Shown: piece by piece, positions 1 to 64,000 of the stretch | Numbering within the stretch: the stretch's first letter is position 1 | Layout: each line of letters opens with the position of its first letter | Source of the DNA: Flavobacteriaceae bacterium | GTDB lineage: Bacteria; Bacteroidota; Bacteroidia; Flavobacteriales; Flavobacteriaceae | Reading direction: 5' to 3' | Assembly: GCA_036478895.1 (NCBI GenBank) | Contig: JAZGEV010000011.1 | Coordinates: 25,836-89,835, forward strand | DNA: 64,000 bases | Made by a program: the position numbers and the translations under genes | Notes under the pieces: generated by a model | Told to the model about the DNA's origin: nothing | The model's database searches: none | Seen by the model: the letters and a program-made list of their open reading frames with translations, nothing else

Positions 1-17
1 ATAATTTTATTTTTTAT

Positions 18-33
18 ATCGTAATTTTACGAT
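18..33. promoter_or_regulatory. Palindrome ATCGTAA-TT-TTACGAT; candidate ArsR/SmtB-type operator
   Basis: Perfect 7+7 bp inverted repeat just downstream of the arsR-like gene. A related ATCG-N8-CGAT site lies at 389-404. Confidence 0.3.
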
Positions 34-51
34 GGTTAATATTAAATTTTT

Positions 52-384
52 TTAACAACAACTTATACTCGAAAAATCTTCGTTAAATAAGGTTTCAAAT
101 AAACGTTTTGCTCTGTTCCAATTTTCAATATGAATGCAATATTTAATTTTTGGTAATTCTATTTCACCAACAATTAATCCAGCCTCTTTTAATTCTTTTA
201 AATGTTGCGAAATGGTAGATTGTGCTAATGGAATCATCTCAACCAAATCTCCCGTAAAACAACAACTTTGATTACTTAGATATTTTAAAATAGCCAAGCG
301 CACTGGATGTCCTAGGGCTTTAGCGTATTTTGCAGTTTGCTCTGTAACATCAGAATAAATAATATTGGGTGTGCTTTTTTTCAT
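52..384 (-). CDS. ArsR/SmtB family metalloregulatory transcriptional repressor
   Basis: wHTH signature HPVRLAILKYL...STISQHLKELKEAGLI. Cys pair SCCFTGDL at the alpha-3 position and a C-terminal CC. Confidence 0.85.
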   Translation of the reverse strand: MKKSTPNIIYSDVTEQTAKYAKALGHPVRLAILKYLSNQSCCFTGDLVEMIPLAQSTISQHLKELKEAGLIVGEIELPKIKYCIHIENWNRAKRLFETLFNEDFSSISCC

Positions 385-388
385 ATCT

Positions 389-404
389 ATCGCAAATGTA
401 CGAT
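389..404. promoter_or_regulatory. ATCGCAAATGTACGAT imperfect palindrome abutting the arsR start; candidate autoregulatory operator
   Basis: Shares ATCG-N8-CGAT and TACGAT with the site at 18-33. It lies 5 nt upstream of the start codon on the minus strand. Confidence 0.3.
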
Positions 405-833
405 AAATAATTTTAATAAAATTATTTTTATATATAAAATTGGATAACCATATAATTTTTAGATATTTTTAGAGTTCTCGCCAAAGGTTATTCAATTATT
501 GTTAATTTATAAAATCAATTTCCCAATATTCAAGAAGTTTGTTGTATTTCACCCTCATGTTGTTATTTTTCTTTTAAGTTAACATTTTTGATAAATTAGC
601 ATTTTCATCAATTAGAACAATAGTATATTTTTTATTTAACGTAAAAAGGGGTTTTGAAATAGTGATGTACGATTTTTGCTTTTTATTAGTACTTTTAACA
701 ACAATCAGTTTAACATTTTTTTATCAATTTTTGATAAATCCCAATTAATTTCTCCAATTTGATTTATTAAAATTCTATATCACTTTTTAATTTTGATATA
801 ACTGATGCGAGTGAATATTCAAAAGACTAAAAT

Positions 834-860
834 AGATTCCCTTTTTCAAGGGAATGACAT
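834..860. repeat. REP-like hairpin unit (GATTCC..hairpin..GGAATGAC family)
   Basis: AGATTCCCTTTTTCAAGGGAATGACAT. Same family as 925-987, 16139-16204 and 49086-49111. Confidence 0.6.
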
Positions 861-924
861 ACTTTTTTAAAAAAATTCATTCAAACTGAAAACGAATTAT
901 TAATCGAACTCAGGTTATTACAAT

Positions 925-987
925 GTCATTCTTACGTAAGTAGGAATCCACAAACAAGATAGATTCCTGTTTTCACAGTAATGACAT
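925..987. repeat. Inverted pair of REP-like hairpin units
   Basis: GTCATTCTTACGTAAGTAGGAATCCA (925-950) and AGATTCCTGTTTTCACAGTAATGACAT (961-987) in opposite orientation. Confidence 0.6.
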
Positions 988-1015
988 TCGTTTTGAAGAA
1001 ATATTAATACTTCAA

Positions 1016-3715
1016 CTACAAATCATACTTTACAGTAAACATCAAATACCTTGGTTGTACAATGTATTGTGAGGTGCTTCTATAATCTGCCGAATAAAAA
1101 TCGTCATTAATACTCGTGGTATTTAATAAGTTGATGGCAGATGCTTTAAATTCCCATTGACTGCCTTCTTTTTGATAATATAAGTCGGCATTTAAGAAAT
1201 CATATACATTGGTATTGTTGTTACTATCTGTAAATGTATTGTAACTATAATCTGAGGTTAGCACAAAATCCTTTAAAAAGATCACTTCAATATTGGCGAA
1301 TGGTTTTTGGTTGGATGATTCTAAATTATCAAAATCGTTTTTTGATATTTCATACCCAAGTTCAATGTTTGGCCACGTATCAAAATTAGTACTTAAACTG
1401 GTTTTGTAATTTTGAGTGTAGTATTTTGTTTTCTCGCTAATCACATTGTTTAATGATGTTGTTGTTAAACGATAGGTGTTTGCAATGCTATTATTACCCG
1501 ATATTTTAAACTTGTATTTTTTGAATCGTTTTGAAAAACGCGCGTTAATCGATAAATTATCATCTGGATCTATACTGTTTAAAGATGAATTAATTCGTAC
1601 CAAACCAATGGCTGCCGTGTTTTTTATAACATCCATTTTCTTAGAATAATTAATCCCACCAAAAATATTAACGAACGAAAACATATTAAACTTGCTATAA
1701 AACAAAGAATACTTATGATACAATGCATTATTTAAGTCTCTATTACCAACCGATAAGGAATTGTAAGAATTATACAAAACACCTTCAGATACTTTATTAA
1801 TATCGGTAAAATTGGTTGAGATGTTATAATTTAAACGAATATTTTCCGATCTTTTTATTTGAATTTTTGCTGTAAAATCGGGCAATAAATAGAAAGGTGA
1901 TTTTTTTGTTTCGGAACCTAATTGCGTATTTTTGGTTTGATATTGATGAGCGCTTAAACCTGGTGTTAATGTAAAAATACCTGTTTTAAGTTTGTAATGT
2001 AATCCTACAAACACATCAGTATAGTTGAATTTTACATCATTAATTAATGACGGATTGTTAAAATCTAATACCGACTTATCATCCAATGTTTGAAATATAT
2101 TGGAGTTTAAAGATTGCGTATTTAACGTTGTTCCTAAAGTAACATTAAGGTTGGATTTGTTATTTAAAATATAGTAATAATCCAATTTTGCATCCAATTT
2201 ACGGGTGTTTATTTTTTTGAATTGAGACATGTTATAATCGGTACCTTCATCAACAGTAGGTATGTTTATAAAACGCTGTTCACCGTTAATGGAGTTGTAT
2301 AAGGGTTTGTTGTTTTCGATTAAAAACTGACTTTCAAAGGCAAAAATATTTTTATCGTTTGCCGTATAATACATGTTTGTACTTTGCTTTATTGAAAATG
2401 GTTTTTCTGCCTTACTGCTTTTTATGTTATCATCCGAATTGGTTGTGGTGTTTCCAAAAGTAAAACTGGATAATGAATTGGTGTTTGTGGCTTCGTTTAA
2501 ATCGGATATTTTTAAAATAGCATCGTAATCCAATTGGAAAATTGCACTTGGTTTATAGCCTAAAGCTAATTTCATTAAACCTAAAGTATTGTCTTGATTT
2601 GTTGATGATTGTTTATCTTCATTTAAAGTATTACTTTGTGAAATTCTAGTTGAATTACTGTTTGTTTGTAATGTGTTTTCAGCTTTAGAAAAAATGGCGA
2701 ATCCGTTAAAATCGAGATTTTTACTCAATGATTGAGAGAAATTAACTGCTCCAAAAGTGTTTTTAACTTCTTGTGCTTTATTGTCTTTTAAAAAGGATAA
2801 CCCTAAACTATTAGACGATACATTAAGTCCACCACTTTTCATCATATTTTTAAAACCGCCAGAAAATTTAAAATAATCTCTAAATGTAAACGGAATTTCA
2901 CCAATGTTATTTATATCGGTAATCACGTTAATACTTTTATTTGGGCTGTAATAAAATAATTTTGGGTGTGCTAAATAACGTGTGCCATCGCCTTCACCAG
3001 CGCCAGCAGTCACTTCACCAAACCAAAAATTCTTTTTCCCTTCTTTTAATTTTATATTTATGGCAATGTTATCACTATCATCTCCAACACCGCGCATTTG
3101 CGAGACATCATTATGGTTTTTTAATACTTCTACTTTTTTAATAGCATCTGCCGGAATATTTTTAACAGCTAGTTTGGTATCGCCATCAAAAAACTCTTTA
3201 CCTTCTACATATACTTTGGATACTCGTTTGCCTTCTACTTCAATTTCGCCTTCTTTATTAACCTCAACACCTGGCAATTTTTCCAATACATCGCCTAGTT
3301 TTTTTTCTTTTCCGTTGGTAAACGAGTCAGCATTATAAACAATAGTGTCTCCTTTAATTGTAACGGGCATTGTATAGGTTATTTCAATATCATCCAAACT
3401 GTTTAAGTCTTCCTTTAATACAAAATCCTTTGTCGTTTCTTCTTCACTAATAACCAATAATTTTGATTGAGATACAAAACCAATGTAACTAACTTTTAAC
3501 TCAACATTACCTAACTTTGATAATTTAATTTTATAGTTTCCTTTAGCATCGGTAATGGAATAGCCTTCTAATGAGCCATCGTCCACATTCATAGCAATGA
3601 CATTTGCCATATCCAATGGGTTTCCAATACTATCTCTTACAACACCTTTTAAGCTTATTTGAGAAAAACTGTGAATAGATATAAAAACGAAGATTAGAAT
3701 TAACTGTTTTTTCAT
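1016..3715 (-). CDS. Outer membrane beta-barrel / TonB-dependent receptor-like protein with N-terminal CarboxypepD_reg-like domain
   Basis: Signal peptide, then SLKGVVRDSIGNPLDMANV (carboxypeptidase-regulatory-like fold) and a plug-like segment. Long beta-rich C-terminus ending VKYDL. Confidence 0.75.
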   Translation of the reverse strand: MKKQLILIFVFISIHSFSQISLKGVVRDSIGNPLDMANVIAMNVDDGSLEGYSITDAKGNYKIKLSKLGNVELKVSYIGFVSQSKLLVISEEETTKDFVLKEDLNSLDDIEITYTMPVTIKGDTIVYNADSFTNGKEKKLGDVLEKLPGVEVNKEGEIEVEGKRVSKVYVEGKEFFDGDTKLAVKNIPADAIKKVEVLKNHNDVSQMRGVGDDSDNIAINIKLKEGKKNFWFGEVTAGAGEGDGTRYLAHPKLFYYSPNKSINVITDINNIGEIPFTFRDYFKFSGGFKNMMKSGGLNVSSNSLGLSFLKDNKAQEVKNTFGAVNFSQSLSKNLDFNGFAIFSKAENTLQTNSNSTRISQSNTLNEDKQSSTNQDNTLGLMKLALGYKPSAIFQLDYDAILKISDLNEATNTNSLSSFTFGNTTTNSDDNIKSSKAEKPFSIKQSTNMYYTANDKNIFAFESQFLIENNKPLYNSINGEQRFINIPTVDEGTDYNMSQFKKINTRKLDAKLDYYYILNNKSNLNVTLGTTLNTQSLNSNIFQTLDDKSVLDFNNPSLINDVKFNYTDVFVGLHYKLKTGIFTLTPGLSAHQYQTKNTQLGSETKKSPFYLLPDFTAKIQIKRSENIRLNYNISTNFTDINKVSEGVLYNSYNSLSVGNRDLNNALYHKYSLFYSKFNMFSFVNIFGGINYSKKMDVIKNTAAIGLVRINSSLNSIDPDDNLSINARFSKRFKKYKFKISGNNSIANTYRLTTTSLNNVISEKTKYYTQNYKTSLSTNFDTWPNIELGYEISKNDFDNLESSNQKPFANIEVIFLKDFVLTSDYSYNTFTDSNNNTNVYDFLNADLYYQKEGSQWEFKASAINLLNTTSINDDFYSADYRSTSQYIVQPRYLMFTVKYDL

Positions 3716-3848
3716 AATTTGGTTTGATTGAATTAATAAGGTCTCGACCTTAATTTATATTGAGTATACGAAACACTCAACCTAACATAATAAGCTATAA
3801 TTATTAGCAAAAAGTTGATTTAATTATGTAATATTATGGGGAAATTCA

Positions 3849-4706
3849 CTAAAAATGACGACCACGACCACCAGATCCTTTTTTACGTCCGCTTTTAAAA
3901 CGAGCACGCATTTCGGTAATTTTTTCTTCTAGTATCGCTTCATATTCCTCTTGCGTTATCTCTTTACCTTTAGTTGGTTTTTCAATTTTTGCTTTGTCTT
4001 TTGGATTAATAACCAATTCTGTACAATACATTTGCAAATTGCCTTCGTTTACTTCTAATATTAAACCAGGTAAACCTTGGTAATCTTTTGGTCCGTGAGC
4101 AACAGGAATTTCTGGAGTATACCATGCAGTAACTGTAGTTGTTTTTATGGTTTCAACTGTTGTGGAATCTTTTGCTTTATCTTTCGATTGTTCTTTTTTC
4201 ATAAAACGACTAAAACGTTTCATATCATTCTTTACAACTTTTTCTGCGGTTGCTTTAAAACAAAGGTGTTTTCCTATCATTTTGGATTCTTTACCTAATT
4301 TCCAATCCAGTTGTTTTAAACTGTCTTTTATTAAAAAAACTTTACCAAATGTTTCTTTTTTATTGGTGAATGTTTTTGCTTTTGTATCTCTAAAAAATAC
4401 ATTATCCGATGAACGGCTAAAACGAGAATTTTCTCCTGGTGTTTCTAACACTTTTTCTTCTTTATAAGTAGATTGTGTTTTGTTAAAGTCCAAGACATAG
4501 ATTTTCTCCATTCGTTTTTTCATCATTTTCATCATAAAATCCTTACGATCGTCGGGCATTTTCATACTGTCCATACGTTTTTTAACAGCATCACTTACAG
4601 TGATTTTTGTTTGATACAGTGCTTTTCCTTGAAAACCTTGCGCTTTTGCAACCGTTGTGAAAAAAAACAAAACGGATATCATAATTTTTAAAATAATTCT
4701 GATCAT
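3849..4706 (-). CDS. GLPGLI family protein
   Basis: Signal peptide. AWYTPEIPVAHGPKDYQGLPGLILEV contains the family-defining GLPGLI motif. Paralog of the next gene. Confidence 0.8.
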   Translation of the reverse strand: MIRIILKIMISVLFFFTTVAKAQGFQGKALYQTKITVSDAVKKRMDSMKMPDDRKDFMMKMMKKRMEKIYVLDFNKTQSTYKEEKVLETPGENSRFSRSSDNVFFRDTKAKTFTNKKETFGKVFLIKDSLKQLDWKLGKESKMIGKHLCFKATAEKVVKNDMKRFSRFMKKEQSKDKAKDSTTVETIKTTTVTAWYTPEIPVAHGPKDYQGLPGLILEVNEGNLQMYCTELVINPKDKAKIEKPTKGKEITQEEYEAILEEKITEMRARFKSGRKKGSGGRGRHF

Positions 4707-4812
4707 ATCTTTTAGTTTTAAATGGTTATAATTTTATGTGTTATAAGTATTCACTTAGAGGGATTATACATTAATAGACGCTTAAACAAATAGTTTGTTA
4801 CAGTTTAAACTC

Positions 4813-5655
4813 TTAACCTCCAATAAAAATTGTGTTACTGTTACCTTTTCCCTTTTTACGTCCACCTTTAAATTGCTTCATCATTTCTTTAGATTTCTCT
4901 AGCATCATATCTTCAAACTTCTTAGCGGTAATTTTTTTTCCTTTTTTAGGAGCTTTAATTTCAACTTTTTCTTTAGGGTTCAACACTAATTTTGTGCAAA
5001 CAAAGTGCATTTTATCTTGATGTAACTCTAGTACTAAACCTGGTAAACCAGAAATTTCCGCAGGACCATTATTAATTGGTATTTCTGGTGTGTACCAAGC
5101 GGTATATTTTAATTCTTTTTGGGTGTCTTTTTTTTCCATTGTTTTATAATCAAAATCATCAATCAATTTTATTGCAGTTGCTTTAAAACAAAGGTATTTG
5201 CCTATTTTTTTTGATTCTTTACCCAATTTCCAATCAATGGTTTCTAAAGTGTCAATTATTAAAAACTCTTTCCCAAACGATTCGGTTGCTTTTGTAAAGG
5301 TCTTTTCCTTAGTGTTTTTATATAACACATCCGCAGAACCTGTATCAATAGTAATTGAAAAACCAGAACTAGCAGGTGTTGGTTTTTCTAACTCTTTATC
5401 TTGCGTGTAAATTGAGCTTGTTTTATCAAAGACTAAGGTGTAGGTTTTTTCGGATTGTTTACGAATCATTTCACGAATTGATTTTCTCATTTCATCATTC
5501 ATCATATTATTTTTATCCGTTTTTGTTGAGTCTTTCTTTTTATCAAATTCAAAATTCATTTTTGTTTGATACGTTGCAATGCCTTGAAAGTTTTGTGCAG
5601 ATAATTGTACTATTGCAATTAATATAATACTTAGTGTTATTATTAATTTTTTCAT
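4813..5655 (-). CDS. GLPGLI family protein (paralog)
   Basis: AWYTPEIPINNGPAEISGLPGLVLEL motif. Start moved to MKKLIITLS (signal peptide) instead of the ORF-track start at 5685. Confidence 0.75.
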   Translation of the reverse strand: MKKLIITLSIILIAIVQLSAQNFQGIATYQTKMNFEFDKKKDSTKTDKNNMMNDEMRKSIREMIRKQSEKTYTLVFDKTSSIYTQDKELEKPTPASSGFSITIDTGSADVLYKNTKEKTFTKATESFGKEFLIIDTLETIDWKLGKESKKIGKYLCFKATAIKLIDDFDYKTMEKKDTQKELKYTAWYTPEIPINNGPAEISGLPGLVLELHQDKMHFVCTKLVLNPKEKVEIKAPKKGKKITAKKFEDMMLEKSKEMMKQFKGGRKKGKGNSNTIFIGG

Positions 5656-5773
5656 CTTTGTATATTTACTGTTAATTTTTAGCAAATATAGAACAAGATT
5701 GAGATAAATAACATTTGCTTATGTTAAACAATGTTAAGGTGTTGTTAAAATAGATTGTTAGCTATTACCCTGT

Positions 5774-5867
5774 TTTGTTAATTGAAATATGTTTTGGTAG
5801 TGGTTTAATTTGGGTTTAGCTAGTACTTGCTTTGTTAATTGAAATACGTTTTGGAAGTGGTTTAATT
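5774..5867. repeat. Two 37-bp direct repeats (2 mismatches) spaced 57 bp apart
   Basis: TTTGTTAATTGAAATATGTTTTGGTAGTGGTTTAATT (5774-5810) versus TTTGTTAATTGAAATACGTTTTGGAAGTGGTTTAATT (5831-5867). Confidence 0.8.
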
Positions 5868-5918
5868 GTTTAATTAGGTTGCTAATTTATTAACATATGT
5901 AAATAATTAAACCTAATT

Positions 5919-5966
5919 AACCAACAACTGAAAACCAAAAACTATCAACCAACAATTGAAAACCAA
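5919..5966. repeat. Two 20-bp direct repeats AACCAACAA(C/T)TGAAAACCAA spaced 28 bp apart
   Basis: 5919-5938 and 5947-5966 are 19/20 identical. Confidence 0.75.
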
Positions 5967-5976
5967 CAACTAATCA

Positions 5977-6408
5977 CTAATTAAACCAATTACCCCAAGG
6001 AATACGTATAAGAATCATTACCAATGCTAATCCATACCAAATAGCTAAGGTTTTAAACTTGCCTTCTGATGTGCTTTTCTTTTTGTGTTTAGAAAATCCT
6101 ATGGTGATGAAAACAATGGCTAATATCATCATTAATGGATGTTCTACAGCTATTAAACGTGCTGCACTATCTTTCATAGTTACGCTCATTCCGTTTGCTT
6201 TAAAACCTTTGTAAGCTGGAGACATAAAATACCAAGCCAAACCAATGAATAATTGAATATGTGATGCTATAAGTGTAAATAATGGCAGGCGAACATCTTG
6301 TAAAGTATATTCTTTTTTTAAACTTAAAAGTGTTTTAACAACTGTAATGATTAATAAAGCCAATACAAAGTAGGCCCATTTTGAATGAATGTCTTGAAAA
6401 ATTTCCAT
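5977..6408 (-). CDS. Small integral membrane protein, function unknown
   Basis: 143 aa with four hydrophobic helices. No motif I can name. Confidence 0.5.
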   Translation of the reverse strand: MEIFQDIHSKWAYFVLALLIITVVKTLLSLKKEYTLQDVRLPLFTLIASHIQLFIGLAWYFMSPAYKGFKANGMSVTMKDSAARLIAVEHPLMMILAIVFITIGFSKHKKKSTSEGKFKTLAIWYGLALVMILIRIPWGNWFN

Positions 6409-6539
6409 TTTTAGTGATTTTTAATTAGTTAGTTTTTTGTAAAAATAGTGTTTTATTTTTTGTTGTTAAAAAAGAACTGAAAATTTATTTGTTAAAAATA
6501 AATCCAAGATAGTGTGCGATTTCTTACTTTGCTAATACT

Positions 6540-6698
6540 TGATTGCATCGCAGACAGTATCACTTCTAAGTTTTTAAACTTAAACTTCCTGATCTTAACC
6601 AAAAACAGAAAATGTATTTTAGAATATGTAACTTAAGATATGAAGTTAAACAAAACTAAGATGATTAATTTAATTACTTTCTGTACACGATGCAATCA
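6540..6698. repeat. 159-bp unit bounded by perfect 11-bp terminal inverted repeats (MITE-like or structured RNA)
   Basis: TGATTGCATCG (6540-6550) and CGATGCAATCA (6688-6698). ACAG/CTGT also matches 3 nt further in. Lies in a 650-bp ORF-free gap. Confidence 0.4.
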
Positions 6699-7011
6699 CG
6701 CACTAGTATGGTGATTTTTAAATTGCCTTTAAAATTATTTACTTTTATGTGCTTCTTTTCCATCAGAACATATTTTAAGACACTCTGATTCAAATTTAAT
6801 CAAATCAGGTCTAAATATAAAGTCATTATCATTTTTATTTAAAATCATTACACCGTCATTAAGCAAATGTATTTTAAAACTCGCATTTGATTTGATACTT
6901 TCTTGCAAATAACTATTTATGCTATAAATAGATAATATAATATTTTTTATTTTGTATAAAAATTAGTTCACCAAACTCTGGAATATTACTTTAAAGATAT
7001 TAAAATATCAT

Positions 7012-7044
7012 CAAACAAAAAACCTCTCTTTTTCAAGAGAGGTT
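7012..7044 (-). terminator. Rho-independent terminator of the TonB-receptor/lipoprotein operon
   Basis: AACCTCTCTT-TTTC-AAGAGAGGTT, a 10-bp stem followed on the minus strand by TTTTTGTTTG. Confidence 0.75.
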
Positions 7045-7065
7045 TTATATATTAAATGAGGGAAT

Positions 7066-8706
7066 TTAGTTATTTACAACCCATTCGCCTGCAGTTTTAA
7101 TAAAGTTTTTTGTGTGGTCGCTTTCGCCACCATCATAAACCACATAAGTAAGGATGTATTTTTGTCCTTCTTCTGCTGTTGGATCGTGGTGATTTAAAAA
7201 TAAATCTAATGCAAATACTATTTGCGCATCAGACCAGTTATAATCAAAATCATCATAGGTTTCTAAGTTGCCTAATAAACCATCATAGTCTGCATTTCCT
7301 GCTAATTGAGCAGCCATATAATCATAATCTGCGCCTCTATCTAAAGTGTAACGGATTGTATTGTCTGGTACCCAAGTAGAGCCATCGTGACCAAATTGTA
7401 AGGTTGTTGCAATAGTTGATTCATGTCCAATCCAAGCACCATCTGTAAAGGTATATAAGTTTCCTCTAGTTTGTGCTCCTGATGAACTTGAATAGTAAGG
7501 ATAAATTACAAATAACTCATCTTCATCTTGTGCAAATGGATATGAAATATTTAAAAATGCTGGTAAATAGTTTTCTGGTCTTACCGAGCTACCAAAATTA
7601 TCATACTGTCCAGGTTGTTGATAACCTTCGCCCATTGAGTCAAAATCAACTGAACTTAAGTAATACGCTTCGTCTGCTTTTTCCCAATCTCCACCAGTAT
7701 AAACATAATGAGTTCCGTAGTTTGCAGTATCTCCAGTTACACCTAATGTTTTAATTGACATTCCATCAATTCTCCATCTTGGAGCATCACTAGTAGTTGA
7801 TTCGTATTTAAAAGCAATGTTTATTGTTTGTCCGTCGTAAGCAGAAAAATCTACGTCTTCAGACATAACCCAGTCACCACTACCTGTAGGTAAAGTTGTT
7901 ACTGTAACAGGATTCCAAGTTGCAGCTGCTACATCATTTGTATAGTCTGTAGAAACTACAATGTTTAATAACTCATAGTGTCCATTTAAATATTTCATAT
8001 ATTGATTTATTTGAAATTTTAAATTAGATTCACCTGTTAAATCTATAGATGGAGAAATTAACCAATCTTCGTTTTGTTGTTGTCCACTATTGTAACCTGA
8101 TATTTGTAAATAAGCTGCTTCGGAAGTCCATCCTTCTGCACCAATTACATCGGTTGTTGTCCAACCAGCCATACTTCCAACAAAATCATAAGAAACGATA
8201 TCTGCTAGTCCAATTACTGGAGTTTCTGTATATTTTTTAAATTTTGCTAATACTACTTGTCCTTCTGTTGGACTTGTAATTTGAGCATCCAATACATCAG
8301 CAATATGATCATCTGCATTTACATCTGGATAGAATCCAAAAGCATCACTTCCTGTAGAAGCATAATCTGCATTTGTAAATTGGTACACATCAGCACCTGT
8401 AAAATCATTTATACCTTCTGCAGAACCAATATAAAGGTTATAGCCTATTAAAATTGAAGAACCATTTCCCCAATGAGGATACATATCTTTAATAAAATCT
8501 GGTAAAGCCTCTTTGGCATCGTCTATAGAACTAAAACTTCCGTAGTTTAACTCTAAAGTGTCATAATCATCAGATGTAAGCGTATATTCTGTGCTTGCAA
8601 CTAACGGGTTATCTTGAGCATCAATTTCTGCATTGATGTCATCCATTGGATTACAACCTGTAAAAAATACGGCTACAATCGCTACTAAATAAATTAATTT
8701 TTTCAT
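7066..8706 (-). CDS. Cell-surface lipoprotein, probable partner of the upstream TonB-dependent receptor
   Basis: Lipobox VFFTGC. Acidic and aromatic-rich 546 aa. Lies 14 bp downstream of the receptor gene. Not SusD-like by eye. Confidence 0.5.
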   Translation of the reverse strand: MKKLIYLVAIVAVFFTGCNPMDDINAEIDAQDNPLVASTEYTLTSDDYDTLELNYGSFSSIDDAKEALPDFIKDMYPHWGNGSSILIGYNLYIGSAEGINDFTGADVYQFTNADYASTGSDAFGFYPDVNADDHIADVLDAQITSPTEGQVVLAKFKKYTETPVIGLADIVSYDFVGSMAGWTTTDVIGAEGWTSEAAYLQISGYNSGQQQNEDWLISPSIDLTGESNLKFQINQYMKYLNGHYELLNIVVSTDYTNDVAAATWNPVTVTTLPTGSGDWVMSEDVDFSAYDGQTINIAFKYESTTSDAPRWRIDGMSIKTLGVTGDTANYGTHYVYTGGDWEKADEAYYLSSVDFDSMGEGYQQPGQYDNFGSSVRPENYLPAFLNISYPFAQDEDELFVIYPYYSSSSGAQTRGNLYTFTDGAWIGHESTIATTLQFGHDGSTWVPDNTIRYTLDRGADYDYMAAQLAGNADYDGLLGNLETYDDFDYNWSDAQIVFALDLFLNHHDPTAEEGQKYILTYVVYDGGESDHTKNFIKTAGEWVVNN

Positions 8707-8720
8707 TGTTTTATTATTTA

Positions 8721-11258
8721 TTAAAATTTAACTTTAAATCCTACACTAAATGTTCTACCAGCACCATAATAAACAGTTGCACCAGTATGATCTCCACCTT
8801 GTGATCCACGAGCGTCAGACACATACTCTGTATTGAAAACATTATTGATTCTTCCTATTACTTTTGCATCTAAACCACCAACATCAAAGCCGTGTTTTAA
8901 ACCTAAATCAAATAAGCCATACGCTGGTAATTCCCAAGAATTTGCTCTGTTTGATGAATCTGTACTTCCAGTAATTCTATACGAAGCAAATAAATCACTT
9001 GCATAGTTATAATCGATATAAATTGATGATTTTTCTAATAAATCATAATCTAAACCTAAAGCGAATGTTGTTTGTGCAGCATCAGATACTTTTAAATCTT
9101 TTGCGTAAACGTTTACGGTTCTTAATAACGTTCCGTCTTCAGCAAAAACATCACCACTTGTGTCATTTTTCCATTTCCAATCTCCTAAAGAAGCCATTCC
9201 TTTAAACTTTAATTTATCGGTTGCTCTATAAACTAAGTCTAATTCTACACCTTGGTGTAATGCATCTAAACCAGGAATATTGTATTCAATTCTAGTTGTT
9301 TGATCGTCTGGATTTGGTTCGCTACCTGTTAAAGATTTATCGATCCAAGATGTTCTGTACACATTTAAGTGTCCTGATAATTTTGGGCTTTTATAACCAT
9401 ATCCTAACTCTGCACTAAATACTTTTTCGTTTAAAGCATCTTCATTTAATTCAGTTGAACTTTTACTTAAAAACACATTTCCGGTTAAGAATGGTGCTTT
9501 TGAAAAATAACCAACATTTGCAAATACGTTACTTTCGTCATTTAAATTGTAGTTTGCACCACCTTTTACACTATACCCAATAAAGTTTGCATCTTCAGAT
9601 AGTCTTTGATCGTCTGTTGAAGCATATTTCATAAAATCTTCTTTACTGTATGTTGTACTTGTTGCTGCTGTAGATACAAATATAGAAATATTGTCTTGAG
9701 GCGAATATTCTGCTTGAGCAAACAAACCTGCTTTTACAACTTTTCCATCGTAATCTTTATTGAAACGATCACCTACTTTTAAAGCTTGGTTAAATGTATT
9801 GTCTGATGATCTTGTGTTAAGATAATATTGACCACCTAATAAATCTGTTACTTCGTACCAGTGAGAACCTACATAATATCTTGTGTCTAAACCACCAGAT
9901 ATTGCTAATTTATCATTTACATTTGTTTTCATTGTAGATAACAAACCGTACCATTTATGTGCGTTTCTTGATGCAGCAAAAATATCTGAAGAACCAAAAG
10001 AGCCGTTTGCTTTATTTTCAGCTACAATACGATCGTAATTGATTGGTTGATCGTTAGAACCTAAACGGTAAGTATCGTCTGTTAATTTTGAACCTTGAGG
10101 TCTTCTTCCGCCACCTTCACCAAACGATGCATAAACTGCAGTTGTTAAAAATGTATTATCACTAATTGTCCAGTTATGGTTTAATGAAATTTGTGGTTTA
10201 TGATAAAAGTTATAAGACGAATGTTCTACTTGTCCGTTTCTATAACCCCAATCTGGATTAAATCTTTTTGGACCAGATTCTGTTGCTTTATAACCTGCAA
10301 TTGTACGTCTATTGTAACGTTGACCGTGCGTTTGTTTAGCTCCAAATGCTGTGAAAGATAATTTATGATCGTCATTAATTTGTTTTGCTAAATTCACAAA
10401 ATAGTTAAAGCCATCAAAATTAGTTCCATCTACATAACCATCTCCAGTAATTTTTGCAGCAGAAACTGTTGCAGCAAATCCGTTGTCCATTTTACCAGTA
10501 GATAAAGTAACACCAAATTTTAAATAACCGTCATTTGCAACACCCATTTTTACATTTCCACCTTTGGTAGCATCGGTAGATTTTGTAATGATGTTAATTG
10601 TTCCACCTACAGATGGTACGGCTACTTTTGAAGCTCCTAAACCACGTTGTACTTGCATTGCGCTTGTTACATCACCTAAACCAGCCCAGTTTGACCAGTA
10701 AACTGCACCATTTTCCATATCATTAACAGGTACACCATTAATTAATACACCAATGTTTTGAGAGCCAAACCCTCTTAAGTTAATTCTACCATCACCATAT
10801 CCACCACCAGTTTTGGTAGCATATACACCAGGTGTAGATTTTAATATTTCAGGAAATTCTTGTGTTCCTAATTTTTCTTCAATGACTGCTGCTTTAATTG
10901 TAGAAACTGCCACTGGCGTTTTTCTATCTACTGCAAACGATGTTGCTGTTAAAACGATTTCACTTAAAGACTCTCCATTATCACTCATCAATACAGTGCC
11001 TAAATTATCGCCTGTACTAAAAGAGATTTCAATTGGTTCATAACCAACATAAGATAATACTAATGTTCCAGTTTTTGCTTTTTCAATAGTAAAATTACCA
11101 TCAAAATCTGTTGTTGTACCCATTGAAGTACCTTTTACTGTTACATTTACATCAGCTAAAGGTCCAGCTTCATCAGCTACTGTACCAGAGATTTGTGCAA
11201 AAATAGTTGCAGATGCCAAAAGCATCACAACTAACCATAAATTTGAAATTTTTTTCAT
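8721..11258 (-). CDS. TonB-dependent receptor (CarboxypepD_reg N-domain + plug + barrel)
   Basis: ISGTVADEAGPLADVNVTVKGT, the plug segment RINLRGFGSQNIGVLINGVPVND, and the C-terminal beta signal SVGFKVKF. Confidence 0.85.
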   Translation of the reverse strand: MKKISNLWLVVMLLASATIFAQISGTVADEAGPLADVNVTVKGTSMGTTTDFDGNFTIEKAKTGTLVLSYVGYEPIEISFSTGDNLGTVLMSDNGESLSEIVLTATSFAVDRKTPVAVSTIKAAVIEEKLGTQEFPEILKSTPGVYATKTGGGYGDGRINLRGFGSQNIGVLINGVPVNDMENGAVYWSNWAGLGDVTSAMQVQRGLGASKVAVPSVGGTINIITKSTDATKGGNVKMGVANDGYLKFGVTLSTGKMDNGFAATVSAAKITGDGYVDGTNFDGFNYFVNLAKQINDDHKLSFTAFGAKQTHGQRYNRRTIAGYKATESGPKRFNPDWGYRNGQVEHSSYNFYHKPQISLNHNWTISDNTFLTTAVYASFGEGGGRRPQGSKLTDDTYRLGSNDQPINYDRIVAENKANGSFGSSDIFAASRNAHKWYGLLSTMKTNVNDKLAISGGLDTRYYVGSHWYEVTDLLGGQYYLNTRSSDNTFNQALKVGDRFNKDYDGKVVKAGLFAQAEYSPQDNISIFVSTAATSTTYSKEDFMKYASTDDQRLSEDANFIGYSVKGGANYNLNDESNVFANVGYFSKAPFLTGNVFLSKSSTELNEDALNEKVFSAELGYGYKSPKLSGHLNVYRTSWIDKSLTGSEPNPDDQTTRIEYNIPGLDALHQGVELDLVYRATDKLKFKGMASLGDWKWKNDTSGDVFAEDGTLLRTVNVYAKDLKVSDAAQTTFALGLDYDLLEKSSIYIDYNYASDLFASYRITGSTDSSNRANSWELPAYGLFDLGLKHGFDVGGLDAKVIGRINNVFNTEYVSDARGSQGGDHTGATVYYGAGRTFSVGFKVKF

Positions 11259-11637
11259 GTGTTTAATTGAATTGAAATTAGTTTAAATAATTATTTTACA
11301 AATTTTGAATAGCTTCGCTAAACATAATGCAAAAATACTTAAAAAGATTACTTATTAAAGTATTTTAACATTAGTTTCTTTTAACAAGTTTTTAACAAGT
11401 TATAGAATCTAATCAAGATAATGATTTGAAGTGATTCCTTTTAGAGAAAATTAATATTAATTAAAAAGACATTAGACCGCTTCGCTTTTATATACTAGAC
11501 GATAGAATAAAGTATTCTCTACTTAAATTTACATTGAGTTTATCCAAATTTTGAACGGCTAATTAACGCCACATAAATTGACTACCGTTTTTGCAGAACG
11601 ATAGTAATTTAAAAAAGTTAATTCTGTATGAACTACA

Positions 11638-13203
11638 TTAAGAATTTAACATTTTTACAGCTAATTCTTTACCTAATTCTACACCAAATTGATCAAAACT
11701 ATATATGTTCCAAAGAATGCCTTGCGTAAATGTTTTTTGCTCATAAAAAGCAATTAATGCACCCAAATTTTTTGGTGTTAAATTACTGAATAATAAGGTT
11801 GTAGAAGGTTTGTTACCATCAAATATTTTAAACGGTAATAATTGATTAATTTTAGCGCTTTGTCCTTTCGTTTTAAGTTCCAAATGAACGTCTGCAGCCG
11901 TTTTTCCAAAAGCTAACGCATCGGCTTGAGCGTAAAAATTTGCCATTAATTTTTTATGATGATCTGTATTGCCATAAAGCGATTTTTCAAAACCAATAAA
12001 CTCTACTGGAATCAGTTTTGTACCTTGATGAATTAATTGCATAAAGGCATGTTGCATATTGGTTCCTGTACTTCCCCAAATAACATTACCTGTTTGGTAG
12101 GTAATTTTATCGCCATTTCTATCCACACTTTTACCATTACTTTCCATCGATAATTGTTGTAAAAAAGGTGGTAAATTTTCAAGATATTGTGAGTATGGCA
12201 ATACGGCTTCACTCTCTGCATTGTAAAAATTATTATACCAAATACTAATTAGGGCGGATAATACTGGTGCGTTTTTATGAAATGGTGTTGTTCTATAATG
12301 CACATCCATTTCATTAGCGCCTTCTAATAATTCTTTAAATTTAGAAAATCCTATGCTTAAAGAAATACTTAAACCAACAGCCGACCATAAAGAAAATCGT
12401 CCACCAACCCAGTTCCACATTGTAAAAATATTATTTGGATCTATACCAAAGGCACTTACTTTTTCTAAATTAGTTGAAACTGCAACAAAATTGTGTTTAA
12501 TATCTTTTGGCTTGGCATTTTGTAAAAACCATTGCTGAATTGTTGTTGCATTGGTTAAGGTTTCTTGTGTGGTAAAAGTTTTAGAAACAATAACAAACAG
12601 AGTTGTTTCTGGATTAATTTTTTTTAATACTTCTTGTACATGATCGCCATCAATATTAGAAACAAAATGCGTGTTTAAATGATTTTTGTAATACTGCAAA
12701 GATTCTACAACTACACGTGGTCCCAAATCCGATCCACCTATGCCAGTATTTACAATATCTGTAAATGCCTTGCCTGTAAAACCTTTTCTTTTACCGGATA
12801 TTACTTCGTCTGAAAAAGCTTTCATTTTTTTCAAACTGTCTTGTATTGAAGGTATTACATTTTCACCAGAAACGTTTATTTTTTTAGATGTAAAATCTCG
12901 TAAAGCTGTATGTAATACGGCTCTTTCTTCGGTTTCATTAATTATTTCTCCAGTAAATTGCTTTTCAATAGCATCTTTTAAATCACAGTCTTTTGCTAAA
13001 TTACATAATAAATCTATTGTTTCTTTTGTAATTAGATTTTTTGAATAATCAATAGATAAATCATTGGTTTGTATTGTGAAATCTTGCTTCCTTTGCGCAT
13101 CATTAAAAGCATTTTTTAAAGAAAAATTTTGCATTTCATTGACATGGTTTTGCAAGTTTTTCCAAGATTTTGTTGAGGTAGGATTGATTTTTTTTAATGA
13201 CAT
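11638..13203 (-). CDS. pgi: Glucose-6-phosphate isomerase
   Basis: 521 aa with GIGGSDLGP, the SKTFTTQET-type motif and a GVELGK C-terminal region typical of PGI. Confidence 0.95.
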   Translation of the reverse strand: MSLKKINPTSTKSWKNLQNHVNEMQNFSLKNAFNDAQRKQDFTIQTNDLSIDYSKNLITKETIDLLCNLAKDCDLKDAIEKQFTGEIINETEERAVLHTALRDFTSKKINVSGENVIPSIQDSLKKMKAFSDEVISGKRKGFTGKAFTDIVNTGIGGSDLGPRVVVESLQYYKNHLNTHFVSNIDGDHVQEVLKKINPETTLFVIVSKTFTTQETLTNATTIQQWFLQNAKPKDIKHNFVAVSTNLEKVSAFGIDPNNIFTMWNWVGGRFSLWSAVGLSISLSIGFSKFKELLEGANEMDVHYRTTPFHKNAPVLSALISIWYNNFYNAESEAVLPYSQYLENLPPFLQQLSMESNGKSVDRNGDKITYQTGNVIWGSTGTNMQHAFMQLIHQGTKLIPVEFIGFEKSLYGNTDHHKKLMANFYAQADALAFGKTAADVHLELKTKGQSAKINQLLPFKIFDGNKPSTTLLFSNLTPKNLGALIAFYEQKTFTQGILWNIYSFDQFGVELGKELAVKMLNS

Positions 13204-13205
13204 TA

Positions 13206-14477
13206 TTAAGATTTAATAGGTGTTTCTAATGTGTCTAATACTATTTCTATTTGTTCCATAGGATATTGAATACTATCCAATTGAGATTTAATTGGGATGA
13301 TAAACTCTTTAAATAACGGAACTACATCTTTTTTCATTGGATCTGCCGATGGGAGTTTTTGTTTAAACGGATCTACTTCTTTTCCGTTTTTCCAAAAACG
13401 ATAACAAACGTGTGGTCCTGCAGTACTTCCTGTCATGCCAATCCAACCAATAACATCGCCTTGTTTTACAAAATCGCCTACTTTTACTTTACGTTTTTTC
13501 ATATGTAAATATTGCGTAGAATACGTGCCATTGTGTTTAATTTTTACATAATTTCCGTTGCCACCTCTGTAAGCCGATTTAGTTACTGTTCCGTTTGCAG
13601 TACTAACAATTGGTGTGCCAATTGGAGATGGAAAATCTGTGCCTCGATGTGCTTTTACACGATTACCATAATGTTTTATACGGCGTTTTAAATTATAACG
13701 AGACGAGACTCTGCTACTAAATTTTAAAGGTGCTTTTAAAAATGCACGACGTAAATTATTAGTTTGATCATCATAAAACTCTGGAATATTTTTGGTAGAA
13801 TCAACCACATATCTAAAACCATAAAATGGCTTTTTCTTATGTTCAAAATATGCTGCTTTAATATTTCCAATACCTACCGATACACTATCATCTATAAAGC
13901 GTTCTTCGTAAATTACTTTATATTTATCGCCTTTACTTAAATGATAAAAGTCAATAGTCCAAGCATAAATATCAGATAAGGCAAACGTAAGATTGTAATT
14001 AACACCTTGCGCTTCAATAGCGTTTGATAATGACGAGTCTATAATGCCTGATGCTGTTTTTATAACCGTTTTAACTGGCTTTTTACCAATATAAGCCTTT
14101 TCTTTATTGTTTAAATCTAAAACTAAATACTCAACTTTATTTGGTTGATATATAAATACTTGTGCTTTTTCAGTTGAATCTTTTGATGCAAGTATTGTGT
14201 AACGTTTACCAACGCGTAAATTACGTGCAATGTCAAAAGTGTTTTTTGAATTTGCAACAATTTTATTTATAGTTGGGTTTTCTACGTGATGCTTGTCCAT
14301 TAAATAACCAAAGGTTTCGTCTTTTTTTACGATGCTTTCAATCACTTTATAATCATTGAAAACATAACCAAATTTCTTGACTATCACAGGTTTTTTCTCA
14401 ATTACTGGTATTGGTTTTACTTCTTTTTTACAAGAAATGGCTAAAATAGTAAGTGTAATGAGAAGTAAGTTTTTCAC
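13206..14477 (-). CDS. M23 family metallopeptidase
   Basis: HRGTDFPSPIGTPIV...GNYVKIKH...YLHM...GSTAGPHVCYRF (HxxxD and HxH-like M23 motifs). N-terminal signal anchor. Confidence 0.85.
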   Translation of the reverse strand: MKNLLLITLTILAISCKKEVKPIPVIEKKPVIVKKFGYVFNDYKVIESIVKKDETFGYLMDKHHVENPTINKIVANSKNTFDIARNLRVGKRYTILASKDSTEKAQVFIYQPNKVEYLVLDLNNKEKAYIGKKPVKTVIKTASGIIDSSLSNAIEAQGVNYNLTFALSDIYAWTIDFYHLSKGDKYKVIYEERFIDDSVSVGIGNIKAAYFEHKKKPFYGFRYVVDSTKNIPEFYDDQTNNLRRAFLKAPLKFSSRVSSRYNLKRRIKHYGNRVKAHRGTDFPSPIGTPIVSTANGTVTKSAYRGGNGNYVKIKHNGTYSTQYLHMKKRKVKVGDFVKQGDVIGWIGMTGSTAGPHVCYRFWKNGKEVDPFKQKLPSADPMKKDVVPLFKEFIIPIKSQLDSIQYPMEQIEIVLDTLETPIKS

Positions 14478-14553
14478 GATAAAATTTGGTCTTTGGGTTA
14501 AGTGCCAAAATTAGCAAATTTTTAGGTGAGGTTATTATAAAAAAGTCTTAAAA

Positions 14554-15321
14554 TTATTTTAAGCTTGTAGCGTTTGCTAAGCCTGTATATTTATACAAAT
14601 CTGCTCTTAAAGAACCAACCGATAATGATGCTTTAATACGCAATGGAATTTTATTATCATCATCACTTACCCAAACAGTAACACTTTCTTTTTCTTTAAA
14701 AACACGACCAGATGCAACTAAAGGGCGAAATTTAGCCGCTTTAATAGTTCCAAATTTAGTATTTATGGTTTCTCTACCTAAAAAACGTAATTTCATATGC
14801 ATGGTTTCTTGATCTAAAAATATAGGTAATTCCAATTCATCCCCTTTTTTAAAATTACTAATATCTTGATTTCTCATAAAATACAAAGCTGATAATAAGT
14901 CTTGAACTTCGCCAGTAGTTTTAAACGTTTTACGTGATTTTTTTTCATTATCTACTACAACTGCTTTTTTAGTATCTTGGTCAAATAATATTTCTTTATC
15001 TTTAGTGTATCCACCTTCATTTATTTGTCTGATAAAGCGATAAGGTAAAAAAGTGTCTTTATAAAAAAAGGTTTCATAATTGTCACGCACTTTAAAAAAC
15101 CAATTAATCATACCTGTCGTTTTTCCTTTTCCAACTACATGAAATGCTTCTTTCCCTTTGTTATAAGCGCCTTTAACTTCCATTGTTGCATAGCCAGCCG
15201 TTAAAAAGTTACTATAACTCAAACGGAATTTTAAATTCTCTCCTTCTTTAAATGCTAATTTTTCTTGTGAAAAAGATGCAAAAGAAAGCCATAAACTTAG
15301 GATAAATATTATTTTTTTCAT
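14554..15321 (-). CDS. DUF3108-like secreted protein
   Basis: Start moved to MKKIIFILSLW (signal peptide). The AFKEGENLKFRLSYSNFLTAGYATMEV pattern resembles DUF3108, recalled from memory. Confidence 0.45.
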   Translation of the reverse strand: MKKIIFILSLWLSFASFSQEKLAFKEGENLKFRLSYSNFLTAGYATMEVKGAYNKGKEAFHVVGKGKTTGMINWFFKVRDNYETFFYKDTFLPYRFIRQINEGGYTKDKEILFDQDTKKAVVVDNEKKSRKTFKTTGEVQDLLSALYFMRNQDISNFKKGDELELPIFLDQETMHMKLRFLGRETINTKFGTIKAAKFRPLVASGRVFKEKESVTVWVSDDDNKIPLRIKASLSVGSLRADLYKYTGLANATSLK

Positions 15322-15449
15322 GTGATTGTCGTTCTTTGTTAAGATGAAGGTATTGTTGTTATAGTATCTTAAAATCAAATATTGTTCCAATTTTTAAAAA
15401 GGAATCCCAAATGTAGTCAATTTTAATTTTAGGTTTGTATTTTTGAACA

Positions 15450-16040
15450 ATGGATGACTTTTTATTTTATACCCAACAAGGGTTTACACATGTGCTTGAT
15501 AAAAACGCATTAGATCATATTTTGTTTTTTATAGCTTTAGTCGTTGTTTTTAGTTTTAAAGATTGGAAAAAAGCGCTTTGGTTAATAACATTTTTCACTT
15601 TAGGACACAGCGTTACCTTTGGTTTATCATCTTATGGATATATTGATTTAAACGTTGATTTAATTGAGTTTATAATTCCTATTACCATTTTAATTCCGCT
15701 TATATATAACAGCTATTATGCTTATAAAAAATCGGATAAAAAGAAAAATAATCGCAACATTTATTTTTCTTTTTTCTTTGGGTTATTTCACGGCTTAGGC
15801 TTTTCTAGTTATTTTAGAATATTGGATGTGGACAATAAACTAGTTCCATTAATGACATTTTCTTTAGGTATTGAATTGGCGCAAATAGTTGTTGTTTTAG
15901 CAACACTTACTTTAGGTTATATTTTACAATCTCTTGTCTTTAAGAATATTAAAAACATAAAGAATGTCTGGACTCTTGGAGTTTCGGGAATTGTATTTGT
16001 AATTATTATACCTATGTTAGTTTCTAGATGGCCGTTTTAA
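15450..16040 (+). CDS. HupE/UreJ family membrane protein
   Basis: Multi-TM with LDHILFFIALV, TLGHSVTF, LFHGLGFSS and GIELAQ motifs. Paralog at 61756-62439. Confidence 0.7.
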   Translation: MDDFLFYTQQGFTHVLDKNALDHILFFIALVVVFSFKDWKKALWLITFFTLGHSVTFGLSSYGYIDLNVDLIEFIIPITILIPLIYNSYYAYKKSDKKKNNRNIYFSFFFGLFHGLGFSSYFRILDVDNKLVPLMTFSLGIELAQIVVVLATLTLGYILQSLVFKNIKNIKNVWTLGVSGIVFVIIIPMLVSRWPF

Positions 16041-16047
16041 CCAATCT

Positions 16048-16099
16048 CGATCTAAAATCGGGATAAGTGAAACTAGCCGTATTTTGTGCGTTTCGAAAA
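16048..16099. repeat. 5' half of a long-hairpin element (52 bp identical to 16369-16420)
   Basis: CGATCTAAAATCGGGATAAGTGAAACTAGCCGTATTTTGTGCGTTTCGAAAA matches copy B exactly. Confidence 0.9.
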
Positions 16100-16138
16100 T
16101 GAAATAGTGTAAGCTCATATTTTTAATTAATTTATACT

Positions 16139-16204
16139 GTCATTCCTGCGAAAGCAGGAATCCATATTATAATTCTATTAAATTCCTACTTTCGCAGGAA
16201 TGAT
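16139..16204. repeat. Inverted pair of GTCATTCC..GGAAT REP-like hairpins
   Basis: GTCATTCCTGCGAAAGCAGGAATCCA (16139-16164) and ATTCCTACTTTCGCAGGAATGAT (16182-16204). Confidence 0.8.
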
Positions 16205-16286
16205 ATTTTGTTTAATTACAGTTTCTACAAATAGTGTTATTTTCTTTAAAAATAATCTCTTTTATATAATTGTAAGTTTGCCTTGT

Positions 16287-16310
16287 AAAACGAAACTTCA
16301 AAATACGGCG
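16287..16310. repeat. 3' half of the long-hairpin element (24 bp identical to 16417-16440)
   Basis: AAAACGAAACTTCAAAATACGGCG is an exact match to copy B. Confidence 0.9.
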
Positions 16311-16368
16311 AATTGGCTTGATAAATGAAAGTTATAGTAAAAAACAAATGTGTTTTAATTAATGATCC

Positions 16369-16446
16369 CGATCTAAAATCGGGATAAGTGAAACTAGCCG
16401 TATTTTGTGCGTTTCGAAAACGAAACTTCAAAATACGGCGTTTCAC
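16369..16446. repeat. Intact long-hairpin element
   Basis: CCCGAT-CTAAA-ATCGGG mini-hairpin, then GTGAAAC-ta-GCCGTATTTTG-tgc-GTTTCG-AAAA-CGAAAC-tt-CAAAATACGGC-GTTTCAC (about 24 paired bp). Confidence 0.85.
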
Positions 16447-16481
16447 TAAAATTACGTACATTTATCGGCTAAATAAAAAAA

Positions 16482-19400
16482 TTGAAGAAATTTAAAAACA
16501 TAGAATCAAAATTAAATGCTTTTATTAAAAAGTTTTATACCAATGAACTTATAAAAGGGCTTATCCTATTCTTTGCTTTTGGTTTACTCTATTTTATCTT
16601 AACTTTATTTATTGAATATTTTTTGTGGTTAAAACCCACAGCAAGAACACTTCTTTTTTGGACATTTATACTCATTGAAATTGGATTATTAACTAAATTT
16701 ATTCTTTTTCCTTTAGTGAAACTTTTTGGGTTACAAAAAGGAATTTCATACAAAGATGCTTCAAAAATTATTGGAAAACATTTTAATGAAGTTGATGATA
16801 AACTGCTTAATGTGTTGCAATTGAATGATGCAGAAAATCCATCGGACTTATTATTAGCAAGTATTGAACAGAAATCTGTTGATCTAAATCCTATTCCTTT
16901 TAAACAAGCAATAAACTTTAGTAAAAATAAAAAATATTTAAAGTACTTAGCTATTCCTTTAATTATATGGATGATTACATTCTTAACCGGAAACGATTAT
17001 ATTTTTAAAGATAGCTTAAATAGAGTTGTAAATTATCAAACTGCTTACACGCCACCAGCTCCATTTTCATTTGAAGTTGTCACTAAAAATTTAAAGTCGA
17101 TTGAAGGTAAACCGTTCACAATAAATGTAAAAACAAAAGGCAATACAACTCCCGAAAATGTTAAAATTCATTTTAATGATACCCAATATTATTTAAAAGA
17201 AACAGATTTAGCAGCATTCTCTCATACTTTTTCAAATCTTAACGAAAACACAACATTTTATCTTGAAGCTAATGGTATTAAATCAAAAGATTTTACCATA
17301 GAAATAATCAAAACGCCTAGTATTTTAAATTTTTCTATGTTTCTTAATTATCCTAAGTATACACAAAAAACGGATGAAAAAATTACCAATACAGGAAATG
17401 CAATTGTTCCAGAAGGCACAACGGTCACTTGGAAAGTAAACACAAAAAACACCACTCATATTAATCTATTAAATGTAACAGATAGTGCTACTTTTAAGCT
17501 AAAAAGCCTTAATAATTATCAGAATTATTCACTATCAAAACGTTTAAGTACTAATTTAGATTATATTATTAAAACATCTAACAATCAATTAAAAAACTTT
17601 GAAAACTTAAGCTATGGTATTCAAGTTATAAAAGATGAATATCCAAACTTAATCATTAAAACCGATATCGATAGTATTGCACGAGGAAAAGCACAATTCA
17701 TTGGTCAAATTACCGATGATTACGGTATAAAAAATCTTTCATTGGTATATTACGATAAAGAAAATAAATCAAACACACAGCAATTTCCAATTTCGGTAAA
17801 AAACACCACTTTTCAAGAATTCTATTATGTTTTTCCTAATGGTTTAAATTTAAATAAAGGCGTTAATTATGAATTCTATTTTCAATTATTTGATAATGAT
17901 GCAATCAATGGAAATAAATCTATAAAAAGTAAAATTTTTAAGTATCGCAACAAAACTGATAATGAACTAGATGAAGATTTATTAAAAGAACAAAAACAAA
18001 CTTTAGAGGAATTAAATAAAACGACAAAAAAATCAGAAAAACTCAATAAGTCTTTAGAAGATTTCTCTAAAAAGATGAAAAATAAAGCGTCAATGGATTG
18101 GCAAGATAAAAAAGAACTTAAGCAATTTGTAAAGCGTCAAGAACAATATCAAGAAATACTACAAAAAAACACTGAAAAATTACAACAAAATATTGACGAA
18201 TTAAAAGATGAAAATAACCCTAATTTAAAACAAAGAAAAGAAGATCTTAAAAAGCGTTTAGAAGAAATAAAGGAAATGCAAAAAAAAGAAAAGCTTTTGG
18301 ATGAAATAAAAAAAATAGCTGATAAAATAGATAAAGAAAAATTTATAGAAAAGCTTGATAAATTAACACAAAAGAATAAACAAAAAGAAAAATCATTAGA
18401 ACGTATTTTAGAACTTACAAAACGTTTTTATGTCGAAAAAAAGGCTGAAGAAATTAAAAACAAACTGTTAGACTTAGCTAAAAAACAAGAGGAGTTAGCT
18501 AAAGATAAAGACAATTCAGCTAAAAAACAAAAGGCGTTAAATAAGGAATTTGAAGCTTTAAAGAAAGAAATGGCTGAGCTTCAAAAAGAAAATAAAATGC
18601 TTAAAAAACCAATGGATATTCCAAAAAAATCTGCCGAAGAAAAAGCCATTGATAAGGATATGAAAAAAGCCGAAGAGAAATTGGAAGAAAGTGAAAATAA
18701 GCCAAATGAAGAAGGAGAAGAGAGTAAAGGAGATGCTAAAAAGAAACAGAAAGCAGCTGCCAAAAAAATGAAAAAAATGAGTGGCGAAATGGAAGCTGCA
18801 ATGGCTATGGGCGGCGGAGGCGAAATGATGGAAGAAGATATTGATAATATACGTGCTATTATAGATAATTTAATCATTTTTTCATTAAAACAAGAGGCAT
18901 TAATGAACGCTTTTGAAATTGTGAATTCATCGCATCCAGAATTTGGTAAAAAACTAAAACTACAACATGTGCTTAAAGAACATTTTGAACATATTGATGA
19001 TAGTATTTATGCTTTAGCACTTCGTAATCCAAAAATATCTGAAAAAATAAATGAAGACATTACAGAAGCACATTATAATATTAATCAATCTCTAGAAAAT
19101 ATTGCAGAAAACAAAATACGTCAAGGTGTAAGTAATCAACAAACTACCATGATGGCTGCCAATAATTTGGCTGATTATTTTAGCGATGTGTTGGATAATG
19201 AACAAAACCCTAAAAGCGGAAAAGGACAAGGAAAAGGAAAGGGAAAAGGAAAAGGAAAAGGGAAAGGAAAAGGTGATGGTTTCAGTTTACCAGATATAAT
19301 TAAAAAACAAGGTGAGATGATGAAGAAAGGACAAGAAAAAGGGAAAAAAGGAGATAAAGGGAAGAAAGGTGAAGATGGAAAAAAAGGGGAAAATGGCAAG

Positions 19401-19889
19401 AAAGGAGACAAAGGGAAAAAGGGAAAAGATGGTAAAAAACCTGGAGATGGAAAAGGCGAAGGGCAAGAACAAATGAGTGGTGAACAATACGAAATATACA
19501 AACAACAAAATGCTTTAAAAGAAGCTTTTAAAGACATTATGGGTAAGGCTGGAAACAACGGAAAAGCTGGTAATAAAGCCTTAAAACAAATGGAAGATCT
19601 AGAAAAACAACTCTTAGATAAAGGCATTACGCAATCCGTTTTAAAGAAAATGGAAAACTTAAAACACGAATTGTTAAAACTTGAAAAAGCTAATTTTGAA
19701 CAAGGTGAAGACAATAAACGTAAAGCCGATACCAATAAAAATAGCTTCGAAAAACGAAATATAAAAGAACTTAAATCAAAAAAATTATTTTTTAATCCCA
19801 ATGAAATCTTAAACCGTCAACCATTGCCATTAAAAACAATCTATAAAAAGAAAGTACAAGAGTATTTTTCTACTAAAAAAGCGAGTTAA
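16482..19889 (+). CDS. Large membrane-anchored K/E-rich coiled-coil protein (DUF4175-like)
   Basis: TTG start. N-terminal TM helices, a beta-rich middle, several hundred residues of K/E coiled coil, and GK and KGxxGKK low-complexity tracts. Its stop overlaps the ybeY start. Confidence 0.6.
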   Translation: MKKFKNIESKLNAFIKKFYTNELIKGLILFFAFGLLYFILTLFIEYFLWLKPTARTLLFWTFILIEIGLLTKFILFPLVKLFGLQKGISYKDASKIIGKHFNEVDDKLLNVLQLNDAENPSDLLLASIEQKSVDLNPIPFKQAINFSKNKKYLKYLAIPLIIWMITFLTGNDYIFKDSLNRVVNYQTAYTPPAPFSFEVVTKNLKSIEGKPFTINVKTKGNTTPENVKIHFNDTQYYLKETDLAAFSHTFSNLNENTTFYLEANGIKSKDFTIEIIKTPSILNFSMFLNYPKYTQKTDEKITNTGNAIVPEGTTVTWKVNTKNTTHINLLNVTDSATFKLKSLNNYQNYSLSKRLSTNLDYIIKTSNNQLKNFENLSYGIQVIKDEYPNLIIKTDIDSIARGKAQFIGQITDDYGIKNLSLVYYDKENKSNTQQFPISVKNTTFQEFYYVFPNGLNLNKGVNYEFYFQLFDNDAINGNKSIKSKIFKYRNKTDNELDEDLLKEQKQTLEELNKTTKKSEKLNKSLEDFSKKMKNKASMDWQDKKELKQFVKRQEQYQEILQKNTEKLQQNIDELKDENNPNLKQRKEDLKKRLEEIKEMQKKEKLLDEIKKIADKIDKEKFIEKLDKLTQKNKQKEKSLERILELTKRFYVEKKAEEIKNKLLDLAKKQEELAKDKDNSAKKQKALNKEFEALKKEMAELQKENKMLKKPMDIPKKSAEEKAIDKDMKKAEEKLEESENKPNEEGEESKGDAKKKQKAAAKKMKKMSGEMEAAMAMGGGGEMMEEDIDNIRAIIDNLIIFSLKQEALMNAFEIVNSSHPEFGKKLKLQHVLKEHFEHIDDSIYALALRNPKISEKINEDITEAHYNINQSLENIAENKIRQGVSNQQTTMMAANNLADYFSDVLDNEQNPKSGKGQGKGKGKGKGKGKGKGDGFSLPDIIKKQGEMMKKGQEKGKKGDKGKKGEDGKKGENGKKGDKGKKGKDGKKPGDGKGEGQEQMSGEQYEIYKQQNALKEAFKDIMGKAGNNGKAGNKALKQMEDLEKQLLDKGITQSVLKKMENLKHELLKLEKANFEQGEDNKRKADTNKNSFEKRNIKELKSKKLFFNPNEILNRQPLPLKTIYKKKVQEYFSTKKAS
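19218..19274 (+). repeat. Hexanucleotide (GGAAAR)n tract encoding a (GK)n run
   Basis: GGAAAAGGACAAGGAAAAGGAAAGGGAAAAGGAAAAGGAAAAGGGAAAGGAAAAGGT encodes GKGQGKGKGKGKGKGKGKG. Confidence 0.9.
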
Positions 19890-20305
19890 TGATCTATTAC
19901 AACTACGAAACTGAATTTAAACTCAATGATGAAAAAGGGATATCGCAATGGATAACAAACACCATCCAAGAAGAAAACTGTACTTTAGAAGAGGTGTCGT
20001 ACATTTTTTGCGATGATGCTTATTTACTAGAAAAAAACATTAAATACCTGAATCACAATACATTAACTGATATTATTAGCTTTGATTATTCGGTTGGCAA
20101 GACGATATCTGGCGATATTTTCATTTCAATTGAACGTGTGACTGAAAATGCTAAAACCTATAATGTATCGTTTAAAGATGAACTACAGCGTGTAATTATT
20201 CATGGAATTTTACATTATTGTGGTTATAAAGATAAAAATGAAAGTGATAAAAAAGAAATGCGCAAAAAAGAAAATTATTATCTTAACATATTACTAGAAT
20301 CATAA
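19889..20305 (+). CDS. ybeY: rRNA maturation endoribonuclease YbeY
   Basis: 138 aa with the HGILHYCGYKD zinc motif (HGxLHxxGY). Confidence 0.9.
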   Translation: MIYYNYETEFKLNDEKGISQWITNTIQEENCTLEEVSYIFCDDAYLLEKNIKYLNHNTLTDIISFDYSVGKTISGDIFISIERVTENAKTYNVSFKDELQRVIIHGILHYCGYKDKNESDKKEMRKKENYYLNILLES

Positions 20306-20388
20306 GTAATTAAATAATAATTGAAATTTCATTTTAGACTAATAAAAAAGCTACTTTTGTCGTAATAAATGAAATGGATTTCAAACTA

Positions 20389-20404
20389 GGTTTCACGTGA
20401 AACA
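20389..20404. promoter_or_regulatory. parS (ParB/Spo0J binding site), 15/16 match to consensus
   Basis: GGTTTCACGTGAAACA versus TGTTNCACGTGAAACA. Lies 36 bp upstream of mnmG. Confidence 0.8.
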
Positions 20405-20439
20405 TAAATCCTTTTAACTTTTTTAAGAATTTATAAAAG

Positions 20440-22314
20440 ATGAGCATATTTCAAACAAATTACGATGTAATAGTAGTTGGTGGTGGACACGCAGGAAGTG
20501 AAGCTTCTGCAGGTGCTGCAAATATGGGCGCCAAAACCTTGCTCATCACAAAAAGTCTACAAAATATTGCTCAAATGAGTTGCAATCCAGCAATGGGAGG
20601 CATTGCAAAAGGGCAAATTGTGCGTGAAATAGATGCGCTTGGTGGTTATAGTGGCATCATTACCGACAAAACTGCCATACAATTTAAAATGCTAAATAAA
20701 TCCAAAGGTCCTGCAATGTGGTCTCCTAGAGCACAAAGTGATCGAATGCGTTTTGCAGAAGCTTGGCGTTGGCAATTGGAAAACACAGAAAATTTAGATT
20801 TATACGAAGATAGTGTTAATGGATTACTTTTTGAAAATGAAAAAATTATTGGTATTAAAACTGTTTTAGGTTTAGAAATAAAAGCAAAAACTGTCATTAT
20901 TACTGCAGGAACTTTTCTTAATGGACTCATACATATTGGTGATAAAACTTTTGGTGGTGGACGAGCTGGTGAAAGTGCAACTACAGGAATTACTGAAGAT
21001 TTAGTAAAAAAAGGGTTTGAATCTGGCAGAATGAAAACAGGAACACCACCACGAGTGGATGCAAGATCATTGGATTTTTCAAAAATGATTGAACAACCTG
21101 GAGATGAAAATCCACTAAAATTTTCTTATTTACAATCCATAAAACCTTTAACAAAACAACGTTCTTGTTATATGACGTATACTAGTAAAGAAGTACACGA
21201 TTTATTACGCGAAGGTTTTGATCGTTCTCCCATGTTTAATGGTAGAATACAAAGTATTGGTCCACGTTATTGTCCAAGTATAGAAGATAAAATAGATAGA
21301 TTTGCAAGTAAAGAACGTCATCAAATGTTTATTGAACCAGAAGGTTGGTTTACAAACGAAATATATGTTAATGGTTTTTCTACATCGCTACCAGAAGATG
21401 TGCAAGCAAAAGCATTGCGGCAAGTTGCTGGATTTGAAAATGTAAAATTCTTTAGATTTGGCTATGCTATTGAATATGATTACTTTCCTCCAACACAATT
21501 AAAGTATACCTTAGAAACAAAACTTATAGAAAATTTATACTTTGCTGGACAAATAAACGGCACAACAGGTTACGAAGAAGCAGCCGCACAAGGCTTAATG
21601 GCCGGAATAAATGCTGCTTTAAAAACACAAGAACGTGAGCCATTTATTTTAAATAGAGACGAAGCTTACATAGGTGTTTTGATTGATGATCTTATCACAA
21701 AAGGAACAGAAGAGCCGTACAGGATGTTTACTTCTAGGGCGGAATTTAGAACCTTATTAAGACAAGATAATGCAGATATAAGACTTACTGCAAAATCAAA
21801 TAAAATAGGTTTGGCTTCAGATTTACGACTACAAAGAGTAGAAGAGAAGGTTTCTAAAACAAATCAATTTTTGAAATTTCTAAAACAAACAAGTATTAAA
21901 CCCAACGAGATAAATCCTATTTTAGAATCAAAAAAATCAGCTTTGGTTAATCAATCTATGAAGATGTATAAATTAGCATCAAGGCCTCAACTAGATTTTA
22001 CCGATGTGGCAAAATTTAAAAAAGTTGACGAATTTATAAAGGAACAAAACATAGATATAGAAATTATAGAACAAACCGAAGTGCAAGTAAAATATGCTGG
22101 CTATATTGAAAAAGATATTGCCAATGCAAAAAAATTACAACGTTTAGAAAATGTAAAAATTCCAAGAGATTTTAATTACAAAGACATAAACATTTCAACG
22201 GAAGCTAAACAAAAACTAACAAAAATACAACCAGAAACAATATCTCAAGCAAGTCGCATTTCAGGTGTTTCTCCAAGTGATATTTCTGTAATGCTTGTTT
22301 ATTTGGGAGTTTAA
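20440..22314 (+). CDS. mnmG: tRNA uridine 5-carboxymethylaminomethyl modification enzyme MnmG (GidA)
   Basis: YDVIVVGGGHAGSEAS FAD motif, MSCNPAMGGIAKG and GPRYCPSIEDK. 624 aa. Confidence 0.97.
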   Translation: MSIFQTNYDVIVVGGGHAGSEASAGAANMGAKTLLITKSLQNIAQMSCNPAMGGIAKGQIVREIDALGGYSGIITDKTAIQFKMLNKSKGPAMWSPRAQSDRMRFAEAWRWQLENTENLDLYEDSVNGLLFENEKIIGIKTVLGLEIKAKTVIITAGTFLNGLIHIGDKTFGGGRAGESATTGITEDLVKKGFESGRMKTGTPPRVDARSLDFSKMIEQPGDENPLKFSYLQSIKPLTKQRSCYMTYTSKEVHDLLREGFDRSPMFNGRIQSIGPRYCPSIEDKIDRFASKERHQMFIEPEGWFTNEIYVNGFSTSLPEDVQAKALRQVAGFENVKFFRFGYAIEYDYFPPTQLKYTLETKLIENLYFAGQINGTTGYEEAAAQGLMAGINAALKTQEREPFILNRDEAYIGVLIDDLITKGTEEPYRMFTSRAEFRTLLRQDNADIRLTAKSNKIGLASDLRLQRVEEKVSKTNQFLKFLKQTSIKPNEINPILESKKSALVNQSMKMYKLASRPQLDFTDVAKFKKVDEFIKEQNIDIEIIEQTEVQVKYAGYIEKDIANAKKLQRLENVKIPRDFNYKDINISTEAKQKLTKIQPETISQASRISGVSPSDISVMLVYLGV

Positions 22315-22320
22315 AGTAAA

Positions 22321-22336
22321 TGTTCCACGTGAAACA
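22321..22336. promoter_or_regulatory. parS site, exact match to the consensus TGTTNCACGTGAAACA
   Basis: TGTTCCACGTGAAACA, 7 bp after the mnmG stop. Confidence 0.85.
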
Positions 22337-22392
22337 TATTTTTTACATTACTACCTCAACAAGCTAAACTAACAACATAATTGAAAATAATA

Positions 22393-23286
22393 ATGAAAAA
22401 CGAACTACCTATTTTAGAATGTATTGACCATACTGTTTCACGTGAAACATTTAAACTAATACATGAAGTAGAAACAGATATGTTGGTTACCAATCCTCAA
22501 CCAAAGATTGAAGAATTAGAAAAATATTATGAAAGTAATGATTATATTTCTCACACAGATTCTGATAAAACATTACTTGATAGAGTCTATCAAAGTGCAA
22601 AAAAATATACTGTAAAAAGAAAAATAAAATTACTTAAAAAAATTATTAAAAATAAAAAAGAATTACAAATTTTAGATATTGGTGCTGGAACTGGAGATTT
22701 TTTAAATGCGTGTAAAAATGAAAATTGGAAAGTTGTAGGCGTAGAGCCAAATAAAAAAGCACGTGTTTTAGCAAAATCAAAACTGGGTATTTTAAAACCA
22801 AACACTTTAACTTATAATGATTTTGATCCTAAAATTTATGATTCCTTAAATGACATTGAAACTAATACAAAATTTGATATTATAACATTATGGCATGTAT
22901 TAGAGCACGTTCCAGATCTTGAAAACTATATTAAAAAATTACAAAATCTATTAATGGAACATGGTACTTTAATTATTGCTGTGCCAAATTATAAAAGTTA
23001 CGATGCAAAACATTATGGTAAATTTTGGGCTGCTTATGATGTGCCAAGACATCTTTGGCATTTTTCAAAAAAAACAATTACGTATTTATTTAATAAAGAA
23101 AACATGGTTGTCACTAAAACACTTCCAATGAAACTAGATTCTTATTATGTGAGTCTGCTTTCAGAAAAATATAAAACGGGGAAAAGCAACCCAGTTAAAG
23201 CTTTTTTTATAGGATTACTATCAAATTTAAAAGCCATCCGTACAAAAGAGTATTCTTCACTAATATATTTAATTAAAAACAAGTAA
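22393..23286 (+). CDS. Class I SAM-dependent methyltransferase
   Basis: ILDIGAGTGDFLNAC motif I and ITLWHVLEHVPD. ATG at 22393 preferred over the TTG at 22381. Confidence 0.8.
   Translation: MKNELPILECIDHTVSRETFKLIHEVETDMLVTNPQPKIEELEKYYESNDYISHTDSDKTLLDRVYQSAKKYTVKRKIKLLKKIIKNKKELQILDIGAGTGDFLNACKNENWKVVGVEPNKKARVLAKSKLGILKPNTLTYNDFDPKIYDSLNDIETNTKFDIITLWHVLEHVPDLENYIKKLQNLLMEHGTLIIAVPNYKSYDAKHYGKFWAAYDVPRHLWHFSKKTITYLFNKENMVVTKTLPMKLDSYYVSLLSEKYKTGKSNPVKAFFIGLLSNLKAIRTKEYSSLIYLIKNK
22434..22449. promoter_or_regulatory. parS site, perfect 16-bp palindrome, inside the methyltransferase CDS
   Basis: TGTTTCACGTGAAACA encodes ..TVSRETF.. Confidence 0.85.
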
Positions 23287-23403
23287 AATCAATTAATAAC
23301 GCACTTTTAAACATTATCTCATAAGTTTAATAGAAGATAAGGTGTTTATTTTAAAAGTGCTTACAAGAGCATTTATGAGGCTTGTTTTAAATAGATAATA
23401 CTT

Positions 23404-23436
23404 ATGTGTTTTATTATTACTATAAATAAAACACAT
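23404..23436. terminator. 12-bp stem hairpin downstream of the methyltransferase gene (possible terminator)
   Basis: ATGTGTTTTATT-attactata-AATAAAACACAT. No clean T-run follows. Confidence 0.35.
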
Positions 23437-23523
23437 ATTAATAATCGAAGAAATAATTTAGAAATAAATACTTATAATTTTTAAAATTAGTTCGAGTATC
23501 TTTGTAACATAATTTAGTGTAAA

Positions 23524-24249
23524 ATGGAAAAAACAAGAATTAATAAATTTTTAAGTGAAGCTGGTTATTGTTCTCGAAGAGCAGCAGATAAATTAATTGA
23601 AGCACGACGTGTTACCATAAATGGTAAAGTTCCAGAAATGGGAACAAAAGTAACTGCTAATGATGAGGTACATGTTGATGGAAAACTTATTACAAAAAAT
23701 AATGATGAACTTGTATATATTGCATTTAACAAACCTGTAGGAATTGTTTGTACTACAGACACGCGAGTGGAAGAAGATAATATAATAGATTATATAAATT
23801 ATCACAAACGTATTTTTCCTATTGGGCGATTAGATAAACCAAGTGAAGGTTTAATTTTTTTAACTAACGATGGTGATATTGTAAATAAAATCTTACGAGC
23901 ACGTAACAATCACGAAAAAGAATATTTGGTCACCGTTAATAAAAGTATATCTACTGAGTTTATAAAAAAAATGAGTGCTGGTGTGGAAATTTTGGATACA
24001 ATAACACGCAATTGTTATGTAGAGCAAGTCAATCAAAAAACATTTAAAATTATACTTACACAAGGTTTAAACCGTCAAATACGCCGTATGTGTGAAGCTT
24101 TAGATTATAGGGTTAGAACTTTACAAAGAACTCGTATTATGAATATTTCGCTCGATGTGCCTGTTGGAGAATGGCGTGATATTACCAAAGAAGAGTTGAT
24201 AGAAATTAATAAAATGGTTGAAAATTCTGCTAAAACTTATGATAAATAA
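23524..24249 (+). CDS. rluF: 23S rRNA pseudouridine synthase, RluF-like (RsuA/RluB/E/F family)
   Basis: N-terminal S4 domain ([21 protein letters not shown]) and the catalytic [18 protein letters not shown] motif. Confidence 0.75.
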
Positions 24250-24893
24250 GCTTCTTTTTTTAAATCGTTAGAGTCTTCAATTTTAATAATCTCACTATTT
24301 TTTATCAGAATATTTCGAGTTGATATTTGCAACACATCTTCATAATAATGATCTGTTATTATAATTCCTTTTGTTTTGCTGCTTTTTAGTATTAGTGCTT
24401 TTATACGTTCTTTTTGTAAAGGATCTATCATAGAAAAAGGCTCATCTAGCAATAAAAACGGATGTGGTAAATAACAAATAATGAATACTTCAAGATATTT
24501 TAATTCGCCTAAGGATAATTCAACTATTTTTTTATTTAGTAAGGTTGAAATAAGCGTATCATTTCTTACTATTTCAAGTTGTTTGATAGCATCGGAAAAG
24601 AATAAATCAATAATTTGAAAAACTTTTAATTTTTTAGAAAAAAAGTTATGCTGTGGCAAATAGGCTATTTTTAAGGATTCAATAGAATTTAAAATAGGAA
24701 TAGCGTTTACAAATAGTTTAGAATTGGAAGATTTTACTAAACCAAATACAATCTTTAAAAAAGTGGATTTACCTGAACCATTGTTACCAAACATGCCAAT
24801 GATATCACCTGTTTTGCAAGATAAATTAACAGCGTATAATATTCTTTTTTTACCATAAGATTTAGAGACGTTATGTAATTCTAGGACATTCAA
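24237..24893 (-). CDS. ABC transporter ATP-binding protein, divergent (LptB-like motifs)
   Basis: Walker [10 protein letters not shown], degenerate signature [10 protein letters not shown], Walker [13 protein letters not shown] and H-loop IIITDH. TTG start directly after the upstream stop. Confidence 0.7.
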
Positions 24894-25217
24894 TTAAAAA
24901 ATGAGAAAAAGTAAAATGAATGGTAAAATAAGTATGCTATTAAAAAAGTATGCCGCTTTAAATAAATTAAATTTAGTAATTCCCAAATTGTAATACATAT
25001 AGTATTCTTCATTTTTAAAATACTTATAAAAAAACAAAGAAAAAATAAAACCAATTGTAGGATAAATAAAAAACCAGTTATTAAATCCTAAAAATAAACA
25101 TACAACACTAGTTATCATAATGTTATAAATAAATATTTCGTAACAATATTTTTTAAGTGCGTTAAAATTCATATTCAAAAATAAGATAATTGAAAATGCT
25201 TTTAAAAAAATTAGCAC
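24894..25217 (-). CDS. Small polytopic membrane protein coupled to the ABC ATPase
   Basis: 107 aa with a GTG start and three or four hydrophobic segments. Its stop abuts the ATPase start. Confidence 0.45.
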   Translation of the reverse strand: MLIFLKAFSIILFLNMNFNALKKYCYEIFIYNIMITSVVCLFLGFNNWFFIYPTIGFIFSLFFYKYFKNEEYYMYYNLGITKFNLFKAAYFFNSILILPFILLFLIF

Positions 25218-25285
25218 AATTTAACATACTTATAGAATCTGTTTAATAATAAGATGTAAAAATCGAGTATTTTTGTAAAAAAAAG

Positions 25286-25795
25286 ATGACTACAAAAACA
25301 TCCAAAGAATCGCTTACAATATTAACCGATATGGTTTTACCAGGTGAAACAAATGCCTTAAATAACCTTTTTGGAGGTGAAATTTTAGCACGTATGGATC
25401 GCGCATCTAGCATATCGGCTCAACGACATTCTAGAAGAATTGTGGTTACTGCATCGGTAAATCATGTGGCTTTTACAAAGGCAGTTCCTGTTGGTTCTGT
25501 GGTTACAATAGAATCAAAAGTGTCACGTGCTTTCAACAGTTCTATGGAGATTTTTGTTGATGTTTGGATTGAAGATAGAGAATCTCAAGAACGGACAAAA
25601 GTAAACGAAGGAATTTATACGTTTGTAGCTGTAGATCGTACTGGATCTCCCGTAAAAGTGCCACAAATAAAACCAGAAACAGCCTTAGAAAAAGAGCGTT
25701 ATGAAGGTGCTTTACGAAGAAAACAATTGAGTTTATTACTATCAGGTAAAATAAAACCTAGTGAAGCTACAGAGCTGAAAGCCTTATTTGAATAA
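25286..25795 (+). CDS. Acyl-CoA thioesterase (hotdog fold, YciA-like)
   Basis: VLPGETNALNNLFGGEILARMD...VVTASV...VGSVVTIESKV is typical of the family. Confidence 0.8.
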   Translation: MTTKTSKESLTILTDMVLPGETNALNNLFGGEILARMDRASSISAQRHSRRIVVTASVNHVAFTKAVPVGSVVTIESKVSRAFNSSMEIFVDVWIEDRESQERTKVNEGIYTFVAVDRTGSPVKVPQIKPETALEKERYEGALRRKQLSLLLSGKIKPSEATELKALFE

Positions 25796-25800
25796 GAAAG

Positions 25801-25845
25801 AATCTGAAACCTCTGAAACGAGTTCAGGGCAGGCAAGTTCAGATT
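25801..25845. repeat. Nested hairpin repeat (CTGAAAC..GTTCAG family)
   Basis: Outer arms AATCTGAA/TTCAGATT, inner arms CTGAA/TTCAG. Related unit at 59508-59531. Confidence 0.6.
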
Positions 25846-26057
25846 AACGTGTAAATACATTAACTAAAATGTGGAAATAGAACCTTGAACAACATCAAGA
25901 TTGATGAACTAAATAAGGTATTAGAATCTTTAATAAAAAATGAAATTAATTATTAAGATTATAAGCAGAAATTTGTTAATACTTTTCTATTTTTGATTCT
26001 ATTAGCTTTCAAAATGATGTTACAAAATGATATATTTGTAATTCATAAAACTATACA

Positions 26058-28664
26058 ATGGCCAAACCAAAAAGAGTAACGCCTTTAATGAAACAATACA
26101 ACGCAATTAAGGTGAAATATCCCGATGCGATGTTACTTTTTAGAGTAGGCGATTTCTACGAAACCTTTGGTGAAGATGCAAAAAAAGCAGCCAAAATATT
26201 AAACATTACCTTAACAAAACGTGGCGCAGGATCGGATAGTGAAACGGCTTTGGCTGGGTTTCCACATCACTCTATAAACACGTATTTACCTAAATTGGTG
26301 AAAGCTGGTTTGCGTGTGGCTATTTGCGATCAACTGGAAGATCCAAAACAAACCAAAACCATTGTAAAACGTGGCGTAACCGAATTAGTCACTCCTGGAG
26401 TTGCATTAAATGCCGATATTTTACAAGCCAAGAGTAATAATTTTTTAGCCGCAATTCATTTTTCAAAAAAGCAACAAATTGGTGTTTCGTTTTTAGATAT
26501 TTCTACAGGTGAATTCTTAACATCGCAAGGCAATGCAGAATATATAGACAAGTTATTGCAAAATTTTAAACCTAGCGAAATATTAGTACAAAAACAGTTT
26601 AAAAAACGCTTTTCGGATTCGTTTGGAGATCGGTTTCAAACCTTCTATTTGGACGATTGGGTTTTTCAAACCGATTATGCTAATGAGACTTTAAACGATC
26701 ATTTTAACATAAAATCACTGAAAGGTTTTGGAATTGATGATCTGGATTATGGTGTTATATCGGCTGGCGTAATTTTGTATTATTTGTCCGAAACCCAACA
26801 TCACAAATTAGCTCACATTACTGCTATTAAACGTATAGTTGCCGATGATTTTATTTGGATGGACCGCTTTACAATTCGTAATTTAGAACTGTATTATTCA
26901 ACAGCCGATGAAGCCGTAACTTTACTTGATGTGATTGATAATACCATTTCACCAATGGGCGGACGTTTATTAAAACGTTGGCTGGCTTTGCCTTTAAAAA
27001 ACATAAAAGCCATTCAAAATCGTCATGAAGTGGTGAAATATTTAATTGATGAAACTGCTTTTTATAAAACGGCAAGCTATCAAATAAATCAGATAAGTGA
27101 TATTGAGCGTCTTATTTCTAAAGTAGCAACGGGAAAAATAAATCCACGTGACGTAGTACTTTTAAAAGATTCGCTTAAAGCCATTTTACCCATTAAAGAA
27201 GCTGCAATGTTAAGTAAAAATAAAGCCTTAGCAGATTTGGGTAAACAATTACATACCTGTAGTGATTTAATTGCAGAAATTTCGCGTGTTTTAAATGCCA
27301 ATTCTCCTGTACATATTTCAAAAGGCAATGCTATTGCAAGTGGTGTCAATAAAGAACTCGATGAGTTGCGAGGCATCTCTAATTCTGGCAAAGACTATTT
27401 GGATAAAATGCTGCAACGCGAAACCGAACGTACCGGAATTACATCACTAAAAATTGCATCTAATAACGTTTTTGGATACTATATAGAAGTTAGAAATCGT
27501 TTTAAGGATCAAGTGCCCGAAGAATGGATTAGAAAGCAAACCTTAGTATCTGCCGAACGTTATATTACTGAAGAATTAAAAGAATACGAAGCCAAAATTT
27601 TAGGTGCCGAAGAGAAAATTAGTGCCTTAGAATTTGACTTATTTCAAGACTTATTACACTTTTTAATTAAGTATTTATTACCTGTTCAAAAAAATGCACA
27701 GCTCATAGCTAAGTTAGATTGCTTGTGTTCCTTTGCAAAAACTGCCGTCGATAATAATTACACACGACCAATTATGGATGAATCTACCGATTTGGAAATT
27801 AAAAATGGAAGGCATCCTGTTATCGAAAAACAATTACCAATTGGTGAAGAATATATTGCAAACGATGTGGTTTTAAACCGAAATCAACAGCAAATAATAA
27901 TGATTACTGGTCCAAATATGAGTGGTAAGTCAGCTATTTTAAGACAAACAGCTTTAATTGTTTTATTGGCGCAAATGGGTTCTTATGTGCCTGCTCAAAA
28001 TGCAAGAATTGGTGTAGTTGATAAAATTTTTACACGAGTTGGCGCTAGTGATAATATTTCTATGGGCGAATCTACTTTTATGGTAGAAATGAATGAAACG
28101 GCAAGTATTTTGAATAATTTATCAGATAGAAGTTTAATTTTACTAGATGAAATTGGAAGAGGAACAAGTACTTATGATGGGATTTCTATTGCTTGGGCAA
28201 TCGCCGAATATCTACACGAACATCCAACAAAAGCCAAAACATTATTCGCCACGCATTATCATGAATTAAACGATATGACCGAAACGTTTAAACGCATTAA
28301 AAACTTTAATGTATCGGTAAAAGAATTGAAAGATAATGTGATTTTCTTACGTAAATTAGTGCCTGGTGGAAGCGAGCATAGTTTTGGTATTCACGTAGCA
28401 AAATTGGCTGGAATGCCAACTTTAGTCATTCATAAAGCAAATAAAATATTAAAGCGTTTAGAAAAAAGTCATTCTTCTGATGAGATAAAAGAAAAATTAA
28501 AAACAGCTGCAACGGAAGATGTTCAGCTTAGTTTTTTTAAATTGGATGATCCGCTATTGGAAAATATAAAGGAGGAATTAATAGCAATAGATGTAAATAC
28601 CTTAACGCCTATTGAAGCTTTAATGAAATTAAACGAAATTAAACGTATGCTTGGTGAAAAATGA
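26058..28664 (+). CDS. mutS: DNA mismatch repair protein MutS
   Basis: TPLMKQY...FRVGDFYE N-terminus, Walker A GPNMSGKS, DEIGRGTSTYDG and THYHEL. Confidence 0.97.
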   Translation: MAKPKRVTPLMKQYNAIKVKYPDAMLLFRVGDFYETFGEDAKKAAKILNITLTKRGAGSDSETALAGFPHHSINTYLPKLVKAGLRVAICDQLEDPKQTKTIVKRGVTELVTPGVALNADILQAKSNNFLAAIHFSKKQQIGVSFLDISTGEFLTSQGNAEYIDKLLQNFKPSEILVQKQFKKRFSDSFGDRFQTFYLDDWVFQTDYANETLNDHFNIKSLKGFGIDDLDYGVISAGVILYYLSETQHHKLAHITAIKRIVADDFIWMDRFTIRNLELYYSTADEAVTLLDVIDNTISPMGGRLLKRWLALPLKNIKAIQNRHEVVKYLIDETAFYKTASYQINQISDIERLISKVATGKINPRDVVLLKDSLKAILPIKEAAMLSKNKALADLGKQLHTCSDLIAEISRVLNANSPVHISKGNAIASGVNKELDELRGISNSGKDYLDKMLQRETERTGITSLKIASNNVFGYYIEVRNRFKDQVPEEWIRKQTLVSAERYITEELKEYEAKILGAEEKISALEFDLFQDLLHFLIKYLLPVQKNAQLIAKLDCLCSFAKTAVDNNYTRPIMDESTDLEIKNGRHPVIEKQLPIGEEYIANDVVLNRNQQQIIMITGPNMSGKSAILRQTALIVLLAQMGSYVPAQNARIGVVDKIFTRVGASDNISMGESTFMVEMNETASILNNLSDRSLILLDEIGRGTSTYDGISIAWAIAEYLHEHPTKAKTLFATHYHELNDMTETFKRIKNFNVSVKELKDNVIFLRKLVPGGSEHSFGIHVAKLAGMPTLVIHKANKILKRLEKSHSSDEIKEKLKTAATEDVQLSFFKLDDPLLENIKEELIAIDVNTLTPIEALMKLNEIKRMLGEK

Positions 28665-28740
28665 TGGTTGTAAGACACTAGATCGCTTTGCTGAAGTAGA
28701 AATCAAGACAAAATTAAAGTCTCTTAGTTTTAATAAAAAA

Positions 28741-29016
28741 TTACTGCACAAAAACAGCTGTTCCAGTTATAGACACTACAGTTTGGTAACGTTGTTCTAA
28801 AAACTCAATATCTACTTTAATTCCAATAATTGCATTGGCTTTTAAATTGGCTGCGTGTTGTTTTATTTGCTGAAAAGCTTCTTCTTTTGCATTTCCAATA
28901 TTGGCTTCTAAATCGTCTTTCCAAACGGATTGTTTGTTGGTAGAAACCCCTGTAACGATGCCTAAATAATCGGCTATTTTAAAACCTTCAATTGAATTGG
29001 ATGTTGTTAATATCAT
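28741..29016 (-). CDS. YbjQ/UPF0145 family protein
   Basis: 91 aa. The MILTTSNSIEGFKIADYLGIVTG...ANAIIGIKVD pattern matches the family. Confidence 0.7.
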   Translation of the reverse strand: MILTTSNSIEGFKIADYLGIVTGVSTNKQSVWKDDLEANIGNAKEEAFQQIKQHAANLKANAIIGIKVDIEFLEQRYQTVVSITGTAVFVQ

Positions 29017-29045
29017 TGATTTTTATTTTTGGTGAAAATACAAAA

Positions 29046-29696
29046 TCAAACGTTTAAAACATAAAAATAAACGGAAACAAAATGACAAAAACTACCTATT
29101 AAAACAAAGACATGAAAAATGGCATGATTAAATTTTAATTTATTAATGCTATATAGAATAGCGCCAATAGTATATGAAATTCCGCCTGCAAATAACCATT
29201 GAACACCTTCGGTAGGTAAGCTAATGAGTAATGGCTTAATGGCAAATACAATAATCCAACCCATAAAAACATACATTAATGTTGATAATTTATCAAATTT
29301 ACCTGTAAAAAATAATTTAAGGATTACACCTGTTAAAGCTAAAAACCAAGTAATGCCAAATATCCACCAACCTGTTTTACCATGCAAGGTTACCAATGTA
29401 AAAGGCGTATAAGTACCAGCAATTAGTACATAAATTGATGCGTGATCAAAAATATTTAATCGTTTCCTAATTTTAGGGTCTTTTGCATTATGGAAAAAAG
29501 TAGACGCTGCATATAAAATGATTAAGCTAACTCCAAAAATACTAAAACTCACTATATGCCAAACATCACCAAGCTTACTTGCTTTTACAATTAAAAAAAC
29601 CGTAGCAACAATACTTGCAATTAAACCAAAACCGTGTGTTAAAACGTTTAATTTTTCTTCTTTTGGTTCGTAAATTTTTGAGACATAACCTTTCAT
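29046..29696 (-). CDS. Hemolysin III / PAQR family membrane protein
   Basis: Seven TM segments with FDHASIYVLIAGTYTPF and HAIFHVFVLIGSFCHF. Confidence 0.85.
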   Translation of the reverse strand: MKGYVSKIYEPKEEKLNVLTHGFGLIASIVATVFLIVKASKLGDVWHIVSFSIFGVSLIILYAASTFFHNAKDPKIRKRLNIFDHASIYVLIAGTYTPFTLVTLHGKTGWWIFGITWFLALTGVILKLFFTGKFDKLSTLMYVFMGWIIVFAIKPLLISLPTEGVQWLFAGGISYTIGAILYSINKLKFNHAIFHVFVLIGSFCHFVSVYFYVLNV

Positions 29697-30002
29697 ATAA
29701 TGAGCTTAACTATAATTAACTCTCTTATTTGTAAAATAGTATAGTTACATTGTTTATTCCTACGGAATTGAGTATTTATATTAAGTGGGTTTTGATATAA
29801 AAAACTAATATTGAAGTTAGTAATTAGCTATTATTTTATTGATTGTTGGGTGTAGTTTTTTGTTTCCATAATCTTTGATTTAATTACCTCTATAAGTTCT
29901 TTTCTATAAAACACACTTTATTTGTTAAATCATTTTTTTGAAAGAATTTTGAACAATATTTGACAGAATTCTTAAATTAAAGGTATTGATTTTTTATGAT
30001 GT

Positions 30003-30131
30003 CTAACGTTCTATGTAAGCGTAGTTGCGGATTTCAAGGCACTTACCTTTCAATTAATCACTAAACTTTGTTCAAAGATACAAACTTTGAATTTATCACA
30101 AAACCCGCAATTACGTTTACATTTTGTTGGC
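30003..30131. mobile_element. About 130-bp MITE-like element with imperfect 22-30 bp terminal inverted repeats
   Basis: ATGTAAGCGTAGTTGCGGATTT (left) versus the reverse complement of AAACCCGCAATTACGTTTACAT (right), 19/22 identical. Internal CTTTGTTCAAAG palindrome. Confidence 0.35.
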
Positions 30132-30137
30132 ATTTCG

Positions 30138-30620
30138 TTATTTATTTTTCCGTTTTATATCCATCACTCTCTGTTCGAAACTTACTTTATTCGTTAATGG
30201 GTTTTCATATTTACTGAATTTTTCATTGAGAAATTTATTATGTTTTGCCCGTTTTTGTTTAATCAAATCATAATGCGTAAACCTTGTCCAAAGAATTGAT
30301 TTTAATACTGTTTTGGTTTCATTCCACATTTGCATTTCTACAAGAATATCGCTTACATTCCATTCTAAAATTGTTGTTTGAATAATTGCTTTTTCCATTA
30401 AAAGTGCTGGAATGAAATAAGCGATTTGATTTTGTGTTACAAACCAACTTATTCCTTTTTTCTTTGCATATTCGTAAACATTAAAATCATAAATATTCAT
30501 CAAATGATTTTCTCTTTCGTTTATGAAATAGTCAATATATTTTGAATTATTTAAGTGATTAAAAGGGTCACAGTCTGGAAAACGAACAATTATAGTACTT
30601 TCAGGTGTTTTAGTTTTCAT
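30138..30620 (-). CDS. Thioesterase family protein (4HBT/YbgC-like hotdog)
   Basis: VRFPDCDPFNHLNNSKYIDYF is the catalytic-region pattern. ATGA overlap with the upstream gene. Confidence 0.7.
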   Translation of the reverse strand: MKTKTPESTIIVRFPDCDPFNHLNNSKYIDYFINERENHLMNIYDFNVYEYAKKKGISWFVTQNQIAYFIPALLMEKAIIQTTILEWNVSDILVEMQMWNETKTVLKSILWTRFTHYDLIKQKRAKHNKFLNEKFSKYENPLTNKVSFEQRVMDIKRKNK

Positions 30621-31105
30621 AATAAATTTTTTGTCATTTTTCCAATATTTATCCCTTCTGCTTTTGTGAATTTCATTTCACGAACAAATTCCATTTCTCC
30701 CCAAAGATATGTGTTTCCTTTTAGCCCTTTGGTTGTTCGCATTCGTCTATTTAGCCTTGAAATTTCTATTTCTGTTGCTTTTCTTTTTTCTCCTAATTCT
30801 CCATAAAGTCTAATTGCAGGATATTCACTAAATTTAAGTTTGTAAAGTGCTTTTATCCAAAACCATTTACTGCTATTAACTCCTAAAACACAAATGTTTT
30901 TATTTGTTTTAATATTTTCTGGAATTTTTTTCGGAAACTTTTCAAAATAAAAACCAGTTTGGTCTTTGTTTAAAAATACTGTTCCGATTGGTGTAACGGT
31001 TGGTTTATTGTCTTTATCAACTGATGCTATTGAAACAGACAAACTTGTTTTAAAACTTCTATTAAAATGCTTTTTAATTAGTTTCCAATTTGATTTTATA
31101 TCCAT
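30617..31105 (-). CDS. Pyridoxamine 5'-phosphate oxidase-like (FMN-binding split barrel) family protein
   Basis: SVSIASVDKDNKPTVTPIGTVFL resembles the PNPOx-like N-terminal strand pattern. The assignment is tentative. Confidence 0.4.
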   Translation of the reverse strand: MDIKSNWKLIKKHFNRSFKTSLSVSIASVDKDNKPTVTPIGTVFLNKDQTGFYFEKFPKKIPENIKTNKNICVLGVNSSKWFWIKALYKLKFSEYPAIRLYGELGEKRKATEIEISRLNRRMRTTKGLKGNTYLWGEMEFVREMKFTKAEGINIGKMTKNLL

Positions 31106-31179
31106 AATTCTGTTAATTTAATGATTTTGCAAAGTTCTAAATAAATCATCACAAATCTTTTGACATAAATCAAATTCGA

Positions 31180-31749
31180 TTATTTTTTTGCTCTTATTCT
31201 GCTTAAAGTTTCTTGTGTTATTCCTATATATGAGGCAATATCTCCTAATGAAATGTTTAATTCTATTTCAGGGAATTGTTTTAATAAAAATTCATACCGC
31301 TCTTTTGCTGTTGCAAATTGAAGATAAACAACCCTTTGTTGTAATTGCAACATTATCCTTGTTGTTATTATTCTTGAAAATCGTTCAAAATCGTGATATT
31401 TTTTAGATAATCTATTCAATTTTTCACGTTTGAATTCTAATAAAATACTATTTTCGGTTAATTCAATATAGTGTTCGCTTGGTTTTTTTAAAAAATAGCC
31501 TGTGATTGCACAGATGAATTCATTATTAAACGCAAACCAGTCTGTAATTAGTTTTCCGTCTTTTAAGTGATACGCTTTTGCACTTCCCTTATAAATGAAA
31601 AATAGTTTATCGGTATAATTTCCTTCTTTAACTAATTGAGTTCCTTTTTTAAGTTCTAAAACTCGTATATTTTCTTTCCATTCACCAACCGTTTCAATTG
31701 ACAGATTTGAATACTCTTTTGTTATTTTTTTGATGATTTCATTTAACAT
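31180..31749 (-). CDS. Crp/Fnr family transcriptional regulator
   Basis: cNMP-binding barrel (LKKGTQLVKEGNYTDKLFFIYKGSAK) and C-terminal HTH (LGDIASYIGITQETLSRIR). Start moved to MLNEIIKK to avoid overlapping rnr. Confidence 0.8.
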   Translation of the reverse strand: MLNEIIKKITKEYSNLSIETVGEWKENIRVLELKKGTQLVKEGNYTDKLFFIYKGSAKAYHLKDGKLITDWFAFNNEFICAITGYFLKKPSEHYIELTENSILLEFKREKLNRLSKKYHDFERFSRIITTRIMLQLQQRVVYLQFATAKERYEFLLKQFPEIELNISLGDIASYIGITQETLSRIRAKK

Positions 31750-31807
31750 TGAGTTCTGTTTTTTAATGAATGCCAACATGTATATATAAACAAATAATAA
31801 GTATAAC

Positions 31808-34087
31808 TTATTCAGAAATAAGCCAAAAATCAAGGTGTTTACGTTCTAAATCGGTTTTCTTAACCTTAACAGTTACCTCATCACCAAGTGTGTATTTATT
31901 TTGAGTGGCTTGTCCAACAATTGCGAATTGTTTTTCATCAAAGGTATAAAAATCATCTTTTATATCGTTTAAACGCACCATGCCTTCACATTTATTTTCG
32001 ATAATCTCTACATAAATTCCCCATTCGGTTACACCAGTAATTACACCAGTAAATTCTTCATTATTATGGTCTTGCATATACTTTACTTGCATATACTTAA
32101 TTGATGCACGCTCAGCTTTGGTTGCTAAATATTCTCGCTCTGATGAATGTTTACATTTTTCTTCATAGTCTTTTTGATTTGGTGTATTTCCACCATCCAA
32201 ATAATGTTGTAATAAACGATGTGTCATAACATCGGGATAACGTCTAATTGGTGACGTAAAATGACTATAATAGTCAAATGCTAATCCGTAATGACCAATA
32301 TTATCCGTTGTATAAACAGCTTTACTCATAGAGCGAATTGACAAGGTTTCAATCATATTTTGCTCTGCTTTTCCTTTTACATCGGTCAATAATTTATTGA
32401 TGGATTGTGTGGTGTCTTTTCGAGAATTGGTATTGATTTTATACCCAAATTTTCCTATAACACGTTGTAAATCTTCTAATTTTGAAGCGTCTGGCTGATC
32501 GTGAATTCGGTACACAAATGTTTTTTTGGTTGGTGTTCCGTTTTTATTTCTTCCAATAAATTCAGCTACTTTTCGGTTTGCTAAAAGCATAAATTCTTCA
32601 ATTAATTTATTAGCATCTTTGGATTCTTTAAAGTAAACGCCTGTTGGATTAAAATTGTCATCTAAATTAAAACGCACCTCAACACGATCAAACGATAATG
32701 CGCCAGTATCCATACGTCTTCTACGTAAAATTTTAGCTAATTTATCCATTTTTAAGGTGGCAAAAGCAAGCTCTGGTGTGGTGTTATATTCTTTATCCGT
32801 TAAGGAAATATCCGCAGGAATTGTGAGGTTTAATTTGTTCTCGACTCCGCTCGAACTGACATTGTTATTCTTAGAACTTGGGTCAATAAAATTATTATTT
32901 TCTAAGATAACTTGTGCTTCTTCATAAGCAAAACGAGCATCAGAATAAATAATTGTTCTCCCAAACCATTCGTTTAAAATGTGGGCTTTTTCATCCAGTT
33001 CAAAAACGGCAGAAAAGGTTAGTTTTTCTTCGTTTGGTCTTAGAGAACAGACGTTGTTTGATAAAACTTCGGGCAACATTGGCACCACGCGATCTACCAA
33101 GTAAACCGATGTTGCTCTATTGTACGCTTCTTCTTCCAAAATAGTACCTTCTTGTACGTAATGACTTACATCGGCAATGTGGATTCCTATTTCATAGTTC
33201 CCATTTTCTAAGATTCTAAATGATAAGGCATCATCAAAATCTTTGGCTGTTTTGGGATCTATTGTAAAAGTTAATATGTCTCTAAAATCGCGTCTTTTAG
33301 CAATTTCTGTTTCGGTAATTTTAATAGGTAATTTAGCAGCATCTTTTTCTACTTTTTCTGGAAATTCATAGGGTAAATTATATTCCAATAATATAGAGTG
33401 AATCTCTGTATTATGATCGCCTGGCATACCTAAAACCTTGGTTATTTTTCCAAACGGATTTTTTGAATTTTCGGGCCAATCTGTTAAAGATACCAATACT
33501 TTTTCACCGTCTTTTGCGCCATTCATATGTTTCATTGCAACAAACAAATCGGCATACATTTTTTTATCATCGGGTATTACAAAACCAAAATTTTTGTTCA
33601 TTTGTAAAACACCTACATAGTCGGTTTTTTCTCTTTCAATAATTTCTACAATATCGCCTTCGGTTTTTTTATTTTTTCGTCTACTATAGACATAAACTTT
33701 TACCGTATCGTGATGTAATGCATGATTCATATTCCTTGACGGGATGTAAATATCTTGCTCTAAATCATCGCAAATTACATACGCACCGCCACGAGAAGTA
33801 ACATCTACTTTTCCAACATAATAATTGTCTGCTGCTACTATTTGAAACTTACCACGCTCTTTTTCTTCTATCTTTTTTTCGATACTTAGCGTTGCTAATT
33901 CCCGAACTACTTGATTTTTACCATCGGGATTATCCAATTCCAACTGGCTGGCAATTTGTTTGTAATTGTAACTTTCTTTTGGGTTTTTATTTAACACGTC
34001 AAGTATTTTACGTGATAAATGTTTTATTTTATTTCCTGCTTTTTTCTTTTTGAAATTTTGCTGGAATTTCTTTTTTCCTTTACTCAT
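31808..34087 (-). CDS. rnr: Ribonuclease R
   Basis: K-rich N-terminus, cold-shock-like domains, RNB core (TIDPKTAKDFDDALS, HYGLAFDYYSHFTSPIRRYPD) and a C-terminal S1 domain. Confidence 0.95.
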   Translation of the reverse strand: MSKGKKKFQQNFKKKKAGNKIKHLSRKILDVLNKNPKESYNYKQIASQLELDNPDGKNQVVRELATLSIEKKIEEKERGKFQIVAADNYYVGKVDVTSRGGAYVICDDLEQDIYIPSRNMNHALHHDTVKVYVYSRRKNKKTEGDIVEIIEREKTDYVGVLQMNKNFGFVIPDDKKMYADLFVAMKHMNGAKDGEKVLVSLTDWPENSKNPFGKITKVLGMPGDHNTEIHSILLEYNLPYEFPEKVEKDAAKLPIKITETEIAKRRDFRDILTFTIDPKTAKDFDDALSFRILENGNYEIGIHIADVSHYVQEGTILEEEAYNRATSVYLVDRVVPMLPEVLSNNVCSLRPNEEKLTFSAVFELDEKAHILNEWFGRTIIYSDARFAYEEAQVILENNNFIDPSSKNNNVSSSGVENKLNLTIPADISLTDKEYNTTPELAFATLKMDKLAKILRRRRMDTGALSFDRVEVRFNLDDNFNPTGVYFKESKDANKLIEEFMLLANRKVAEFIGRNKNGTPTKKTFVYRIHDQPDASKLEDLQRVIGKFGYKINTNSRKDTTQSINKLLTDVKGKAEQNMIETLSIRSMSKAVYTTDNIGHYGLAFDYYSHFTSPIRRYPDVMTHRLLQHYLDGGNTPNQKDYEEKCKHSSEREYLATKAERASIKYMQVKYMQDHNNEEFTGVITGVTEWGIYVEIIENKCEGMVRLNDIKDDFYTFDEKQFAIVGQATQNKYTLGDEVTVKVKKTDLERKHLDFWLISE
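32840..32861. repeat. 22-bp intergenic-type repeat unit embedded in frame in rnr
   Basis: CTCGACTCCGCTCGAACTGACA is 20/22 identical to 35988-36009. Its reverse complement begins with the 13-mer at 35911-35923. Encodes VSSSGVE. Confidence 0.7.
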
Positions 34088-34309
34088 TTAATTGTTTGTT
34101 TGATGTATTCATATTAATTCAGAATACTTTTTTATATGATGTTGATTTTAAATAAACGAAGTGAGTTTATTTAAAATACCATCGTTAAGTTTAGCAAAGA
34201 TAGTTTATTTTTTTAAATTGATAACTTTATAAAAATTGATAACTAATTCAAAAGGTTTTAAAAAAATCAATTATTTAAATTAAATTTGCTGATAACCTAA
34301 ACTAAACTA

Positions 34310-34744
34310 ATGAAAACAATAGCCATTGCCAACGATCACGCTGGACCTGAATACAAATTTGAAATTGTTAAATATCTTGAATCTCAAAATTATAAAGTGC
34401 TTAATTTTGGTACAGATACTAATGATAGTATGGATTATCCTGATACTATTCACTTAGCTGCCAAAGCTGTAGCTGATAAAAAAGCCGATCTAGGCATCAT
34501 TATTTGTGGCTCTGGAAATGGCGCTCAAATGACGGCAAATAAACACCAAGATGTTAGAGCTGCTTTGTGTTGGAATAACGAATTGGTTGAATTATCTCGT
34601 TTACATAATGATGCTAATGTACTTAGTATTCCTGCACGTTTTGTGAGTAAACAACAGGCACTTGGTTTTGTTAAACTGTTTTTAGAAACAGAATTTGAAG
34701 GTGGAAGGCACGCCACTAGAGTTGATAAAATTAGATGCTGTTAA
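34310..34744 (+). CDS. rpiB: Ribose 5-phosphate isomerase B
   Basis: IAIANDHAG...IICGSGNGAQMTANK...HNDANVLSIPARF. Confidence 0.92.
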   Translation: MKTIAIANDHAGPEYKFEIVKYLESQNYKVLNFGTDTNDSMDYPDTIHLAAKAVADKKADLGIIICGSGNGAQMTANKHQDVRAALCWNNELVELSRLHNDANVLSIPARFVSKQQALGFVKLFLETEFEGGRHATRVDKIRCC

Positions 34745-34894
34745 TGTTACTAAAGAAACAAGACTGTTTCGCTGAAAGATGTTAGACACAAGACTAATCT
34801 AACTAGTTAAAAAATAGTTTATCAATGAAGTTTGATGGTCTAGTCTATTGAAAAGAAGCGGTCTTTCATTTAGTCTGCAAAATAATAAAAAATA

Positions 34895-35821
34895 ATGTCA
34901 CACAATCATTCACATAGCGGTCATAACCATCATCACCCAAAATTGAGTGGTAAAAACTTAATGATATCTATTGTATTGAATATCATTATTACCATTGCAC
35001 AACTTATTGGTGGTTTTTTATCGGGTTCTTTGGCGTTAATTTCTGATGCGGTTCACAACCTAAGTGATGTTGTTTCATTAATTGTGAGTTATGTTGCAAA
35101 CCGATTATCAAATTCTAAAAAACAAACCTTAAAACAAACTTTTGGTTTTAAACGAGCCGAAATTATTGCTGCTTTTTTTAATGCTGCAAGCTTAATTATT
35201 ATTGCTGTTTTCTTGGCGATTGAAGCAGTTAAGCGTTTTAATAATCCAACCGAAATAGAAAGTAACTTGGTTATTTGGCTAGCATTATTAGGAATTTTGG
35301 CCAACGGTTTTAGTGTTTTACTACTTAAAAAAGATGCGGAACATAACCTTAATATGAAATCGGCTTACTTGCATTTAATGACCGATATGTTGACTTCCGT
35401 TGCTGTTTTAGTTGGTGGTTTGATAATGAAATTCTATCAAGTTTATTGGGTTGATGCGGTGCTTACCTTAATTATATCTGTTTATCTTATTTTTATGAGT
35501 TGGCGCATATTTATGGAATCTTTAAAAATATTAATGCTTTTTGCACCAGATGATATTGATATTGCTGACATTGAAATTTCCATTTTAAAAATTGATAGTA
35601 TAAAAAACATTCATCATGTTCATATTTGGCAATTAAACGAACACAATTGTCATTTTGAAGCACATATTGAGTTTAAAAAAGATATTAAATTATCGGAATT
35701 TGATACCATTTGTGAAAACGTAGAACATTTATTAGCGCATGATTTTAATATTAATCATTCCAATTTACAACCAGAATTTAATAGAGATGATGATAAACAT
35801 TTTATTATACAAGACGAGTAA
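34895..35821 (+). CDS. Cation diffusion facilitator (CDF) family metal efflux transporter
   Basis: His-rich N-terminus (HNHSHSGHNHHH), SLALISDAVHNLSD and HLMTDMLTS motifs. Six TM segments plus a cytoplasmic domain. Confidence 0.88.
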   Translation: MSHNHSHSGHNHHHPKLSGKNLMISIVLNIIITIAQLIGGFLSGSLALISDAVHNLSDVVSLIVSYVANRLSNSKKQTLKQTFGFKRAEIIAAFFNAASLIIIAVFLAIEAVKRFNNPTEIESNLVIWLALLGILANGFSVLLLKKDAEHNLNMKSAYLHLMTDMLTSVAVLVGGLIMKFYQVYWVDAVLTLIISVYLIFMSWRIFMESLKILMLFAPDDIDIADIEISILKIDSIKNIHHVHIWQLNEHNCHFEAHIEFKKDIKLSEFDTICENVEHLLAHDFNINHSNLQPEFNRDDDKHFIIQDE

Positions 35822-35910
35822 AAAAGAAGTTAGAAATGAGACCGCTTTGCTGTAAGAAAAAAGACTAAAGACTTGAGTAATATTATTAATTTTTTTAATT
35901 CAAATAAAAA

Positions 35911-36009
35911 TGTCAGTTCGAGCATTTCGTCAAAGCTCAATATAAACTCCGCCGAGAACAGTTTTATATAAAAAAATAAAAAACAATCTCGACTCCGCTC
36001 GATTTGACA
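35911..36009. repeat. Composite repeat bounded by inverted TGTCAGTTCGAGC / CTCGACTCCGCTCGATTTGACA units
   Basis: Inverted arms are seen directly. The same unit occurs inside rnr at 32840-32861. Confidence 0.6.
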
Positions 36010-36047
36010 ATGCTTAACACAAGCTAATTATCATAATAAATAAAACT

Positions 36048-36491
36048 ATGCCAATCAAATTTTATCCCAAAGAATATAATCATTTAACAAAAGATGAACT
36101 GTACGAAATTTTAAGATTACGGTCTGAAGTTTTTGTAGTGGAACAAAACTGTGTGTATCAAGATATTGATGATAAAGATCAAATAGCAATGCATATTTTA
36201 GGCTATGTAGGTATAGAATTAGTTGCTTATGCGCGTATTTTTAAACCTGGTGATTATGTAAAAAAGGCAAGTATTGGTAGAGTTTTGGTACGTGAAAAAC
36301 ACCGTCAAAATGTTTATGGTTTCAGGTTAATGGAAACGTCTATTATGGCTATTAACATGCATTTTAGAGCGTTTAAAATTGAAATATCTGCTCAAGAACA
36401 TTTAAAAAAGTTTTATAACAGATTAGGGTTTATACAAATAGGAGATAACTATTTGGAAGATGGCATTCCGCATATAAAAATGATTAAATAA
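36048..36491 (+). CDS. GNAT family N-acetyltransferase (ElaA-like)
   Basis: LTKDELYEILRLRSEVFVVEQNCVYQDIDDKD is characteristic of ElaA-type GNATs. Confidence 0.8.
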   Translation: MPIKFYPKEYNHLTKDELYEILRLRSEVFVVEQNCVYQDIDDKDQIAMHILGYVGIELVAYARIFKPGDYVKKASIGRVLVREKHRQNVYGFRLMETSIMAINMHFRAFKIEISAQEHLKKFYNRLGFIQIGDNYLEDGIPHIKMIK

Positions 36492-36516
36492 ACACTATTT
36501 GTTTTTATAAAATTTT

Positions 36517-36550
36517 AAAAATCATTACTTATTTGAGTAATGATTTTTTT
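36517..36550 (+). terminator. Rho-independent terminator after the ElaA-like gene
   Basis: AAAAATCATTAC-ttatttga-GTAATGATTTTT followed by a T-run. Confidence 0.75.
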
Positions 36551-36554
36551 ATAC

Positions 36555-36587
36555 ACGTCATTCACGTTATTTATGACGTCACTCACG
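36555..36587 (+). promoter_or_regulatory. 12-bp direct repeat ACGTCA(T/C)TCACG x2 with 21-bp periodicity; candidate response-regulator or LytTR-type site
   Basis: ACGTCATTCACG (36555-36566) and ACGTCACTCACG (36576-36587). A GC-richer island in AT-rich DNA. Confidence 0.35.
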
Positions 36588-36921
36588 ACATTTTTTTGTT
36601 TTTAAGCTTCTTATCCCTTTACATTTGTGGTGTTGAAACATTTGAGGTGTTTTGGTAAAATTATTAATCATTTAAATAAAAATTGCTAATCATAATCAAT
36701 CGGTAAAAGAACATAATTATGATAATGGAAATAACAATCAATATAAAAATGGATCAAATTATTGGTTAAAAGTAGAAGAAAACCCAAATTTTAAAACAGT
36801 AGTTACTAAAATTAGTGATTATGCAAAATCAGCTAATACACCAAAGAATGTTGAGGAAATGAAAGATTTAGATATTTATAAATTCTCCTAAATATAATTA
36901 ATAAACTTAAAAATAAATAAT

Positions 36922-38169
36922 ATGAAAAATAATATATTTATAATTATTGTACTGATTTTAATATCAATTAATACTAACGCACAAACAAATCAACAATTCA
37001 CAAAACAATTTGTAACAGACAGTGGTGTTTATGGTTATGTAAAAATTACAACAAAACCTACAACGGTTGGTGGTGCTTATATTTGGATTCAACAAGATGC
37101 CGTTGTTATAGAAGGAATAAATGATTATACAGGTAATATGTTATCGGAAGTTGGTGTTAATTTCCCTTTTAATTGCTCCAATTGTGCTTTTTATGCAAGT
37201 GGTGAAGCAAGTATGCAAGTACCAGGTTGGACAAGAAGAGATTATGCTAAATTTAATAAAGGCGGTACTATTAATTCTGGTGGCTTTGGTAAAACCAATC
37301 AAACGGTACATTTTAGTGCGTCGGCTAAAAAAAGACATAATGATGCACGTTCAGAACATGGAAGTTCTTGGGAGAAAACTGGACGAGTTGAACAGATTTC
37401 TATACATAATGTAAAAGGCGCAGACATTAATAAAATTTCTGGATTTGTCAAAAAAATGAAATTGAAAAAATTAAATGAAGAAAGGGCAAAACTAGAAATG
37501 GAATTAAAACAAGATGACGGAAATTTTGCAACAGAAAACAATGATTCTACTACCAAAGAACAAACATCAAAAGAGAAAGATAATACAGAAAATAATGAAG
37601 GAGCAGTTGCAAAAAAAAATATAGAAAAAAGCGCTAAACAACCCATAAAAGAACCTGTTAAAGTACCTGATTTAAGCAGTGAGAAAATTAAAGCAGCAAC
37701 AACTGTTTTAGCAACAGCTGCTGTATTAGCTTCTTTTTCAAAAGAGGTTGGTTTGGGTGCCTATTATTCTATAGGAGGTATAGAAGCTATTGGTGCAGAA
37801 GGTTTATTTTTATTTTCAAAGAACATTGGAGCATCTGTAAATTATGGTGTTACTTTTCAAACAGAAAGTGAAAATAGAGATTCTATTGAAGGTTATGAAT
37901 ATGGTGGTGGAATTATTTTTAACATTAATAGGTCGTTTGGGTTTAGTGTTGATTTTCAATATTATCAAACTGTAAGTGGTGCTTATGATCAAAACCGAAA
38001 TCGTTTAGTTTTTGAAGAAAACGGTTCTCAAATTGGAGGATCGATATACTTAATGAATTTTTTAAAACTTAGTTATTTATCACCTGCATCAGGAGAATCC
38101 TATAGAAATTCAGAATTGATTGGAGAAGGTTCTGGAGCATTTAGAATAGGAGTTTATACTTATTTCTAA
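36922..38169 (+). CDS. Secreted protein, function unknown: N-terminal globular domain, K/E/N-rich linker, C-terminal beta-barrel-like domain
   Basis: Signal peptide ending NAQ. Alternating-hydrophobic C-terminal half ending RIGVYTYF (OMP-like terminal Phe). Confidence 0.5.
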   Translation: MKNNIFIIIVLILISINTNAQTNQQFTKQFVTDSGVYGYVKITTKPTTVGGAYIWIQQDAVVIEGINDYTGNMLSEVGVNFPFNCSNCAFYASGEASMQVPGWTRRDYAKFNKGGTINSGGFGKTNQTVHFSASAKKRHNDARSEHGSSWEKTGRVEQISIHNVKGADINKISGFVKKMKLKKLNEERAKLEMELKQDDGNFATENNDSTTKEQTSKEKDNTENNEGAVAKKNIEKSAKQPIKEPVKVPDLSSEKIKAATTVLATAAVLASFSKEVGLGAYYSIGGIEAIGAEGLFLFSKNIGASVNYGVTFQTESENRDSIEGYEYGGGIIFNINRSFGFSVDFQYYQTVSGAYDQNRNRLVFEENGSQIGGSIYLMNFLKLSYLSPASGESYRNSELIGEGSGAFRIGVYTYF

Positions 38170-38178
38170 AAATTAAAT

Positions 38179-38235
38179 CTTAAAAACCCCGCCAATTAAT
38201 AATACGTTGTTAGCAAACAATTAGGGGTTTTTAAG
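38179..38235 (+). terminator. Long-loop hairpin terminator
   Basis: CTTAAAAACCCC...GGGGTTTTTAAG, a 12-bp stem. Confidence 0.5.
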
Positions 38236-38349
38236 TTAATCAAACCAAAACAACCGTTAAAGGTATAAATCAGTCGGTTACATAAATAAGACTTGTATTG
38301 TAAATAGTAAAATTATATCATTGATTAAACATTTTAAAACTAAAACATA

Positions 38350-40818
38350 ATGAAAACAAAAGTACTTTTATTATTACTAGTTATTACAACTAGTATTAAC
38401 GCACAATTTACTGAGAACTTTGATAATTATAATTTAGGTACTGTTCTTTATCAAAACCCTGATTTATGGTCAACTTGGTCGGGATATGCAGAACCTTATT
38501 CGCAATTAATCATAGACAATGCACAATCGGTCTCTGGCTCACAAGCTGGTTATGTAGGACCAGATTATGTTACCGATGCCTTTCTATTATTAGGTAATAA
38601 AATATCTGGACAATGGAATCTTACGTTTCAAATGTATATACCAACAAATAAAAGTGGGTATTTTAATATTCAAGGTGCTCTAAGTGAGATTGGTGGCGTT
38701 TCAAATCCTAATGAATTTCTTGGAGGAAATGTGTCTTTTAATCAAGATAATACAAGTGCAGGAGTTGGAACATTAAATAGTATTAATTTTAATTTTCCTC
38801 ACGACACTTGGTTTTCTATAGAATTAATATTTGATGTAGATAATAAAACTTTCCAACTAAAAGTTAATAATAGTATTGTTAACATAACGCCTATTGATTT
38901 TGAAAATATACAAAATACAACAACTCAAATAGAGGTATTGGGCGCAATAGATTTCTTCTCTGCAAGTGCAACAAATGAGTATTGGATAGATGATATTGTA
39001 TATACAGGCAGTAGTATTCACACATTCATTCCAGATGATAACTTTGAACAAGCTCTAATAGATATTGGTTTAGACTCCAATTTAGATAATAAATTTATTA
39101 CAGCAGATTTACCAACATTAACATCTATAAATCTTGATAATAAAAATATTAATAATTTAGTTGGGATAAATGCGATGACTAATTTACAAACCTTAAGTTG
39201 TTCTGGTAATAATATTACAAGATTAGATCTTAGAGGGAATACACAATTAACAGCTATTAATTGTAGTAATAATAGTATCTCTGGCTTAATATTTACCGAT
39301 ACAGACTTATCTAATAAAAACAGTAATAACACAACAAATTTAACTGGTTTTCAAAGTTTAGATTGTAGTAATAATGCATTAACTGCACTGGATCTTACAA
39401 ATAATACAGCGTTAACGGTATTAAATTGCAGTAATAATAACCAACTTACATCATTAAACATTCAAAATGGCGTGAATACAAACCTAACTTCTTTTGATGC
39501 TACTAATAATCCATTAATCACTTGTATTTTTGTAGATGATGTAACTTACAGTACTGCAAATTGGCCAAATATAGATACAACTTCAACTTTTGTAGCAAAC
39601 CAAACCGAATGTGAAAATATTGTAACATATGTACCAGATGATTGGTTTGAATATAAATTAATACTAGCAGGTTACGATGATGTATATGATGATTATGTGA
39701 AAACTATTAATATTAGAGCTGTAGGAAATTTAGATCTTTCTAATAATAATATGACCAATTTAACAGGTATTGAAGACTTTGCAGGCTTAAAAAATTTAAA
39801 TATTTCTACTAATGTTAATTTAGGAAGTATTGATGTGACTAATAATAAATTTTTAAAAGTATTAAATGTTCAAGATACAGCATTAACCAGTTTAGATGTT
39901 TCACAAAATGAAGATTTAGTTTCACTTAATTGTTATTTTAATAACTTAACAAGTTTAGATATTTCTCAAAATACTGAGTTAGAAATATTAAATTGTAATT
40001 TAAATGATATACCAAATCTAGACGTGTCTCAAAATAATAATTTAACATCTTTAAGTTGTTATGGTAATAATTTTATTAATTTAAATATAAGTAATCTTAC
40101 TAATTTAACTTATTTAATGTATGGTAATACATCATTGGGCAATATGGATTTAAGTCAAAATGTAAATTTAGAAACACTGTATGCGCTTTATGTAAACACA
40201 TTGGATATTACCGCAAATTCATTATTATCATTTTTAGGAATATATTATTCAAATATACCAAATATTGATTTAAGCCAACACGGTAATTTAACAAGTTTAA
40301 ATTTATATGATAATGATAATTTAATAAATATAGATTTAAGTCAAAATACCATGTTAAATGATTTGTTTTGTACTTCAAGTGATAATTTAATAACACTTGA
40401 TCTTAGAAATGGGAATAATACAAATTTTGTAAATTTTAATGCAAATTTTAACCCTTTATTAACTTGTATTTATGTAGATGATGCTGGTTGGAGTCAAGCC
40501 AATTGGACAAATGTAGATACGGCAGTTTCTACTTTTATAGAAACAAATGCTGAATGTAGTACCTTGCTTTCTATAGATGATGAAGCGTTAAATGAGGTAA
40601 TTACTATTTATCCAAATCCTGCCAATGATATAATTACTATTAAAACTAAAGATAATGCAGTAATAGATAATATAACCATTTATAATAGCTTAGGTAAGAA
40701 GGTGAAAACTTCTAATCAAAATATTATGAATATAGGAAACCTGGAAAAAGGCATCTATTTAGTTGTAATAACAGATAACGATGGGAAAATTGCTAGAAAA
40801 AAAATACTTAAAAATTAA
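38350..40818 (+). CDS. Leucine-rich-repeat surface protein with T9SS C-terminal sorting domain
   Basis: Signal peptide and N-terminal lectin-like domain. Two blocks of about 22-aa LRRs (LTSLDxSxNxxLxxLxCxxNN), each capped by C(I)(F/Y)VDDxxxSxANWxNxDT. CTD reads ITIYPNPANDIITIK...GIYLVVITDNDGKIARKKILKN. Confidence 0.85.
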   Translation: MKTKVLLLLLVITTSINAQFTENFDNYNLGTVLYQNPDLWSTWSGYAEPYSQLIIDNAQSVSGSQAGYVGPDYVTDAFLLLGNKISGQWNLTFQMYIPTNKSGYFNIQGALSEIGGVSNPNEFLGGNVSFNQDNTSAGVGTLNSINFNFPHDTWFSIELIFDVDNKTFQLKVNNSIVNITPIDFENIQNTTTQIEVLGAIDFFSASATNEYWIDDIVYTGSSIHTFIPDDNFEQALIDIGLDSNLDNKFITADLPTLTSINLDNKNINNLVGINAMTNLQTLSCSGNNITRLDLRGNTQLTAINCSNNSISGLIFTDTDLSNKNSNNTTNLTGFQSLDCSNNALTALDLTNNTALTVLNCSNNNQLTSLNIQNGVNTNLTSFDATNNPLITCIFVDDVTYSTANWPNIDTTSTFVANQTECENIVTYVPDDWFEYKLILAGYDDVYDDYVKTINIRAVGNLDLSNNNMTNLTGIEDFAGLKNLNISTNVNLGSIDVTNNKFLKVLNVQDTALTSLDVSQNEDLVSLNCYFNNLTSLDISQNTELEILNCNLNDIPNLDVSQNNNLTSLSCYGNNFINLNISNLTNLTYLMYGNTSLGNMDLSQNVNLETLYALYVNTLDITANSLLSFLGIYYSNIPNIDLSQHGNLTSLNLYDNDNLINIDLSQNTMLNDLFCTSSDNLITLDLRNGNNTNFVNFNANFNPLLTCIYVDDAGWSQANWTNVDTAVSTFIETNAECSTLLSIDDEALNEVITIYPNPANDIITIKTKDNAVIDNITIYNSLGKKVKTSNQNIMNIGNLEKGIYLVVITDNDGKIARKKILKN

Positions 40819-40902
40819 AACGTCCATTCATTTTTCCTTTAGTTGTTTTATAATAAAAAAACCAAAGGATTTTTAACACTATAAAGACAGTTGTTAGTTT
40901 TT

Positions 40903-40950
40903 GAAAATGCCAAGTAGTTTATTATTAAAATTATATTGGCATTTTCTTTT
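40903..40950 (+). terminator. Hairpin plus T-run after the LRR gene
   Basis: GAAAATGCCAA-N22-TTGGCATTTTC (11-bp perfect arms) followed by TTTT. Confidence 0.55.
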
Positions 40951-40991
40951 AATAAAAAAATCTTATATTTAACCAATTCAACAATACTACT

Positions 40992-41972
40992 ATGAAAAAA
41001 ATACTTTTATTAGTCCTTTTCTTTGTATATATTTCAGGGTATTCGCAAAAACTTGTGTGGAAAAGTTCTAAAATAGAATCCGTGAAAAAATATGTTAAAG
41101 ACAATAAAATTACTTTAGACAAAAGAACTCAGCAGTATAAAAAAGGAAATACTATTCATTTATTTATAGATGAAAATGGTAATCATATATTAACAGGATA
41201 TCCAACTAAACTACATAACAAAAATCTATTTATTGTAAATTTAGTTGTATCTAAAAAAAGTTTAAAAAAATACATTTTTACATGTAATGTTGAAGGAGAT
41301 TATAGTGATGATTTAGTTATTGAAAATGGAAATGCACATCATAATGAAAATATTCGTCAAAACACAGAAGTAAAAGAAGTGTTTACTACCAAACCTTTTG
41401 CTAAATATGGAGAATTTACCGACTCCTTAAGTATAGATATTATAAAAAAAGATGGGGATAATGAAGACGTAATTTATAGTAAAACACTATCTATATCTAA
41501 AACATACCACATAAGTATTGCTACTGGATTTTTTGTTTCAAATTTATCGAACCCATTAAATATAAAAGCTGGTATTACTAATACAGGAGAAGCAACACTA
41601 ATAGCCGATGAAGTAGAAAGTAGAGGAATTGTTTCGTTAAACGCTGTTTATTATCCTTATGGTAGAAATTACATGTTTCCTAAAGAAAAATTCTATCAAA
41701 ATATAGGAATACTTGTAGGAACACAAGTAGATAAAAATCAATTTGATAATTTATTTAGTGGTTTACAATATGATTTTTCTAGAGGTGGAAGTATTGCTTT
41801 TGGTGTCCATTATGGAAAAGTAAATACACTGTCTGGTTTAGAAGATTTTACCTATGGCGAAACTCTTTTTAACGGTGACTTAAATACTATTGTTAAAAAA
41901 GAATGGAAAACAGGCTTTTTTGTAGGCTTAAACTTAGATGTTAGAATTTTTAAAAAATTATTTAATTTATAA
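40992..41972 (+). CDS. Secreted protein, function unknown, with beta-barrel-like C-terminal half
   Basis: Signal peptide (YISGYSQ). C-terminal strands such as GSIAFGVHYGKV and KTGFFVGLNLDVRIF. First gene of a tightly packed four-gene run. Confidence 0.45.
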   Translation: MKKILLLVLFFVYISGYSQKLVWKSSKIESVKKYVKDNKITLDKRTQQYKKGNTIHLFIDENGNHILTGYPTKLHNKNLFIVNLVVSKKSLKKYIFTCNVEGDYSDDLVIENGNAHHNENIRQNTEVKEVFTTKPFAKYGEFTDSLSIDIIKKDGDNEDVIYSKTLSISKTYHISIATGFFVSNLSNPLNIKAGITNTGEATLIADEVESRGIVSLNAVYYPYGRNYMFPKEKFYQNIGILVGTQVDKNQFDNLFSGLQYDFSRGGSIAFGVHYGKVNTLSGLEDFTYGETLFNGDLNTIVKKEWKTGFFVGLNLDVRIFKKLFNL

Positions 41973-41999
41973 TTACTATTAACTAAAAAACCAATTTAA

Positions 42000-42665
42000 A
42001 TGAAAACAACAACAACATTATTTTGTATTGTATTATTTAGTGTCTTTATTTTATCTTGTAAAGGAGATGAAAAAATAGATAGAAAAGCATTTTTAAAAGC
42101 CGCTAAGAAGCATTACGATAATCAGAAATATTTTAAACCAACTATAAATAAAATAAAAAATAAAAAAACAGGTGATATTGTCTTTTTAGCCGCAACAAAT
42201 AATTTTAATATTTGTGATAAAAGTAGTTTTACGACATCTTATCAACGAAGTCATTTACATTGTTCTGAAGAATTATTTGAATTAAAAACTTCTTTAAAAG
42301 TTACAAAAGATGAAAATAATAGTTATAAATTAGATACTTTTTCTACCAAGATAGTTGGTAATACTATATATTATCTTAAAAAAGATGGTATGAAAGTTAT
42401 AAAACCATTTGCTGGAGAAACTAAATTTTTAGAAATAAATGTATTATTAACCGAAAATGAAAATGAATCTGAAAAAATTGTCACTTTAAATATGAATGAA
42501 ATGGTAAATAAAAATTTAAACGTTGGAGATATTTTAGATTTTCATTTGATAAAACCAGATGGTAATAGACTTGGAGATACTAATTGCCCTAACTCATTAA
42601 TTAAACATAATAATATTGATGATTATGATTATAACTTTTGTGCATCGCAGATAACCTGTGAATAA
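42000..42665 (+). CDS. Cys-rich lipoprotein, function unknown
   Basis: Lipobox ILSCKG and six further Cys. Lies 27 bp after the previous gene and 2 bp before the next. Confidence 0.45.
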   Translation: MKTTTTLFCIVLFSVFILSCKGDEKIDRKAFLKAAKKHYDNQKYFKPTINKIKNKKTGDIVFLAATNNFNICDKSSFTTSYQRSHLHCSEELFELKTSLKVTKDENNSYKLDTFSTKIVGNTIYYLKKDGMKVIKPFAGETKFLEINVLLTENENESEKIVTLNMNEMVNKNLNVGDILDFHLIKPDGNRLGDTNCPNSLIKHNNIDDYDYNFCASQITCE

Positions 42666-42667
42666 TA

Positions 42668-44122
42668 ATGAAAAAACACTATCTTTTATATCTGTTCTTA
42701 TTACTAACTATTACTTTATACGCTCAAAGTAATTTAAAAGATAGTGTTGTTTTATCCATAAAAAAATTACAACTAAATAAAGCTTTAAAATTTTCTCAAA
42801 AAATAAACGATCCTATAAATTCAGTTTTTTTTAAGGAGCTAAATTTTTTAATTAAAGGCAATACTTTGGATACTATTCATAATACATTTTCAGAGATTAA
42901 AAATAACATTATAGTAAATTTATACAATGGTGATGCTGTACTACGTTATTCGCCACCAAACGACTCCTTAGCGTTTATATATTATAAAAGAGCTTTAAAA
43001 TTAGCAAGCCAAAAACAATTAACACTTTATAAAAATATAAGTTATAAAAAAATATGTAATGTCTTACAAAAAAATAATTTTAGTAATAATGATTTTAAAA
43101 TTTATCTTAATGATTTTGAACAATCTTCAATAGATTCGGTTGATAAATTTTGGGTGTCGTATTATAAATATGGACAACATTATTTTATAGAAAAACGAAA
43201 AGATAAAAGAGAATTTAATTTTTCATACGGAAAAAATATGCCTTTTTTACAAGCATCAATACTACAATTTAAAGGTGTTAATGCAGTCATTAAAAAGCAG
43301 TACAATAATGCTAGTTATTTTTACAATTCTGCAATTAAAAAACTTGAATCTTATCCATATTCTATCAGTAAGAAAGCTGTTCAAAAAATAAAATTTAATC
43401 TTTCAATAATAGAATTTAATAAAGGAAATTATCTAGCTGCCATTGAAAAATTTAAAAAAATAAAAATCTATAAAAACAAACAAATAGACCTTTTTAGACA
43501 CCATTGGATTAGTAAAAGCTACGACTCCTTACACCAAAAAGATAGTGCCGATTTTTATTATTTAAAATTCTATAAATTAAAAGATGACATTGATAAAAAA
43601 GGACATGCATTGGCAATAGTTCAAAATAATGCTCAAGAAAGAGATGCAGAAAATAATACGATTATAGCAAAGCTAAATAAAAATATGAATACCTTATTAC
43701 CTATATTAGCAATCATAGTTTTTTTACTAAGCTTGGTATTTTTACTCTATAAAAAATACGCTAAAAAAACAATTGTTTTAGAAGAAGAAAAATCTGAAAC
43801 GCTACAAAAATTAGACGAACTAAAAGATATAGTCATAAAAAATCACATTGTTTTAAAAGATAAAACTAAAGTTTATGTGGCAGATTTACTCTACATAAAA
43901 TCTGACGATCATTATTTAAAAATATTTTTAAGCGATGGAAATAGTCATTTTGTAAGAGGTAAATTATCTGAAGTTATTAAAGAATTACCACCAAATTTTA
44001 TTAGATCACATAGATCATATATAGTAAATAGAAATTTTGTAAAACAAATTAACAATACCTTTATTATCCTTACCGATAAAACCGAAATACCTCTTTCACG
44101 TTCTTATAAAGATAAATTTTGA
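42668..44122 (+). CDS. Membrane-anchored LytTR-domain transcriptional regulator with a TPR-like periplasmic sensor region
   Basis: Signal peptide, about 330-aa helical Y/K-rich repeat region, TM LLPILAIIVFLLSLVFLLY and C-terminal LytTR (LLYIKSDDHYLKIFL...FIRSHRSYIVNRNFV). Confidence 0.8.
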   Translation: MKKHYLLYLFLLLTITLYAQSNLKDSVVLSIKKLQLNKALKFSQKINDPINSVFFKELNFLIKGNTLDTIHNTFSEIKNNIIVNLYNGDAVLRYSPPNDSLAFIYYKRALKLASQKQLTLYKNISYKKICNVLQKNNFSNNDFKIYLNDFEQSSIDSVDKFWVSYYKYGQHYFIEKRKDKREFNFSYGKNMPFLQASILQFKGVNAVIKKQYNNASYFYNSAIKKLESYPYSISKKAVQKIKFNLSIIEFNKGNYLAAIEKFKKIKIYKNKQIDLFRHHWISKSYDSLHQKDSADFYYLKFYKLKDDIDKKGHALAIVQNNAQERDAENNTIIAKLNKNMNTLLPILAIIVFLLSLVFLLYKKYAKKTIVLEEEKSETLQKLDELKDIVIKNHIVLKDKTKVYVADLLYIKSDDHYLKIFLSDGNSHFVRGKLSEVIKELPPNFIRSHRSYIVNRNFVKQINNTFIILTDKTEIPLSRSYKDKF

Positions 44123-44135
44123 TTAGTTTTGTAAA

Positions 44136-44819
44136 GTGAACCGTATAAACCGTATAACTGCAATTCTTACCCAATTACAATCCAAACGTGTTGTAACTGC
44201 ACAAACCATTGCAGATCGGTTTGATATAAGTTTACGCACTGTTTATAGAGATATAAAATCACTAATGGAAGCTGGCGTTCCAATAGGATCGGAAAACGGA
44301 TTGGGCTATTTTATTGTAGATGGTTATCGTTTACCTCCAATTATGTTTACCGAAGACGAAGCAAACGCACTTATTACAGCCGATAAGTTAGTTCATCAAA
44401 AAAATGAAAAATCATTATCAAAAAATTATTCATCGGCATTGATAAAAATAAAAGCCGTTTTACGCAATCAACAAAAAGAAAAAATTGAATTATTAGACGA
44501 GCGTATTGGTGCAGATATTAAATATAGTATCAATCCAAAATCAGATTATTTATCAAAAATCCAAATAAGTATAACCGATTTTTTGCAACTCAATATAAGT
44601 TATCGTTCCATCTATAAAAACGAATTGACCAAACGGCACGTAAAACCACTCGCGCTATATTTTACCGAAAACGATTGGATTTTAGTCGGTTATTGTATGC
44701 TTAGAAATGCCATAAGAGAATTTAGATTGGATAAAATAGAAAGTCTTCAAATAACTGAAATTGCATTTGAACACTTTAAAGATTTTAATTTATCACAATA
44801 TCTAGAAGAAACACATTAG
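44136..44819 (+). CDS. YafY-type HTH + WYL domain transcriptional regulator
   Basis: GTG start 13 bp after the LytTR gene. HTH reads AQTIADRFDISLRTVYRDIKSLMEAGVPI. WYL region reads WILVGYCMLRNAIREFRLDKIESL. Confidence 0.8.
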   Translation: MNRINRITAILTQLQSKRVVTAQTIADRFDISLRTVYRDIKSLMEAGVPIGSENGLGYFIVDGYRLPPIMFTEDEANALITADKLVHQKNEKSLSKNYSSALIKIKAVLRNQQKEKIELLDERIGADIKYSINPKSDYLSKIQISITDFLQLNISYRSIYKNELTKRHVKPLALYFTENDWILVGYCMLRNAIREFRLDKIESLQITEIAFEHFKDFNLSQYLEETH

Positions 44820-44968
44820 TCAGGATTTCATTTAAAGTTAAACCTTAACTTTATAACTATCAACGTATTAGTATTAAGTATTATCTCTTTCAGCGAAGAA
44901 ATTTTTAATCTTGCAATAAATTTCTTATTTTAAACCCATGTTGACACACTGTTGTCATTCATCCTATT

Positions 44969-44976
44969 TACTTTTG
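44969..44976 (+). promoter_or_regulatory. Candidate Bacteroidota -7 box (TACTTTTG) for recA
   Basis: Matches TAnnTTTG. Spacing to the upstream TTG elements (14 or 25 nt) is not ideal. Confidence 0.3.
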
Positions 44977-44995
44977 TAGCATAGTTATTACAAAC

Positions 44996-45022
44996 ATGTT
45001 GATAAAAACAAAAAATCAACAT
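44996..45022 (+). promoter_or_regulatory. Inverted repeat ATGTTGAT-N11-ATCAACAT in the recA leader; candidate operator or 5'-UTR hairpin
   Basis: Perfect 8-bp arms, 53 bp upstream of the recA ATG. Confidence 0.4.
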
Positions 45023-45074
45023 AAAACAAGGATAAACATTCATTAATTTAGCAAACAAATAAATACAGAAAATT

Positions 45075-46085
45075 ATGGCAGCAAAAGAAGATAAAGAAAA
45101 AGCAGCAAAACTAAAAGCATTACAACTTACACTAGATAAACTAGATAAAAGTTACGGTAAAGGTGCTGTAATGAAATTAGGCGATATAGTACATCAAGAT
45201 GTTGATGCAATATCATCGGGATCATTAGGATTGGATTTAGCCTTAGGAATTGGTGGATATCCAAGAGGTAGAGTTATTGAAATTTATGGACCAGAATCAT
45301 CGGGTAAAACTACTTTAGCAATTCACGCTATTGCAGAAGCACAAAAAGCAGGAGGCATTGCAGCATTTATTGATGCAGAACATGCTTTTGATCGTTTTTA
45401 TGCGGAGAATTTAGGCGTAGATATTGATAATTTAGTTATTTCTCAACCAGACTATGGAGAACAAGCTTTAGAAATTGCCGATAATTTAATTAGCTCTGGT
45501 GCAATTGATATTATTGTAATTGATTCTGTTGCAGCCTTAACACCAAAAAGTGAAATTGATGGCGAAATGGGTGATTCAAAAATGGGATTACACGCACGTT
45601 TAATGTCACAAGCTTTACGTAAATTAACAGGAACTATTAGTAAAACAAATTGTACAGTTATATTTATAAATCAATTACGTGAAAAAATAGGTGTAATGTT
45701 TGGTAATCCAGAAGTAACCACAGGTGGAAATGCCCTTAAATTTTATGCTTCGGTTCGTTTAGATATTCGTAGAAGAACTCAAATAAAAGATGGTGATAAA
45801 GTTATAGGTAATTTAACCAAAGTAAAAGTAGTTAAAAATAAAGTTGCACCACCTTTTCAGATAGCAGAATTTGATATTATGTATGGTAAAGGAATTTCTA
45901 AAGTTGGTGAAATTTTAGACCTTGCTGTAGAACATAATATTGTAAAGAAAAGTGGTTCTTGGTTTAGTTACGGTGAAACAAAATTAGGACAAGGACGCGA
46001 TGCTGTAAAAGGCTTAATAGCCGATAATCCTGAATTAATGGATGAACTAGAAACAAAAATATTTGATAGCTTAAAAGAAAAGTAA
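45075..46085 (+). CDS. recA: Recombinase RecA
   Basis: [18 protein letters not shown] Walker [10 protein letters not shown] and the [35 protein letters not shown] core. Confidence 0.98.
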
Positions 46086-46094
46086 TCTTATTTT

Positions 46095-46136
46095 AATAGA
46101 GTAGAAAATTAATATTTTTAAGTTTTCTACTCTATT
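46095..46136 (+). terminator. recA terminator hairpin (14-bp stem)
   Basis: AATAGAGTAGAAAA-N14-TTTTCTACTCTATT, directly after the stop codon. Confidence 0.65.
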
Positions 46137-46645
46137 TATACTATTATTAAAGCTATTAACATTTTAAAATACAATTGTTAATTAACTTTTATAATAAATT
46201 AAAGAACAACTATTTATAAAAAAGACTAATTGTTAATAGTTTTATACTTTAAAAAGATAACTAAGTTTGGTTGTAAAAAATATAAATACAATAGAAAAAT
46301 ATAAATTTTAAATGCAAAAAAAACTATCTCTTTTTCAACACATGTTATTAACAATAAAAGTATAGTTTATTAATAAAAAATAAGAAAAAGATATTAAAAA
46401 TAAACAGTGAATAGGTTTATTAACATAATGTGAATAACCACAAAAGAACCATTCATTTTCAATTCATTAAATAATAAAAACGTGTTCATTTTTTTTAATA
46501 ACTCAAAAACACAAATTATTTAATATATTTTTATAGTACATATTAACAGACTATATAAGACATCATTTTTTTTAAATAATTTTAAAATAAAATAATATAT
46601 ATATAATAAATGTTGATAACATTAAATTAAAAAATAAAAAGGATT

Positions 46646-47101
46646 ATGAAAATAAAAGCCACTAGTGTTTTAGACTATTTAAAAAACATTCCAGAAGATC
46701 GAAAACCGCATATAGAAAAATTAAGACAAACAATTTTAACTAATTTACCATCAGGTTTTGAAGAACAATTATCTTATGGTATGCTTGGTTATGTAGTGCC
46801 TTTAAAAACTTATCCTTCTGGTTATCATTGTAAGCCAGAACTTCCTTTACCTTTTATAAACTTAGCGTCTCAAAAGAATTTTATAGCATTATATCATAGT
46901 GGTATTTATGCTAATAAAAAAATTTACGATTGGTTTGTTACAGCTTATCCAAAACACTGTAAGTATAAAATAGATATGGGAAAATGTTGTATTCGTTTTA
47001 AAAAAATGGAGGATATTCCGTATGATTTAATAGCAGAATTATTAAAAAAATATACTGTAGAAGAATGGATTAATACCTATAAAAAAACACTTAAAAAATA
47101 A
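46646..47101 (+). CDS. DUF1801 (YdhG-like) domain protein
   Basis: VLDYLKNIPEDRKPHIEKLRQTIL...NFIALYH is the family pattern. Confidence 0.65.
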   Translation: MKIKATSVLDYLKNIPEDRKPHIEKLRQTILTNLPSGFEEQLSYGMLGYVVPLKTYPSGYHCKPELPLPFINLASQKNFIALYHSGIYANKKIYDWFVTAYPKHCKYKIDMGKCCIRFKKMEDIPYDLIAELLKKYTVEEWINTYKKTLKK

Positions 47102-47103
47102 GT

Positions 47104-47637
47104 TTATTTATTAATTACATATAACATTTCGGTTTTTAACCAATGACCATCTTCTAATTTTGGATGTTCAAATTCACCATCTTTTTTCATTCCAATTTTA
47201 AGCATTACTTGTTCAGAATTTTTATTAGCTGGAGCTGTAATAGCAACTATTTTTTTTAAATTTAAGTAATTAAAACCATATTCTAAACATCGTTTTGCAC
47301 CTTCGGTTGCAAATCCTTTTCCCCAACTCTCTTTTTGTAAGCGCCAACCAATTTCTACACAAGGTGTAAAATAAGCTTTAAAACTAGTGTTAATTAACCC
47401 TATAAAGCCAATAAATTGATTCGTTTCTAATTCATCAACAGCAAAAAAAGTAAAATTATGTTGTTGATAATGATTTTGTAAACGTAAAATTAACGCATCA
47501 CTATTAATTTTAGTTAAAGTTTTTGGAAAATATGCCATCACATCTTTATCGTTACACATTTTAAAAAATGGTTTTTTATCTGATGTATTCCAGTTTCTAA
47601 AACCTAAACGTTTTGATGTAAAAATGTAATTTTCCAT
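47104..47637 (-). CDS. GNAT family N-acetyltransferase (RimJ/RimL-like)
   Basis: RLGFRNW...IGFIGL...WGKGFATEGAKRCLEYGF. Confidence 0.8.
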   Translation of the reverse strand: MENYIFTSKRLGFRNWNTSDKKPFFKMCNDKDVMAYFPKTLTKINSDALILRLQNHYQQHNFTFFAVDELETNQFIGFIGLINTSFKAYFTPCVEIGWRLQKESWGKGFATEGAKRCLEYGFNYLNLKKIVAITAPANKNSEQVMLKIGMKKDGEFEHPKLEDGHWLKTEMLYVINK

Positions 47638-47645
47638 ATTTTTAA

Positions 47646-48293
47646 TTAAAACAATAAAGAACTATTATTAGGATTCATAAAATGCATATCAATATCTTCT
47701 AAATTATCTGAAAAAGAATTTAAATTATCTTTAGATTTTAATATAATATCAATGGCTTTAATAGCTTTTTTAAAACGTTTCTCTTTACTACCTTTTAAGA
47801 GAATATAATTTTTTTTATGCTCTTTTAAAGCTTTCTCAAAGGCTGTAAACATTTCTAAACGCATTTCGGGTCTGTCACGTAAATCATCAGCTTCCCAAGG
47901 TGTATCTATATAAGTTAATAAATACAAATCATACTCATTTTTTTTAGCTGCTTTATCTAATTTTGGATCAACAAAACCACCATAATATTCTTGCGAATAG
48001 ACTTTAGTTTCAAGCAAATCGGTATCACAAATAAGAATTTTATCGGCTTTTTTAGCCAAATCATTTTCCAGTTTCATTTGTCCAATAGCAATTGGAATTA
48101 AATCGGAATTTTCACATGTTTTACGCGTATTATTCCATTTGTTTTGTAAATAGTCACGTGCAAATTCTGGTGCCCATACCGTATTATAATGACGTGCTAG
48201 TTGTGTTGAAAGTGTTGTTTTTCCAGTAGATTCTGGTCCAAATAATACAACTTTTATAATATTAACTTTTTCTTGTCTAAGATTTTTTTCCAT
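47646..48293 (-). CDS. AAA-type ATPase, NadR C-terminal-like ribosylnicotinamide kinase
   Basis: P-loop VVLFGPESTGKTTL and FAREYL-like APEFARDYL. Immediately downstream of pnuC, overlapping it by 40 bp. Confidence 0.75.
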   Translation of the reverse strand: MEKNLRQEKVNIIKVVLFGPESTGKTTLSTQLARHYNTVWAPEFARDYLQNKWNNTRKTCENSDLIPIAIGQMKLENDLAKKADKILICDTDLLETKVYSQEYYGGFVDPKLDKAAKKNEYDLYLLTYIDTPWEADDLRDRPEMRLEMFTAFEKALKEHKKNYILLKGSKEKRFKKAIKAIDIILKSKDNLNSFSDNLEDIDMHFMNPNNSSLLF

Positions 48294-48967
48294 TGCTGAT
48301 AACCTAAAATTGCTAAAATTAAAAATACACTATATTGAATGCCTGTAAAACCATATCCTTTTACAAAGTATAAAGGTATGGAAACAATATTTGTCACAAT
48401 CCAAAAAGTCCAATTTTCTATTTTTTTAACTGCCATAAGCCACATTGCTACAAAAGCAGCTGCAGTTGTAAAGGTATCTAAAAAAGGGACTGCCATTCTA
48501 AATTTTTCCAAACTTCCCGATGTTAAATTACTATAAGCGTAATGTATACTTTCGGTAAAATTTAAGTTATTAGGCATAATATTATAATAACGATAAATAA
48601 AAATTACGAAAACTGCTGCTGCTATAAAAATACCAAAAGCACTAATTTTTTCTTTATTAGTGGTTCTTGTAATTGCGGTGTGTTCATCATTATCTTTATG
48701 TATTATTTTTTGCCACATATACCATCCAAACACACTCATTATGGTATAATAAATATTGATGATTAAATCGCCATACAAACTCCATTGCGATAATAAATAA
48801 ATATAAATTCCTGTACTTATTATACCTGTAGGAAAAACCAAAACGTTTTCTTTTTTAGCAAATAAAACACTTGCAATACCAAAAGTAGCTGCAATTATTT
48901 CTAAAATAATATTAAGTGTAGATGCTGTTTTATAAGGTTCTAAAAAGAAATTTACTAACTCATTCAT
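48254..48967 (-). CDS. pnuC: Nicotinamide riboside transporter PnuC
   Basis: Multi-TM with FGIASVLFAKKENVLVFPTGI, NIYYTIMSVFGWYMW and WIVTNIVSIPLY motifs. Confidence 0.85.
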   Translation of the reverse strand: MNELVNFFLEPYKTASTLNIILEIIAATFGIASVLFAKKENVLVFPTGIISTGIYIYLLSQWSLYGDLIINIYYTIMSVFGWYMWQKIIHKDNDEHTAITRTTNKEKISAFGIFIAAAVFVIFIYRYYNIMPNNLNFTESIHYAYSNLTSGSLEKFRMAVPFLDTFTTAAAFVAMWLMAVKKIENWTFWIVTNIVSIPLYFVKGYGFTGIQYSVFLILAILGYQQWKKILDKKKLIL

Positions 48968-49085
48968 TGGTCAAAGATAATGGAATTTCTTTCATTAATA
49001 TCAACTATTTATATAAGTCTAAAGAAGCTCATACTTTATTTAAAAAATACTTTCCTTTTTAAATAATTTGTAATTAAAAATAAAT

Positions 49086-49111
49086 GTCATTCCTGCGAAA
49101 GCAGGAATGAC
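49086..49111. repeat. Perfect REP-like hairpin GTCATTCCTGC-GAAA-GCAGGAATGAC
   Basis: 11-bp stem with a GAAA loop. Nested inside the outer 10-bp inverted repeat CTCATACTTT (49028-49037) / AAAGTATGAG (49122-49131). Confidence 0.85.
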
Positions 49112-49150
49112 TGTAAAAATAAAAGTATGAGTTTTACCCTAAAACAAGTC

Positions 49151-50068
49151 TTAATTTTTTTCACTTAATTCCTTCACTTTTTCTGCCCAATTTGTTAAGA
49201 TCTTTTTTTGTACTTCATAATCATCTAAATAAGGTCCAAAAACCATTTTAACTGTTGTTTTGGTTGCTTCCTTATTTTCCATTAAAATCAATTTTTCAAC
49301 ATAGTGATGATGCTCTTTTTCAAAATCAATTTGAATGTATTTAAAACCAAAATGATCTTGTGCAAATTCTGAGGTTATTTTCCCAGCTTTTAGATATTTA
49401 AAATTAAATTTATCTGATGTATTAAAATTCATTTCTAATTTGTTTTCGGGATTATAAACGGGTACCAGATCTATTAAATATTCTGGTTTAGTTAGTACTT
49501 TCCAAATTGTTTCAGACTTAGCATTAATATTAATATCAAAAGCAACAAAGCGCCCATTTTCTATGTTTTTTATCTCTTTATCAGACATAAATTTCACCTC
49601 ATCAAACCAAGCACTACCATTTCCACCATTTAAATATCTAAAACCTACAATAGAGTCATTATCAACATTAAGTGCTTGTATGACTATTACAACTTCTTCT
49701 TTTTTAGTATTTTGACTATAATAACGAGCAAGTTTTGGCATTTTAATAGCTAAAGGTTTTGCATTTGGATACGCTTCTTTATCCACAAAAATTAAGGACG
49801 TTCCGTTTTGCGTTTCTTTTTTAGTTGCCATTCTACCATTTACAACAGGTACATTTCCCCAATTTTTTATATCTACTGCTGGAAATCCTCTTAAATTATC
49901 TGGACAATACCAACCACCATATCTGTGATTTTCTCTTTGCGTTACAGTCACTATTTTTTTAGATATTTCTGTTGCCTTTTTATCTTGAGATTTCTTAATA
50001 ATTTTGTTATTTTTTGTACAAGAAAGTAGTGTAACAAGACTTAATAATAGTATAATTTTATATTTCAT
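49151..50068 (-). CDS. Lipoprotein, function unknown (possible SRPBCC-like C-terminal domain)
   Basis: Lipobox LLSCTK. The C-terminal ETIWKVLTKPEYLIDLVP resembles START/AHSA1-type domains, but the match is weak. Confidence 0.4.
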   Translation of the reverse strand: MKYKIILLLSLVTLLSCTKNNKIIKKSQDKKATEISKKIVTVTQRENHRYGGWYCPDNLRGFPAVDIKNWGNVPVVNGRMATKKETQNGTSLIFVDKEAYPNAKPLAIKMPKLARYYSQNTKKEEVVIVIQALNVDNDSIVGFRYLNGGNGSAWFDEVKFMSDKEIKNIENGRFVAFDININAKSETIWKVLTKPEYLIDLVPVYNPENKLEMNFNTSDKFNFKYLKAGKITSEFAQDHFGFKYIQIDFEKEHHHYVEKLILMENKEATKTTVKMVFGPYLDDYEVQKKILTNWAEKVKELSEKN

Positions 50069-50079
50069 AATTGTTTTTT

Positions 50080-52068
50080 TTAATATTCAGAATAAGGATT
50101 TTGAAGTGTTATTTTATTTAATGTTTGCCATATATCATCACTAAATTCTTTTGGAGAAAATCTAAAAAGTATGGTGGTTTTATGGTTGTAATTATTTTGA
50201 AGTTGCTCTATAGAAACGTTTAATTTTAATGGTTTTTTAGTAATAAAAGAATCGTATATTTTTAAATTCCCTAAAAATTTTGAATGCCCTTTTACTTTAT
50301 TAAGAGTTACAATTGTTTTGGGTAAAAGTTTTCCCTTTTCTTTATTTACAGATTGTAATAAACCATCAAAATAGGTTTGTAAATCTGTTGTTAATTGTTT
50401 ATTAGATAATGTAAAATTTTCATCTATTTGCCATACAAAAGCATAAGACCAAAATTCTGGACCATCTTCTTTACGCCAACCTTTTGGGAAATGAGCTTCT
50501 TCAAAACCTGTATAACTAATCTCTTTTGCAAACCTAATAGGAAATGTAAATACTTCTTTTCCCCAATTTTCGGTTTTAAGAATAGATATTTCTTTAAATT
50601 CCTTTCCTGTTAATTTTTTAAGCATTTTTCTTGCATTATCATTTCTTGTATTTAACAGTAATGATTTTTTATAATTTTTTATAGCTGCTGTATTTTTTCC
50701 AAGTTTCATTAATGCTTCTGCATAACTATCATATGAATTATCTTTATACGGAAAAACTTCAGTACTTAATTTAAAAACTTTAGCAGCATCATTAACCTTT
50801 CCTGAATGTAATAATTTATAGCCTTCAATGACCAATTCTTTTTCAGATATATAATAATCATCTAAGTCTTTATGCTTTTTGTAAAATTCAATTCCCTTTT
50901 CAATTCCTTTTTTTTCTATGGTTTCCATCATAAATTTTGCTAATGGTTTTAATGGAAAATCATACGATTTATCATTTAAAATAGCTGTAATTCCTTTTGT
51001 TATTCCATTAAGAAATGTACGGCTAGTATTATTTAATAAAATAATAGCCGCGTTATTTGATTGTATTTTTGTGTATAAAGCACGATAACCAGAAATTCTA
51101 CCAGAATGACCAACTGTTTCAATTTTTTCTCCTGTATTTCCAATTGATTTTTCTTTAAATTCCCAACCATAACCATAATATCCACCTTCTTCAGAATCTG
51201 CAATATGCTTTTCAAAAATCATATCCAAATATTTTTTTGGTAATAAGGTTTCTGTATTTAAAGCTTCGTTCCAAAGGAACATATCTTCAACGGTTGAATA
51301 AATTCCACCAGCTGCATAGGCTGTTGATTCGTCTGAATAATCTATATTAAAATATTTTCCCCAGTTTTTATTATAGCCCGAAGACATCTTTTTTATTAAT
51401 GGCCTGTGTTTATAAAACCCAGAATTTTTCATGTGTAAAGGCGTAAAAATCTTATCTTTTAAAACCTCTGCATATGTTTTTTTAGTTATAGTTTCAATGA
51501 GGTAACCTAAAAGTATGTAGCCAGAATTACTATATAAAAAGCGTTCTCCAGGTATAAATTTTAACGGCGCATCTGCAAATTGATTTACCATGTCTTTTGG
51601 CTTACTGTATTTTTTTTTATCCTTTGTGCTACGTCCTAAACCTGAGGAATGTGTAAGTAGATGATGAATTGTTATCTTTCCGCCATTTTCTTTTGGATAG
51701 TTTGGTAAATAAGTTGAAATAGGTTTATGTAAATCTAACTTATTTTCAGCAACCAATTGCATAATTAATAGTGCAGTAAATTGCTTTGTTATAGAAGCAA
51801 TCATAAATTTTGTGTCGGTTTGGTTTGAAATTTCCCATTCCATATTAGCTAATCCGAGACCTTTCTTATAAATAACTTTTCCATTATGTGCAACTAACAC
51901 AGCACCATTAAAACCGCCATAATCTGAATATAAATTTACAAGTTCATCTATTTTTTCAGATTTAGATGGTGTTTTTTGTCCACTAGCACAAGAGCTGTTT
52001 AATGTAATAATAAACAGTAGAAGTGTGTAAATAAAAATGACTTTAATATGTTCTATTGTGTTTAACAT
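50080..52068 (-). CDS. Serine hydrolase (class C beta-lactamase / PBP-like fold) with C-terminal TPR-like and extra domain
   Basis: SxxK ASITKQ, YxN YSNSGY and the HSG triad. The TPR-like segment reads DSYAEALMKLGKNTAAIKNYKKSL. Confidence 0.8.
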   Translation of the reverse strand: MLNTIEHIKVIFIYTLLLFIITLNSSCASGQKTPSKSEKIDELVNLYSDYGGFNGAVLVAHNGKVIYKKGLGLANMEWEISNQTDTKFMIASITKQFTALLIMQLVAENKLDLHKPISTYLPNYPKENGGKITIHHLLTHSSGLGRSTKDKKKYSKPKDMVNQFADAPLKFIPGERFLYSNSGYILLGYLIETITKKTYAEVLKDKIFTPLHMKNSGFYKHRPLIKKMSSGYNKNWGKYFNIDYSDESTAYAAGGIYSTVEDMFLWNEALNTETLLPKKYLDMIFEKHIADSEEGGYYGYGWEFKEKSIGNTGEKIETVGHSGRISGYRALYTKIQSNNAAIILLNNTSRTFLNGITKGITAILNDKSYDFPLKPLAKFMMETIEKKGIEKGIEFYKKHKDLDDYYISEKELVIEGYKLLHSGKVNDAAKVFKLSTEVFPYKDNSYDSYAEALMKLGKNTAAIKNYKKSLLLNTRNDNARKMLKKLTGKEFKEISILKTENWGKEVFTFPIRFAKEISYTGFEEAHFPKGWRKEDGPEFWSYAFVWQIDENFTLSNKQLTTDLQTYFDGLLQSVNKEKGKLLPKTIVTLNKVKGHSKFLGNLKIYDSFITKKPLKLNVSIEQLQNNYNHKTTILFRFSPKEFSDDIWQTLNKITLQNPYSEY

Positions 52069-52598
52069 TTAGCTTCTGTAACAATCATTTTACCATTTTT
52101 AAAAGTAATCATAAACGGAATTTGTTCCATAGTACATCGTGGCTCTATAACAAACTGAATTCTACCCATAACAAAAAACTCATCTGTAGTTTTTAAATTT
52201 AATTCCTGTGTAAAAATTGCATTTTCAAACACATTATTTTCTGGATCTTCAACATTAGGAAACGGATCTGTTGTACTTTTTTCTAATTTATTTTCTTGTA
52301 ACTCTCCTTTAAAAGAAACATCTTTATAACTACCAAAATCCGTATAAAACTTTCCTTTATAGTCTTTTTTTGTATTTGGAGAAACATAATAACCGCCGTT
52401 TTTTAAATCTACAGAAATGACCAAATTAAAGATATTATCTTCTGTTTTTTTGACTTCAATTTTTAGATTGTATAGCGAATCTGTAATGATTAATGCGTTG
52501 TTCTCTTTTATATTTATTTGCTGTGAAGAATCATTTAAATATTCAACACCTATATTAAAGGCTAAAAATGTTATAAATAAAGCGATGTATTTTGTCAT
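52062..52598 (-). CDS. Secreted protein, function unknown
   Basis: Signal peptide, 178 aa. Overlaps the serine hydrolase gene start by 7 bp. Confidence 0.4.
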   Translation of the reverse strand: MTKYIALFITFLAFNIGVEYLNDSSQQINIKENNALIITDSLYNLKIEVKKTEDNIFNLVISVDLKNGGYYVSPNTKKDYKGKFYTDFGSYKDVSFKGELQENKLEKSTTDPFPNVEDPENNVFENAIFTQELNLKTTDEFFVMGRIQFVIEPRCTMEQIPFMITFKNGKMIVTEAKC

Positions 52599-52650
52599 AA
52601 TATTATTTTTTTGATTTTCTATTTTTTAAGAAACGGATTATTAATTTGAT

Positions 52651-52719
52651 TGTAAAACTAGTAAAATCAAGTACTGCAATTGTAAAAATAATGTAAAATA
52701 AATGTCAATAGTTGTAAAA
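52651..52719 (+). promoter_or_regulatory. Five same-strand (T/A)GTAAAA direct repeats at helically phased spacing
   Basis: TGTAAAA at 52651, 52681, 52692 and 52713, and AGTAAAA at 52660. Offsets are 9, 21, 11 and 21 bp. Confidence 0.55.
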
Positions 52720-52733
52720 TGTTATATAATTGT

Positions 52734-52746
52734 CTGTAATTTACAG
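52734..52746. promoter_or_regulatory. Palindrome CTGTAA-T-TTACAG immediately upstream of the regulator start codon
   Basis: Perfect 6+1+6 palindrome, 5 nt before the ATG at 52752. Confidence 0.3.
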
Positions 52747-52751
52747 CAATT

Positions 52752-53609
52752 ATGAATAAAAAAACTATTTTAATACTAATAGCTATAAATTTTATAGCTT
52801 ATTTTATTTTTTCCTTTTCGGATGCCGATGAAAAACAACAGGATTTTACGAGCACTGTTAAAGTATCTCTGCGCGATGTTGGTAATCAATTATTATTATC
52901 TAACAAAGATTCCACATCATTAGTAATGCCTGTATTATTACTCAATAATAACACATACGAACTGGCGTTTCAAAATAAACTTGCTATAGAACCTAATAAT
53001 TTGGTTGCTATGATAAAAAAAAGTTTAAAAAAAGCAGGCCTTCCAGATAATTATTTGGTTGAGGTTACCCAATGTAAAGATAAAGAAGTTGCCTATAGCT
53101 TTGTTATGAACAATACCGTAGATACTAGTATAATTCCTTGTAAAGGACGCATATTACCCAAAAGTTGTTACGTTGTTACCGTAAAATTTATAGAAAAACC
53201 AGTATCAAATAATAATAAATATTATTTATTATTATTTAGTTTAAGTACTTTAGCGCTCTTTTTTTTAATATTAAGAAAAAAGAAAGATACCATAATAGAA
53301 GACAATAAAGCACCATACACTGCTATTGGAAATTATAAATTTTATGAAGATGAAAATAAATTAATTTTTAAATCAAAAGACATTAAGTTATCAAAAAAAG
53401 AAAGTGAACTGTTATCGATTTTTATTACTCACAAAAACAAAATCATTAAACGAGACGATTTAATGAAACAAGTTTGGGAAGATCAAGGTGTTTTTGTTGG
53501 GAGAAGTTTAGATACCTATATTTCTAAACTTAGAAAAATTCTAAAAGACGATACTTCTATTAAATTAACCAATGTGCATGGCGTTGGTTATAAATTGGAA
53601 GTTAAATAG
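52752..53609 (+). CDS. Membrane-anchored winged-helix (OmpR/PhoB C-terminal type, ToxR-like) transcriptional regulator
   Basis: Two TM segments flank a roughly 135-aa extracytoplasmic domain. C-terminus reads LSKKESELLSIF...RDDLMKQVW...GRSLDTYISKLRKIL...VHGVGYKLEV. No receiver domain. Confidence 0.75.
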   Translation: MNKKTILILIAINFIAYFIFSFSDADEKQQDFTSTVKVSLRDVGNQLLLSNKDSTSLVMPVLLLNNNTYELAFQNKLAIEPNNLVAMIKKSLKKAGLPDNYLVEVTQCKDKEVAYSFVMNNTVDTSIIPCKGRILPKSCYVVTVKFIEKPVSNNNKYYLLLFSLSTLALFFLILRKKKDTIIEDNKAPYTAIGNYKFYEDENKLIFKSKDIKLSKKESELLSIFITHKNKIIKRDDLMKQVWEDQGVFVGRSLDTYISKLRKILKDDTSIKLTNVHGVGYKLEVK

Positions 53610-53676
53610 TAACTTATATTACAATAAAAGACAATTAAATCCTCTATTTTTGTATATCAATTTTAAACCTATAAAA

Positions 53677-54015
53677 ATGCACTACACAAATATATTAAAA
53701 GACCTTAATTACAACGATGATAAAGTAGCTATTTCGGTACTTTTTGAAACAGAAACTACTAAAGAAATTCGTATTTTATTCAAAAAAGGACAAGTAATGA
53801 AAAAACATCAAACATCTTTTCCTATTACTGTAACTATGGTAAAAGGCAACTTAGATTTTGGTGTAAACAATAAAATCCACACCTTAGTAAAAGGCGATAT
53901 TGTTTCTTTGGATGCTAGTATGCCTCACGATTTAAAAGCGAATAAAAAATCGATTGTACGTTTAACTTTAAGTAAACAAGATTCTGTGGAACGTGTTAGA
54001 AAAGTGAAGAATTAG
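53677..54015 (+). CDS. Cupin domain protein
   Basis: Start moved to MHYTNILKD. The KHQTSFPITVTMVKGNLDF...GDIVSLDASMPHDLKA pattern is cupin-like. Confidence 0.65.
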   Translation: MHYTNILKDLNYNDDKVAISVLFETETTKEIRILFKKGQVMKKHQTSFPITVTMVKGNLDFGVNNKIHTLVKGDIVSLDASMPHDLKANKKSIVRLTLSKQDSVERVRKVKN

Positions 54016-54017
54016 AC

Positions 54018-54046
54018 TTGATTATTAAAAAATTATTATATATTTG
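54018..54046 (+). promoter_or_regulatory. Bacteroidota-type promoter (TTG-N18-TATATTTG) for the trp leader/trpB transcript
   Basis: -33 TTG at 54018-54020 and a -7 TAnnTTTG match at 54039-54046. Confidence 0.55.
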
Positions 54047-54064
54047 AATTCAATTAAGCATATA

Positions 54065-54124
54065 ATGTACACAACTCAAAATACAAATTGGTGGCAAACA
54101 GTAAATTTCTTTAGGGAGACTTAA
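54065..54124 (+). CDS. Trp leader peptide (19 aa, tandem Trp codons)
   Basis: ATG TAC ACA ACT CAA AAT ACA AAT TGG TGG CAA ACA GTA AAT TTC TTT AGG GAG ACT TAA encodes MYTTQNTNWWQTVNFFRET. Followed by an intrinsic terminator before trpB. Confidence 0.7.
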   Translation: MYTTQNTNWWQTVNFFRET

Positions 54125-54157
54125 CTGCTTGTATCATTAATTTATAAATATAAACAG

Positions 54158-54184
54158 CCGTAGGTTTTCCCTACGGTTTTTTTT
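54158..54184 (+). terminator. Attenuator (intrinsic terminator) between the leader peptide and trpB
   Basis: CCGTAGG-ttttc-CCTACGG followed by T8, 45 nt upstream of the trpB ATG. Confidence 0.75.
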
Positions 54185-54228
54185 ATGCCCAATTTTTAAG
54201 AATATTAACCCATTTAAAACAAAAAACA

Positions 54229-55401
54229 ATGGAAACACAAACAAAAAACAAAGAAACAGAACAAAAAACAGGCTATTTTGGCGAATATGGCGGACAATTT
54301 GTTCCACCACATTTAGCAGAAAAATTAAATAACCTATATGATAATTTTTTAAAATTTAAAGACGATCCTACCTTTAAAGGCGAATTTAAATCGTTATTAC
54401 AAACCTATGTTGGACGACCTTCACCTTTATTTAAAGCAGAAAATTTATCAAAAATAATTGGCAGTACAATCTATTTAAAACGAGAAGATTTAAATCATAC
54501 AGGTTCGCATAAAATTAATAATACCATTGGTCAAATTTTATTAGCAAAGCGTATGGGAGCAACAGAAATTATTGCCGAAACTGGCGCAGGACAACATGGT
54601 GTTGCAACAGCAACTGCAGCTGCTTTAATGGGTATAAAATGTAAAATTTTTATGGGAAAAGTAGATTCCCAACGTCAAAAAATGAATGTAGAACGTATGT
54701 TGGTTCTTGGCGCTGAGGTTATTGAAGCAACTGCAGGAAATGCAACTTTAAAAGATGCCGTAGATGCTGCATTGGGTTATTATATAGAAAATCCCGATTC
54801 TTTTTATCTGTTAGGTTCTGCTGTTGGACCACATCCATATCCAACAATTGTGCGTTATTTTCAATCGGTTATTGGAGAAGAAATGAAAAAACAAATTGTA
54901 GAAATTGAAGGCAAACTTCCCGATGCTATTGTTGCTTGTATTGGTGGTGGATCTAACGCAATTGGTGCTTTTAGCCATTTTATTAATGATGATGTTGTAT
55001 TATATGGCGCAGAAGGCGCAGGAAAATCTATGGAATTGGGCGAAACAGCTGCAACTTTAACATTAGGGAAAGATTTGGTTTTTCAAGGCGCATTTTCAAA
55101 ATGTTTGGTGGATGCAAGTAATGAACCATTGGCGTCAAAAAGTATTGCTGCAGGTTTAGATTATCCAGGAATAGGACCAGAACATGCACATCTTAAAATG
55201 ATAGATAGAGTTTCATATCATCCCATTACCGATGATGAAGCTGTAGCAGCATATCGATTATTATCAGTTAAAGAAGGGATTATTCCTGCAATAGAATCGG
55301 CTCATGCGGTTGCTTTAACGACCAAATTATTTAAAGATAAAAATAAGTTGGTTGTCATAAATTTATCTGGTAGAGGAGATAAAGATGTGAGTAGGTTGTG
55401 A
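54229..55401 (+). CDS. trpB: Tryptophan synthase beta chain (stand-alone)
   Basis: GYFGEYGGQFVPP, REDLNHTGSHKINN (PLP lysine), GAGQHGVATA and the GGGSNAIG motifs. No trpA adjacent. Confidence 0.95.
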   Translation: METQTKNKETEQKTGYFGEYGGQFVPPHLAEKLNNLYDNFLKFKDDPTFKGEFKSLLQTYVGRPSPLFKAENLSKIIGSTIYLKREDLNHTGSHKINNTIGQILLAKRMGATEIIAETGAGQHGVATATAAALMGIKCKIFMGKVDSQRQKMNVERMLVLGAEVIEATAGNATLKDAVDAALGYYIENPDSFYLLGSAVGPHPYPTIVRYFQSVIGEEMKKQIVEIEGKLPDAIVACIGGGSNAIGAFSHFINDDVVLYGAEGAGKSMELGETAATLTLGKDLVFQGAFSKCLVDASNEPLASKSIAAGLDYPGIGPEHAHLKMIDRVSYHPITDDEAVAAYRLLSVKEGIIPAIESAHAVALTTKLFKDKNKLVVINLSGRGDKDVSRL

Positions 55402-55555
55402 ATAAAACAGTTTAATTCAAAAAGTTAATATCCGTAAAGAATAGATTATTTTTTTATGGATTTTTTTATTTTAAACTACTTTTTTAATATCAACTTTTAA
55501 AATAGTACTCTGTGTTTCTTTGTGCATCTCTGTGAAATAATCTTATTTTTGCAAC

Positions 55556-57112
55556 ATGGTAAAAGAAATTCAAATAAGAATAAACTTACACGAAGAAGGA
55601 AAAGATAATATCTTAAAACGAAAAGCTGCTTATTTATTGGATGTTGATATTAATGATATTACTGCCATAAAAGTTTTACGAAAATCGATTGATGCACGTA
55701 AAGCCGACATAAAATTTAACTATAAAATGGCTGTTTATATCAAGGAATCTATTCCCGAAACATCGGATTATAAGTTTGATTATAAAGACGTTTCTAAAGC
55801 AAAAGAAATTCATATAATTGGTTTTGGTCCTGCTGGAATGTATGCTGCATTACGTTGCATTGAATTAGGTTATAAACCAATAGTTCTGGAACGTGGGAAG
55901 AATGTACAAGATCGCCGTAGGGATTTAAAAGCAATAAACCAAGAGCATCATGTGGATTCAGATTCTAATTATTGTTTTGGCGAAGGTGGCGCCGGAACCT
56001 ATTCCGACGGAAAATTATACACGCGTTCTTTAAAACGTGGCGATGTACGACGTATTTTTGAAAACTTAGTTTTTCACGGTGCAACCGAACAAATATTAAT
56101 TGATGCACATCCACATATTGGTACCAATAAATTACCCAAAGTAGTTACAAATATTAGAGAAACGATTTTAAAATTTGGTGGCGAAATTCATTTTGAATCT
56201 CGTGTCGTTGATTTTAAAATTAAAAATAATAAAATACAAGCCATTCAGCTTAAAAATGGCAATGAAATGTCAGTAAAAGTTGTAATTTTAGCAACAGGTC
56301 ATTCGGCTAGAGATATTTACGAATTATTACATAAAAAAGACATCGCTTTAAAAGCAAAATCGTTTGCAATGGGCGTAAGAGTAGAACATCCGCAACAAAT
56401 TATAGATGGTATTCAATATCATTGTTCTGGTAAACGAAGCGATTTATTACCTGCAGCAAGTTATAGTTTGGTACAACAAGTTTCGGGTAGAGGCGTGTAT
56501 TCATTTTGTATGTGTCCTGGCGGATTTATTGTGCCGGCAGCAACAGCAAATGGTGAAATTGTAGTGAATGGTATGTCACCGTCAAAACGGAATAATTTGT
56601 TTGCAAATTCAGGCATTGTAGTAGAAATTAATGCTGATGAAGATTTAAAAAAATACGCGCAATTTGGTGTTTTAAAAGGCTTGGAATTTCAAAAAGATTT
56701 AGAAAAACTAGCTTGGCAAGCTGGCGGAAGAACCCAAGCTGCACCAGCCCAAAGATTAACAGATTTTGTAGAAGGAAAGTTATCTAACGACTTAAATTTA
56801 ACGTCTTATCAGCCAGGTTTAAAATCGGCACCATTACATTCCTTATTACCAAAAATAATTGGCGGTAGATTAAGAAAAGGATTCAAAGCATTTGGTCAAA
56901 AAATGAACGGTTTTTATACCGATGAAGCCAACGTAATTGGTGTGGAATCCAGAACTTCCTCACCAGTTAATATTCCAAGACAAGATAACCTATCGCATCC
57001 TCAAATAGAAGGCCTTTTTCCGTGTGGCGAAGGTGGCGGATATGCAGGTGGCATAATTTCTGCAGCTATGGATGGTGAACGCTGTGCAGAAGCGGCTGTT
57101 AAATTAATGTAA
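55556..57112 (+). CDS. FAD-dependent oxidoreductase (COG2509-like)
   Basis: IIGFGPAGMYAAL dinucleotide fold, GEGGAGTYSDGKL and C-terminal GEGGGYAGGIISAAMDG. Confidence 0.8.
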   Translation: MVKEIQIRINLHEEGKDNILKRKAAYLLDVDINDITAIKVLRKSIDARKADIKFNYKMAVYIKESIPETSDYKFDYKDVSKAKEIHIIGFGPAGMYAALRCIELGYKPIVLERGKNVQDRRRDLKAINQEHHVDSDSNYCFGEGGAGTYSDGKLYTRSLKRGDVRRIFENLVFHGATEQILIDAHPHIGTNKLPKVVTNIRETILKFGGEIHFESRVVDFKIKNNKIQAIQLKNGNEMSVKVVILATGHSARDIYELLHKKDIALKAKSFAMGVRVEHPQQIIDGIQYHCSGKRSDLLPAASYSLVQQVSGRGVYSFCMCPGGFIVPAATANGEIVVNGMSPSKRNNLFANSGIVVEINADEDLKKYAQFGVLKGLEFQKDLEKLAWQAGGRTQAAPAQRLTDFVEGKLSNDLNLTSYQPGLKSAPLHSLLPKIIGGRLRKGFKAFGQKMNGFYTDEANVIGVESRTSSPVNIPRQDNLSHPQIEGLFPCGEGGGYAGGIISAAMDGERCAEAAVKLM

Positions 57113-57161
57113 ACCAAAAATAAATTTCCTAATAAACCTAATAAAGGAAACCCTAAAATAA

Positions 57162-57386
57162 ATGAGCACACAACCCAACAATCCATTACACGGCGTAAAA
57201 TTAGCCGAAATATTAGAATTTTTAATAGACCAATATGGTTTTAAAAAACTAAGCGAACGCATCAATATAAATTGTTTTAAATCTAATCCTACTTACAAAT
57301 CGTGTTTAAAATTTTTACGCACGCATCCTTGGGCGAGAAAAGAAGTAGAGGATTTGTATTTAGATTCTATTCCAAAAACAGAGTAA
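57162..57386 (+). CDS. VF530/DUF2132 family small DNA-binding protein
   Basis: NPLHGVKLAEILEFLIDQYGF...FLRTHPWARKEVEDLYL matches the family. Confidence 0.75.
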   Translation: MSTQPNNPLHGVKLAEILEFLIDQYGFKKLSERININCFKSNPTYKSCLKFLRTHPWARKEVEDLYLDSIPKTE

Positions 57387-57491
57387 TATTGATTAAAATC
57401 AATAGAAATCAAGTACTTAGGTTAATCTAAATCAATATTAATACATAAAATTACCTTTAATTTTGTGTTTTATTAATTTAAATTCACCGCT

Positions 57492-57908
57492 ATGAAATAT
57501 CAAAACTCGGTAATAATCCCAATTAACAATAAAGTTAAAGAAACGTATAATTCACCAGAAAATCTAAATTTAGGTTATGATAAAAATCCTAAATTAATTT
57601 TTAATCGCATTTTAAAATGTTTAGAGCGTAAAGATAGAATGGATGTGTTATTAAAAATAACGGGAAAAAATAATGAAACGTTTTGGACAAAAAACACATT
57701 TTATAAAGATCAAAATACAATTAATGTAATTGTAGAAGATTACAACAATCAAAGCGTTATAAAAAAGGTAAATAAGTTGTATTCCAATTTAATTAAAATA
57801 GAGAATAATATATCGAGCGCTTATGCTAATAAATATTTAGATGGTTATTTAGAAACAGAGCATATTACGTTATGTAAAATAATTTCGCATTTTTTACAAA
57901 GCGCTTAA
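57492..57908 (+). CDS. Hypothetical protein
   Basis: 138-aa ORF with no recognisable motif. Confidence 0.35.
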   Translation: MKYQNSVIIPINNKVKETYNSPENLNLGYDKNPKLIFNRILKCLERKDRMDVLLKITGKNNETFWTKNTFYKDQNTINVIVEDYNNQSVIKKVNKLYSNLIKIENNISSAYANKYLDGYLETEHITLCKIISHFLQSA

Positions 57909-58011
57909 TTTAAAAACAGTTTTTAGTTGTGGAATAGGATTGTTGTAAAGAACAATTCTTTTCTTTTTGTAGTATATTTAGTATTTTAGCCGAGTATAAA
58001 ACAAATCTAAC

Positions 58012-59052
58012 TTGAAATTTACCAAAACATATAAATTTGCTTTTTATTCTGCACTATTATTGGTTGTTTTAGCGCTGTTTTTATTACTATTATTGCATTT
58101 ATTTTTGGATCATAAGTTAACTATTCCGTTTGTTATTGCTTTTGGAATTTCATTATTCATTATTTCTTTTTTAATAATTCAATATAGAGTTGAGCATTTT
58201 ATTTATCGTCGTATTCAAAAAATATATAAAGAGGTTTCTATTTTAGATATTGATGAATTGGATAAGAACAGCATCACATCCAACATGGAATCACTATCCA
58301 AAAATGTTAAAATATTTGCCGAGGATAAATTATTAGAAATACAAACTTTAAAAGAACGTGAAAAATACAGACGCGAGTATTTGGGTAATATATCACACGA
58401 ATTAAAAACACCTTTATTTACGGTTCAAGGGTATTTATTAACCCTTTTAGAAGGCGCTATGGATGATAAAAACATCCGTTTAAAATATTTAGAACGTGCC
58501 AATAATGGAGTGGAAAGATTAAACCATATTGTAAAAGATTTGGATATGATTACGCGTTTAGAAATAGGCGATTTAAACATAAAATACCAAACCTTTAATA
58601 TCATTCATTTAATAAATAACGTGTTTGATTTATTAGAAATTGAAGCTCAAAAAAGAAACGTTTCATTAGGCTTAAATAAAGTGTATGAAACGCCTATTTT
58701 AGTAAATGGTGATAAAGATAGAATTCAACAAGTGTTGATTAATTTAATTGCCAATTCAATTTATTATGGAAAACCAGCAGGAACAACTATTGTAAGTGTC
58801 AATTTTCACAAAAATAATAAAGTAATAATAGCCATTAAAGATGATGGAAAAGGTATTGATGCTGCTAAAATTCCACGCTTATTTGAGCGTTTTTACAGAG
58901 TAGATAAAAGTAGAGCAAGAAACCAAGGTGGAACAGGATTAGGTTTATCTATTGTAAAACACATTATAGAGGCTCATAATGAAGAAGTTTTTGTAGAAAG
59001 CACACTGGACAAAGGATCTACTTTTTCGTTTACTATGGAGTTTGTAGGATAA
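58012..59052 (+). CDS. Sensor histidine kinase (orphan; no adjacent response regulator)
   Basis: TTG start and two TM segments. H-box ISHELKTPL, plus N (LIANSIYY), G1 (DDGKGI) and G2 (GGTGLGLSIV) boxes. Confidence 0.85.
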   Translation: MKFTKTYKFAFYSALLLVVLALFLLLLLHLFLDHKLTIPFVIAFGISLFIISFLIIQYRVEHFIYRRIQKIYKEVSILDIDELDKNSITSNMESLSKNVKIFAEDKLLEIQTLKEREKYRREYLGNISHELKTPLFTVQGYLLTLLEGAMDDKNIRLKYLERANNGVERLNHIVKDLDMITRLEIGDLNIKYQTFNIIHLINNVFDLLEIEAQKRNVSLGLNKVYETPILVNGDKDRIQQVLINLIANSIYYGKPAGTTIVSVNFHKNNKVIIAIKDDGKGIDAAKIPRLFERFYRVDKSRARNQGGTGLGLSIVKHIIEAHNEEVFVESTLDKGSTFSFTMEFVG

Positions 59053-59056
59053 TAGT

Positions 59057-59443
59057 TTATTTTTCTAAAATCAATTTAATATTAGGTTTAAAATAATTTG
59101 GACCTTTCATTACTTTACCATCTTCTCTGTAAATTGGTTTGCCGTCAGCGCCTAATTTACTCATATTACTGCGTTGAATCTCGTTAAATACAGCTTCCAT
59201 TTTATGTTGCATGCCGTGTGATAACATTGTGCCGCATAAAATATAAAGCATATCACCAAGTGCATCGGCAACTTCTACCAAGTCGTTATTTTTAGCCGCT
59301 TCTAAATATTCTTCATTTTCTTCAGCCATTAAATCAAAACGTAATTTCACCTCTTTATCGTTAGTAAAAGCAATTGGAGTTTCTCTATTTGTAATTCCAA
59401 AGGCATTATGGAATGTTTCTACGGCTTTAATTTTATTTTTCAT
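59057..59443 (-). CDS. MazG-like nucleotide pyrophosphohydrolase family protein
   Basis: RFDLMAEENEEYLEAA...VADALGDMLYILCG shows the EExxE...D metal-binding helices. Confidence 0.6.
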   Translation of the reverse strand: MKNKIKAVETFHNAFGITNRETPIAFTNDKEVKLRFDLMAEENEEYLEAAKNNDLVEVADALGDMLYILCGTMLSHGMQHKMEAVFNEIQRSNMSKLGADGKPIYREDGKVMKGPNYFKPNIKLILEK

Positions 59444-59507
59444 TTGTTTGGTTTAATTTCACGAAAATTTCATTTATGACGCTAAAGCGTTACAGGTTTC
59501 CGCAGAT

Positions 59508-59531
59508 GTCATTCTGAACTTGTTTCAGAAT
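59508..59531. repeat. REP-like hairpin GTCATTCTGAA-cttg-TTTCAGAAT
   Basis: Hairpin seen directly. Same CTGAA..TTCAG theme as 25801-25845. Confidence 0.6.
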
Positions 59532-59552
59532 TTTTTATTAATTATTAACTTT

Positions 59553-59939
59553 TTATTTAGTGATTTTCTCTAACAGCAAATCTACATTTTTCTTTGAATT
59601 TCCCACAAAAATTTCATCATCAACAATAATTACAGGTCTTTTTAGAAACGTATATTCATCCAATATTAATTGTTTAAAGTCCTTTTCGGTAAGTGTTTGT
59701 TCTTTAAACAACTTATAACGTTTTGCTCGTTTGCTAAACAACGCTTCGTAACTTTGAGTAAAACCGTACATTTCCTCTAATTGAGCAACGGTAATTGGTT
59801 GGGTTTTTATTTCTTGAAAGGTGAAATCTTTATAACTCATTCGATGACTCAAAGTCATCGAATGAGTATTAAATGTGCTTTTTAGTTGCTTTAAAATTCG
59901 CTGGTTGGTATCGCAGGTTTTTAGATGATAGATTTTCAT
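59553..59939 (-). CDS. ArsC/Spx-family (YffB-like) protein carrying an internal palindromic insert
   Basis: MKIYHLKTCDT N-terminus and ...KRPVIIVDDEIFVGNS. There is an extra segment, STFNTHSMTLSHRMSYK, after helix 1. Confidence 0.65.
   Translation of the reverse strand: MKIYHLKTCDTNQRILKQLKSTFNTHSMTLSHRMSYKDFTFQEIKTQPITVAQLEEMYGFTQSYEALFSKRAKRYKLFKEQTLTEKDFKQLILDEYTFLKRPVIIVDDEIFVGNSKKNVDLLLEKITK
59835..59867. repeat. Perfect 14-bp inverted repeat (5-nt spacer) inside the ArsC-family CDS
   Basis: ACTCATTCGATGAC-tcaaa-GTCATCGAATGAGT encodes THSMTLSHRMS. Confidence 0.9.
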
Positions 59940-60003
59940 TGGATAAAAGTACTTAAAAATATTTTCTTAAATTGCACTAATTACTAACTAAAAAATTAAT
60001 TTT

Positions 60004-60435
60004 ATGACCAATTCAAAAATAGCCTTTAAAGGATTTAAAGCCATCACAATAATTGCAATTTTATGGAATATTATGGGTGCGTATTCTTTTTATTATCACA
60101 CCAATATGCCAGTTGAAGAAATTGCAAAATTACCAATAGCAGAACAAGCATTATATCAAAATATACCACAATGGAAAATAATTGCCTTTTTTATTGCAAC
60201 AATTGGTGGTTTATTGGGCAGTGTTTTGTTATTTCTAAAAAAGAAACTATCTATAATAGTGCTCATTTTATCATTAATTGGCGTTTTTGTAAGCTTCTAT
60301 TATGACTTCTTTAAAACCAATTTAATAGAAGTTTATGGAAATGGAAGTGTTATTTTACCAATAACAATTGCATTAATTGCTATCTTTTTGGTTTGGTATG
60401 CAAGGAAAGCAGATAAAGCAGGATTTTTATCTTAA
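60004..60435 (+). CDS. Small four-TM membrane protein, function unknown
   Basis: 143 aa with four hydrophobic helices. Confidence 0.4.
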   Translation: MTNSKIAFKGFKAITIIAILWNIMGAYSFYYHTNMPVEEIAKLPIAEQALYQNIPQWKIIAFFIATIGGLLGSVLLFLKKKLSIIVLILSLIGVFVSFYYDFFKTNLIEVYGNGSVILPITIALIAIFLVWYARKADKAGFLS

Positions 60436-60455
60436 GTGTAATTTTTATTAAATAG

Positions 60456-60686
60456 TTACTTAGGTTTAAATATTATATGCTTTGAAACTGGATATTTTTC
60501 CAATAATTTCTTAGGTCTTATTGGTCTTTGTGTAAAATTTCCTCCACAATTAGGACACGTATTATTGAATGTATTTTTTACACAATCCACACAAAAAGTA
60601 CATTCAAAAGTACATATCATTGCTTCTTTTGAATTGTAAGGTAAGTTTTTATTGCATTGTTCGCAAGTTGGTCTTATTTCTAACAT
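60456..60686 (-). CDS. DUF1272 (Cys-rich zinc-ribbon-like) protein
   Basis: CEQCNKNL...CTFECTFCVDC...CPNCGGNFTQRPIRP. Confidence 0.75.
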   Translation of the reverse strand: MLEIRPTCEQCNKNLPYNSKEAMICTFECTFCVDCVKNTFNNTCPNCGGNFTQRPIRPKKLLEKYPVSKHIIFKPK

Positions 60687-60702
60687 TTTTTAAATTAACA
60701 AG

Positions 60703-61102
60703 TTAATTAGTTTTTATCATAAAACGTTTAGGATTTGGATATGTTTCAAACCCAAATTTTTCATAAAAACGCTGCGCGTCTTTTGTATGTAAATAATGTT
60801 TTTTTACTTGTATTAAATGGGGATGATTATAGATTTCTTTTAAGAAAAATTGTCCGTAGTTTTTACCTTGGTATTTTTCATCAATAAAAACATCCAATAA
60901 ATAAGAAAAAATAGTTTTATCTGTAATAACTCTTGCAAAACCTATTTGCTTTCCGTCAAGATATGCACCAAAGCAGACCGAGTTTTCAATTGATTTTTTT
61001 ATTTCGTACAACGATCTTTCTTTTGCCCAATAGGTATTTGGATAAGAAGTTAAATATAAAATCAAGATTTAATTTTTTTTTATTTGTACTAACTTTTATC
61101 AT
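60703..61102 (-). pseudogene. GNAT family N-acetyltransferase interrupted by a 1-nt frameshift
   Basis: The ATG at 61102 gives MIKVSTNKKKLNLDFIFNFLS, then runs out of frame. The 60703-61065 frame continues NTYWAKERSLYEIKKSIENS... The frames join if one A of the run at 61037-61039 is removed. Confidence 0.55.
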
Positions 61103-61131
61103 TTTACTTAATTTTTTTAAATTAAAATTGG

Positions 61132-61743
61132 TTAATCAAGCAATTTATATTCACCGTTTAATATAATAAAAAGTTGAATGTCTTGATCATAATCATTTCT
61201 AAAATACCAACCGTGTTTTCCATTAAAAGGCGCAGTAAAAGTACCAGCCATATTATTAGAATAAGCTAAAGTATAACTCTCATAAAATACATTTTTTGGT
61301 GGATTAGCCTGTTTCACTTCACCATGAAAATCTAAATAAACAACGGCCTTATTTGTAGTAAACCATTCATATTTAATAGCAGCGAGTTTTTTTGCATTAA
61401 ATTTATATTCAATGCCTTTTTTTGCAGGAATAACTATTTTTATAGTATCTATTTGCTTATTATATTGCTTATCTGGAATAGGATTGAATGCTTCAATGGG
61501 TTTTGGAACATTACTATTAGAACCTAGTTTTTCTATTTTTAATTGCTTTTGTACTATTAACGGTTGAGTAGTTTTGGTGTACAATTTATCAAAACCAAAC
61601 AATTTCCCTGTACCTAATGGATCTTTACCATAAGCCGCAGGTAATACAGCGACTACAAAAACAAATAACCCAATAATTAGTGCATACACAGTGGATTTTA
61701 ACAATTGTTTTTTTGACATTATATTTTCGTTTTCTACAGTCAT
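61132..61743 (-). CDS. Membrane-anchored protein, function unknown (co-oriented with HupE-like and desaturase genes)
   Basis: One N-terminal TM segment (VYALIIGLFVFVVAVLPAA), then a roughly 150-aa beta-rich domain. Confidence 0.4.
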   Translation of the reverse strand: MTVENENIMSKKQLLKSTVYALIIGLFVFVVAVLPAAYGKDPLGTGKLFGFDKLYTKTTQPLIVQKQLKIEKLGSNSNVPKPIEAFNPIPDKQYNKQIDTIKIVIPAKKGIEYKFNAKKLAAIKYEWFTTNKAVVYLDFHGEVKQANPPKNVFYESYTLAYSNNMAGTFTAPFNGKHGWYFRNDYDQDIQLFIILNGEYKLLD

Positions 61744-61755
61744 AAATTTAATTTA

Positions 61756-62439
61756 TTAAGATAAATAATATCCAGTTAATTGAAAGGCTAATAATAAAAA
61801 ACCAGAAGCCATTAATAAAATGTTGGTTGTTTTTGAAAACCGAATAAAACTTTGATGTCTTCTCCAAAAACTAATAATTAATAGCACAAAACCTAAGGCT
61901 AAAAATTGCCCAATTTCCACACCCAAATTAAAACCTAAAAGATTCATTAGTAAACCATCTGGATCAAATTTGAATTCTTGCAATTTGGTAGCTAAGCCAA
62001 AACCGTGAAATAACCCAAAAACCAAAACTGCTATTTTAGTATTTGGTTGCTTTCCAAATAAGTTTTTAAATCCGTTTAAATTATCAAAACCTTTATATAC
62101 AATTGATAAGGCAATAATTGCATCTATAAGATAGGCATTAACATGAACATCGCCCAAAACTCCTAAAAGTAGAGTTAAACTATGTCCAATGGTAAAAAAA
62201 CTAACATAAATTAAAATTTCTTTAGGTTTGTATAAAAAGAAAATAACACCAACCAAAAACAACAAATGGTCATAACCCGTAATCATATGTTTTGCTCCAA
62301 TATATAGAAATGGACCAAAAGCGACACCTTTATTTCCAAGTAAAAACTTTTGAGTATCACCATCAACGCCATGAGAATAAGCTGTTAATGAAAAAAAACC
62401 AAGTAATAATAGAATTAATATGTGTTTTAATTGTTTCAT
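61756..62439 (-). CDS. HupE/UreJ family membrane protein (second paralog)
   Basis: Signal peptide, GYDHLLFLVGV, TIGHSLTL, LFHGFGLATKL and GVEIGQ motifs. Confidence 0.75.
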   Translation of the reverse strand: MKQLKHILILLLLGFFSLTAYSHGVDGDTQKFLLGNKGVAFGPFLYIGAKHMITGYDHLLFLVGVIFFLYKPKEILIYVSFFTIGHSLTLLLGVLGDVHVNAYLIDAIIALSIVYKGFDNLNGFKNLFGKQPNTKIAVLVFGLFHGFGLATKLQEFKFDPDGLLMNLLGFNLGVEIGQFLALGFVLLIISFWRRHQSFIRFSKTTNILLMASGFLLLAFQLTGYYLS

Positions 62440-62490
62440 TATAATATATAGTATATCTCCAATGTAATTATATAATTGAGATTTTATATT

Positions 62491-63486
62491 TTATTGAGGA
62501 ATCGTTAGCCATTTAAACTCGTGTTTAGAGTTTGGTACTACAATACGTTCTGTAATTCGATACATTCTTGCTGGTAATTTTAGGAGATAATCTCTTGCTT
62601 TTTCTGCTTCATCAGTAAGGTTGGTAATTTTATCAATTTCCCAAGTTTTGTTCAATTTTTCTAAAATAGATACATAATCAAACCCAGTATAAACACCAGC
62701 ACGCTGTGCCACTACAGAAAACTGATCAAACAAAGAACCTTTGGATTCAAATGATTCTCTTAAATGCATTGCAGGCATTACAATTTTATGTTTCATCATG
62801 TGTTGGAAAGCCAACATCATTTCACTAGGATCGTATTTAAAAATTTCTTTAACAAATGTAGTGTATGCTAAATGATGACGCATTTCGTCACCAGCAATAA
62901 TTTTATTCATTCTAGCCAACATAGAAAACCCTTTTTCTTTGGCTAATTTTGCAACATTAATATGCGAAATATATGTTGCCAATTCTTGAAAACTAGTATA
63001 AACAAAGTTTTTATATGGATCACGATCTGTTCCTATATCAAAACCATCACTAATTAAATGTTGGGTCGTAATTTCCACTTCTTTCATATTAACTCTGCCA
63101 GATAAGTACAGTAATTTATTCATTACATCACCGTGCCTGTTTTCTTCTCCTGTCCAAGCTCTAAGCCATTTTGCCCAGCCGTTTTCTGGAACCCCTTTAT
63201 CTTTTTGATAAACCCCATCAATATTTAAAACCCACGATTCATAGGTTGGTAATGCTTCTTCGGTAATAGTATCGCCTACCATACAAATCCAAAAATCATC
63301 ATTTAAATCTTTAGACATTTCTCTAATTCCTTTAACTTCTTCTAAAAAATTATCACTTTGTGGATTGGGTAAAAAATCGGTTGGTTGCCAAATTTTATTT
63401 GGACTAATTAAAAATTTATCTAAAAAACCATCAATACTTTTTTCGATAGTTTTCATTACTTCCAAACGCATATTATTTAAATTCAT
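62491..63486 (-). CDS. Soluble acyl-ACP desaturase (di-iron, stearoyl-ACP desaturase family)
   Basis: Two carboxylate/His iron motifs, TGEENRHGD and AGDEMRHH. 331 aa. Confidence 0.85.
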   Translation of the reverse strand: MNLNNMRLEVMKTIEKSIDGFLDKFLISPNKIWQPTDFLPNPQSDNFLEEVKGIREMSKDLNDDFWICMVGDTITEEALPTYESWVLNIDGVYQKDKGVPENGWAKWLRAWTGEENRHGDVMNKLLYLSGRVNMKEVEITTQHLISDGFDIGTDRDPYKNFVYTSFQELATYISHINVAKLAKEKGFSMLARMNKIIAGDEMRHHLAYTTFVKEIFKYDPSEMMLAFQHMMKHKIVMPAMHLRESFESKGSLFDQFSVVAQRAGVYTGFDYVSILEKLNKTWEIDKITNLTDEAEKARDYLLKLPARMYRITERIVVPNSKHEFKWLTIPQ

Positions 63487-63585
63487 AATTGTAAGTTATA
63501 AGTTGATTAGCGAAAGTACTATAAAATTTTAGGAAACAGTGTGATAGACTTGAATTAATAAAGAGTACCTTTATCAAAAAAACAA

Positions 63586-64000
63586 ATGATTTTTCAAGCT
63601 GCAAATTTTAATCGTATATCATTACTTAAAATATTAGAGAATTTAACACCAGAAGAACTGTGTTTTATTCCAAAAGGGTTTAAAAATAATATCCTTTGGA
63701 ATTTAGTTCACATTTTAGTGACCGAACAATTATTAACCTATAAATTATCAGGATTACCATTAAATATTGATGAAAATTTTGTTCGTCTATTTGGAAAAGG
63801 ATCTTTACCTTTAACAACCATTACGCAAGAAGAAATTAAGGAAATAAAAGATAAATTAATTACGGCAAATAAACAAACCAAAATTGATTATGATAAAGGG
63901 CTATTTAAAAACTTTCATCCTTATAAAACCAGCACAGGCATTGTTTTAAAAAATGTAGATGATGCATTGCAATTTAATGCTTTTCACGAAGGCATTCATT
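63586..64000 (+). CDS. DinB-family protein (partial; runs off the window end)
   Basis: The ATG at 63586 opens MIFQAANFNRISLLKILENLTPEEL...WNLVHILVTEQ...FHEGIH, the His-containing four-helix pattern of DinB_2. No stop before 64000. Confidence 0.5.
   Translation, partial: MIFQAANFNRISLLKILENLTPEELCFIPKGFKNNILWNLVHILVTEQLLTYKLSGLPLNIDENFVRLFGKGSLPLTTITQEEIKEIKDKLITANKQTKIDYDKGLFKNFHPYKTSTGIVLKNVDDALQFNAFHEGIH

Follow-up and report, generated by a model that had tools for sequence, protein, structure and literature searches.

Do the short palindromes on either side of mnmG in this Flavobacteriaceae contig represent a chromosomal centromere, and if so, do they place the surrounding DNA near the replication origin? 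Both had been proposed in an initial annotation, and we have examined them in the whole stretch of DNA (64 kb, hereafter the window) and in related Bacteroidota loci. The three palindromes are very probably chromosomal parS sites, at which the CTP-dependent DNA clamp ParB (Spo0J) would be loaded. For the proposal about the origin, the window itself offered no support.

Three palindromes on both sides of mnmG

The three sites of the initial annotation are all found at the positions that it gave (Table 1) and do have the string TTYCACGTGAAACAT in common. They span 2.1 kb, and they bracket mnmG as had been claimed, the gene enclosed by sites 1 and 2 matching TIGR00136 with 836 bits (cut-off 525; E = 1.7e-251). 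Compared with TGTTNCACGTGAAACA, sites 2 and 3 have no mismatches and site 1 has a single one, at position 1 (G for T). This is the same 16-bp palindrome as the parS bound by Spo0J in Bacillus subtilis (Lin and Grossman 1998) and as the pan-bacterial consensus (Livny et al. 2007), as PMC7383237 quotes them. An idealised consensus, TGTTTCAC-GTGAAACA, has been used experimentally (PMC7383237).

The motif scan that had been suggested, allowing up to two mismatches, was run on the 64-kb window and returned only the three sites around mnmG, i.e., six strand matches. By chance, 0.19 strand matches would be expected per 64 kb, and none of 100 dinucleotide shuffles had as many as six. Allowing three mismatches added one weak match, at 25336. 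A repeat finder independently placed the three sites in a single family (GTTYCACGTGAAACAT), their starts lying 1932 and 113 bp apart, and the identical three sites are carried by three further assemblies of this species. The Noc-binding site was also considered as a candidate, and its consensus (TATTTCCC-GGGAAATA; PMC7383237) is not matched, the core CACGTG with the outer TGTT/AACA being the parS form.

Table 1. Predicted parS sites and neighbouring genes in the window.
Feature	Position	Strand	Description
ybeY	19889..20305	+	Upstream neighbour (context)
parS site 1	20389-20404	.	GGTTTCACGTGAAACA; in the 134-bp ybeY-mnmG spacer, start 51 bp upstream of the mnmG ATG
mnmG (gidA)	20440..22314	+	TIGR00136, PF01134, PF21680, PF13932; flanked by sites
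parS site 2	22321-22336	.	TGTTCCACGTGAAACA; in intergenic spacer, start 7 nt past the mnmG stop codon
Class I SAM-dependent methyltransferase	22393..23286	+	Methyltransf_23 (PF13489), 297 aa; called start ATG at 22393; hosts site 3
parS site 3	22434-22449	.	TGTTTCACGTGAAACA, perfect palindrome; within the methyltransferase CDS, codons 14-19 (TVSRET)

The site inside the methyltransferase gene

The gene downstream of mnmG codes for a methyltransferase that 69 of the 80 related loci also have, most of them directly after mnmG. A PDB search with this protein retrieved generic class I methyltransferases and nothing more specific, and profile searches gave no match to the RsmG/GidB family. That the third site lies within its coding sequence had been noted in the initial annotation and is correct. 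This position raises the possibility that site 3 is a by-product of coding for the peptide TVSRET, in which case the real set would consist of two sites. The family as a whole keeps the pattern D-[HYF]-x-V-S-x-E-x-F at this position, CGT makes up 37% of the arginine codons here, and other loci have a coding look-alike (TCTTCCACGTGAAACA, with one mismatch) that derives from a different conserved peptide, LPRET. Against this, arginine at the x of V-S-x-E is rare, appearing among the 69 homologues only in the loci L006 (Lutimonas) and L007, and the peptide DHTVSRETF is encoded there only by these two and by the window genome, which are the loci with the DNA site at this point. In L006 and L007 the internal site is furthermore the sole downstream one and stands in for the one located just past the mnmG stop codon in other genomes, and in the window site 3 matches at all 16 bases. 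We consider an origin of site 3 in coding alone to be improbable. An argument for selection at the DNA level from codon usage was also tried and fails, since CGT is a common arginine codon.

Taken as a parS site, site 3 would be a second downstream copy that arose in the lineage of the window within the methyltransferase gene. It would have exploited the conserved V-S-x-E, of which the codons GTT TCA nnn GAA already give most of parS.

Conservation around mnmG in related Bacteroidota

We have scored conservation against the symmetric consensus TGTTNCACGTGNAACA. With one mismatch at most, mnmG has sites on both flanks in 57 of the 77 related Bacteroidota loci and on one flank or more in 72; with up to two mismatches the figures rise to 66 and 75. 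Perfect sites are concentrated at the gene ends, with 106 within 320 bp of the ends of mnmG (80 loci, 51 kb) versus 2 in the 1.48 Mb of farther flank. Control DNA from around the parB and dnaA genes of relatives (2.94 Mb) contained no perfect site and a single one-mismatch site. The 16-mer is essentially invariant except for a Y at position 5 and an R at position 12, and the surrounding intergenic bases are unconserved. The arrangement, in which one or more sites closely precede the mnmG start and one or more closely follow the stop, is kept in Flavobacteriaceae, Weeksellaceae and Crocinitomicaceae. One Roseivirga (Cytophagales) locus and one Chitinophagales locus have sites on the upstream side only. 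The downstream site most commonly starts 7-10 nt past the mnmG stop codon, and tandem arrays of 2-5 copies are seen among the relatives.

The upstream site, present in most loci, usually starts 16-31 bp ahead of the mnmG ATG, a position that would suit an operator, and the palindromes could be read as operators of a dedicated, non-ParB transcription factor for mnmG and the downstream methyltransferase. This appears very unlikely. The 16-bp sequence is that of the pan-bacterial parS consensus, a resemblance that goes beyond mere palindromy, and sites are also located right after the stop codon, within a coding sequence and in the tandem arrays. No regulator gene is conserved beside the mnmG locus and no Bacteroidetes-type promoter motif adjoins the sites in the window, where a sigma-70-type scan and a search for the Bacteroidetes -33/-7 motif gave nothing informative at the sites. 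ParB binding itself may have a regulatory side effect.

It is hardly credible that the sites act as RNA, with site 2, which starts just past the stop codon and has TATTTTTT after it, as an intrinsic terminator hairpin of mnmG and the others as stem-loops, given that the predicted hairpins are weak (-3.7 to -4.7 kcal/mol, z-scores of -0.6 to -1.3, no better than shuffled sequence) and not the stable GC-rich hairpin plus U-run of a Rho-independent terminator, that a terminator scan returned nothing at any site, that Rfam gave no match and that a terminator would make no sense at the upstream copy or at the one within the CDS.

ParB and the identity of the sites

The ParB proteins of Flavobacterium contain the domains PF02195, PF17762 and PF23552 and align with solved ParB/Spo0J structures over about 200 residues. 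They retain the equivalents of R173 and G201 (GKKRSTIAN..., GHGRA), two residues reported as absolutely conserved among the ParB proteins that bind parS (Jalal et al. 2020, PMC7383237). Compared with the Caulobacter crescentus protein, for which a co-crystal with parS is available (Jalal et al. 2020, PMC7383237), N178 and R204 also have their equivalents, and from these four residues the same DNA specificity is predicted. Unlike Caulobacter ParB, the Flavobacterium proteins have Y and K at positions 179 and 184, in a numbering mapped by motif and not by direct alignment. ParB and mnmG-flanking sites share a genome in F. qiangtangense (L035, L142) and in the MAG GL45_UP_16 (L032, L095). In the searchable literature we found no ParB binding studies in Bacteroidota, and nothing relevant on parS together with Flavobacterium, Bacteroidota or mnmG. 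The assignment as ParB-type parS made in the initial annotation is well supported by the consensus match, the non-random occurrence, a position kept in about 75 related species and the ParB of the relatives.

Following established ParABS biology, ParB dimers would recognise each 16-bp palindrome, close as clamps and slide to the adjoining DNA. The clamps would jointly form one partition complex over mnmG and its neighbours, which would be segregated by ParA and would probably also load SMC.

Sites for ParB are usually close to parAB, and B. subtilis has one inside spo0J itself. The present locus resembles that of B. subtilis in having several copies, one of them within a coding sequence (site 3 here). 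It differs in that mnmG is the gene that is tightly flanked, and no site was found in parB or within 10 kb of it in 80 Flavobacterium genomes. Because of this distance, it is sequence specificity that links the mnmG sites to the Flavobacterium ParB. The centromere predicted for these bacteria lies beside mnmG and not beside parAB.

Relation to parAB, dnaA and the origin

The initial annotation had taken the three sites as a mark of origin proximity, and had pointed to parA, parB and the GC-skew switch as the features to locate. The window did not bear this out. None of dnaA, parA and parB is present in the 64 kb, and the sign change of the GC skew near 16-18 kb coincides with a switch in gene orientation. 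As an origin marker GC skew was discarded, as it gives no dependable signal: it tracks gene orientation and conserved synteny in the window as well as across 80 mnmG loci, and likewise around dnaA. Among the relatives, a distance of more than 10 kb separates mnmG and its parS sites from parB and likewise from dnaA, the scans of these two genes drawing on other genomes than the mnmG scan and no contig carrying two of the markers.

An oriC within the window was rejected after inspection of the intergenic regions, as there is no cluster of DnaA boxes (TTATCCACA-like); the maximum is 2 boxes in 400 bp. The rnr-rpiB spacer, syntenic with a candidate origin of Weeksellaceae, has no DnaA boxes in the window, and in the spacer behind recA, which is 85% AT, there are just two, each with one mismatch. 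Clusters of 3-7 DnaA-box-like sequences (one mismatch at most) were found in Weeksellaceae and Roseivirga only, 2.4-4.4 kb beyond mnmG, and at none of the Flavobacteriaceae mnmG, parB or dnaA loci sampled. It is by analogy with these clusters, and with the general reports of parS as origin-proximal (PMC7383237), that the window may be placed near the origin.

A link between mnmG and the partition system has a precedent in the gidA(mnmG)-gidB-parA-parB origin cluster of Proteobacteria and Firmicutes, which likewise has a methyltransferase gene after gidA. In Pseudomonas aeruginosa the gidAB-parAB operon adjoins oriCII (PMC13438810). The differences from this cluster are several: parA and parB are absent from the window and, in all the relatives examined, are separated from mnmG by more than 10 kb, the methyltransferase belongs to Methyltransf_23 and gave no match to RsmG/GidB, and no DnaA boxes are found upstream of mnmG in the window. 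The product of mnmG is a tRNA-modification enzyme.

Significance

The element itself is of a known kind; what the analysis adds is the conserved parS-mnmG-parS arrangement, unlinked from parAB. The sampled DNA shows that the textbook linkage between parS, as predicted here, and parAB fails in this group. On the contig of an uncultured Flavobacteriaceae bacterium, the sites place a putative centromere that gene callers do not report. The comparison with relatives also provides a simple rule for where the predicted centromere of a Bacteroidota genome or MAG is to be looked for, namely beside mnmG, and it marks the exact spot at which ParB ChIP-seq, Hi-C or fluorescent tagging could be aimed in model species such as Flavobacterium johnsoniae. 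The DnaA-box clusters of Weeksellaceae and Roseivirga suggest where the replication origins of Bacteroidota, which are poorly defined, could be sought.

A broader and more doubtful proposition is that the mnmG-flanking parS sites are the principal, possibly the only, centromere across Flavobacteriales and other Bacteroidota, kept over family- and order-level divergence despite parAB and dnaA being elsewhere. If this were true, the flanking arrangement itself would be under selection. ParB clamps loaded from both sides could then enclose mnmG and couple its expression to the state of the partition complex or, alternatively, the transcription of mnmG could shape the spreading of ParB.

parS sites in the window

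Three 16-bp palindromes of the parS type, the centromere sites of ParB/Spo0J, surround mnmG in the window (see the table), and their sequences and coordinates in the initial annotation matched the window sequence exactly when checked. We scanned the window with the consensus TGTTNCACGTGAAACA of that annotation and, allowing up to two mismatches, recovered sites 1-3 and nothing else. The six strand matches (0.19 expected) were reached in none of 100 dinucleotide-preserving shuffles at the same threshold, and a scan at three mismatches added one further weak match, at 25336. An independent repeat-finder run also grouped the three sites as one family, GTTYCACGTGAAACAT. Sites 1-3 are best read as canonical parS. 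The same locus with all three sites intact appears in GCA_044240345.1 (contig JAZHCG010584652.1, 67.8 kb) and in two other public assemblies. The contig accession numbers of GCA_044240345.1 go past 580,000, so that the contig there probably represents a symbiont or contaminant within an assembly that is either of a eukaryote or metagenome-scale.

The window has a GC content of about 29%, and its closest MnmG matches are in Lutibacter, Wenyingzhuangia and Tenacibaculum. Identity to any species representative is at most 79%, which points to an unrepresented Flavobacteriaceae lineage as its source. The spacer between the HupE/UreJ-family gene and the gene with the DUF4175 match contains a 61-nt direct repeat (97% identical, 16044-16104 and 16365-16425), a 22-nt inverted repeat (16140-16161/16182-16203) and a 24-nt exact repeat (at 16287 and 16417). 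It measures 441 bp in the window; L082, a further assembly of this species, has only about 120 bp here, and the extra ~320 bp suggest a duplication or a MITE-like insertion. Degenerate 9-12-nt repeats in the 3' part of the DUF4175-like gene (19209-19454) encode a Lys/Gly-rich low-complexity tail with weak matches to collagen-like adhesins.

Features of the window and of the mnmG loci of relatives
Feature	Locus	Position	Strand	Sequence or remark
pgi, M23 peptidase and DUF3108 genes	window	11638-15390	-	
HupE/UreJ-family gene	window	15450-16040	+	
Gene for 1135-aa protein	window	16482-19889	+	DUF4175 match
ybeY	window	19889-20305	+	
Site 1	window	20389-20404		GGTTTCACGTGAAACA; starts 51 bp upstream of mnmG ATG
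mnmG	window	20440-22314	+	
Site 2	window	22321-22336		TGTTCCACGTGAAACA; starts 7 nt past mnmG stop codon
Class I SAM methyltransferase gene	window	22393-23286	+	
Site 3	window	22434-22449		TGTTTCACGTGAAACA; perfect palindrome; methyltransferase codons 14-19 (T-V-S-R-E-T)
rluF	window	23524-24249	+	
rnr	window	31808-34087	-	
rpiB	window	34310-34744	+	
Spacer after recA	window	46086-46645		560 bp
Candidate oriC	L060	14796-15249		AT-rich intergenic DnaA-box cluster
Candidate oriC	L071	14349-14665		between Ig-like-domain gene and TPR gene
Coding look-alike TCTTCCACGTGAAACA	L016	16998		
Coding look-alike TCTTCCACGTGAAACA	L023	17309		
Coding look-alike TCTTCCACGTGAAACA	L028	17422		
Coding look-alike TCTTCCACGTGAAACA	L039	17363		
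Coding look-alike TCTTCCACGTGAAACA	L068	16334		
Tandem parS array	L032	3453-3601		
Tandem parS array	L034	9829-9936		
Tandem parS array	L199	9661-9950		
Tandem parS arrays	L071, L073, L065, L052			
TGTTYCATGTGGAACA variant	L005 (Tenacibaculum halocynthiae)	12044-12890		
TGTTYCATGTGGAACA variant	L021, L026, L050, L199			

Conservation around mnmG in relatives

We have scored 80 mnmG loci of relatives (one per species, with flanks of at most 10 kb on either side) against the symmetric consensus TGTTNCACGTGNAACA. Perfect sites numbered 106 in the 51 kb that lie no more than 320 bp from an end of mnmG, two in the 1.48 Mb situated farther out at these loci and none in a control of 80 parB and 80 dnaA loci (2.94 Mb). 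Among the 77 loci having both mnmG flanks available, near sites at up to one mismatch stood on both sides of the gene in 57 and on at least one side in 72; at up to two mismatches these figures rose to 66 and 75. The most frequent starts were 16-31 bp upstream of the ATG and 7-10 nt past the stop. Both-sided sites were found in Flavobacteriaceae, Weeksellaceae (Chryseobacterium, Kaistella) and Crocinitomicaceae, upstream sites only in one Roseivirga (Cytophagales) locus and one Chitinophagales MAG, and no sites at mnmG in a Capnocytophaga locus, one Flavobacteriales MAG and two Saprospiraceae loci. The 16-mer is near-invariant outside positions 5 (Y) and 12 (R), with unconserved flanking bases; since only sites already chosen for having up to one mismatch went into its matrix, the latter describes position-specific variability and is no independent proof.

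Some species have tandem arrays of two to five parS upstream of mnmG, in most with a start-to-start distance of about 40-47 bp. A variant with the asymmetric core TGTTYCATGTGGAACA (CACATG on the other strand) occurs in several lineages, in several of the mnmG-near copies of those genomes, which hints at ParB recognition that has shifted, or is tolerant, throughout a lineage.

Separation from parAB and dnaA

No site within one mismatch of the consensus of the initial annotation was present in 80 Flavobacterium parB loci (1.40 Mb) or in 80 Flavobacteriaceae dnaA loci (1.54 Mb), and the latter contained no mnmG; with the symmetric consensus, both sets together gave one single-mismatch site. The ParB Box II motif (GERRxRA) was absent within 10 kb of mnmG in all loci and in the window, where ParA, ParB and DnaA of Flavobacterium had no tblastn match either. 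These control scans indicate that the parS sites of these bacteria are concentrated at mnmG and are physically unlinked, by more than 10 kb, from parAB and dnaA.

The Flavobacterium ParB, encoded directly downstream of parA, has the ParBc, HTH_ParB and ParB_C domains. About 200 residues of one such protein (P0004) can be aligned with the solved Myxococcus and Thermus ParB/Spo0J structures. The helix-turn-helix region of P0004 is GKKRSTIANYLRLLKL, with GHGRA further on, and by motif-based numbering it appears to keep the equivalents of Caulobacter R173, N178, G201 and R204. According to Jalal et al., R173 and G201 show absolute conservation among parS-binding ParB and are altered in Noc (PMC7383237). 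The genome of F. qiangtangense (L035, L142) and that of one MAG (L032, L095) each combine ParB with mnmG-flanking sites.

Position relative to the replication origin

The window had been described as origin-proximal, which its own sequence does not demonstrate: it contains neither dnaA nor a DnaA-box cluster, with 26 boxes at up to one mismatch vs 22 expected and at most two in 400 bp. GC skew was no reliable origin marker, its change of sign at about 16-18 kb coinciding with two divergently oriented genes (15.4 kb); skew follows gene orientation across the window, and in relatives the mean skew near mnmG and near dnaA likewise reflects conserved synteny. The spacer after recA, the most AT-rich of the window (85% AT), was rejected as an origin, its two one-mismatch DnaA-box-like sequences being too weak. 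With neither dnaA, box cluster nor reliable skew, origin proximity here would be an expectation by analogy with general parS biology (PMC7383237).

In Weeksellaceae (L057-L062, L066) an AT-rich pgk / rpiB-rnr spacer holds 3-7 DnaA-box-like sequences (up to one mismatch) 2.4-4.4 kb past the mnmG stop, and Roseivirga (L071) has six DnaA boxes within some 310 bp, similarly far from mnmG. With a background of only about 0.14 boxes in 400 bp, it is very unlikely that these clusters arose by chance, and their presence suggests that oriC adjoins mnmG with its parS sites in these lineages. No comparable cluster was seen in any Flavobacteriaceae mnmG, parB or dnaA locus examined; in the window, rnr and rpiB lie 12 kb downstream of mnmG and their spacer has no DnaA boxes.

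Site 3 and the methyltransferase

The methyltransferase (297 aa in the window, class I SAM, Methyltransf_23) follows mnmG closely in 69 of the 80 loci, directly so in most, in the place that rsmG (gidB) takes after mnmG in other phyla. A PDB search retrieved generic methyltransferases alone; the enzyme might conceivably act in the mnm5U tRNA-modification pathway. Its N-terminus carries a conserved D-[HYF]-x-V-S-x-E-x-F motif, whose codons GTT TCA nnn GAA by themselves spell most of a parS. Besides the window, only Lutimonas (L006) and one MAG (L007) have Arg at x followed by Thr (DHTVSRETF), and these three are the very loci with a DNA site at this codon position; it is the sole downstream site in L006 and L007, while the window also has the post-stop site. 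We read site 3 as a parS probably recruited within a permissive coding motif, for which codon bias is no argument, given that CGT makes up 37% of Arg codons here. In five loci a one-mismatch look-alike, TCTTCCACGTGAAACA, lies 6-7 kb downstream of mnmG inside a CDS, where it codes for LPRET (conserved motif ...LPRETAGYVPAFLAT...); since position 2 has lost the G that is otherwise invariant, this is probably a non-functional coding coincidence.

Other readings of the palindromes

The sites are unlikely to be the operator of a dedicated transcription factor, their sequence being identical to universal parS and their positions including places past the stop codon, within a CDS and, in some species, in tandem arrays; ParB binding so near the mnmG start may nonetheless have a regulatory side effect. 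An RNA-level role was rejected, the folds (-3.7 to -4.7 kcal/mol) being weak and not surpassing those of shuffled sequence, with no terminator called at sites 1-3 and no Rfam match for the palindromes.

Comparison with known systems

In B. subtilis and Caulobacter parS lies in or beside parAB, whereas here the sites are placed around mnmG, with parAB elsewhere. The Pseudomonas gidAB-parAB locus differs likewise, its parS being in or beside parAB (PMC13438810). The difference from model systems is one of organisation, the parS sequence being canonical. We found no description of the parS-mnmG-parS arrangement in the searchable literature, and the survey of Livny et al. (2007) may already list such sites. 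The sites by themselves would not surprise a specialist; as a comparative observation, their near-universal placement on both sides of mnmG is useful and open to testing.

Follow-up and report, generated by a model that had tools for sequence, protein, structure and literature searches.

Flavobacteriia play a major part in breaking down algal and particulate organic matter, and to our knowledge little is known about the control of their secreted and T9SS-exported proteins. In ToxR and CadC, a DNA-binding domain is tethered by one transmembrane (TM) helix and controlled from the periplasm, often together with a partner protein. The agr system combines a conserved LytTR output (AgrA) and its operator with a strain-variable sensor-partner segment at one locus, under positive autoregulation. 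TPR domains bind peptides or protein partners, and PafBC and DriD are HTH-WYL regulators. LytTR sites consist of 9-bp repeats with spacers of about 12 bp and lie 4-11 bp upstream of the -35 element in positively autoregulated LRS operons (PMC6193735; PMC11347149). The LRS HdrRM and BrsRM of Streptococcus mutans have soluble regulators and, as cognate envelope protein, a polytopic membrane inhibitor encoded downstream (DUF2154, DUF3021 or an SMU_295 homolog; Zou et al. 2018, PMC6193735). In CoxC, a seven-TM MHYT gas sensor is followed by a LytTR domain which binds three direct repeats overlapping the -35 element of its target promoter while membrane-bound, and the protein acts as a repressor (PMC11347149).

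The locus described here lies within a stretch of 64,000 nucleotides from a Flavobacteriaceae bacterium (GCA_036478895.1, JAZGEV010000011.1:25836-89835), in the following referred to as the window. It appears to be a strain-variable cassette headed by a LytTR-type operator and closed by a membrane-anchored LytTR regulator, g5, which probably switches on a promoter in front of secreted proteins and of its own genes.

Composition and chromosomal site of the cassette

A first-pass annotation had proposed that six co-oriented genes at 36922-44819 (g1-g6) form one envelope-sensing module. The six open reading frames, their coordinates and the gaps of 27, 2 and 13 bp between g3, g4, g5 and g6 were all verified in the sequence (Table 1), while the proposed bounds must be replaced: the functional unit is best placed at 36555-44122, comprising the operator and promoter, g1 and g2 as variable secreted cargo, and a core of g3, g4 and g5. 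This unit is best described as an accessory cassette, complete in itself, which sits as an insertion with an elaA-like gene on one side and a WYL-recA pair on the other. The hairpin at its left boundary (-12.8 kcal/mol, z -5.0) is followed by U7. The leader before g1 contains a 71-codon stop-to-stop frame devoid of ATG, GTG and TTG; no homolog was found across the loci or the genome, and no Rfam family matched.

Table 1. Features of the cassette and its flanks, in window coordinates.
Feature	Position	Strand	Basis
Left edge of the cassette: terminator hairpin belonging to the elaA-like GNAT gene upstream	36517-36548	+	fold
Predicted operator half-site 1, ACGTCATTCACG	36555-36566	+	repeat conserved upstream of family regulators
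Predicted operator half-site 2, ACGTCACTCACG; 7 nt separate it from the -33 element	36576-36587	+	same repeat pair
-33 element TTTG, presumed Bacteroidota sigma-A type promoter	36595-36598	+	read from sequence
-7 element TACATTTG (TAnnTTTG), 21 nt past the -33 element	36620-36627	+	read from sequence
Long leader before g1, about 290 nt	36628-36921	+	
g1, secreted 415-aa cargo protein	36922-38169	+	ORF
Terminator-like hairpin after g1	38179-38235	+	fold of -17.7 kcal/mol (z -4.6) with U5 after it
g2, LRR cargo protein ending in a type A T9SS sorting domain	38350-40818	+	Pfam, NCBIfam
Conserved hairpin 5' of g3, insulator or terminator ahead of the core	40903-40946	+	fold, alignment
TATATTTA, -7-like element 20 nt before the g3 start	40964-40971	+	inside invariant block, three-locus alignment
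g3, secreted 326-aa all-beta protein of an uncharacterised family	40992-41972	+	ORF, homolog search
g4, 221-aa lipoprotein, probable divergent member of the partner-lipoprotein family	42000-42665	+	hhalign, position
g5 residues 1-335, signal peptide and periplasmic TPR sensor (variable part)	42668-43672	+	TPR profile matches
g5 residues 340-400, one TM helix followed by a strongly conserved juxtamembrane linker	43685-43867	+	hydropathy, KKYAKK
g5 residues 401-484, cytoplasmic LytTR DNA-binding domain	43868-44119	+	PF04397, PDB 3d6w
g6, HTH-WYL regulator, right flank outside the module	44136-44819	+	domains, congener synteny

The cargo genes are variable in content. g1 is made of an N-terminal domain, a linker rich in K, E and N, and a C-terminus which ends in YTYF and may resemble those of outer-membrane proteins; it has no relative in Pfam, NCBIfam or the PDB and no match to an outer-membrane protein family of Pfam. 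Its sole relative, 36-38% identical over the first ~170-200 residues, is encoded inside another operon headed by the operator repeats (G011:C87). For g2, the description as an 822-aa LRR cargo protein of the T9SS holds: it combines LRR with Por_Secre_tail (E 1e-13), residues 753-822 match both Por_Secre_tail and TIGR04183, and it is a plausible T9SS cargo because the genome encodes the T9SS core protein GldM (418 bits) and about 55 proteins with a T9SS C-terminal domain. The two genes had been taken for fixed components, which they are not, as unrelated secreted proteins stand in their place in every other version of the cassette. Surface recognition or adhesion, as suggested earlier, fits only g2 with its LRR; the other versions encode peptidases, VWA or FG-GAP proteins.

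By contrast with the cargo, g3, g4 and g5 form a tight core which is syntenic in congeners; of the proposed unit of g3 to g6, this part stands and g6 falls outside. At E < 1e-3 the g3 family comprises 228 representatives, and those tested lack any Pfam domain; g3 itself matches no Pfam or NCBIfam family and no outer-membrane protein family of Pfam. Its orthologs (55-70% identical) are confined to cassettes of the same genus, and profile comparison connects g3 weakly with genes that open other operons (70%, E 4e-5). The AlphaFold model is all-beta with a pLDDT of only 64, and its best Foldseek matches are outer-membrane barrels at insignificant scores (E >= 0.02, TM 0.17). The barrel-like C-termini assigned earlier to g1 and g3 are to be regarded as tentative. 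The hairpin upstream of g3 (-17.0 kcal/mol, z -4.6) is kept in the window, L021 and L024 with one compensatory pair change, whatever gene precedes it, and therefore belongs to the 5' region of g3 and not to g2. Both hairpins named in the first-pass annotation, which had assigned a terminator each to g1 and g2, are present in the sequence. The adjacent TATATTTA might be a basal promoter for g3-g5.

g4 was correctly recognised as a Cys-rich lipoprotein, with the lipobox ILSC and five further Cys residues. It matches no Pfam or NCBIfam family, and its model (pLDDT 79) is all-beta without a PDB neighbour. In other loci the place directly upstream of the regulator is taken by a family of partner lipoproteins, whose HMM gives 31 matches spread over 28 of 81 loci; 26 of the matches directly precede the regulator gene. 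g4 occupies this very position, 2 bp before g5, and aligns to the family by hhalign (91.9%, E 6.9e-7) including the FQxxH, IDFH and GGxxC motifs; a BLAST homolog is found at the same position in G001:C84 (31%, E 9.5e-7). A leave-out HMM of the family misses g4, and in a word-indexed search of ~5.8 billion proteins it matches itself only. On this profile-profile evidence, g4 is probably a divergent member of the partner family. In L043 the first gene is followed by the regulator with no partner gene in between.

The genus has at least five versions of the cassette at the ElaA/WYL site. Between versions at this locus the sensor of g5 is 25-30% identical, as against 80-94% for linker and LytTR domain, and the operator/promoter anchor, 104 nt long, reaches 80-86%. 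The points at which assemblies break are exactly the operator box and the LytTR linker. This mosaic points to an evolution in which two anchors stay, the operator/promoter on the left and the part of g5 coding for TM, linker and LytTR domain on the right, while all that lies between them is exchanged, and the exchange of sensor and cargo between conserved anchors suggests diversifying selection on what is sensed.

The right flank, g6, has HTH_11 (E 1.4e-16) and WYL (E 9.3e-15) domains and is followed by recA at 45075-46085. In four congeners (L105, L108, L109, L110) ElaA, WYL and recA adjoin without a cassette, and in a fifth (L104) ElaA and WYL do so, with no recA match within its fetched stretch; in none of the five genomes was a full-length g5 homolog found. 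In other genera, the regulator gene is usually followed by one for a 149-aa deaminase (18 loci). The pairing of LytTR and WYL regulators, which had been considered unusual and part of the module, is therefore an accident of the insertion site, and g6 is best read as a neighbour that belongs with recA. In another congener, the ElaA|WYL junction holds a MazF/PemK-like pair.

Regulator and predicted operator

The one-component architecture proposed for g5, with periplasmic sensor, one TM segment and cytoplasmic LytTR domain, is borne out by profiles and hydropathy. An N-terminal signal peptide is followed by a region (residues ~175-365) matching the TPR-type profiles 6mfv and RapF, by one hydrophobic segment (~338-366) with KKYAKK after it, and by LytTR (PF04397, E 3.8e-18, 66 bits against a cut-off of 22.6), also matched by PDB 3d6w. 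Pfam and NCBIfam profiles detected no Response_reg and no MHYT domain in g5, and the ORF listing gave no kinase gene within the cassette. This architecture is by no means as unusual as first thought: more than 100 full-length homologs are among the matches listed, and a relative is encoded in 416 candidate stretches from genomes representative of their species. By homology, g5 belongs to a large uncharacterised family of the Flavobacteriales.

The predicted operator is formed by 12-nt direct repeats with a period of 21 bp, and the pair is unique in the 2.44-Mb genome. With a 9-bp core plus 12 bp the window site fits the geometry of LytTR sites in LRS operons, as does its end 7 nt before the TTTG. 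TTTG and TAnnTTTG are taken by us to be Bacteroidota -33 and -7 promoter elements. Across 24 sites in several genera the layout is fixed as half-site, N9, half-site, ACATTTT, TTTG, N21 and TAnnTTTG; the spacing of 21 nt from -33 to -7 is found in 18 of these and ACATTTT-TTTG directly after the second half-site in nearly all.

A position weight matrix was used to scan 81 homologous loci, with the best score of shuffled loci (24 bits) as threshold. All 16 forward-strand pairs above 24 bits are spaced by exactly 21 bp, and the reverse strand gave none. Fifteen lie 1.5-6.2 kb upstream of the regulator gene of their own locus and the sixteenth (L034) downstream of it. Six further pairs at 20.6-23.7 bits (L023, L027, L032, L042, L048, L054) have the same context, and two others (L057, 20.6 bits; L041, 21.5 bits) lie at contig starts. 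From box to regulator the genes are co-directional in 21 of 22 loci examined (two of the 21 include a small overlapping reverse ORF call), L034 being the exception, and mostly carry signal peptides or lipoboxes. No clear box was seen in 5 of the ~26 family loci with enough upstream sequence. Since the sites that seeded the matrix had been detected by the motif of the window itself, what counts as independent evidence is the strand and position bias together with the genome-wide tests. In these, 41 related genomes yielded a box only in G000, G001 and G011, the only three with full-length g5 homologs (E <= 1e-20), each time on the same contig and strand as the regulator; G014 and G023 have weaker, partial regulator matches and no box. 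Three near-complete genomes, one of them the closed Kordia algicida OT-1 chromosome, have one regulator and one box each; on the OT-1 chromosome the box is at 504,541.

A LytTR-type site (direct repeats of ~9 bp, spacer of 10-13 bp) thus co-occurs one-to-one with the regulator. The earlier suggestion of 36555-36587 as a LytTR target gains support from this comparative evidence, and the site is very likely the operator of g5. Its conservation across genera is explained by that of the protein, because linker and LytTR domain are conserved in the family (mean pairwise identity 76% and 68%, the linker being the most conserved part of g5) while the sensor is only 25% identical.

Proposed circuit and alternative readings

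The reading we favour, and consider probable, is a cassette whose membrane-anchored regulator switches on the promoter of the secreted cargo and of its own genes. g5 would be an inner-membrane-anchored one-component transcription factor in which a cleaved signal peptide puts a TPR domain of ~315 residues into the periplasm, joined to the cytoplasmic LytTR domain by the TM helix and the very conserved linker. Two LytTR domains, probably those of a dimer, would bind the two direct repeats, and because these end 7 nt before the -33 TTTG, binding would activate the promoter with its -7 element TACATTTG. This promoter would drive the variable secreted cargo, here g1 and the LRR protein g2, and read-through past two hairpins would drive g3-g4-g5 as well, resulting in positive feedback; autoregulation of this kind is uncertain in the window because both hairpins between promoter and regulator gene are strong. 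The conserved element before g3 probably gives basal expression of the core. The periplasmic TPR domain may set the activity of g5 by binding a protein or peptide partner, and the most likely such partner is the co-encoded and co-varying g4, acting as an inhibitor or as a co-sensor.

The same module could also work in the opposite sense, with g5 as a repressor that, bound beside the -33 element, obstructs RNA polymerase until it is released by a periplasmic signal. The site is indeed very close to the -33 element, and CoxC is a precedent for a membrane-bound one-component LytTR repressor (PMC11347149). The operator of CoxC, however, overlaps the -35 box, whereas the window repeats stop short of the -33 element at the position of LytTR activators and of autoregulated LRS operons, 4-11 bp upstream (PMC6193735), and we regard repression as unlikely. 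Less probable still is that the repeats are an anchor for recombination or integration, or the site of another factor, and are associated with g5 by shared descent of the cassette. Such an anchor would account for the assembly breaks at box and linker, the swapping of contents between them and the MazF/PemK-like pair at the ElaA|WYL junction; it would not be expected to keep a fixed distance to -33 and -7 across Flavobacteriales families at many different chromosomal sites or to have the direct-repeat geometry of LytTR, and integrase or transposase genes were not noted in the cassettes.

That all six genes form one envelope-sensing unit, in which the LytTR and WYL regulators cooperate, is very improbable given the cassette-free congeners and the deaminase that follows the regulator elsewhere. 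That g6 starts 13 bp after g5 in the same orientation is compatible with such a unit, and LytTR-WYL adjacency recurs in L021, L024 and L049, but all of these are versions of one chromosomal site. A chance neighbourhood of unrelated accessory genes, finally, could be argued from the near lack of homologs for g1, g2 and g4 and from a gene content that differs in every relative. It is hardly credible when operator, promoter, partner position and regulator are conserved together across genera under strict rules of strand and position.

A more far-reaching analogy can be drawn, to which we give a low probability. Like the agr pherotypes, the versions of the cassette could represent strain-specific specificity groups of an extracytoplasmic signalling circuit that needs no kinase, each swapped sensor-partner pair being a private channel. 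The partner lipoprotein, or a fragment of it freed by peptidases, which often adjoin the partner gene and are sometimes fused to it, might then be the cognate ligand or inhibitor of the TPR domain, and the channel might serve cell-cell or kin recognition or the sensing of peptidase activity and switch on its own set of secreted effectors. For Kordia algicida, such a circuit could account for the regulation of density-dependent protease release.

The analysis defines a widespread kinase-free sensor-regulator family in the Flavobacteriales with a predicted operator and, as predicted regulon, one dedicated operon. The partner gene of the family is conserved, whereas its set of secreted effectors varies and includes peptidases, VWA proteins and adhesin-like LRR proteins. 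It also corrects the logic of annotation, as the WYL gene must be read with recA, and single-copy cultured strains such as Kordia algicida OT-1 make the model testable.

Relation to known systems

The agr, AgrA and ComE systems are two-component systems with a kinase and a receiver domain, in the case of agr with a processed peptide as well, and neither kinase, receiver domain nor peptide precursor was seen in the cassette. ToxR and CadC differ from g5 in having the opposite topology, with the DNA-binding domain at the N-terminus, and a winged helix instead of LytTR. The g5 family profile matches the TPR regions of Rap/RRNPP receptors (PDB 4i9c, E 2.5e-4) and of the TPR sensor PH0952 (6mfv, E 1e-6), to be read as generic TPR similarity, as RRNPP receptors are cytoplasmic with HTH or phosphatase outputs. 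The neighbouring g6 resembles PafBC and DriD in its HTH_11 and WYL domains, and it sits directly upstream of recA.

Like CoxC (PMC11347149), g5 unites a membrane sensor and a C-terminal LytTR domain in one polypeptide; unlike CoxC, it has one TM helix, a periplasmic TPR domain, no MHYT domain and two repeats upstream of the -33 element. The LRS-like operons of the Bacteroides fragilis group (PMC6193735) come from the same phylum, also encode a membrane partner upstream of the LytTR regulator and also have TM segments before the DNA-binding domain, several in their case; their partner is NfeD-like plus DUF2154, and they have no signal peptide, TPR ectodomain or lipoprotein partner. The LRS of Streptococcus mutans (PMC6193735) differ in that their regulators are soluble while g5 is membrane-anchored with a periplasmic TPR domain, and in their downstream polytopic inhibitor where the cassette has g4, an upstream lipoprotein without Pfam family. 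What the cassette shares with them is a LytTR regulator without receiver domain, a neighbouring gene for its presumed envelope partner, a predicted regulon centred on its own operon and a pair of direct repeats with a spacer of ~12 bp just upstream of the operon's promoter.

Regulator, predicted operator and promoter

The six co-oriented ORFs described in the first-pass annotation are confirmed, as are the gaps of 27, 2 and 13 bp that separate g3 (a secreted protein), g4 (a lipoprotein), g5 (the regulator) and g6 (the WYL protein). The domain labels are likewise upheld by Pfam and NCBIfam: g2 has an LRR region and a type A T9SS sorting domain, g5 has LytTR at residues 401-484, and g6 has HTH_11 and WYL domains. 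As g5 starts with a signal peptide, has a single hydrophobic segment at about residues 338-366 followed by KKYAKK, and belongs to a family whose profile matches TPR proteins over approximately residues 175-365, its TPR ectodomain, residues 21-335, is predicted to be periplasmic and its LytTR domain cytoplasmic. This architecture is not rare: the matches listed include over 100 full-length homologs, each about 500 aa long (from Kordia, Maribacter, Pricia, Polaribacter, Psychroserpens and others), and a scan of species-representative genomes gave at least 416 candidate stretches encoding a relative. A literature search for TPR/TM/LytTR regulators in Flavobacteriia yielded no paper describing such an architecture, and LytTR is not mentioned in the Kordia algicida transcriptome paper. 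Among 34 aligned family members the mean pairwise identity is 25% for the sensor and 68% for the LytTR domain. The most conserved part of the family, at 76%, is the cytoplasmic juxtamembrane linker, LEEEKSETLQKLDELKxIVIKNHIVLKDKTKV.

The predicted operator, or box, is the repeat pair ACGTCATTCACG and ACGTCACTCACG, which occurs once in the genome and which a search of 81 homologous loci also found in other genera at a spacing of exactly 21 bp. When these 81 loci were scanned with a PWM, 16 scored above the best shuffled-locus score, all on the strand of the regulator, and no reverse-strand pair exceeded this threshold; six more pairs at 20.6-23.7 bits share the same context. In 15 of the 16 cases the above-threshold box precedes its own regulator gene by 1.5-6.2 kb. 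The box of locus L034 lies downstream of its regulator, the one such exception among the 22 loci examined, and probably heads the neighbouring paralog operon L055. The two family regulators concerned (L034:13702 and L055) are about 10 kb apart in Flagellimonas myxillae (NZ_JAMFLY010000001), and the L055 operon includes a secreted protein of 2047 aa.

A fixed layout is shared by 24 sites, consisting of atGtcATTCACG, tTATTTnTn, aTGTCATTCACG, ACATTTT, TTTG, 21 nt (18 of the 24) and TAGTTTTG. Bacteroidota promoters are made up of a -33 element TTTG and a -7 element TAnnTTTG, and candidates for both are found downstream of the box, with the transcript start predicted at about 36630-36640; a generic sigma-70 promoter scan and a simple terminator scan are uninformative for the source organism. 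The leader of about 290 nt that separates g1 from the predicted promoter includes a stop-to-stop frame of 71 codons (…NYWLKVEENPNFKTVVTKISDYAK…) that lacks an ATG, GTG or TTG start and for which no homolog was found. No Rfam family came at or near its gathering score in the leader, the one sub-threshold match (E 0.049) falling on the g1 hairpin.

Coordinates of the features discussed; window positions except where a locus is named
Feature	Coordinates	Strand	Basis or remark
Cassette	36555-44122		between ElaA-like gene (left) and WYL-recA pair (right)
Box, first half-site	36555-36566		predicted operator
Box, second half-site	36576-36587		predicted operator
Candidate -33 element TTTG	36595-36598	+	sequence reading, Bacteroidota consensus
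Candidate -7 element TAnnTTTG	36620-36627	+	sequence reading, Bacteroidota consensus
Leader of g1	36628-36921		
Conserved pre-g3 block	40903-40991; L021:2150-2248; L024:4740-4831		three-locus conservation
Juxtamembrane linker of g5	43763-43867		residues 366-400
WYL-recA pair	44136-46085		
S8-partner fusions	L135:7528-9258 (G011:C87); L024:6277-7857		directly upstream of regulator
Distant g3-family member	L126:6001-7356		

Among 41 related genomes, the stringent box pattern is limited to G000, G001 and G011, and the same three alone encode full-length g5 homologs at E <= 1e-20, with each box upstream of a regulator gene on the same contig and strand. Weaker partial g5 matches occur in G014 and G023, which lack the box. 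Each of three near-complete genomes, one of them the closed chromosome of Kordia algicida OT-1 (box at 504,541, regulator at 507,502), encodes a single regulator preceded at about 3-4 kb by a single genuine box, and other 3-mismatch box matches are no commoner there than those of a control pattern. With one box per regulator and all other matches at background level, the regulator seems to be dedicated to its own operon.

Partner lipoproteins and variable cargo

The gene directly upstream of the regulator encodes a protein of 150-235 aa, in many cases bearing a lipobox or signal peptide, from one family that shares the motifs FQxxH, IDFH and, at the C-terminus, GGHxC (31 matches in 28 of the 81 loci, 26 of them at position -1). 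In the window the candidate member is g4, for which, as for g1 and g3, no Pfam or NCBIfam family was found; among about 5.8 billion proteins, a word-indexed search retrieved g4 alone. A first clustering had linked g4 to the partner family by one 16-bit match, which was rejected when a profile built without g4 failed to detect it. Membership therefore rests on the hhalign comparison (91.9%, E 6.9e-7, motifs in register) and on the gene at the same position in G001:C84, which is 31% identical to g4. AlphaFold models g4 with fair confidence as an all-beta domain (pLDDT 79), for which a fold search of the PDB gave no significant neighbour.

In 21 of the 22 loci examined, all genes from the box through to the regulator point the same way, apart from a small overlapping reverse ORF call in two loci, and most carry signal peptides or lipoboxes. 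The variable genes encode g3-like or barrel-like proteins, VWA lipoproteins, an FG-GAP/cadherin-like protein and peptidases. Peptidases of unrelated classes are strikingly frequent beside the partner gene, ranging from S8 (L044, L053), astacin (L026, L027) and trypsin-like (L046) to C11 (clostripain; L032) and a weak C25 match (L086), the astacin, trypsin-like, clostripain and possible C25 cases being from other genera. In both versions of the locus in G011 an S8 domain is fused to a partner-like domain; in L135 and L024, the Peptidase_S8 (subtilase) is followed by this domain at the C-terminus. The source genome (a MAG of 2.44 Mb, 28% GC) encodes GldM and about 55 T9SS CTD proteins.

The g3 family, with 228 representatives, is a separate and uncharacterised one, and eight long members tested have no Pfam domain. 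As a universal partner g3 was discarded because its family is limited to three same-genus cassettes among the 81 loci. Profile comparison links it weakly (70%) to the barrel-like proteins encoded first in other operons; PDB sequence searches with g1 and the g3 family gave no match, and a fold search with the g3 model nothing significant. A distant member in L126 has Peptidase_M10-like and trypsin-like genes as neighbours; their operon encodes secreted proteins and lacks a LytTR regulator.

In the window the stretch from promoter to regulator contains two strong hairpins (z ~ -4.6), one following g1 (38179-38235) and one preceding g3 (40903-40946). Regardless of the preceding gene, the region in front of g3 keeps the hairpin GAAAATGCCAA/TTGGCATTTTC and about 45 nt beyond it, which include TATATTTA; L024 shows one compensatory change. 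Sequence conservation thus suggests that this block is a candidate insulator combined with a separate basal promoter for g3-g5.

Cassette versions at the ElaA|WYL site

At least five cassette versions exist in the genus at this site. The window version consists of g1, g2, g3, g4 and g5, while that of L021 has OMP_b-brl and VWA genes followed by g3 (55%), g4 (39%) and g5 (70%). The L024 version comprises four small secreted proteins, g3 (70%), a TM protein, the S8-partner fusion and g5 (42%); the G011 version on contigs C31, C87 and C182 has seven other genes, one of them for a g1-like protein, and G001:C84 holds the fifth. Compared with the window, the sensors of the L024, G011 and G001:C84 versions are 25-30% identical, the TM segments 73-77%, the linkers 80-94%, the LytTR domains (where on the contig) 81-82%, and the 104-nt operator/promoter anchors 80-86%. 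The overlaps between C31, C87 and C182 fall exactly at the box and the LytTR linker; since the contigs break at these points, the anchors act as assembly repeats. Two versions of this locus are present in G011 (contigs C31, C87, C94 and C182; ElaA 63%/73% and WYL 82%/87% identical to the window); either the bin is mixed or the locus is duplicated.

The WYL gene had been counted as part of the module, which does not hold. Five congeners have ElaA beside WYL (7, 21 and 23 nt apart in three, with a 180-nt gap in one and a 656-nt insert in one), and no full-length g5 homolog was found in their genomes. WYL is followed by recA in four of the five, the fifth having no recA match in the fetched stretch. 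In 18 loci outside the genus the regulator is followed by a gene for a 149-aa deaminase. Thus g6 belongs with recA, and its 13-bp distance from g5 is a by-product of the cassette site. The WYL-recA adjacency is kept in congeners, with recA 94-97% identical. In L110 (G003:C122) the 656-bp insert carries a gene for a MazF/PemK-like toxin with a small ORF upstream of it, and the ElaA|WYL junction looks like an insertion hot spot.

Proposed mechanism and relation to known systems

The preferred, reasonably probable model is that g5, tethered in the membrane, would bind both repeats of the predicted operator as an activator. The box promoter would then drive the cargo genes, read-through would carry on to the core genes of g5 itself, and the co-varying lipoprotein would control the periplasmic TPR domain. 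Other explanations must be considered as well. Repression rather than activation of the box promoter by g5 is possible, as is release of the LytTR domain by proteolysis. The anchor, conserved between cassette versions, may possibly have a recombination role.

Published LytTR sites have repeats of about 9 bp with spacers of about 12 bp (PMC6193735; PMC11347149), and in positively autoregulated LytTR regulatory systems (LRS) the repeats lie 4-11 bp upstream of -35 (PMC6193735). The geometry and promoter-proximal position of the box are those of these sites and systems. Membrane-bound one-component LytTR regulators and LRS operons are already known; what is new is a signal peptide/TPR/TM/LytTR family with a predicted operator, a partner lipoprotein and a one-operon regulon, in which sensor-plus-cargo segments are exchanged.

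Follow-up and report, generated by a model that had tools for sequence, protein, structure and literature searches.

A putative ribosome-mediated tryptophan attenuator, probably a diverged Bacteroid-trp leader, ahead of a solitary trpB

Introduction

How a tryptophan synthase beta gene that stands apart from all other trp genes might be regulated is the question raised by this locus. In the window (the whole 64-kb stretch of DNA analyzed), trpB is preceded by a short ORF with two adjacent Trp codons and by a terminator-like hairpin. A sequence-only reading had proposed ribosome-mediated Trp attenuation of this trpA-less gene. Vitreschak et al. are said to have reported Trp attenuators in Bacteroidetes/Chlorobi in 2004. 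Leader-peptide attenuation requires coupled transcription and translation. The Rfam family RF01692, Bacteroid-trp, is the Bacteroidete tryptophan peptide leader RNA described by Weinberg 2010 (PMC2864571), and an RF01692 element was noted upstream of the F. psychrophilum trp operon by Rochat 2019 (PMC6414381). Literature searches brought up no account of a Trp attenuator ahead of a solitary trpB from Bacteroidetes, and in the searchable literature no Trp leader of the Bacteroidetes was found to have been validated by experiment.

The leader examined here is very probably a transcription attenuator of the kind known from E. coli trpL, mediated by a ribosome on a leader peptide, and a diverged RF01692 member that controls the solitary trpB. 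The proposed layout was supported by the conserved W mini-ORF and by alternative folds of the leader.

The trpB gene and its leader

54229 to 55401, + strand: trpB, TrpB1-type tryptophan synthase beta subunit, 390 aa, solitary (TIGR00263)

The earlier identification of trpB was confirmed by a TIGR00263 score of 520 bits (cut-off 392). With TIGR01415, the model for TrpB2, the score was 177 bits (cut-off 519), and the top PDB matches were TrpB1 proteins. An exact look-up of the TrpB protein sequence found no record; the nearest trpB relatives were MAGs labelled Bacteroidales. The sequence-only reading saw no trpA after the gene; in the whole 64-kb window, neither trpA nor trpC, D, E, F, G or tnaA was found. 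In some relatives, a tryptophanase gene (tnaA) was adjacent to trpB. The neighbours in the window (cupin, wHTH, and FAD-dependent genes) were not found as conserved neighbours of trpB in other loci, and the downstream FAD-dependent gene may be co-transcribed with trpB. The TrpB lineage was solitary in every recovered locus, with a Trp T-box in its Firmicutes members. Its likely physiological role is the formation of Trp from indole and serine without TrpA, and indole salvage is a reasonable reading of a solitary TrpB.

The leader between the upstream gene and trpB contained the following elements.

54018 to 54046, + strand: Bacteroidota-type promoter candidate, from sequence reading (TTG at 54018–54020, 18-nt spacer, −7 box TATATTTG at 54039–54046)
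54065 to 54124, + strand: leader ORF of 19 codons plus stop, from sequence reading and scans (ATG at 54065, TAA at 54122–54124, peptide MYTTQNTNWWQTVNFFRET)
54089 to 54094, + strand: tandem Trp codons UGG UGG, the proposed sensing site, from sequence reading; columns nearly invariant in a 14-sequence alignment
54156 to 54184, + strand: intrinsic terminator (attenuator), from sequence reading and a terminator scan (9-bp stem 54156–54164/54170–54178, 5-nt loop, T8 at 54177–54184)

The promoter-like TTG-N18-TATATTTG, the 19-codon ORF, and the adjacent UGG codons had all been claimed before and were read directly in the sequence. The same applied to the hairpin CCGTAGG-ttttc-CCTACGG at 54158–54176 with its T8; the scan lengthened the stem to 9 pairs, 5 of them G-C. 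The trpB gene does lie downstream, with its ATG at 54229, but it is separated from the T-run by 44 nt and not by the 45 nt given earlier.

The motif scan from the stop of the upstream gene (54015) to trpB found a single TAnnTTTG, at 54039–54046. Inspection by eye showed a TAnnTTTG-like box at a comparable distance 5' of the leader ATG in homologous loci. A bare TGGTGG is uninformative, with 43 copies across the window, mostly within coding sequence. A composite search of both strands of the 64-kb window for ATG mini-ORFs that have the same residue twice in a row and a terminator nearby yielded this WW case only. The leader fold was more stable than shuffled sequences (z = −2.5; 2 of 200 shuffles equally good), and the leader start codon was unpaired in the minimum-energy fold.

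Occurrence of the leader in related loci

Fourteen related loci (TrpB 64–86% identical) retained, ahead of a solitary trpB, a mini-ORF with WW or WWW followed by a terminator, so the conservation expected for the W mini-ORF was borne out. The interval between mini-ORF and terminator was 22–39 nt. The W run was invariably in frame with an ATG 7–10 codons 5', and usually 9 codons followed it. Beyond the W run, the length of the peptide was kept and its sequence was not. Conserved among the relatives were the in-frame ATG, the W run, the stop at fixed spacing, and the terminator. Many relatives also had a second W-containing mini-ORF with a single Trp codon between Arg codons (R-W-R), which was absent from the window.

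A composite scan of both strands of 160 loci gave 22 matches. All were on the trpB strand, and 20 of the 22 were directly upstream of trp genes. A profile built from 13 clade leaders, the window excluded, matched 54054–54184 with E = 2.6e-16 as its sole match in the window (nhmmer). The profile also matched canonical trp-operon leaders: L073 (4.6e-7), L063 (4.8e-6), and L068 (5.9e-6).

These data bear on a simpler explanation, in which the hairpin and T8 terminate the upstream cupin-like gene or act as a transcriptional insulator, the WW mini-ORF is due to chance, and trpB has a constitutive promoter. The cupin-like gene is indeed on the same strand, ends at 54015 without another obvious terminator, and lies in a window where TGGTGG is a common hexamer. 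However, the mini-ORF and terminator precede trpB in the 14 further loci independently of the identity or orientation of the upstream genes, which vary and in many cases lie on the other strand. The W run always shares the frame of its ATG, and the motif scan of the gap between terminator and trpB found no TAnnTTTG; the promoter motif is instead directly 5' of the mini-ORF. This explanation is therefore very improbable, and an attenuator belonging to trpB is preferred.

Folding of the leader and ribosome position

Two further helices, each an alternative partner in the proposed switch, were obtained by folding.

54085 to 54143, + strand: helix 1:2 (anti-antiterminator), from minimum-energy and centroid folds (5' strand 54085–54104 with the Trp codons, 3' strand 54121–54143)
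54109 to 54176, + strand: antiterminator, from a constrained fold (54109–54134 paired with 54148–54176)

Helix 1:2 has a small apical hairpin at 54106–54119 and corresponds to the hairpin in the RF01692 model. The pairing at the Trp codons that had been proposed from the sequence was present in the unconstrained minimum-energy fold (54094–54102 with 54124–54132). A second proposed pairing, 54125–54134 with 54148–54157, was found in the fold for a ribosome stalled at the Trp codons. In the antiterminator, the 5' strand consists of the final ORF codons, the stop, and 10 nt further. Its 3' strand takes in the 3' half of the 5' arm of the terminator, the loop, and most of the 3' arm. The antiterminator had been described as abutting the terminator stem; it does adjoin it, but its pairing also continues, by way of CUUA:UAGG and UAGGGAGA:UUUCCCUA, into the two arms of the terminator.

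The effect of ribosome position was investigated by constrained folding of the window leader. In the stall mask, nucleotides were kept unpaired up to 13 nt beyond the A-site Trp codon. Without a ribosome, P(terminator) was about 0.94. With the ribosome stalled on the Trp codons, the antiterminator formed at −16.7 kcal/mol and P(terminator) fell to 0.14–0.21. With the ribosome at the stop codon, which covers the 5' strand of the antiterminator, P(terminator) was 0.94. The mutually exclusive antiterminator that the attenuation model calls for was thus found, and its formation depended on ribosome position.

In most homologs, the terminator was still dominant at equilibrium despite the stall mask; therefore, the window and L008 alone showed a clear thermodynamic switch, and L002 showed it in part. 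The E. coli trpL control kept the terminator as well. Equilibrium folding with masks thus lacks sensitivity, and the model is not refuted when the switch fails to appear.

The ORF end was more complementary to the terminator than shuffled sequences were, with z = −2.9 for the window and a mean z of −1.2 across 15 loci. Cognate pairs of ORF end and terminator outscored non-cognate pairs (permutation p = 0.0009). Besides being complementary to the terminator, the ORF end thus appears to co-vary with it. In RNAalifold analysis of a 14-leader MAFFT alignment, the terminator was the only consensus helix, with compensatory changes in 6 of its 9 pairs; it was recovered alone because the upstream helices are too variable in position for sequence-based alignment. 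Three sequences (window, L081, and L001) could be aligned over helix 1:2. They showed one compensatory change from G-C to C-G and several one-sided changes, and these counts fit both helix 1:2 and the antiterminator and are not statistically decisive.

The geometry also bears on a TnaC-like sensor, in which arrest of the nascent peptide by free Trp or indole would turn trpB on at high ligand, for example for indole detoxification. The TnaC peptide has the pattern W...D...P. This pattern is absent from the leader peptide, the residues after the W run keep their length and not their sequence, and the terminator is of the intrinsic kind and not a Rho site. Moreover, the 5' strand of the antiterminator starts just beyond the footprint of a UGG-stalled ribosome, which suits stalling by starvation. 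The tnaA gene beside trpB in some relatives and the second W-containing mini-ORF in many of them would fit the TnaC-like sensor, which nevertheless has only a slight chance of being correct. Attenuation by starvation stalling is preferred.

Classification of the leader

Rfam models were searched against the window. At the gathering threshold, there were no matches in the whole window, and RF01692 surfaced only in a permissive scan. It was the top Rfam family for the region with 26.3 bits, below its gathering threshold of 49 bits (E = 0.48 over 4227 families in a 241-nt search), and was aligned over the full model, positions 1–131. Two of the other leaders, L073 and L066, scored above the threshold with 67 and 52 bits. 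L073 is the leader matched by the 13-leader profile with E = 4.6e-7, which ties the solitary-trpB leaders by homology to accepted RF01692 members. The setting is also that of RF01692, upstream of a Trp biosynthesis gene (trpB) and behind a TAnnTTTG −7 box. A Bacteroidetes host is indicated indirectly, by the −7 box and by the Bacteroidales MAGs among which the nearest relatives lie. On the strength of the profile and model matches, the leader is classed as a diverged, unannotated, sub-threshold member of RF01692, which would make it a kind of element already catalogued. The context is somewhat new: leader and trpB form a self-contained cassette, and neither trpA nor any other trp gene lies nearby.

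Trp might also be sensed without translation, by a riboswitch, a tRNA-binding T-box-like element, or a TRAP-like target, with the ORF being incidental. Trp T-boxes do precede the sister solitary trpB genes in Firmicutes and Izemoplasmatales. However, the T-box and other riboswitch families had no match at threshold; for the T-box, there was none at any listed E-value in Rfam, including the permissive scan. The T-box core GGTGGCACC(A/G)CG was absent from the window leader and present in the Firmicutes relatives. The trpB motif RF04312, a riboswitch candidate reported from Firmicutes and Fusobacteria (PMC11109978), matched weakly with 20.1 bits against a threshold of 59. It was rejected, its alignment being carried mainly by the terminator and its reported host phyla being different. 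No (G/U)AG repeat array was seen in the leader by eye. What the relatives conserve is the ATG, the W run, the stop spacing, and the terminator, and not a core resembling a ligand pocket. Sensing without translation is thus very unlikely, about as much so as the TnaC-like sensor, and the leader-peptide attenuator is retained.

Proposed mechanism and significance

The leader has clustered Trp codons ahead of trpB, an intrinsic terminator between the ORF and the gene, and, for the window, an antiterminator that depends on ribosome position (P(terminator) 0.94, 0.14–0.21, and 0.94 in the three states). It most likely switches trpB on when tryptophan is short. From this organization, we infer leader translation, transcription-translation coupling, the response to tryptophan, and the physiological role; coupling in the host is assumed.

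Transcription would start a few nt past the TATATTTG box, and a ribosome would start on the 19-codon leader as RNA polymerase proceeds. With abundant charged tRNA-Trp, the ribosome would reach the stop at 54122–54124 and cover about 54109–54135, which includes the 5' strand of the antiterminator. The hairpin 54156–54178 with T8 would then form, and transcription would stop before trpB. If the leader were untranslated, 54085–54104 would pair with 54121–54143, and the terminator would still be free to form. With scarce charged tRNA-Trp, the ribosome would stall with UGG in the A site and cover the leader only to about 54102–54105. The freed 54109–54134 would pair with 54148–54176, engaging both arms of the terminator, and RNA polymerase would read through into trpB.

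An entire branch of Trp leaders escapes the Rfam Bacteroid-trp model: of the 13 solitary-trpB leaders scanned, none reached the threshold. Therefore, annotation pipelines leave such trpB genes seemingly unregulated. The compact monocistronic leader with a clear predicted switch would be a handy test case for coupling in Bacteroidota. A lone TrpB that would be induced by Trp starvation bears on the exchange of indole and tryptophan in microbial communities. A broader picture can be offered only tentatively and is more doubtful than not. It would comprise a distinct TrpB1 lineage, solitary in every recovered locus, for TrpA-independent indole salvage, carried as a mobile leader-trpB cassette, in which control by tRNA-Trp charging was arrived at twice: Bacteroidota would have used a leader peptide derived from Bacteroid-trp, and Firmicutes/Izemoplasmatales a T-box. 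The R-W-R mini-ORF of many Bacteroidota relatives would be a further, undescribed control layer.

Comparison with known systems

The window leader resembles RF01692 in its Bacteroidota-type setting upstream of a Trp-synthesis gene. Both have a short ORF with a UGG run preceded by a similar AAUAC...UGGUGG, a hairpin whose 5' strand holds the Trp codons, and an AU-rich UAUAAAUAUA stretch followed by the terminator. However, many pairs of the model are non-canonical in the window, and there are two Trp codons in the window instead of the usual three. RF01692 is found with trpEGDCFBA or trpBEGDCFA operons, whereas the window leader would control a solitary trpB.

The Trp T-boxes of Firmicutes/Izemoplasmatales (L011, L013–L017, and L019) are upstream of solitary trpB genes of a sister branch of the TrpB lineage. 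They read out tRNA-Trp charging and choose between terminator and antiterminator, as the window leader is proposed to do. They have no sequence relationship to it, and unlike it, they sense uncharged tRNA by direct RNA-tRNA pairing without a leader peptide.

In comparison with E. coli trpL, the classic case of ribosome-mediated attenuation (Yanofsky), there is no detectable sequence homology, and the Rfam Trp_leader family had no match to the window. The window promoter is of the Bacteroidota type, trpB alone would be controlled, and the 5' strand of the antiterminator is inside the last ORF codons, with its pairing reaching the terminator loop and 3' arm. The window leader is like E. coli trpL in having two neighbouring Trp codons in a short leader ORF, an intrinsic terminator ahead of the first structural gene, and a four-segment logic (1:2, 2:3, and 3:4) in which ribosome position would decide the outcome.

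Features of the trpB leader

A reading of the window between 53700 and 54420 found all of the features listed by the sequence-only reading for a tryptophan leader: promoter-like motif, mini-ORF, UGG UGG, and hairpin with eight T. trpB was also just past the terminator as claimed, and the spacing is 44 nt rather than 45.

Features of the trpB leader region
54018-54020 and 54039-54046: promoter candidate, TTG and TATATTTG, spacing 18 nt, read from the sequence
54065 (ATG) to 54122-54124 (TAA): leader ORF, 19 codons, peptide MYTTQNTNWWQTVNFFRET
54089-54094: tandem Trp codons UGG UGG inside the leader ORF
54156-54164 with 54170-54178: terminator, CCGTAGG-ttttc-CCTACGG then eight T, stem extended to 9 pairs (5 G-C) by pattern scan
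54229: trpB start, 44 nt past the T-run

The Bacteroidota −7 promoter consensus is TAnnTTTG. The candidate at 54039-54046 fits it and is the sole such motif from the stop of the upstream gene to trpB; a motif search found none between the terminator and trpB. The terminator (54156-54178) was the top-ranked terminator-like site in 52–58 kb by pattern scan.

The TGGTGG hexamer occurs 43 times in the 64-kb window, mostly in coding sequence, so its occurrence alone is meaningless as evidence. When both strands of the window were scanned for the composite of an ATG mini-ORF with WW and a hairpin plus T-run no more than 75 nt on, the trpB leader was its single occurrence. The leader RNA folded better than its own shuffles (z = −2.5).

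Ribosome-dependent folding

The RNA from the leader AUG through the end of the terminator 3' arm was folded with ribosome masks, in which covered nucleotides were kept unpaired, out to 13 nt downstream of the A-site codon's first base.

Predicted folds of the leader RNA
No ribosome: 54085-54104 (Trp-codon region) with 54121-54143, terminator forms; −26.8 kcal/mol; P(terminator) 0.94
Ribosome stalled at either UGG: helix 54109-54134 with 54148-54176; −16.7 kcal/mol; P(terminator) 0.14-0.21
Ribosome at the stop codon: 54109-54135 masked, terminator alone remains; −12.8 kcal/mol; P(terminator) 0.94

A mutually exclusive antiterminator was thus found, stalling lowering P(terminator) from 0.94 to 0.14-0.21. 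Both pairings proposed earlier were recovered: 54095-54102 with 54124-54131 in the unconstrained fold, and CUGCUUGUAU:AUAUAAACAG inside the stalled-state helix. In constrained folding this helix runs on via CUUA:UAGG and UAGGGAGA:UUUCCCUA and therefore occupies both terminator arms. With the ribosome stalled on UGG, the footprint ends 4–7 nt before the 5' strand of this helix, and a terminating ribosome covers that strand wholly; the modeled footprint geometry fits a ribosome-mediated switch. Under Trp-tRNA shortage, the ribosome would stall on UGG and the antiterminator would displace the terminator. A ribosome reaching the stop codon would cover the antiterminator 5' strand, and the terminator would form.

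Conservation in relatives

Relatives were gathered by TrpB protein search of public genomes and metagenomes (62–86% identity, mostly Bacteroidales-labelled MAGs; L-numbered loci below). Conservation of the WW mini-ORF was borne out: a WW or WWW mini-ORF lay upstream of trpB at 14 relative loci (13 distinct sequences; for example MFTIQNTNWWQIRKLHSGT, MKNINLNNWWWQIVNLRNGN, and MKRYSNIWWWHKLIRKQGD) with constrained spacing. The W run was preceded by 7–10 codons and usually followed by 9, the post-W-run peptide being kept in length and not in sequence. A G+C-rich hairpin with a T-run followed 22–39 nt past the stop. In a composite scan of both strands of 160 loci, all 22 matches were on the trpB strand and 20 were immediately upstream of trp genes. 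A profile of 13 clade leaders, window excluded, matched the window only at 54054-54184 (E=2.6e-16).

The genes neighboring trpB vary among loci and are often on the opposite strand, so the terminator cannot be theirs. Three rival explanations are disfavored: a plain terminator of the upstream gene, RNA sensing that needs no translation, and an arrest peptide of the TnaC type. Both the conservation pattern and the geometry speak against each of them.

Structural support from the relatives was mixed. The terminator showed compensatory changes at six of nine pairs. The segment free during a stall and covered at the stop codon was complementary to its own terminator above shuffles (z −2.9 in the window, mean −1.2 over 15 loci), and ORF ends paired better with cognate than non-cognate terminators (−11.3 vs. 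−9.0 kcal/mol; permutation p = 0.0009). By eye, a purine-rich motif near the ORF end tracked the terminator loop and 3' arm (GGGAGA/UUUCCC, GGAAAA/UUUUCC, AGGGGG/CCCCCU, and GGGGAACU/AGUUCCCC). Over three alignable sequences, pairing was ~80% for both structures vs. 33–57% in slid controls, with few double changes. In stall-masked equilibrium folding the terminator remained dominant in most homologs; it was likewise dominant in an E. coli trpL control, so this test is insensitive.

The finding is real, and ribosome-mediated Trp attenuation, the mechanism first proposed, is very probably its explanation and the best one on the conservation pattern and the ribosome-dependent folds.

In many relatives a second W-containing mini-ORF lay between the leader terminator and trpB (L081:1175-1234; L003:5851-5946; L086:1391-1435; L006:1094-1150; L007:5886-5936; L010:5857-5919; L005:697-771; L084:1332-1406). 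It often ended in F-R-W-R-(H/C/N)*, or had WWWR and then a GC hairpin. It was absent from the window, where the gap from T8 to trpB is just 44 nt. Its possible roles are those of a further attenuator or of an added level of translational control.

Identity and context of trpB

The trpB product is a TrpB1-type tryptophan synthase beta subunit (TIGR00263, 520 bits; cut-off 392). The TrpB2-like model scored far under its own cut-off, and the closest solved structures were TrpB1 proteins. As the sequence-only reading held, no trpA follows trpB; neither tnaA nor any further trp gene was found in the 64-kb window. Trp neighbors were also absent within the flanks of all 17 loci with TrpB at least 62% identical.

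In a neighbor-joining tree of 161 TrpB sequences (biased sample, no bootstrap), the window was among the 16 leaves of a solitary-trpB clade, 15 of them with a W-leader and one (L082) without upstream sequence. This clade was nested in a 40-leaf clade of solitary trpB only, and all 119 operon-encoded TrpB lay outside the latter. The 40-leaf clade includes Firmicutes and Izemoplasmatales sister genes behind Trp T-boxes (L011, L013-L017, L019). A conserved tiny ORF, ATGGGACCTTGA (M-G-P-stop), stood between the T-box terminator and trpB in L011 and L014, preceded by a Shine-Dalgarno-like AGGAGG; L016 and L019 had comparable 4-codon ORFs with a TGA stop.

The closest relative, L081, had only the leader (81% nucleotide identity; 54064-54202 vs. 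L081:1027-1167) and trpB in common with the window, not the flanking genes, and the spacers (54203-54238 vs. L081:1168-1501) differed by ~300 nt, which suggests that the leader-trpB unit may relocate as a cassette. A convergent tnaA accompanied leader-controlled solitary trpB in three relatives.

tnaA genes near solitary trpB
L006:2557-3933, minus strand: NF053783, ~860 bits
L007:7356-8732, minus strand: NF053783, ~860 bits
L086:2800-3255, minus strand: found by tblastn

The solitary clade, cassette-like sharing, and adjacent tnaA fit a putative self-contained indole-to-tryptophan salvage unit, which would be induced by Trp-tRNA shortage. This context is the less ordinary side of the finding.

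Neighboring genes

Genes in the window
26058-28664: mutS
45075-46085: recA
52752-53609: OmpR-type winged-helix protein upstream of the leader, 285 aa, winged helix C-terminal only
53572-54015: cupin-like ORF upstream of the leader, 147 aa
55556-57112: FAD-dependent protein downstream of trpB, PF21688

The FAD-dependent protein was confirmed as the next gene after trpB. The hairpin 3' of trpB (55430-55467) is weak (2 G-C pairs, 14-nt loop, T7), and within 55544-55556 the TATTTTTG (TAnnTTTG type) is just 4 nt from the annotated ATG, so this gene may start elsewhere than annotated or may be co-transcribed with trpB. No receiver domain was detected in the winged-helix protein. The cupin-like ORF overlaps its gene by 38 nt and ends 2 nt before the leader promoter motif. 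Window G+C is 29%. Across the 64 kb, neither tRNAs nor any other Rfam family reached threshold.

Comparison with known RNA families

At gathering thresholds, Rfam reported no family in the window. In a permissive scan of the region, the second match, RF04312 ("trpB motif"), a riboswitch candidate from Firmicutes and Fusobacteria (PMC11109978), was rejected, as its alignment rests mainly on the terminator. The top family was RF01692 (Bacteroid-trp, "Bacteroidete tryptophan peptide leader RNA"), with 26.3 bits where the threshold is 49 (E=0.48 over 4227 families) and an alignment spanning the whole model at 54045-54170. Weinberg et al. 2010 (PMC2864571) listed Bacteroid-trp as a cis-regulatory, non-riboswitch Bacteroidetes motif, and Rochat et al. 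2019 (PMC6414381) described its presence ahead of the trp operon in Flavobacterium psychrophilum.

Among the loci gathered, RF01692 scored above threshold at L073 (67 bits), upstream of a Flavobacterium paronense trpEGDCFBA operon, and at L066 (52 bits), upstream of a trpBEGDCFA operon from Paludibacteraceae. All 13 solitary-trpB leaders scanned fell short of it. Upstream of trpEGDCFBA in a Bacteroidales MAG, tandem WWW leader ORFs were observed with one terminator each (L063:1079-1177 and 1258-1320). The 13-leader profile also matched canonical leaders (L073 at 4.6e-7, L063, L068, and others), and the solitary-trpB and trp-operon leaders are therefore homologous. The significance of the window leader is modest, as a sub-threshold addition to an already catalogued family; it is a diverged, unannotated member of RF01692.
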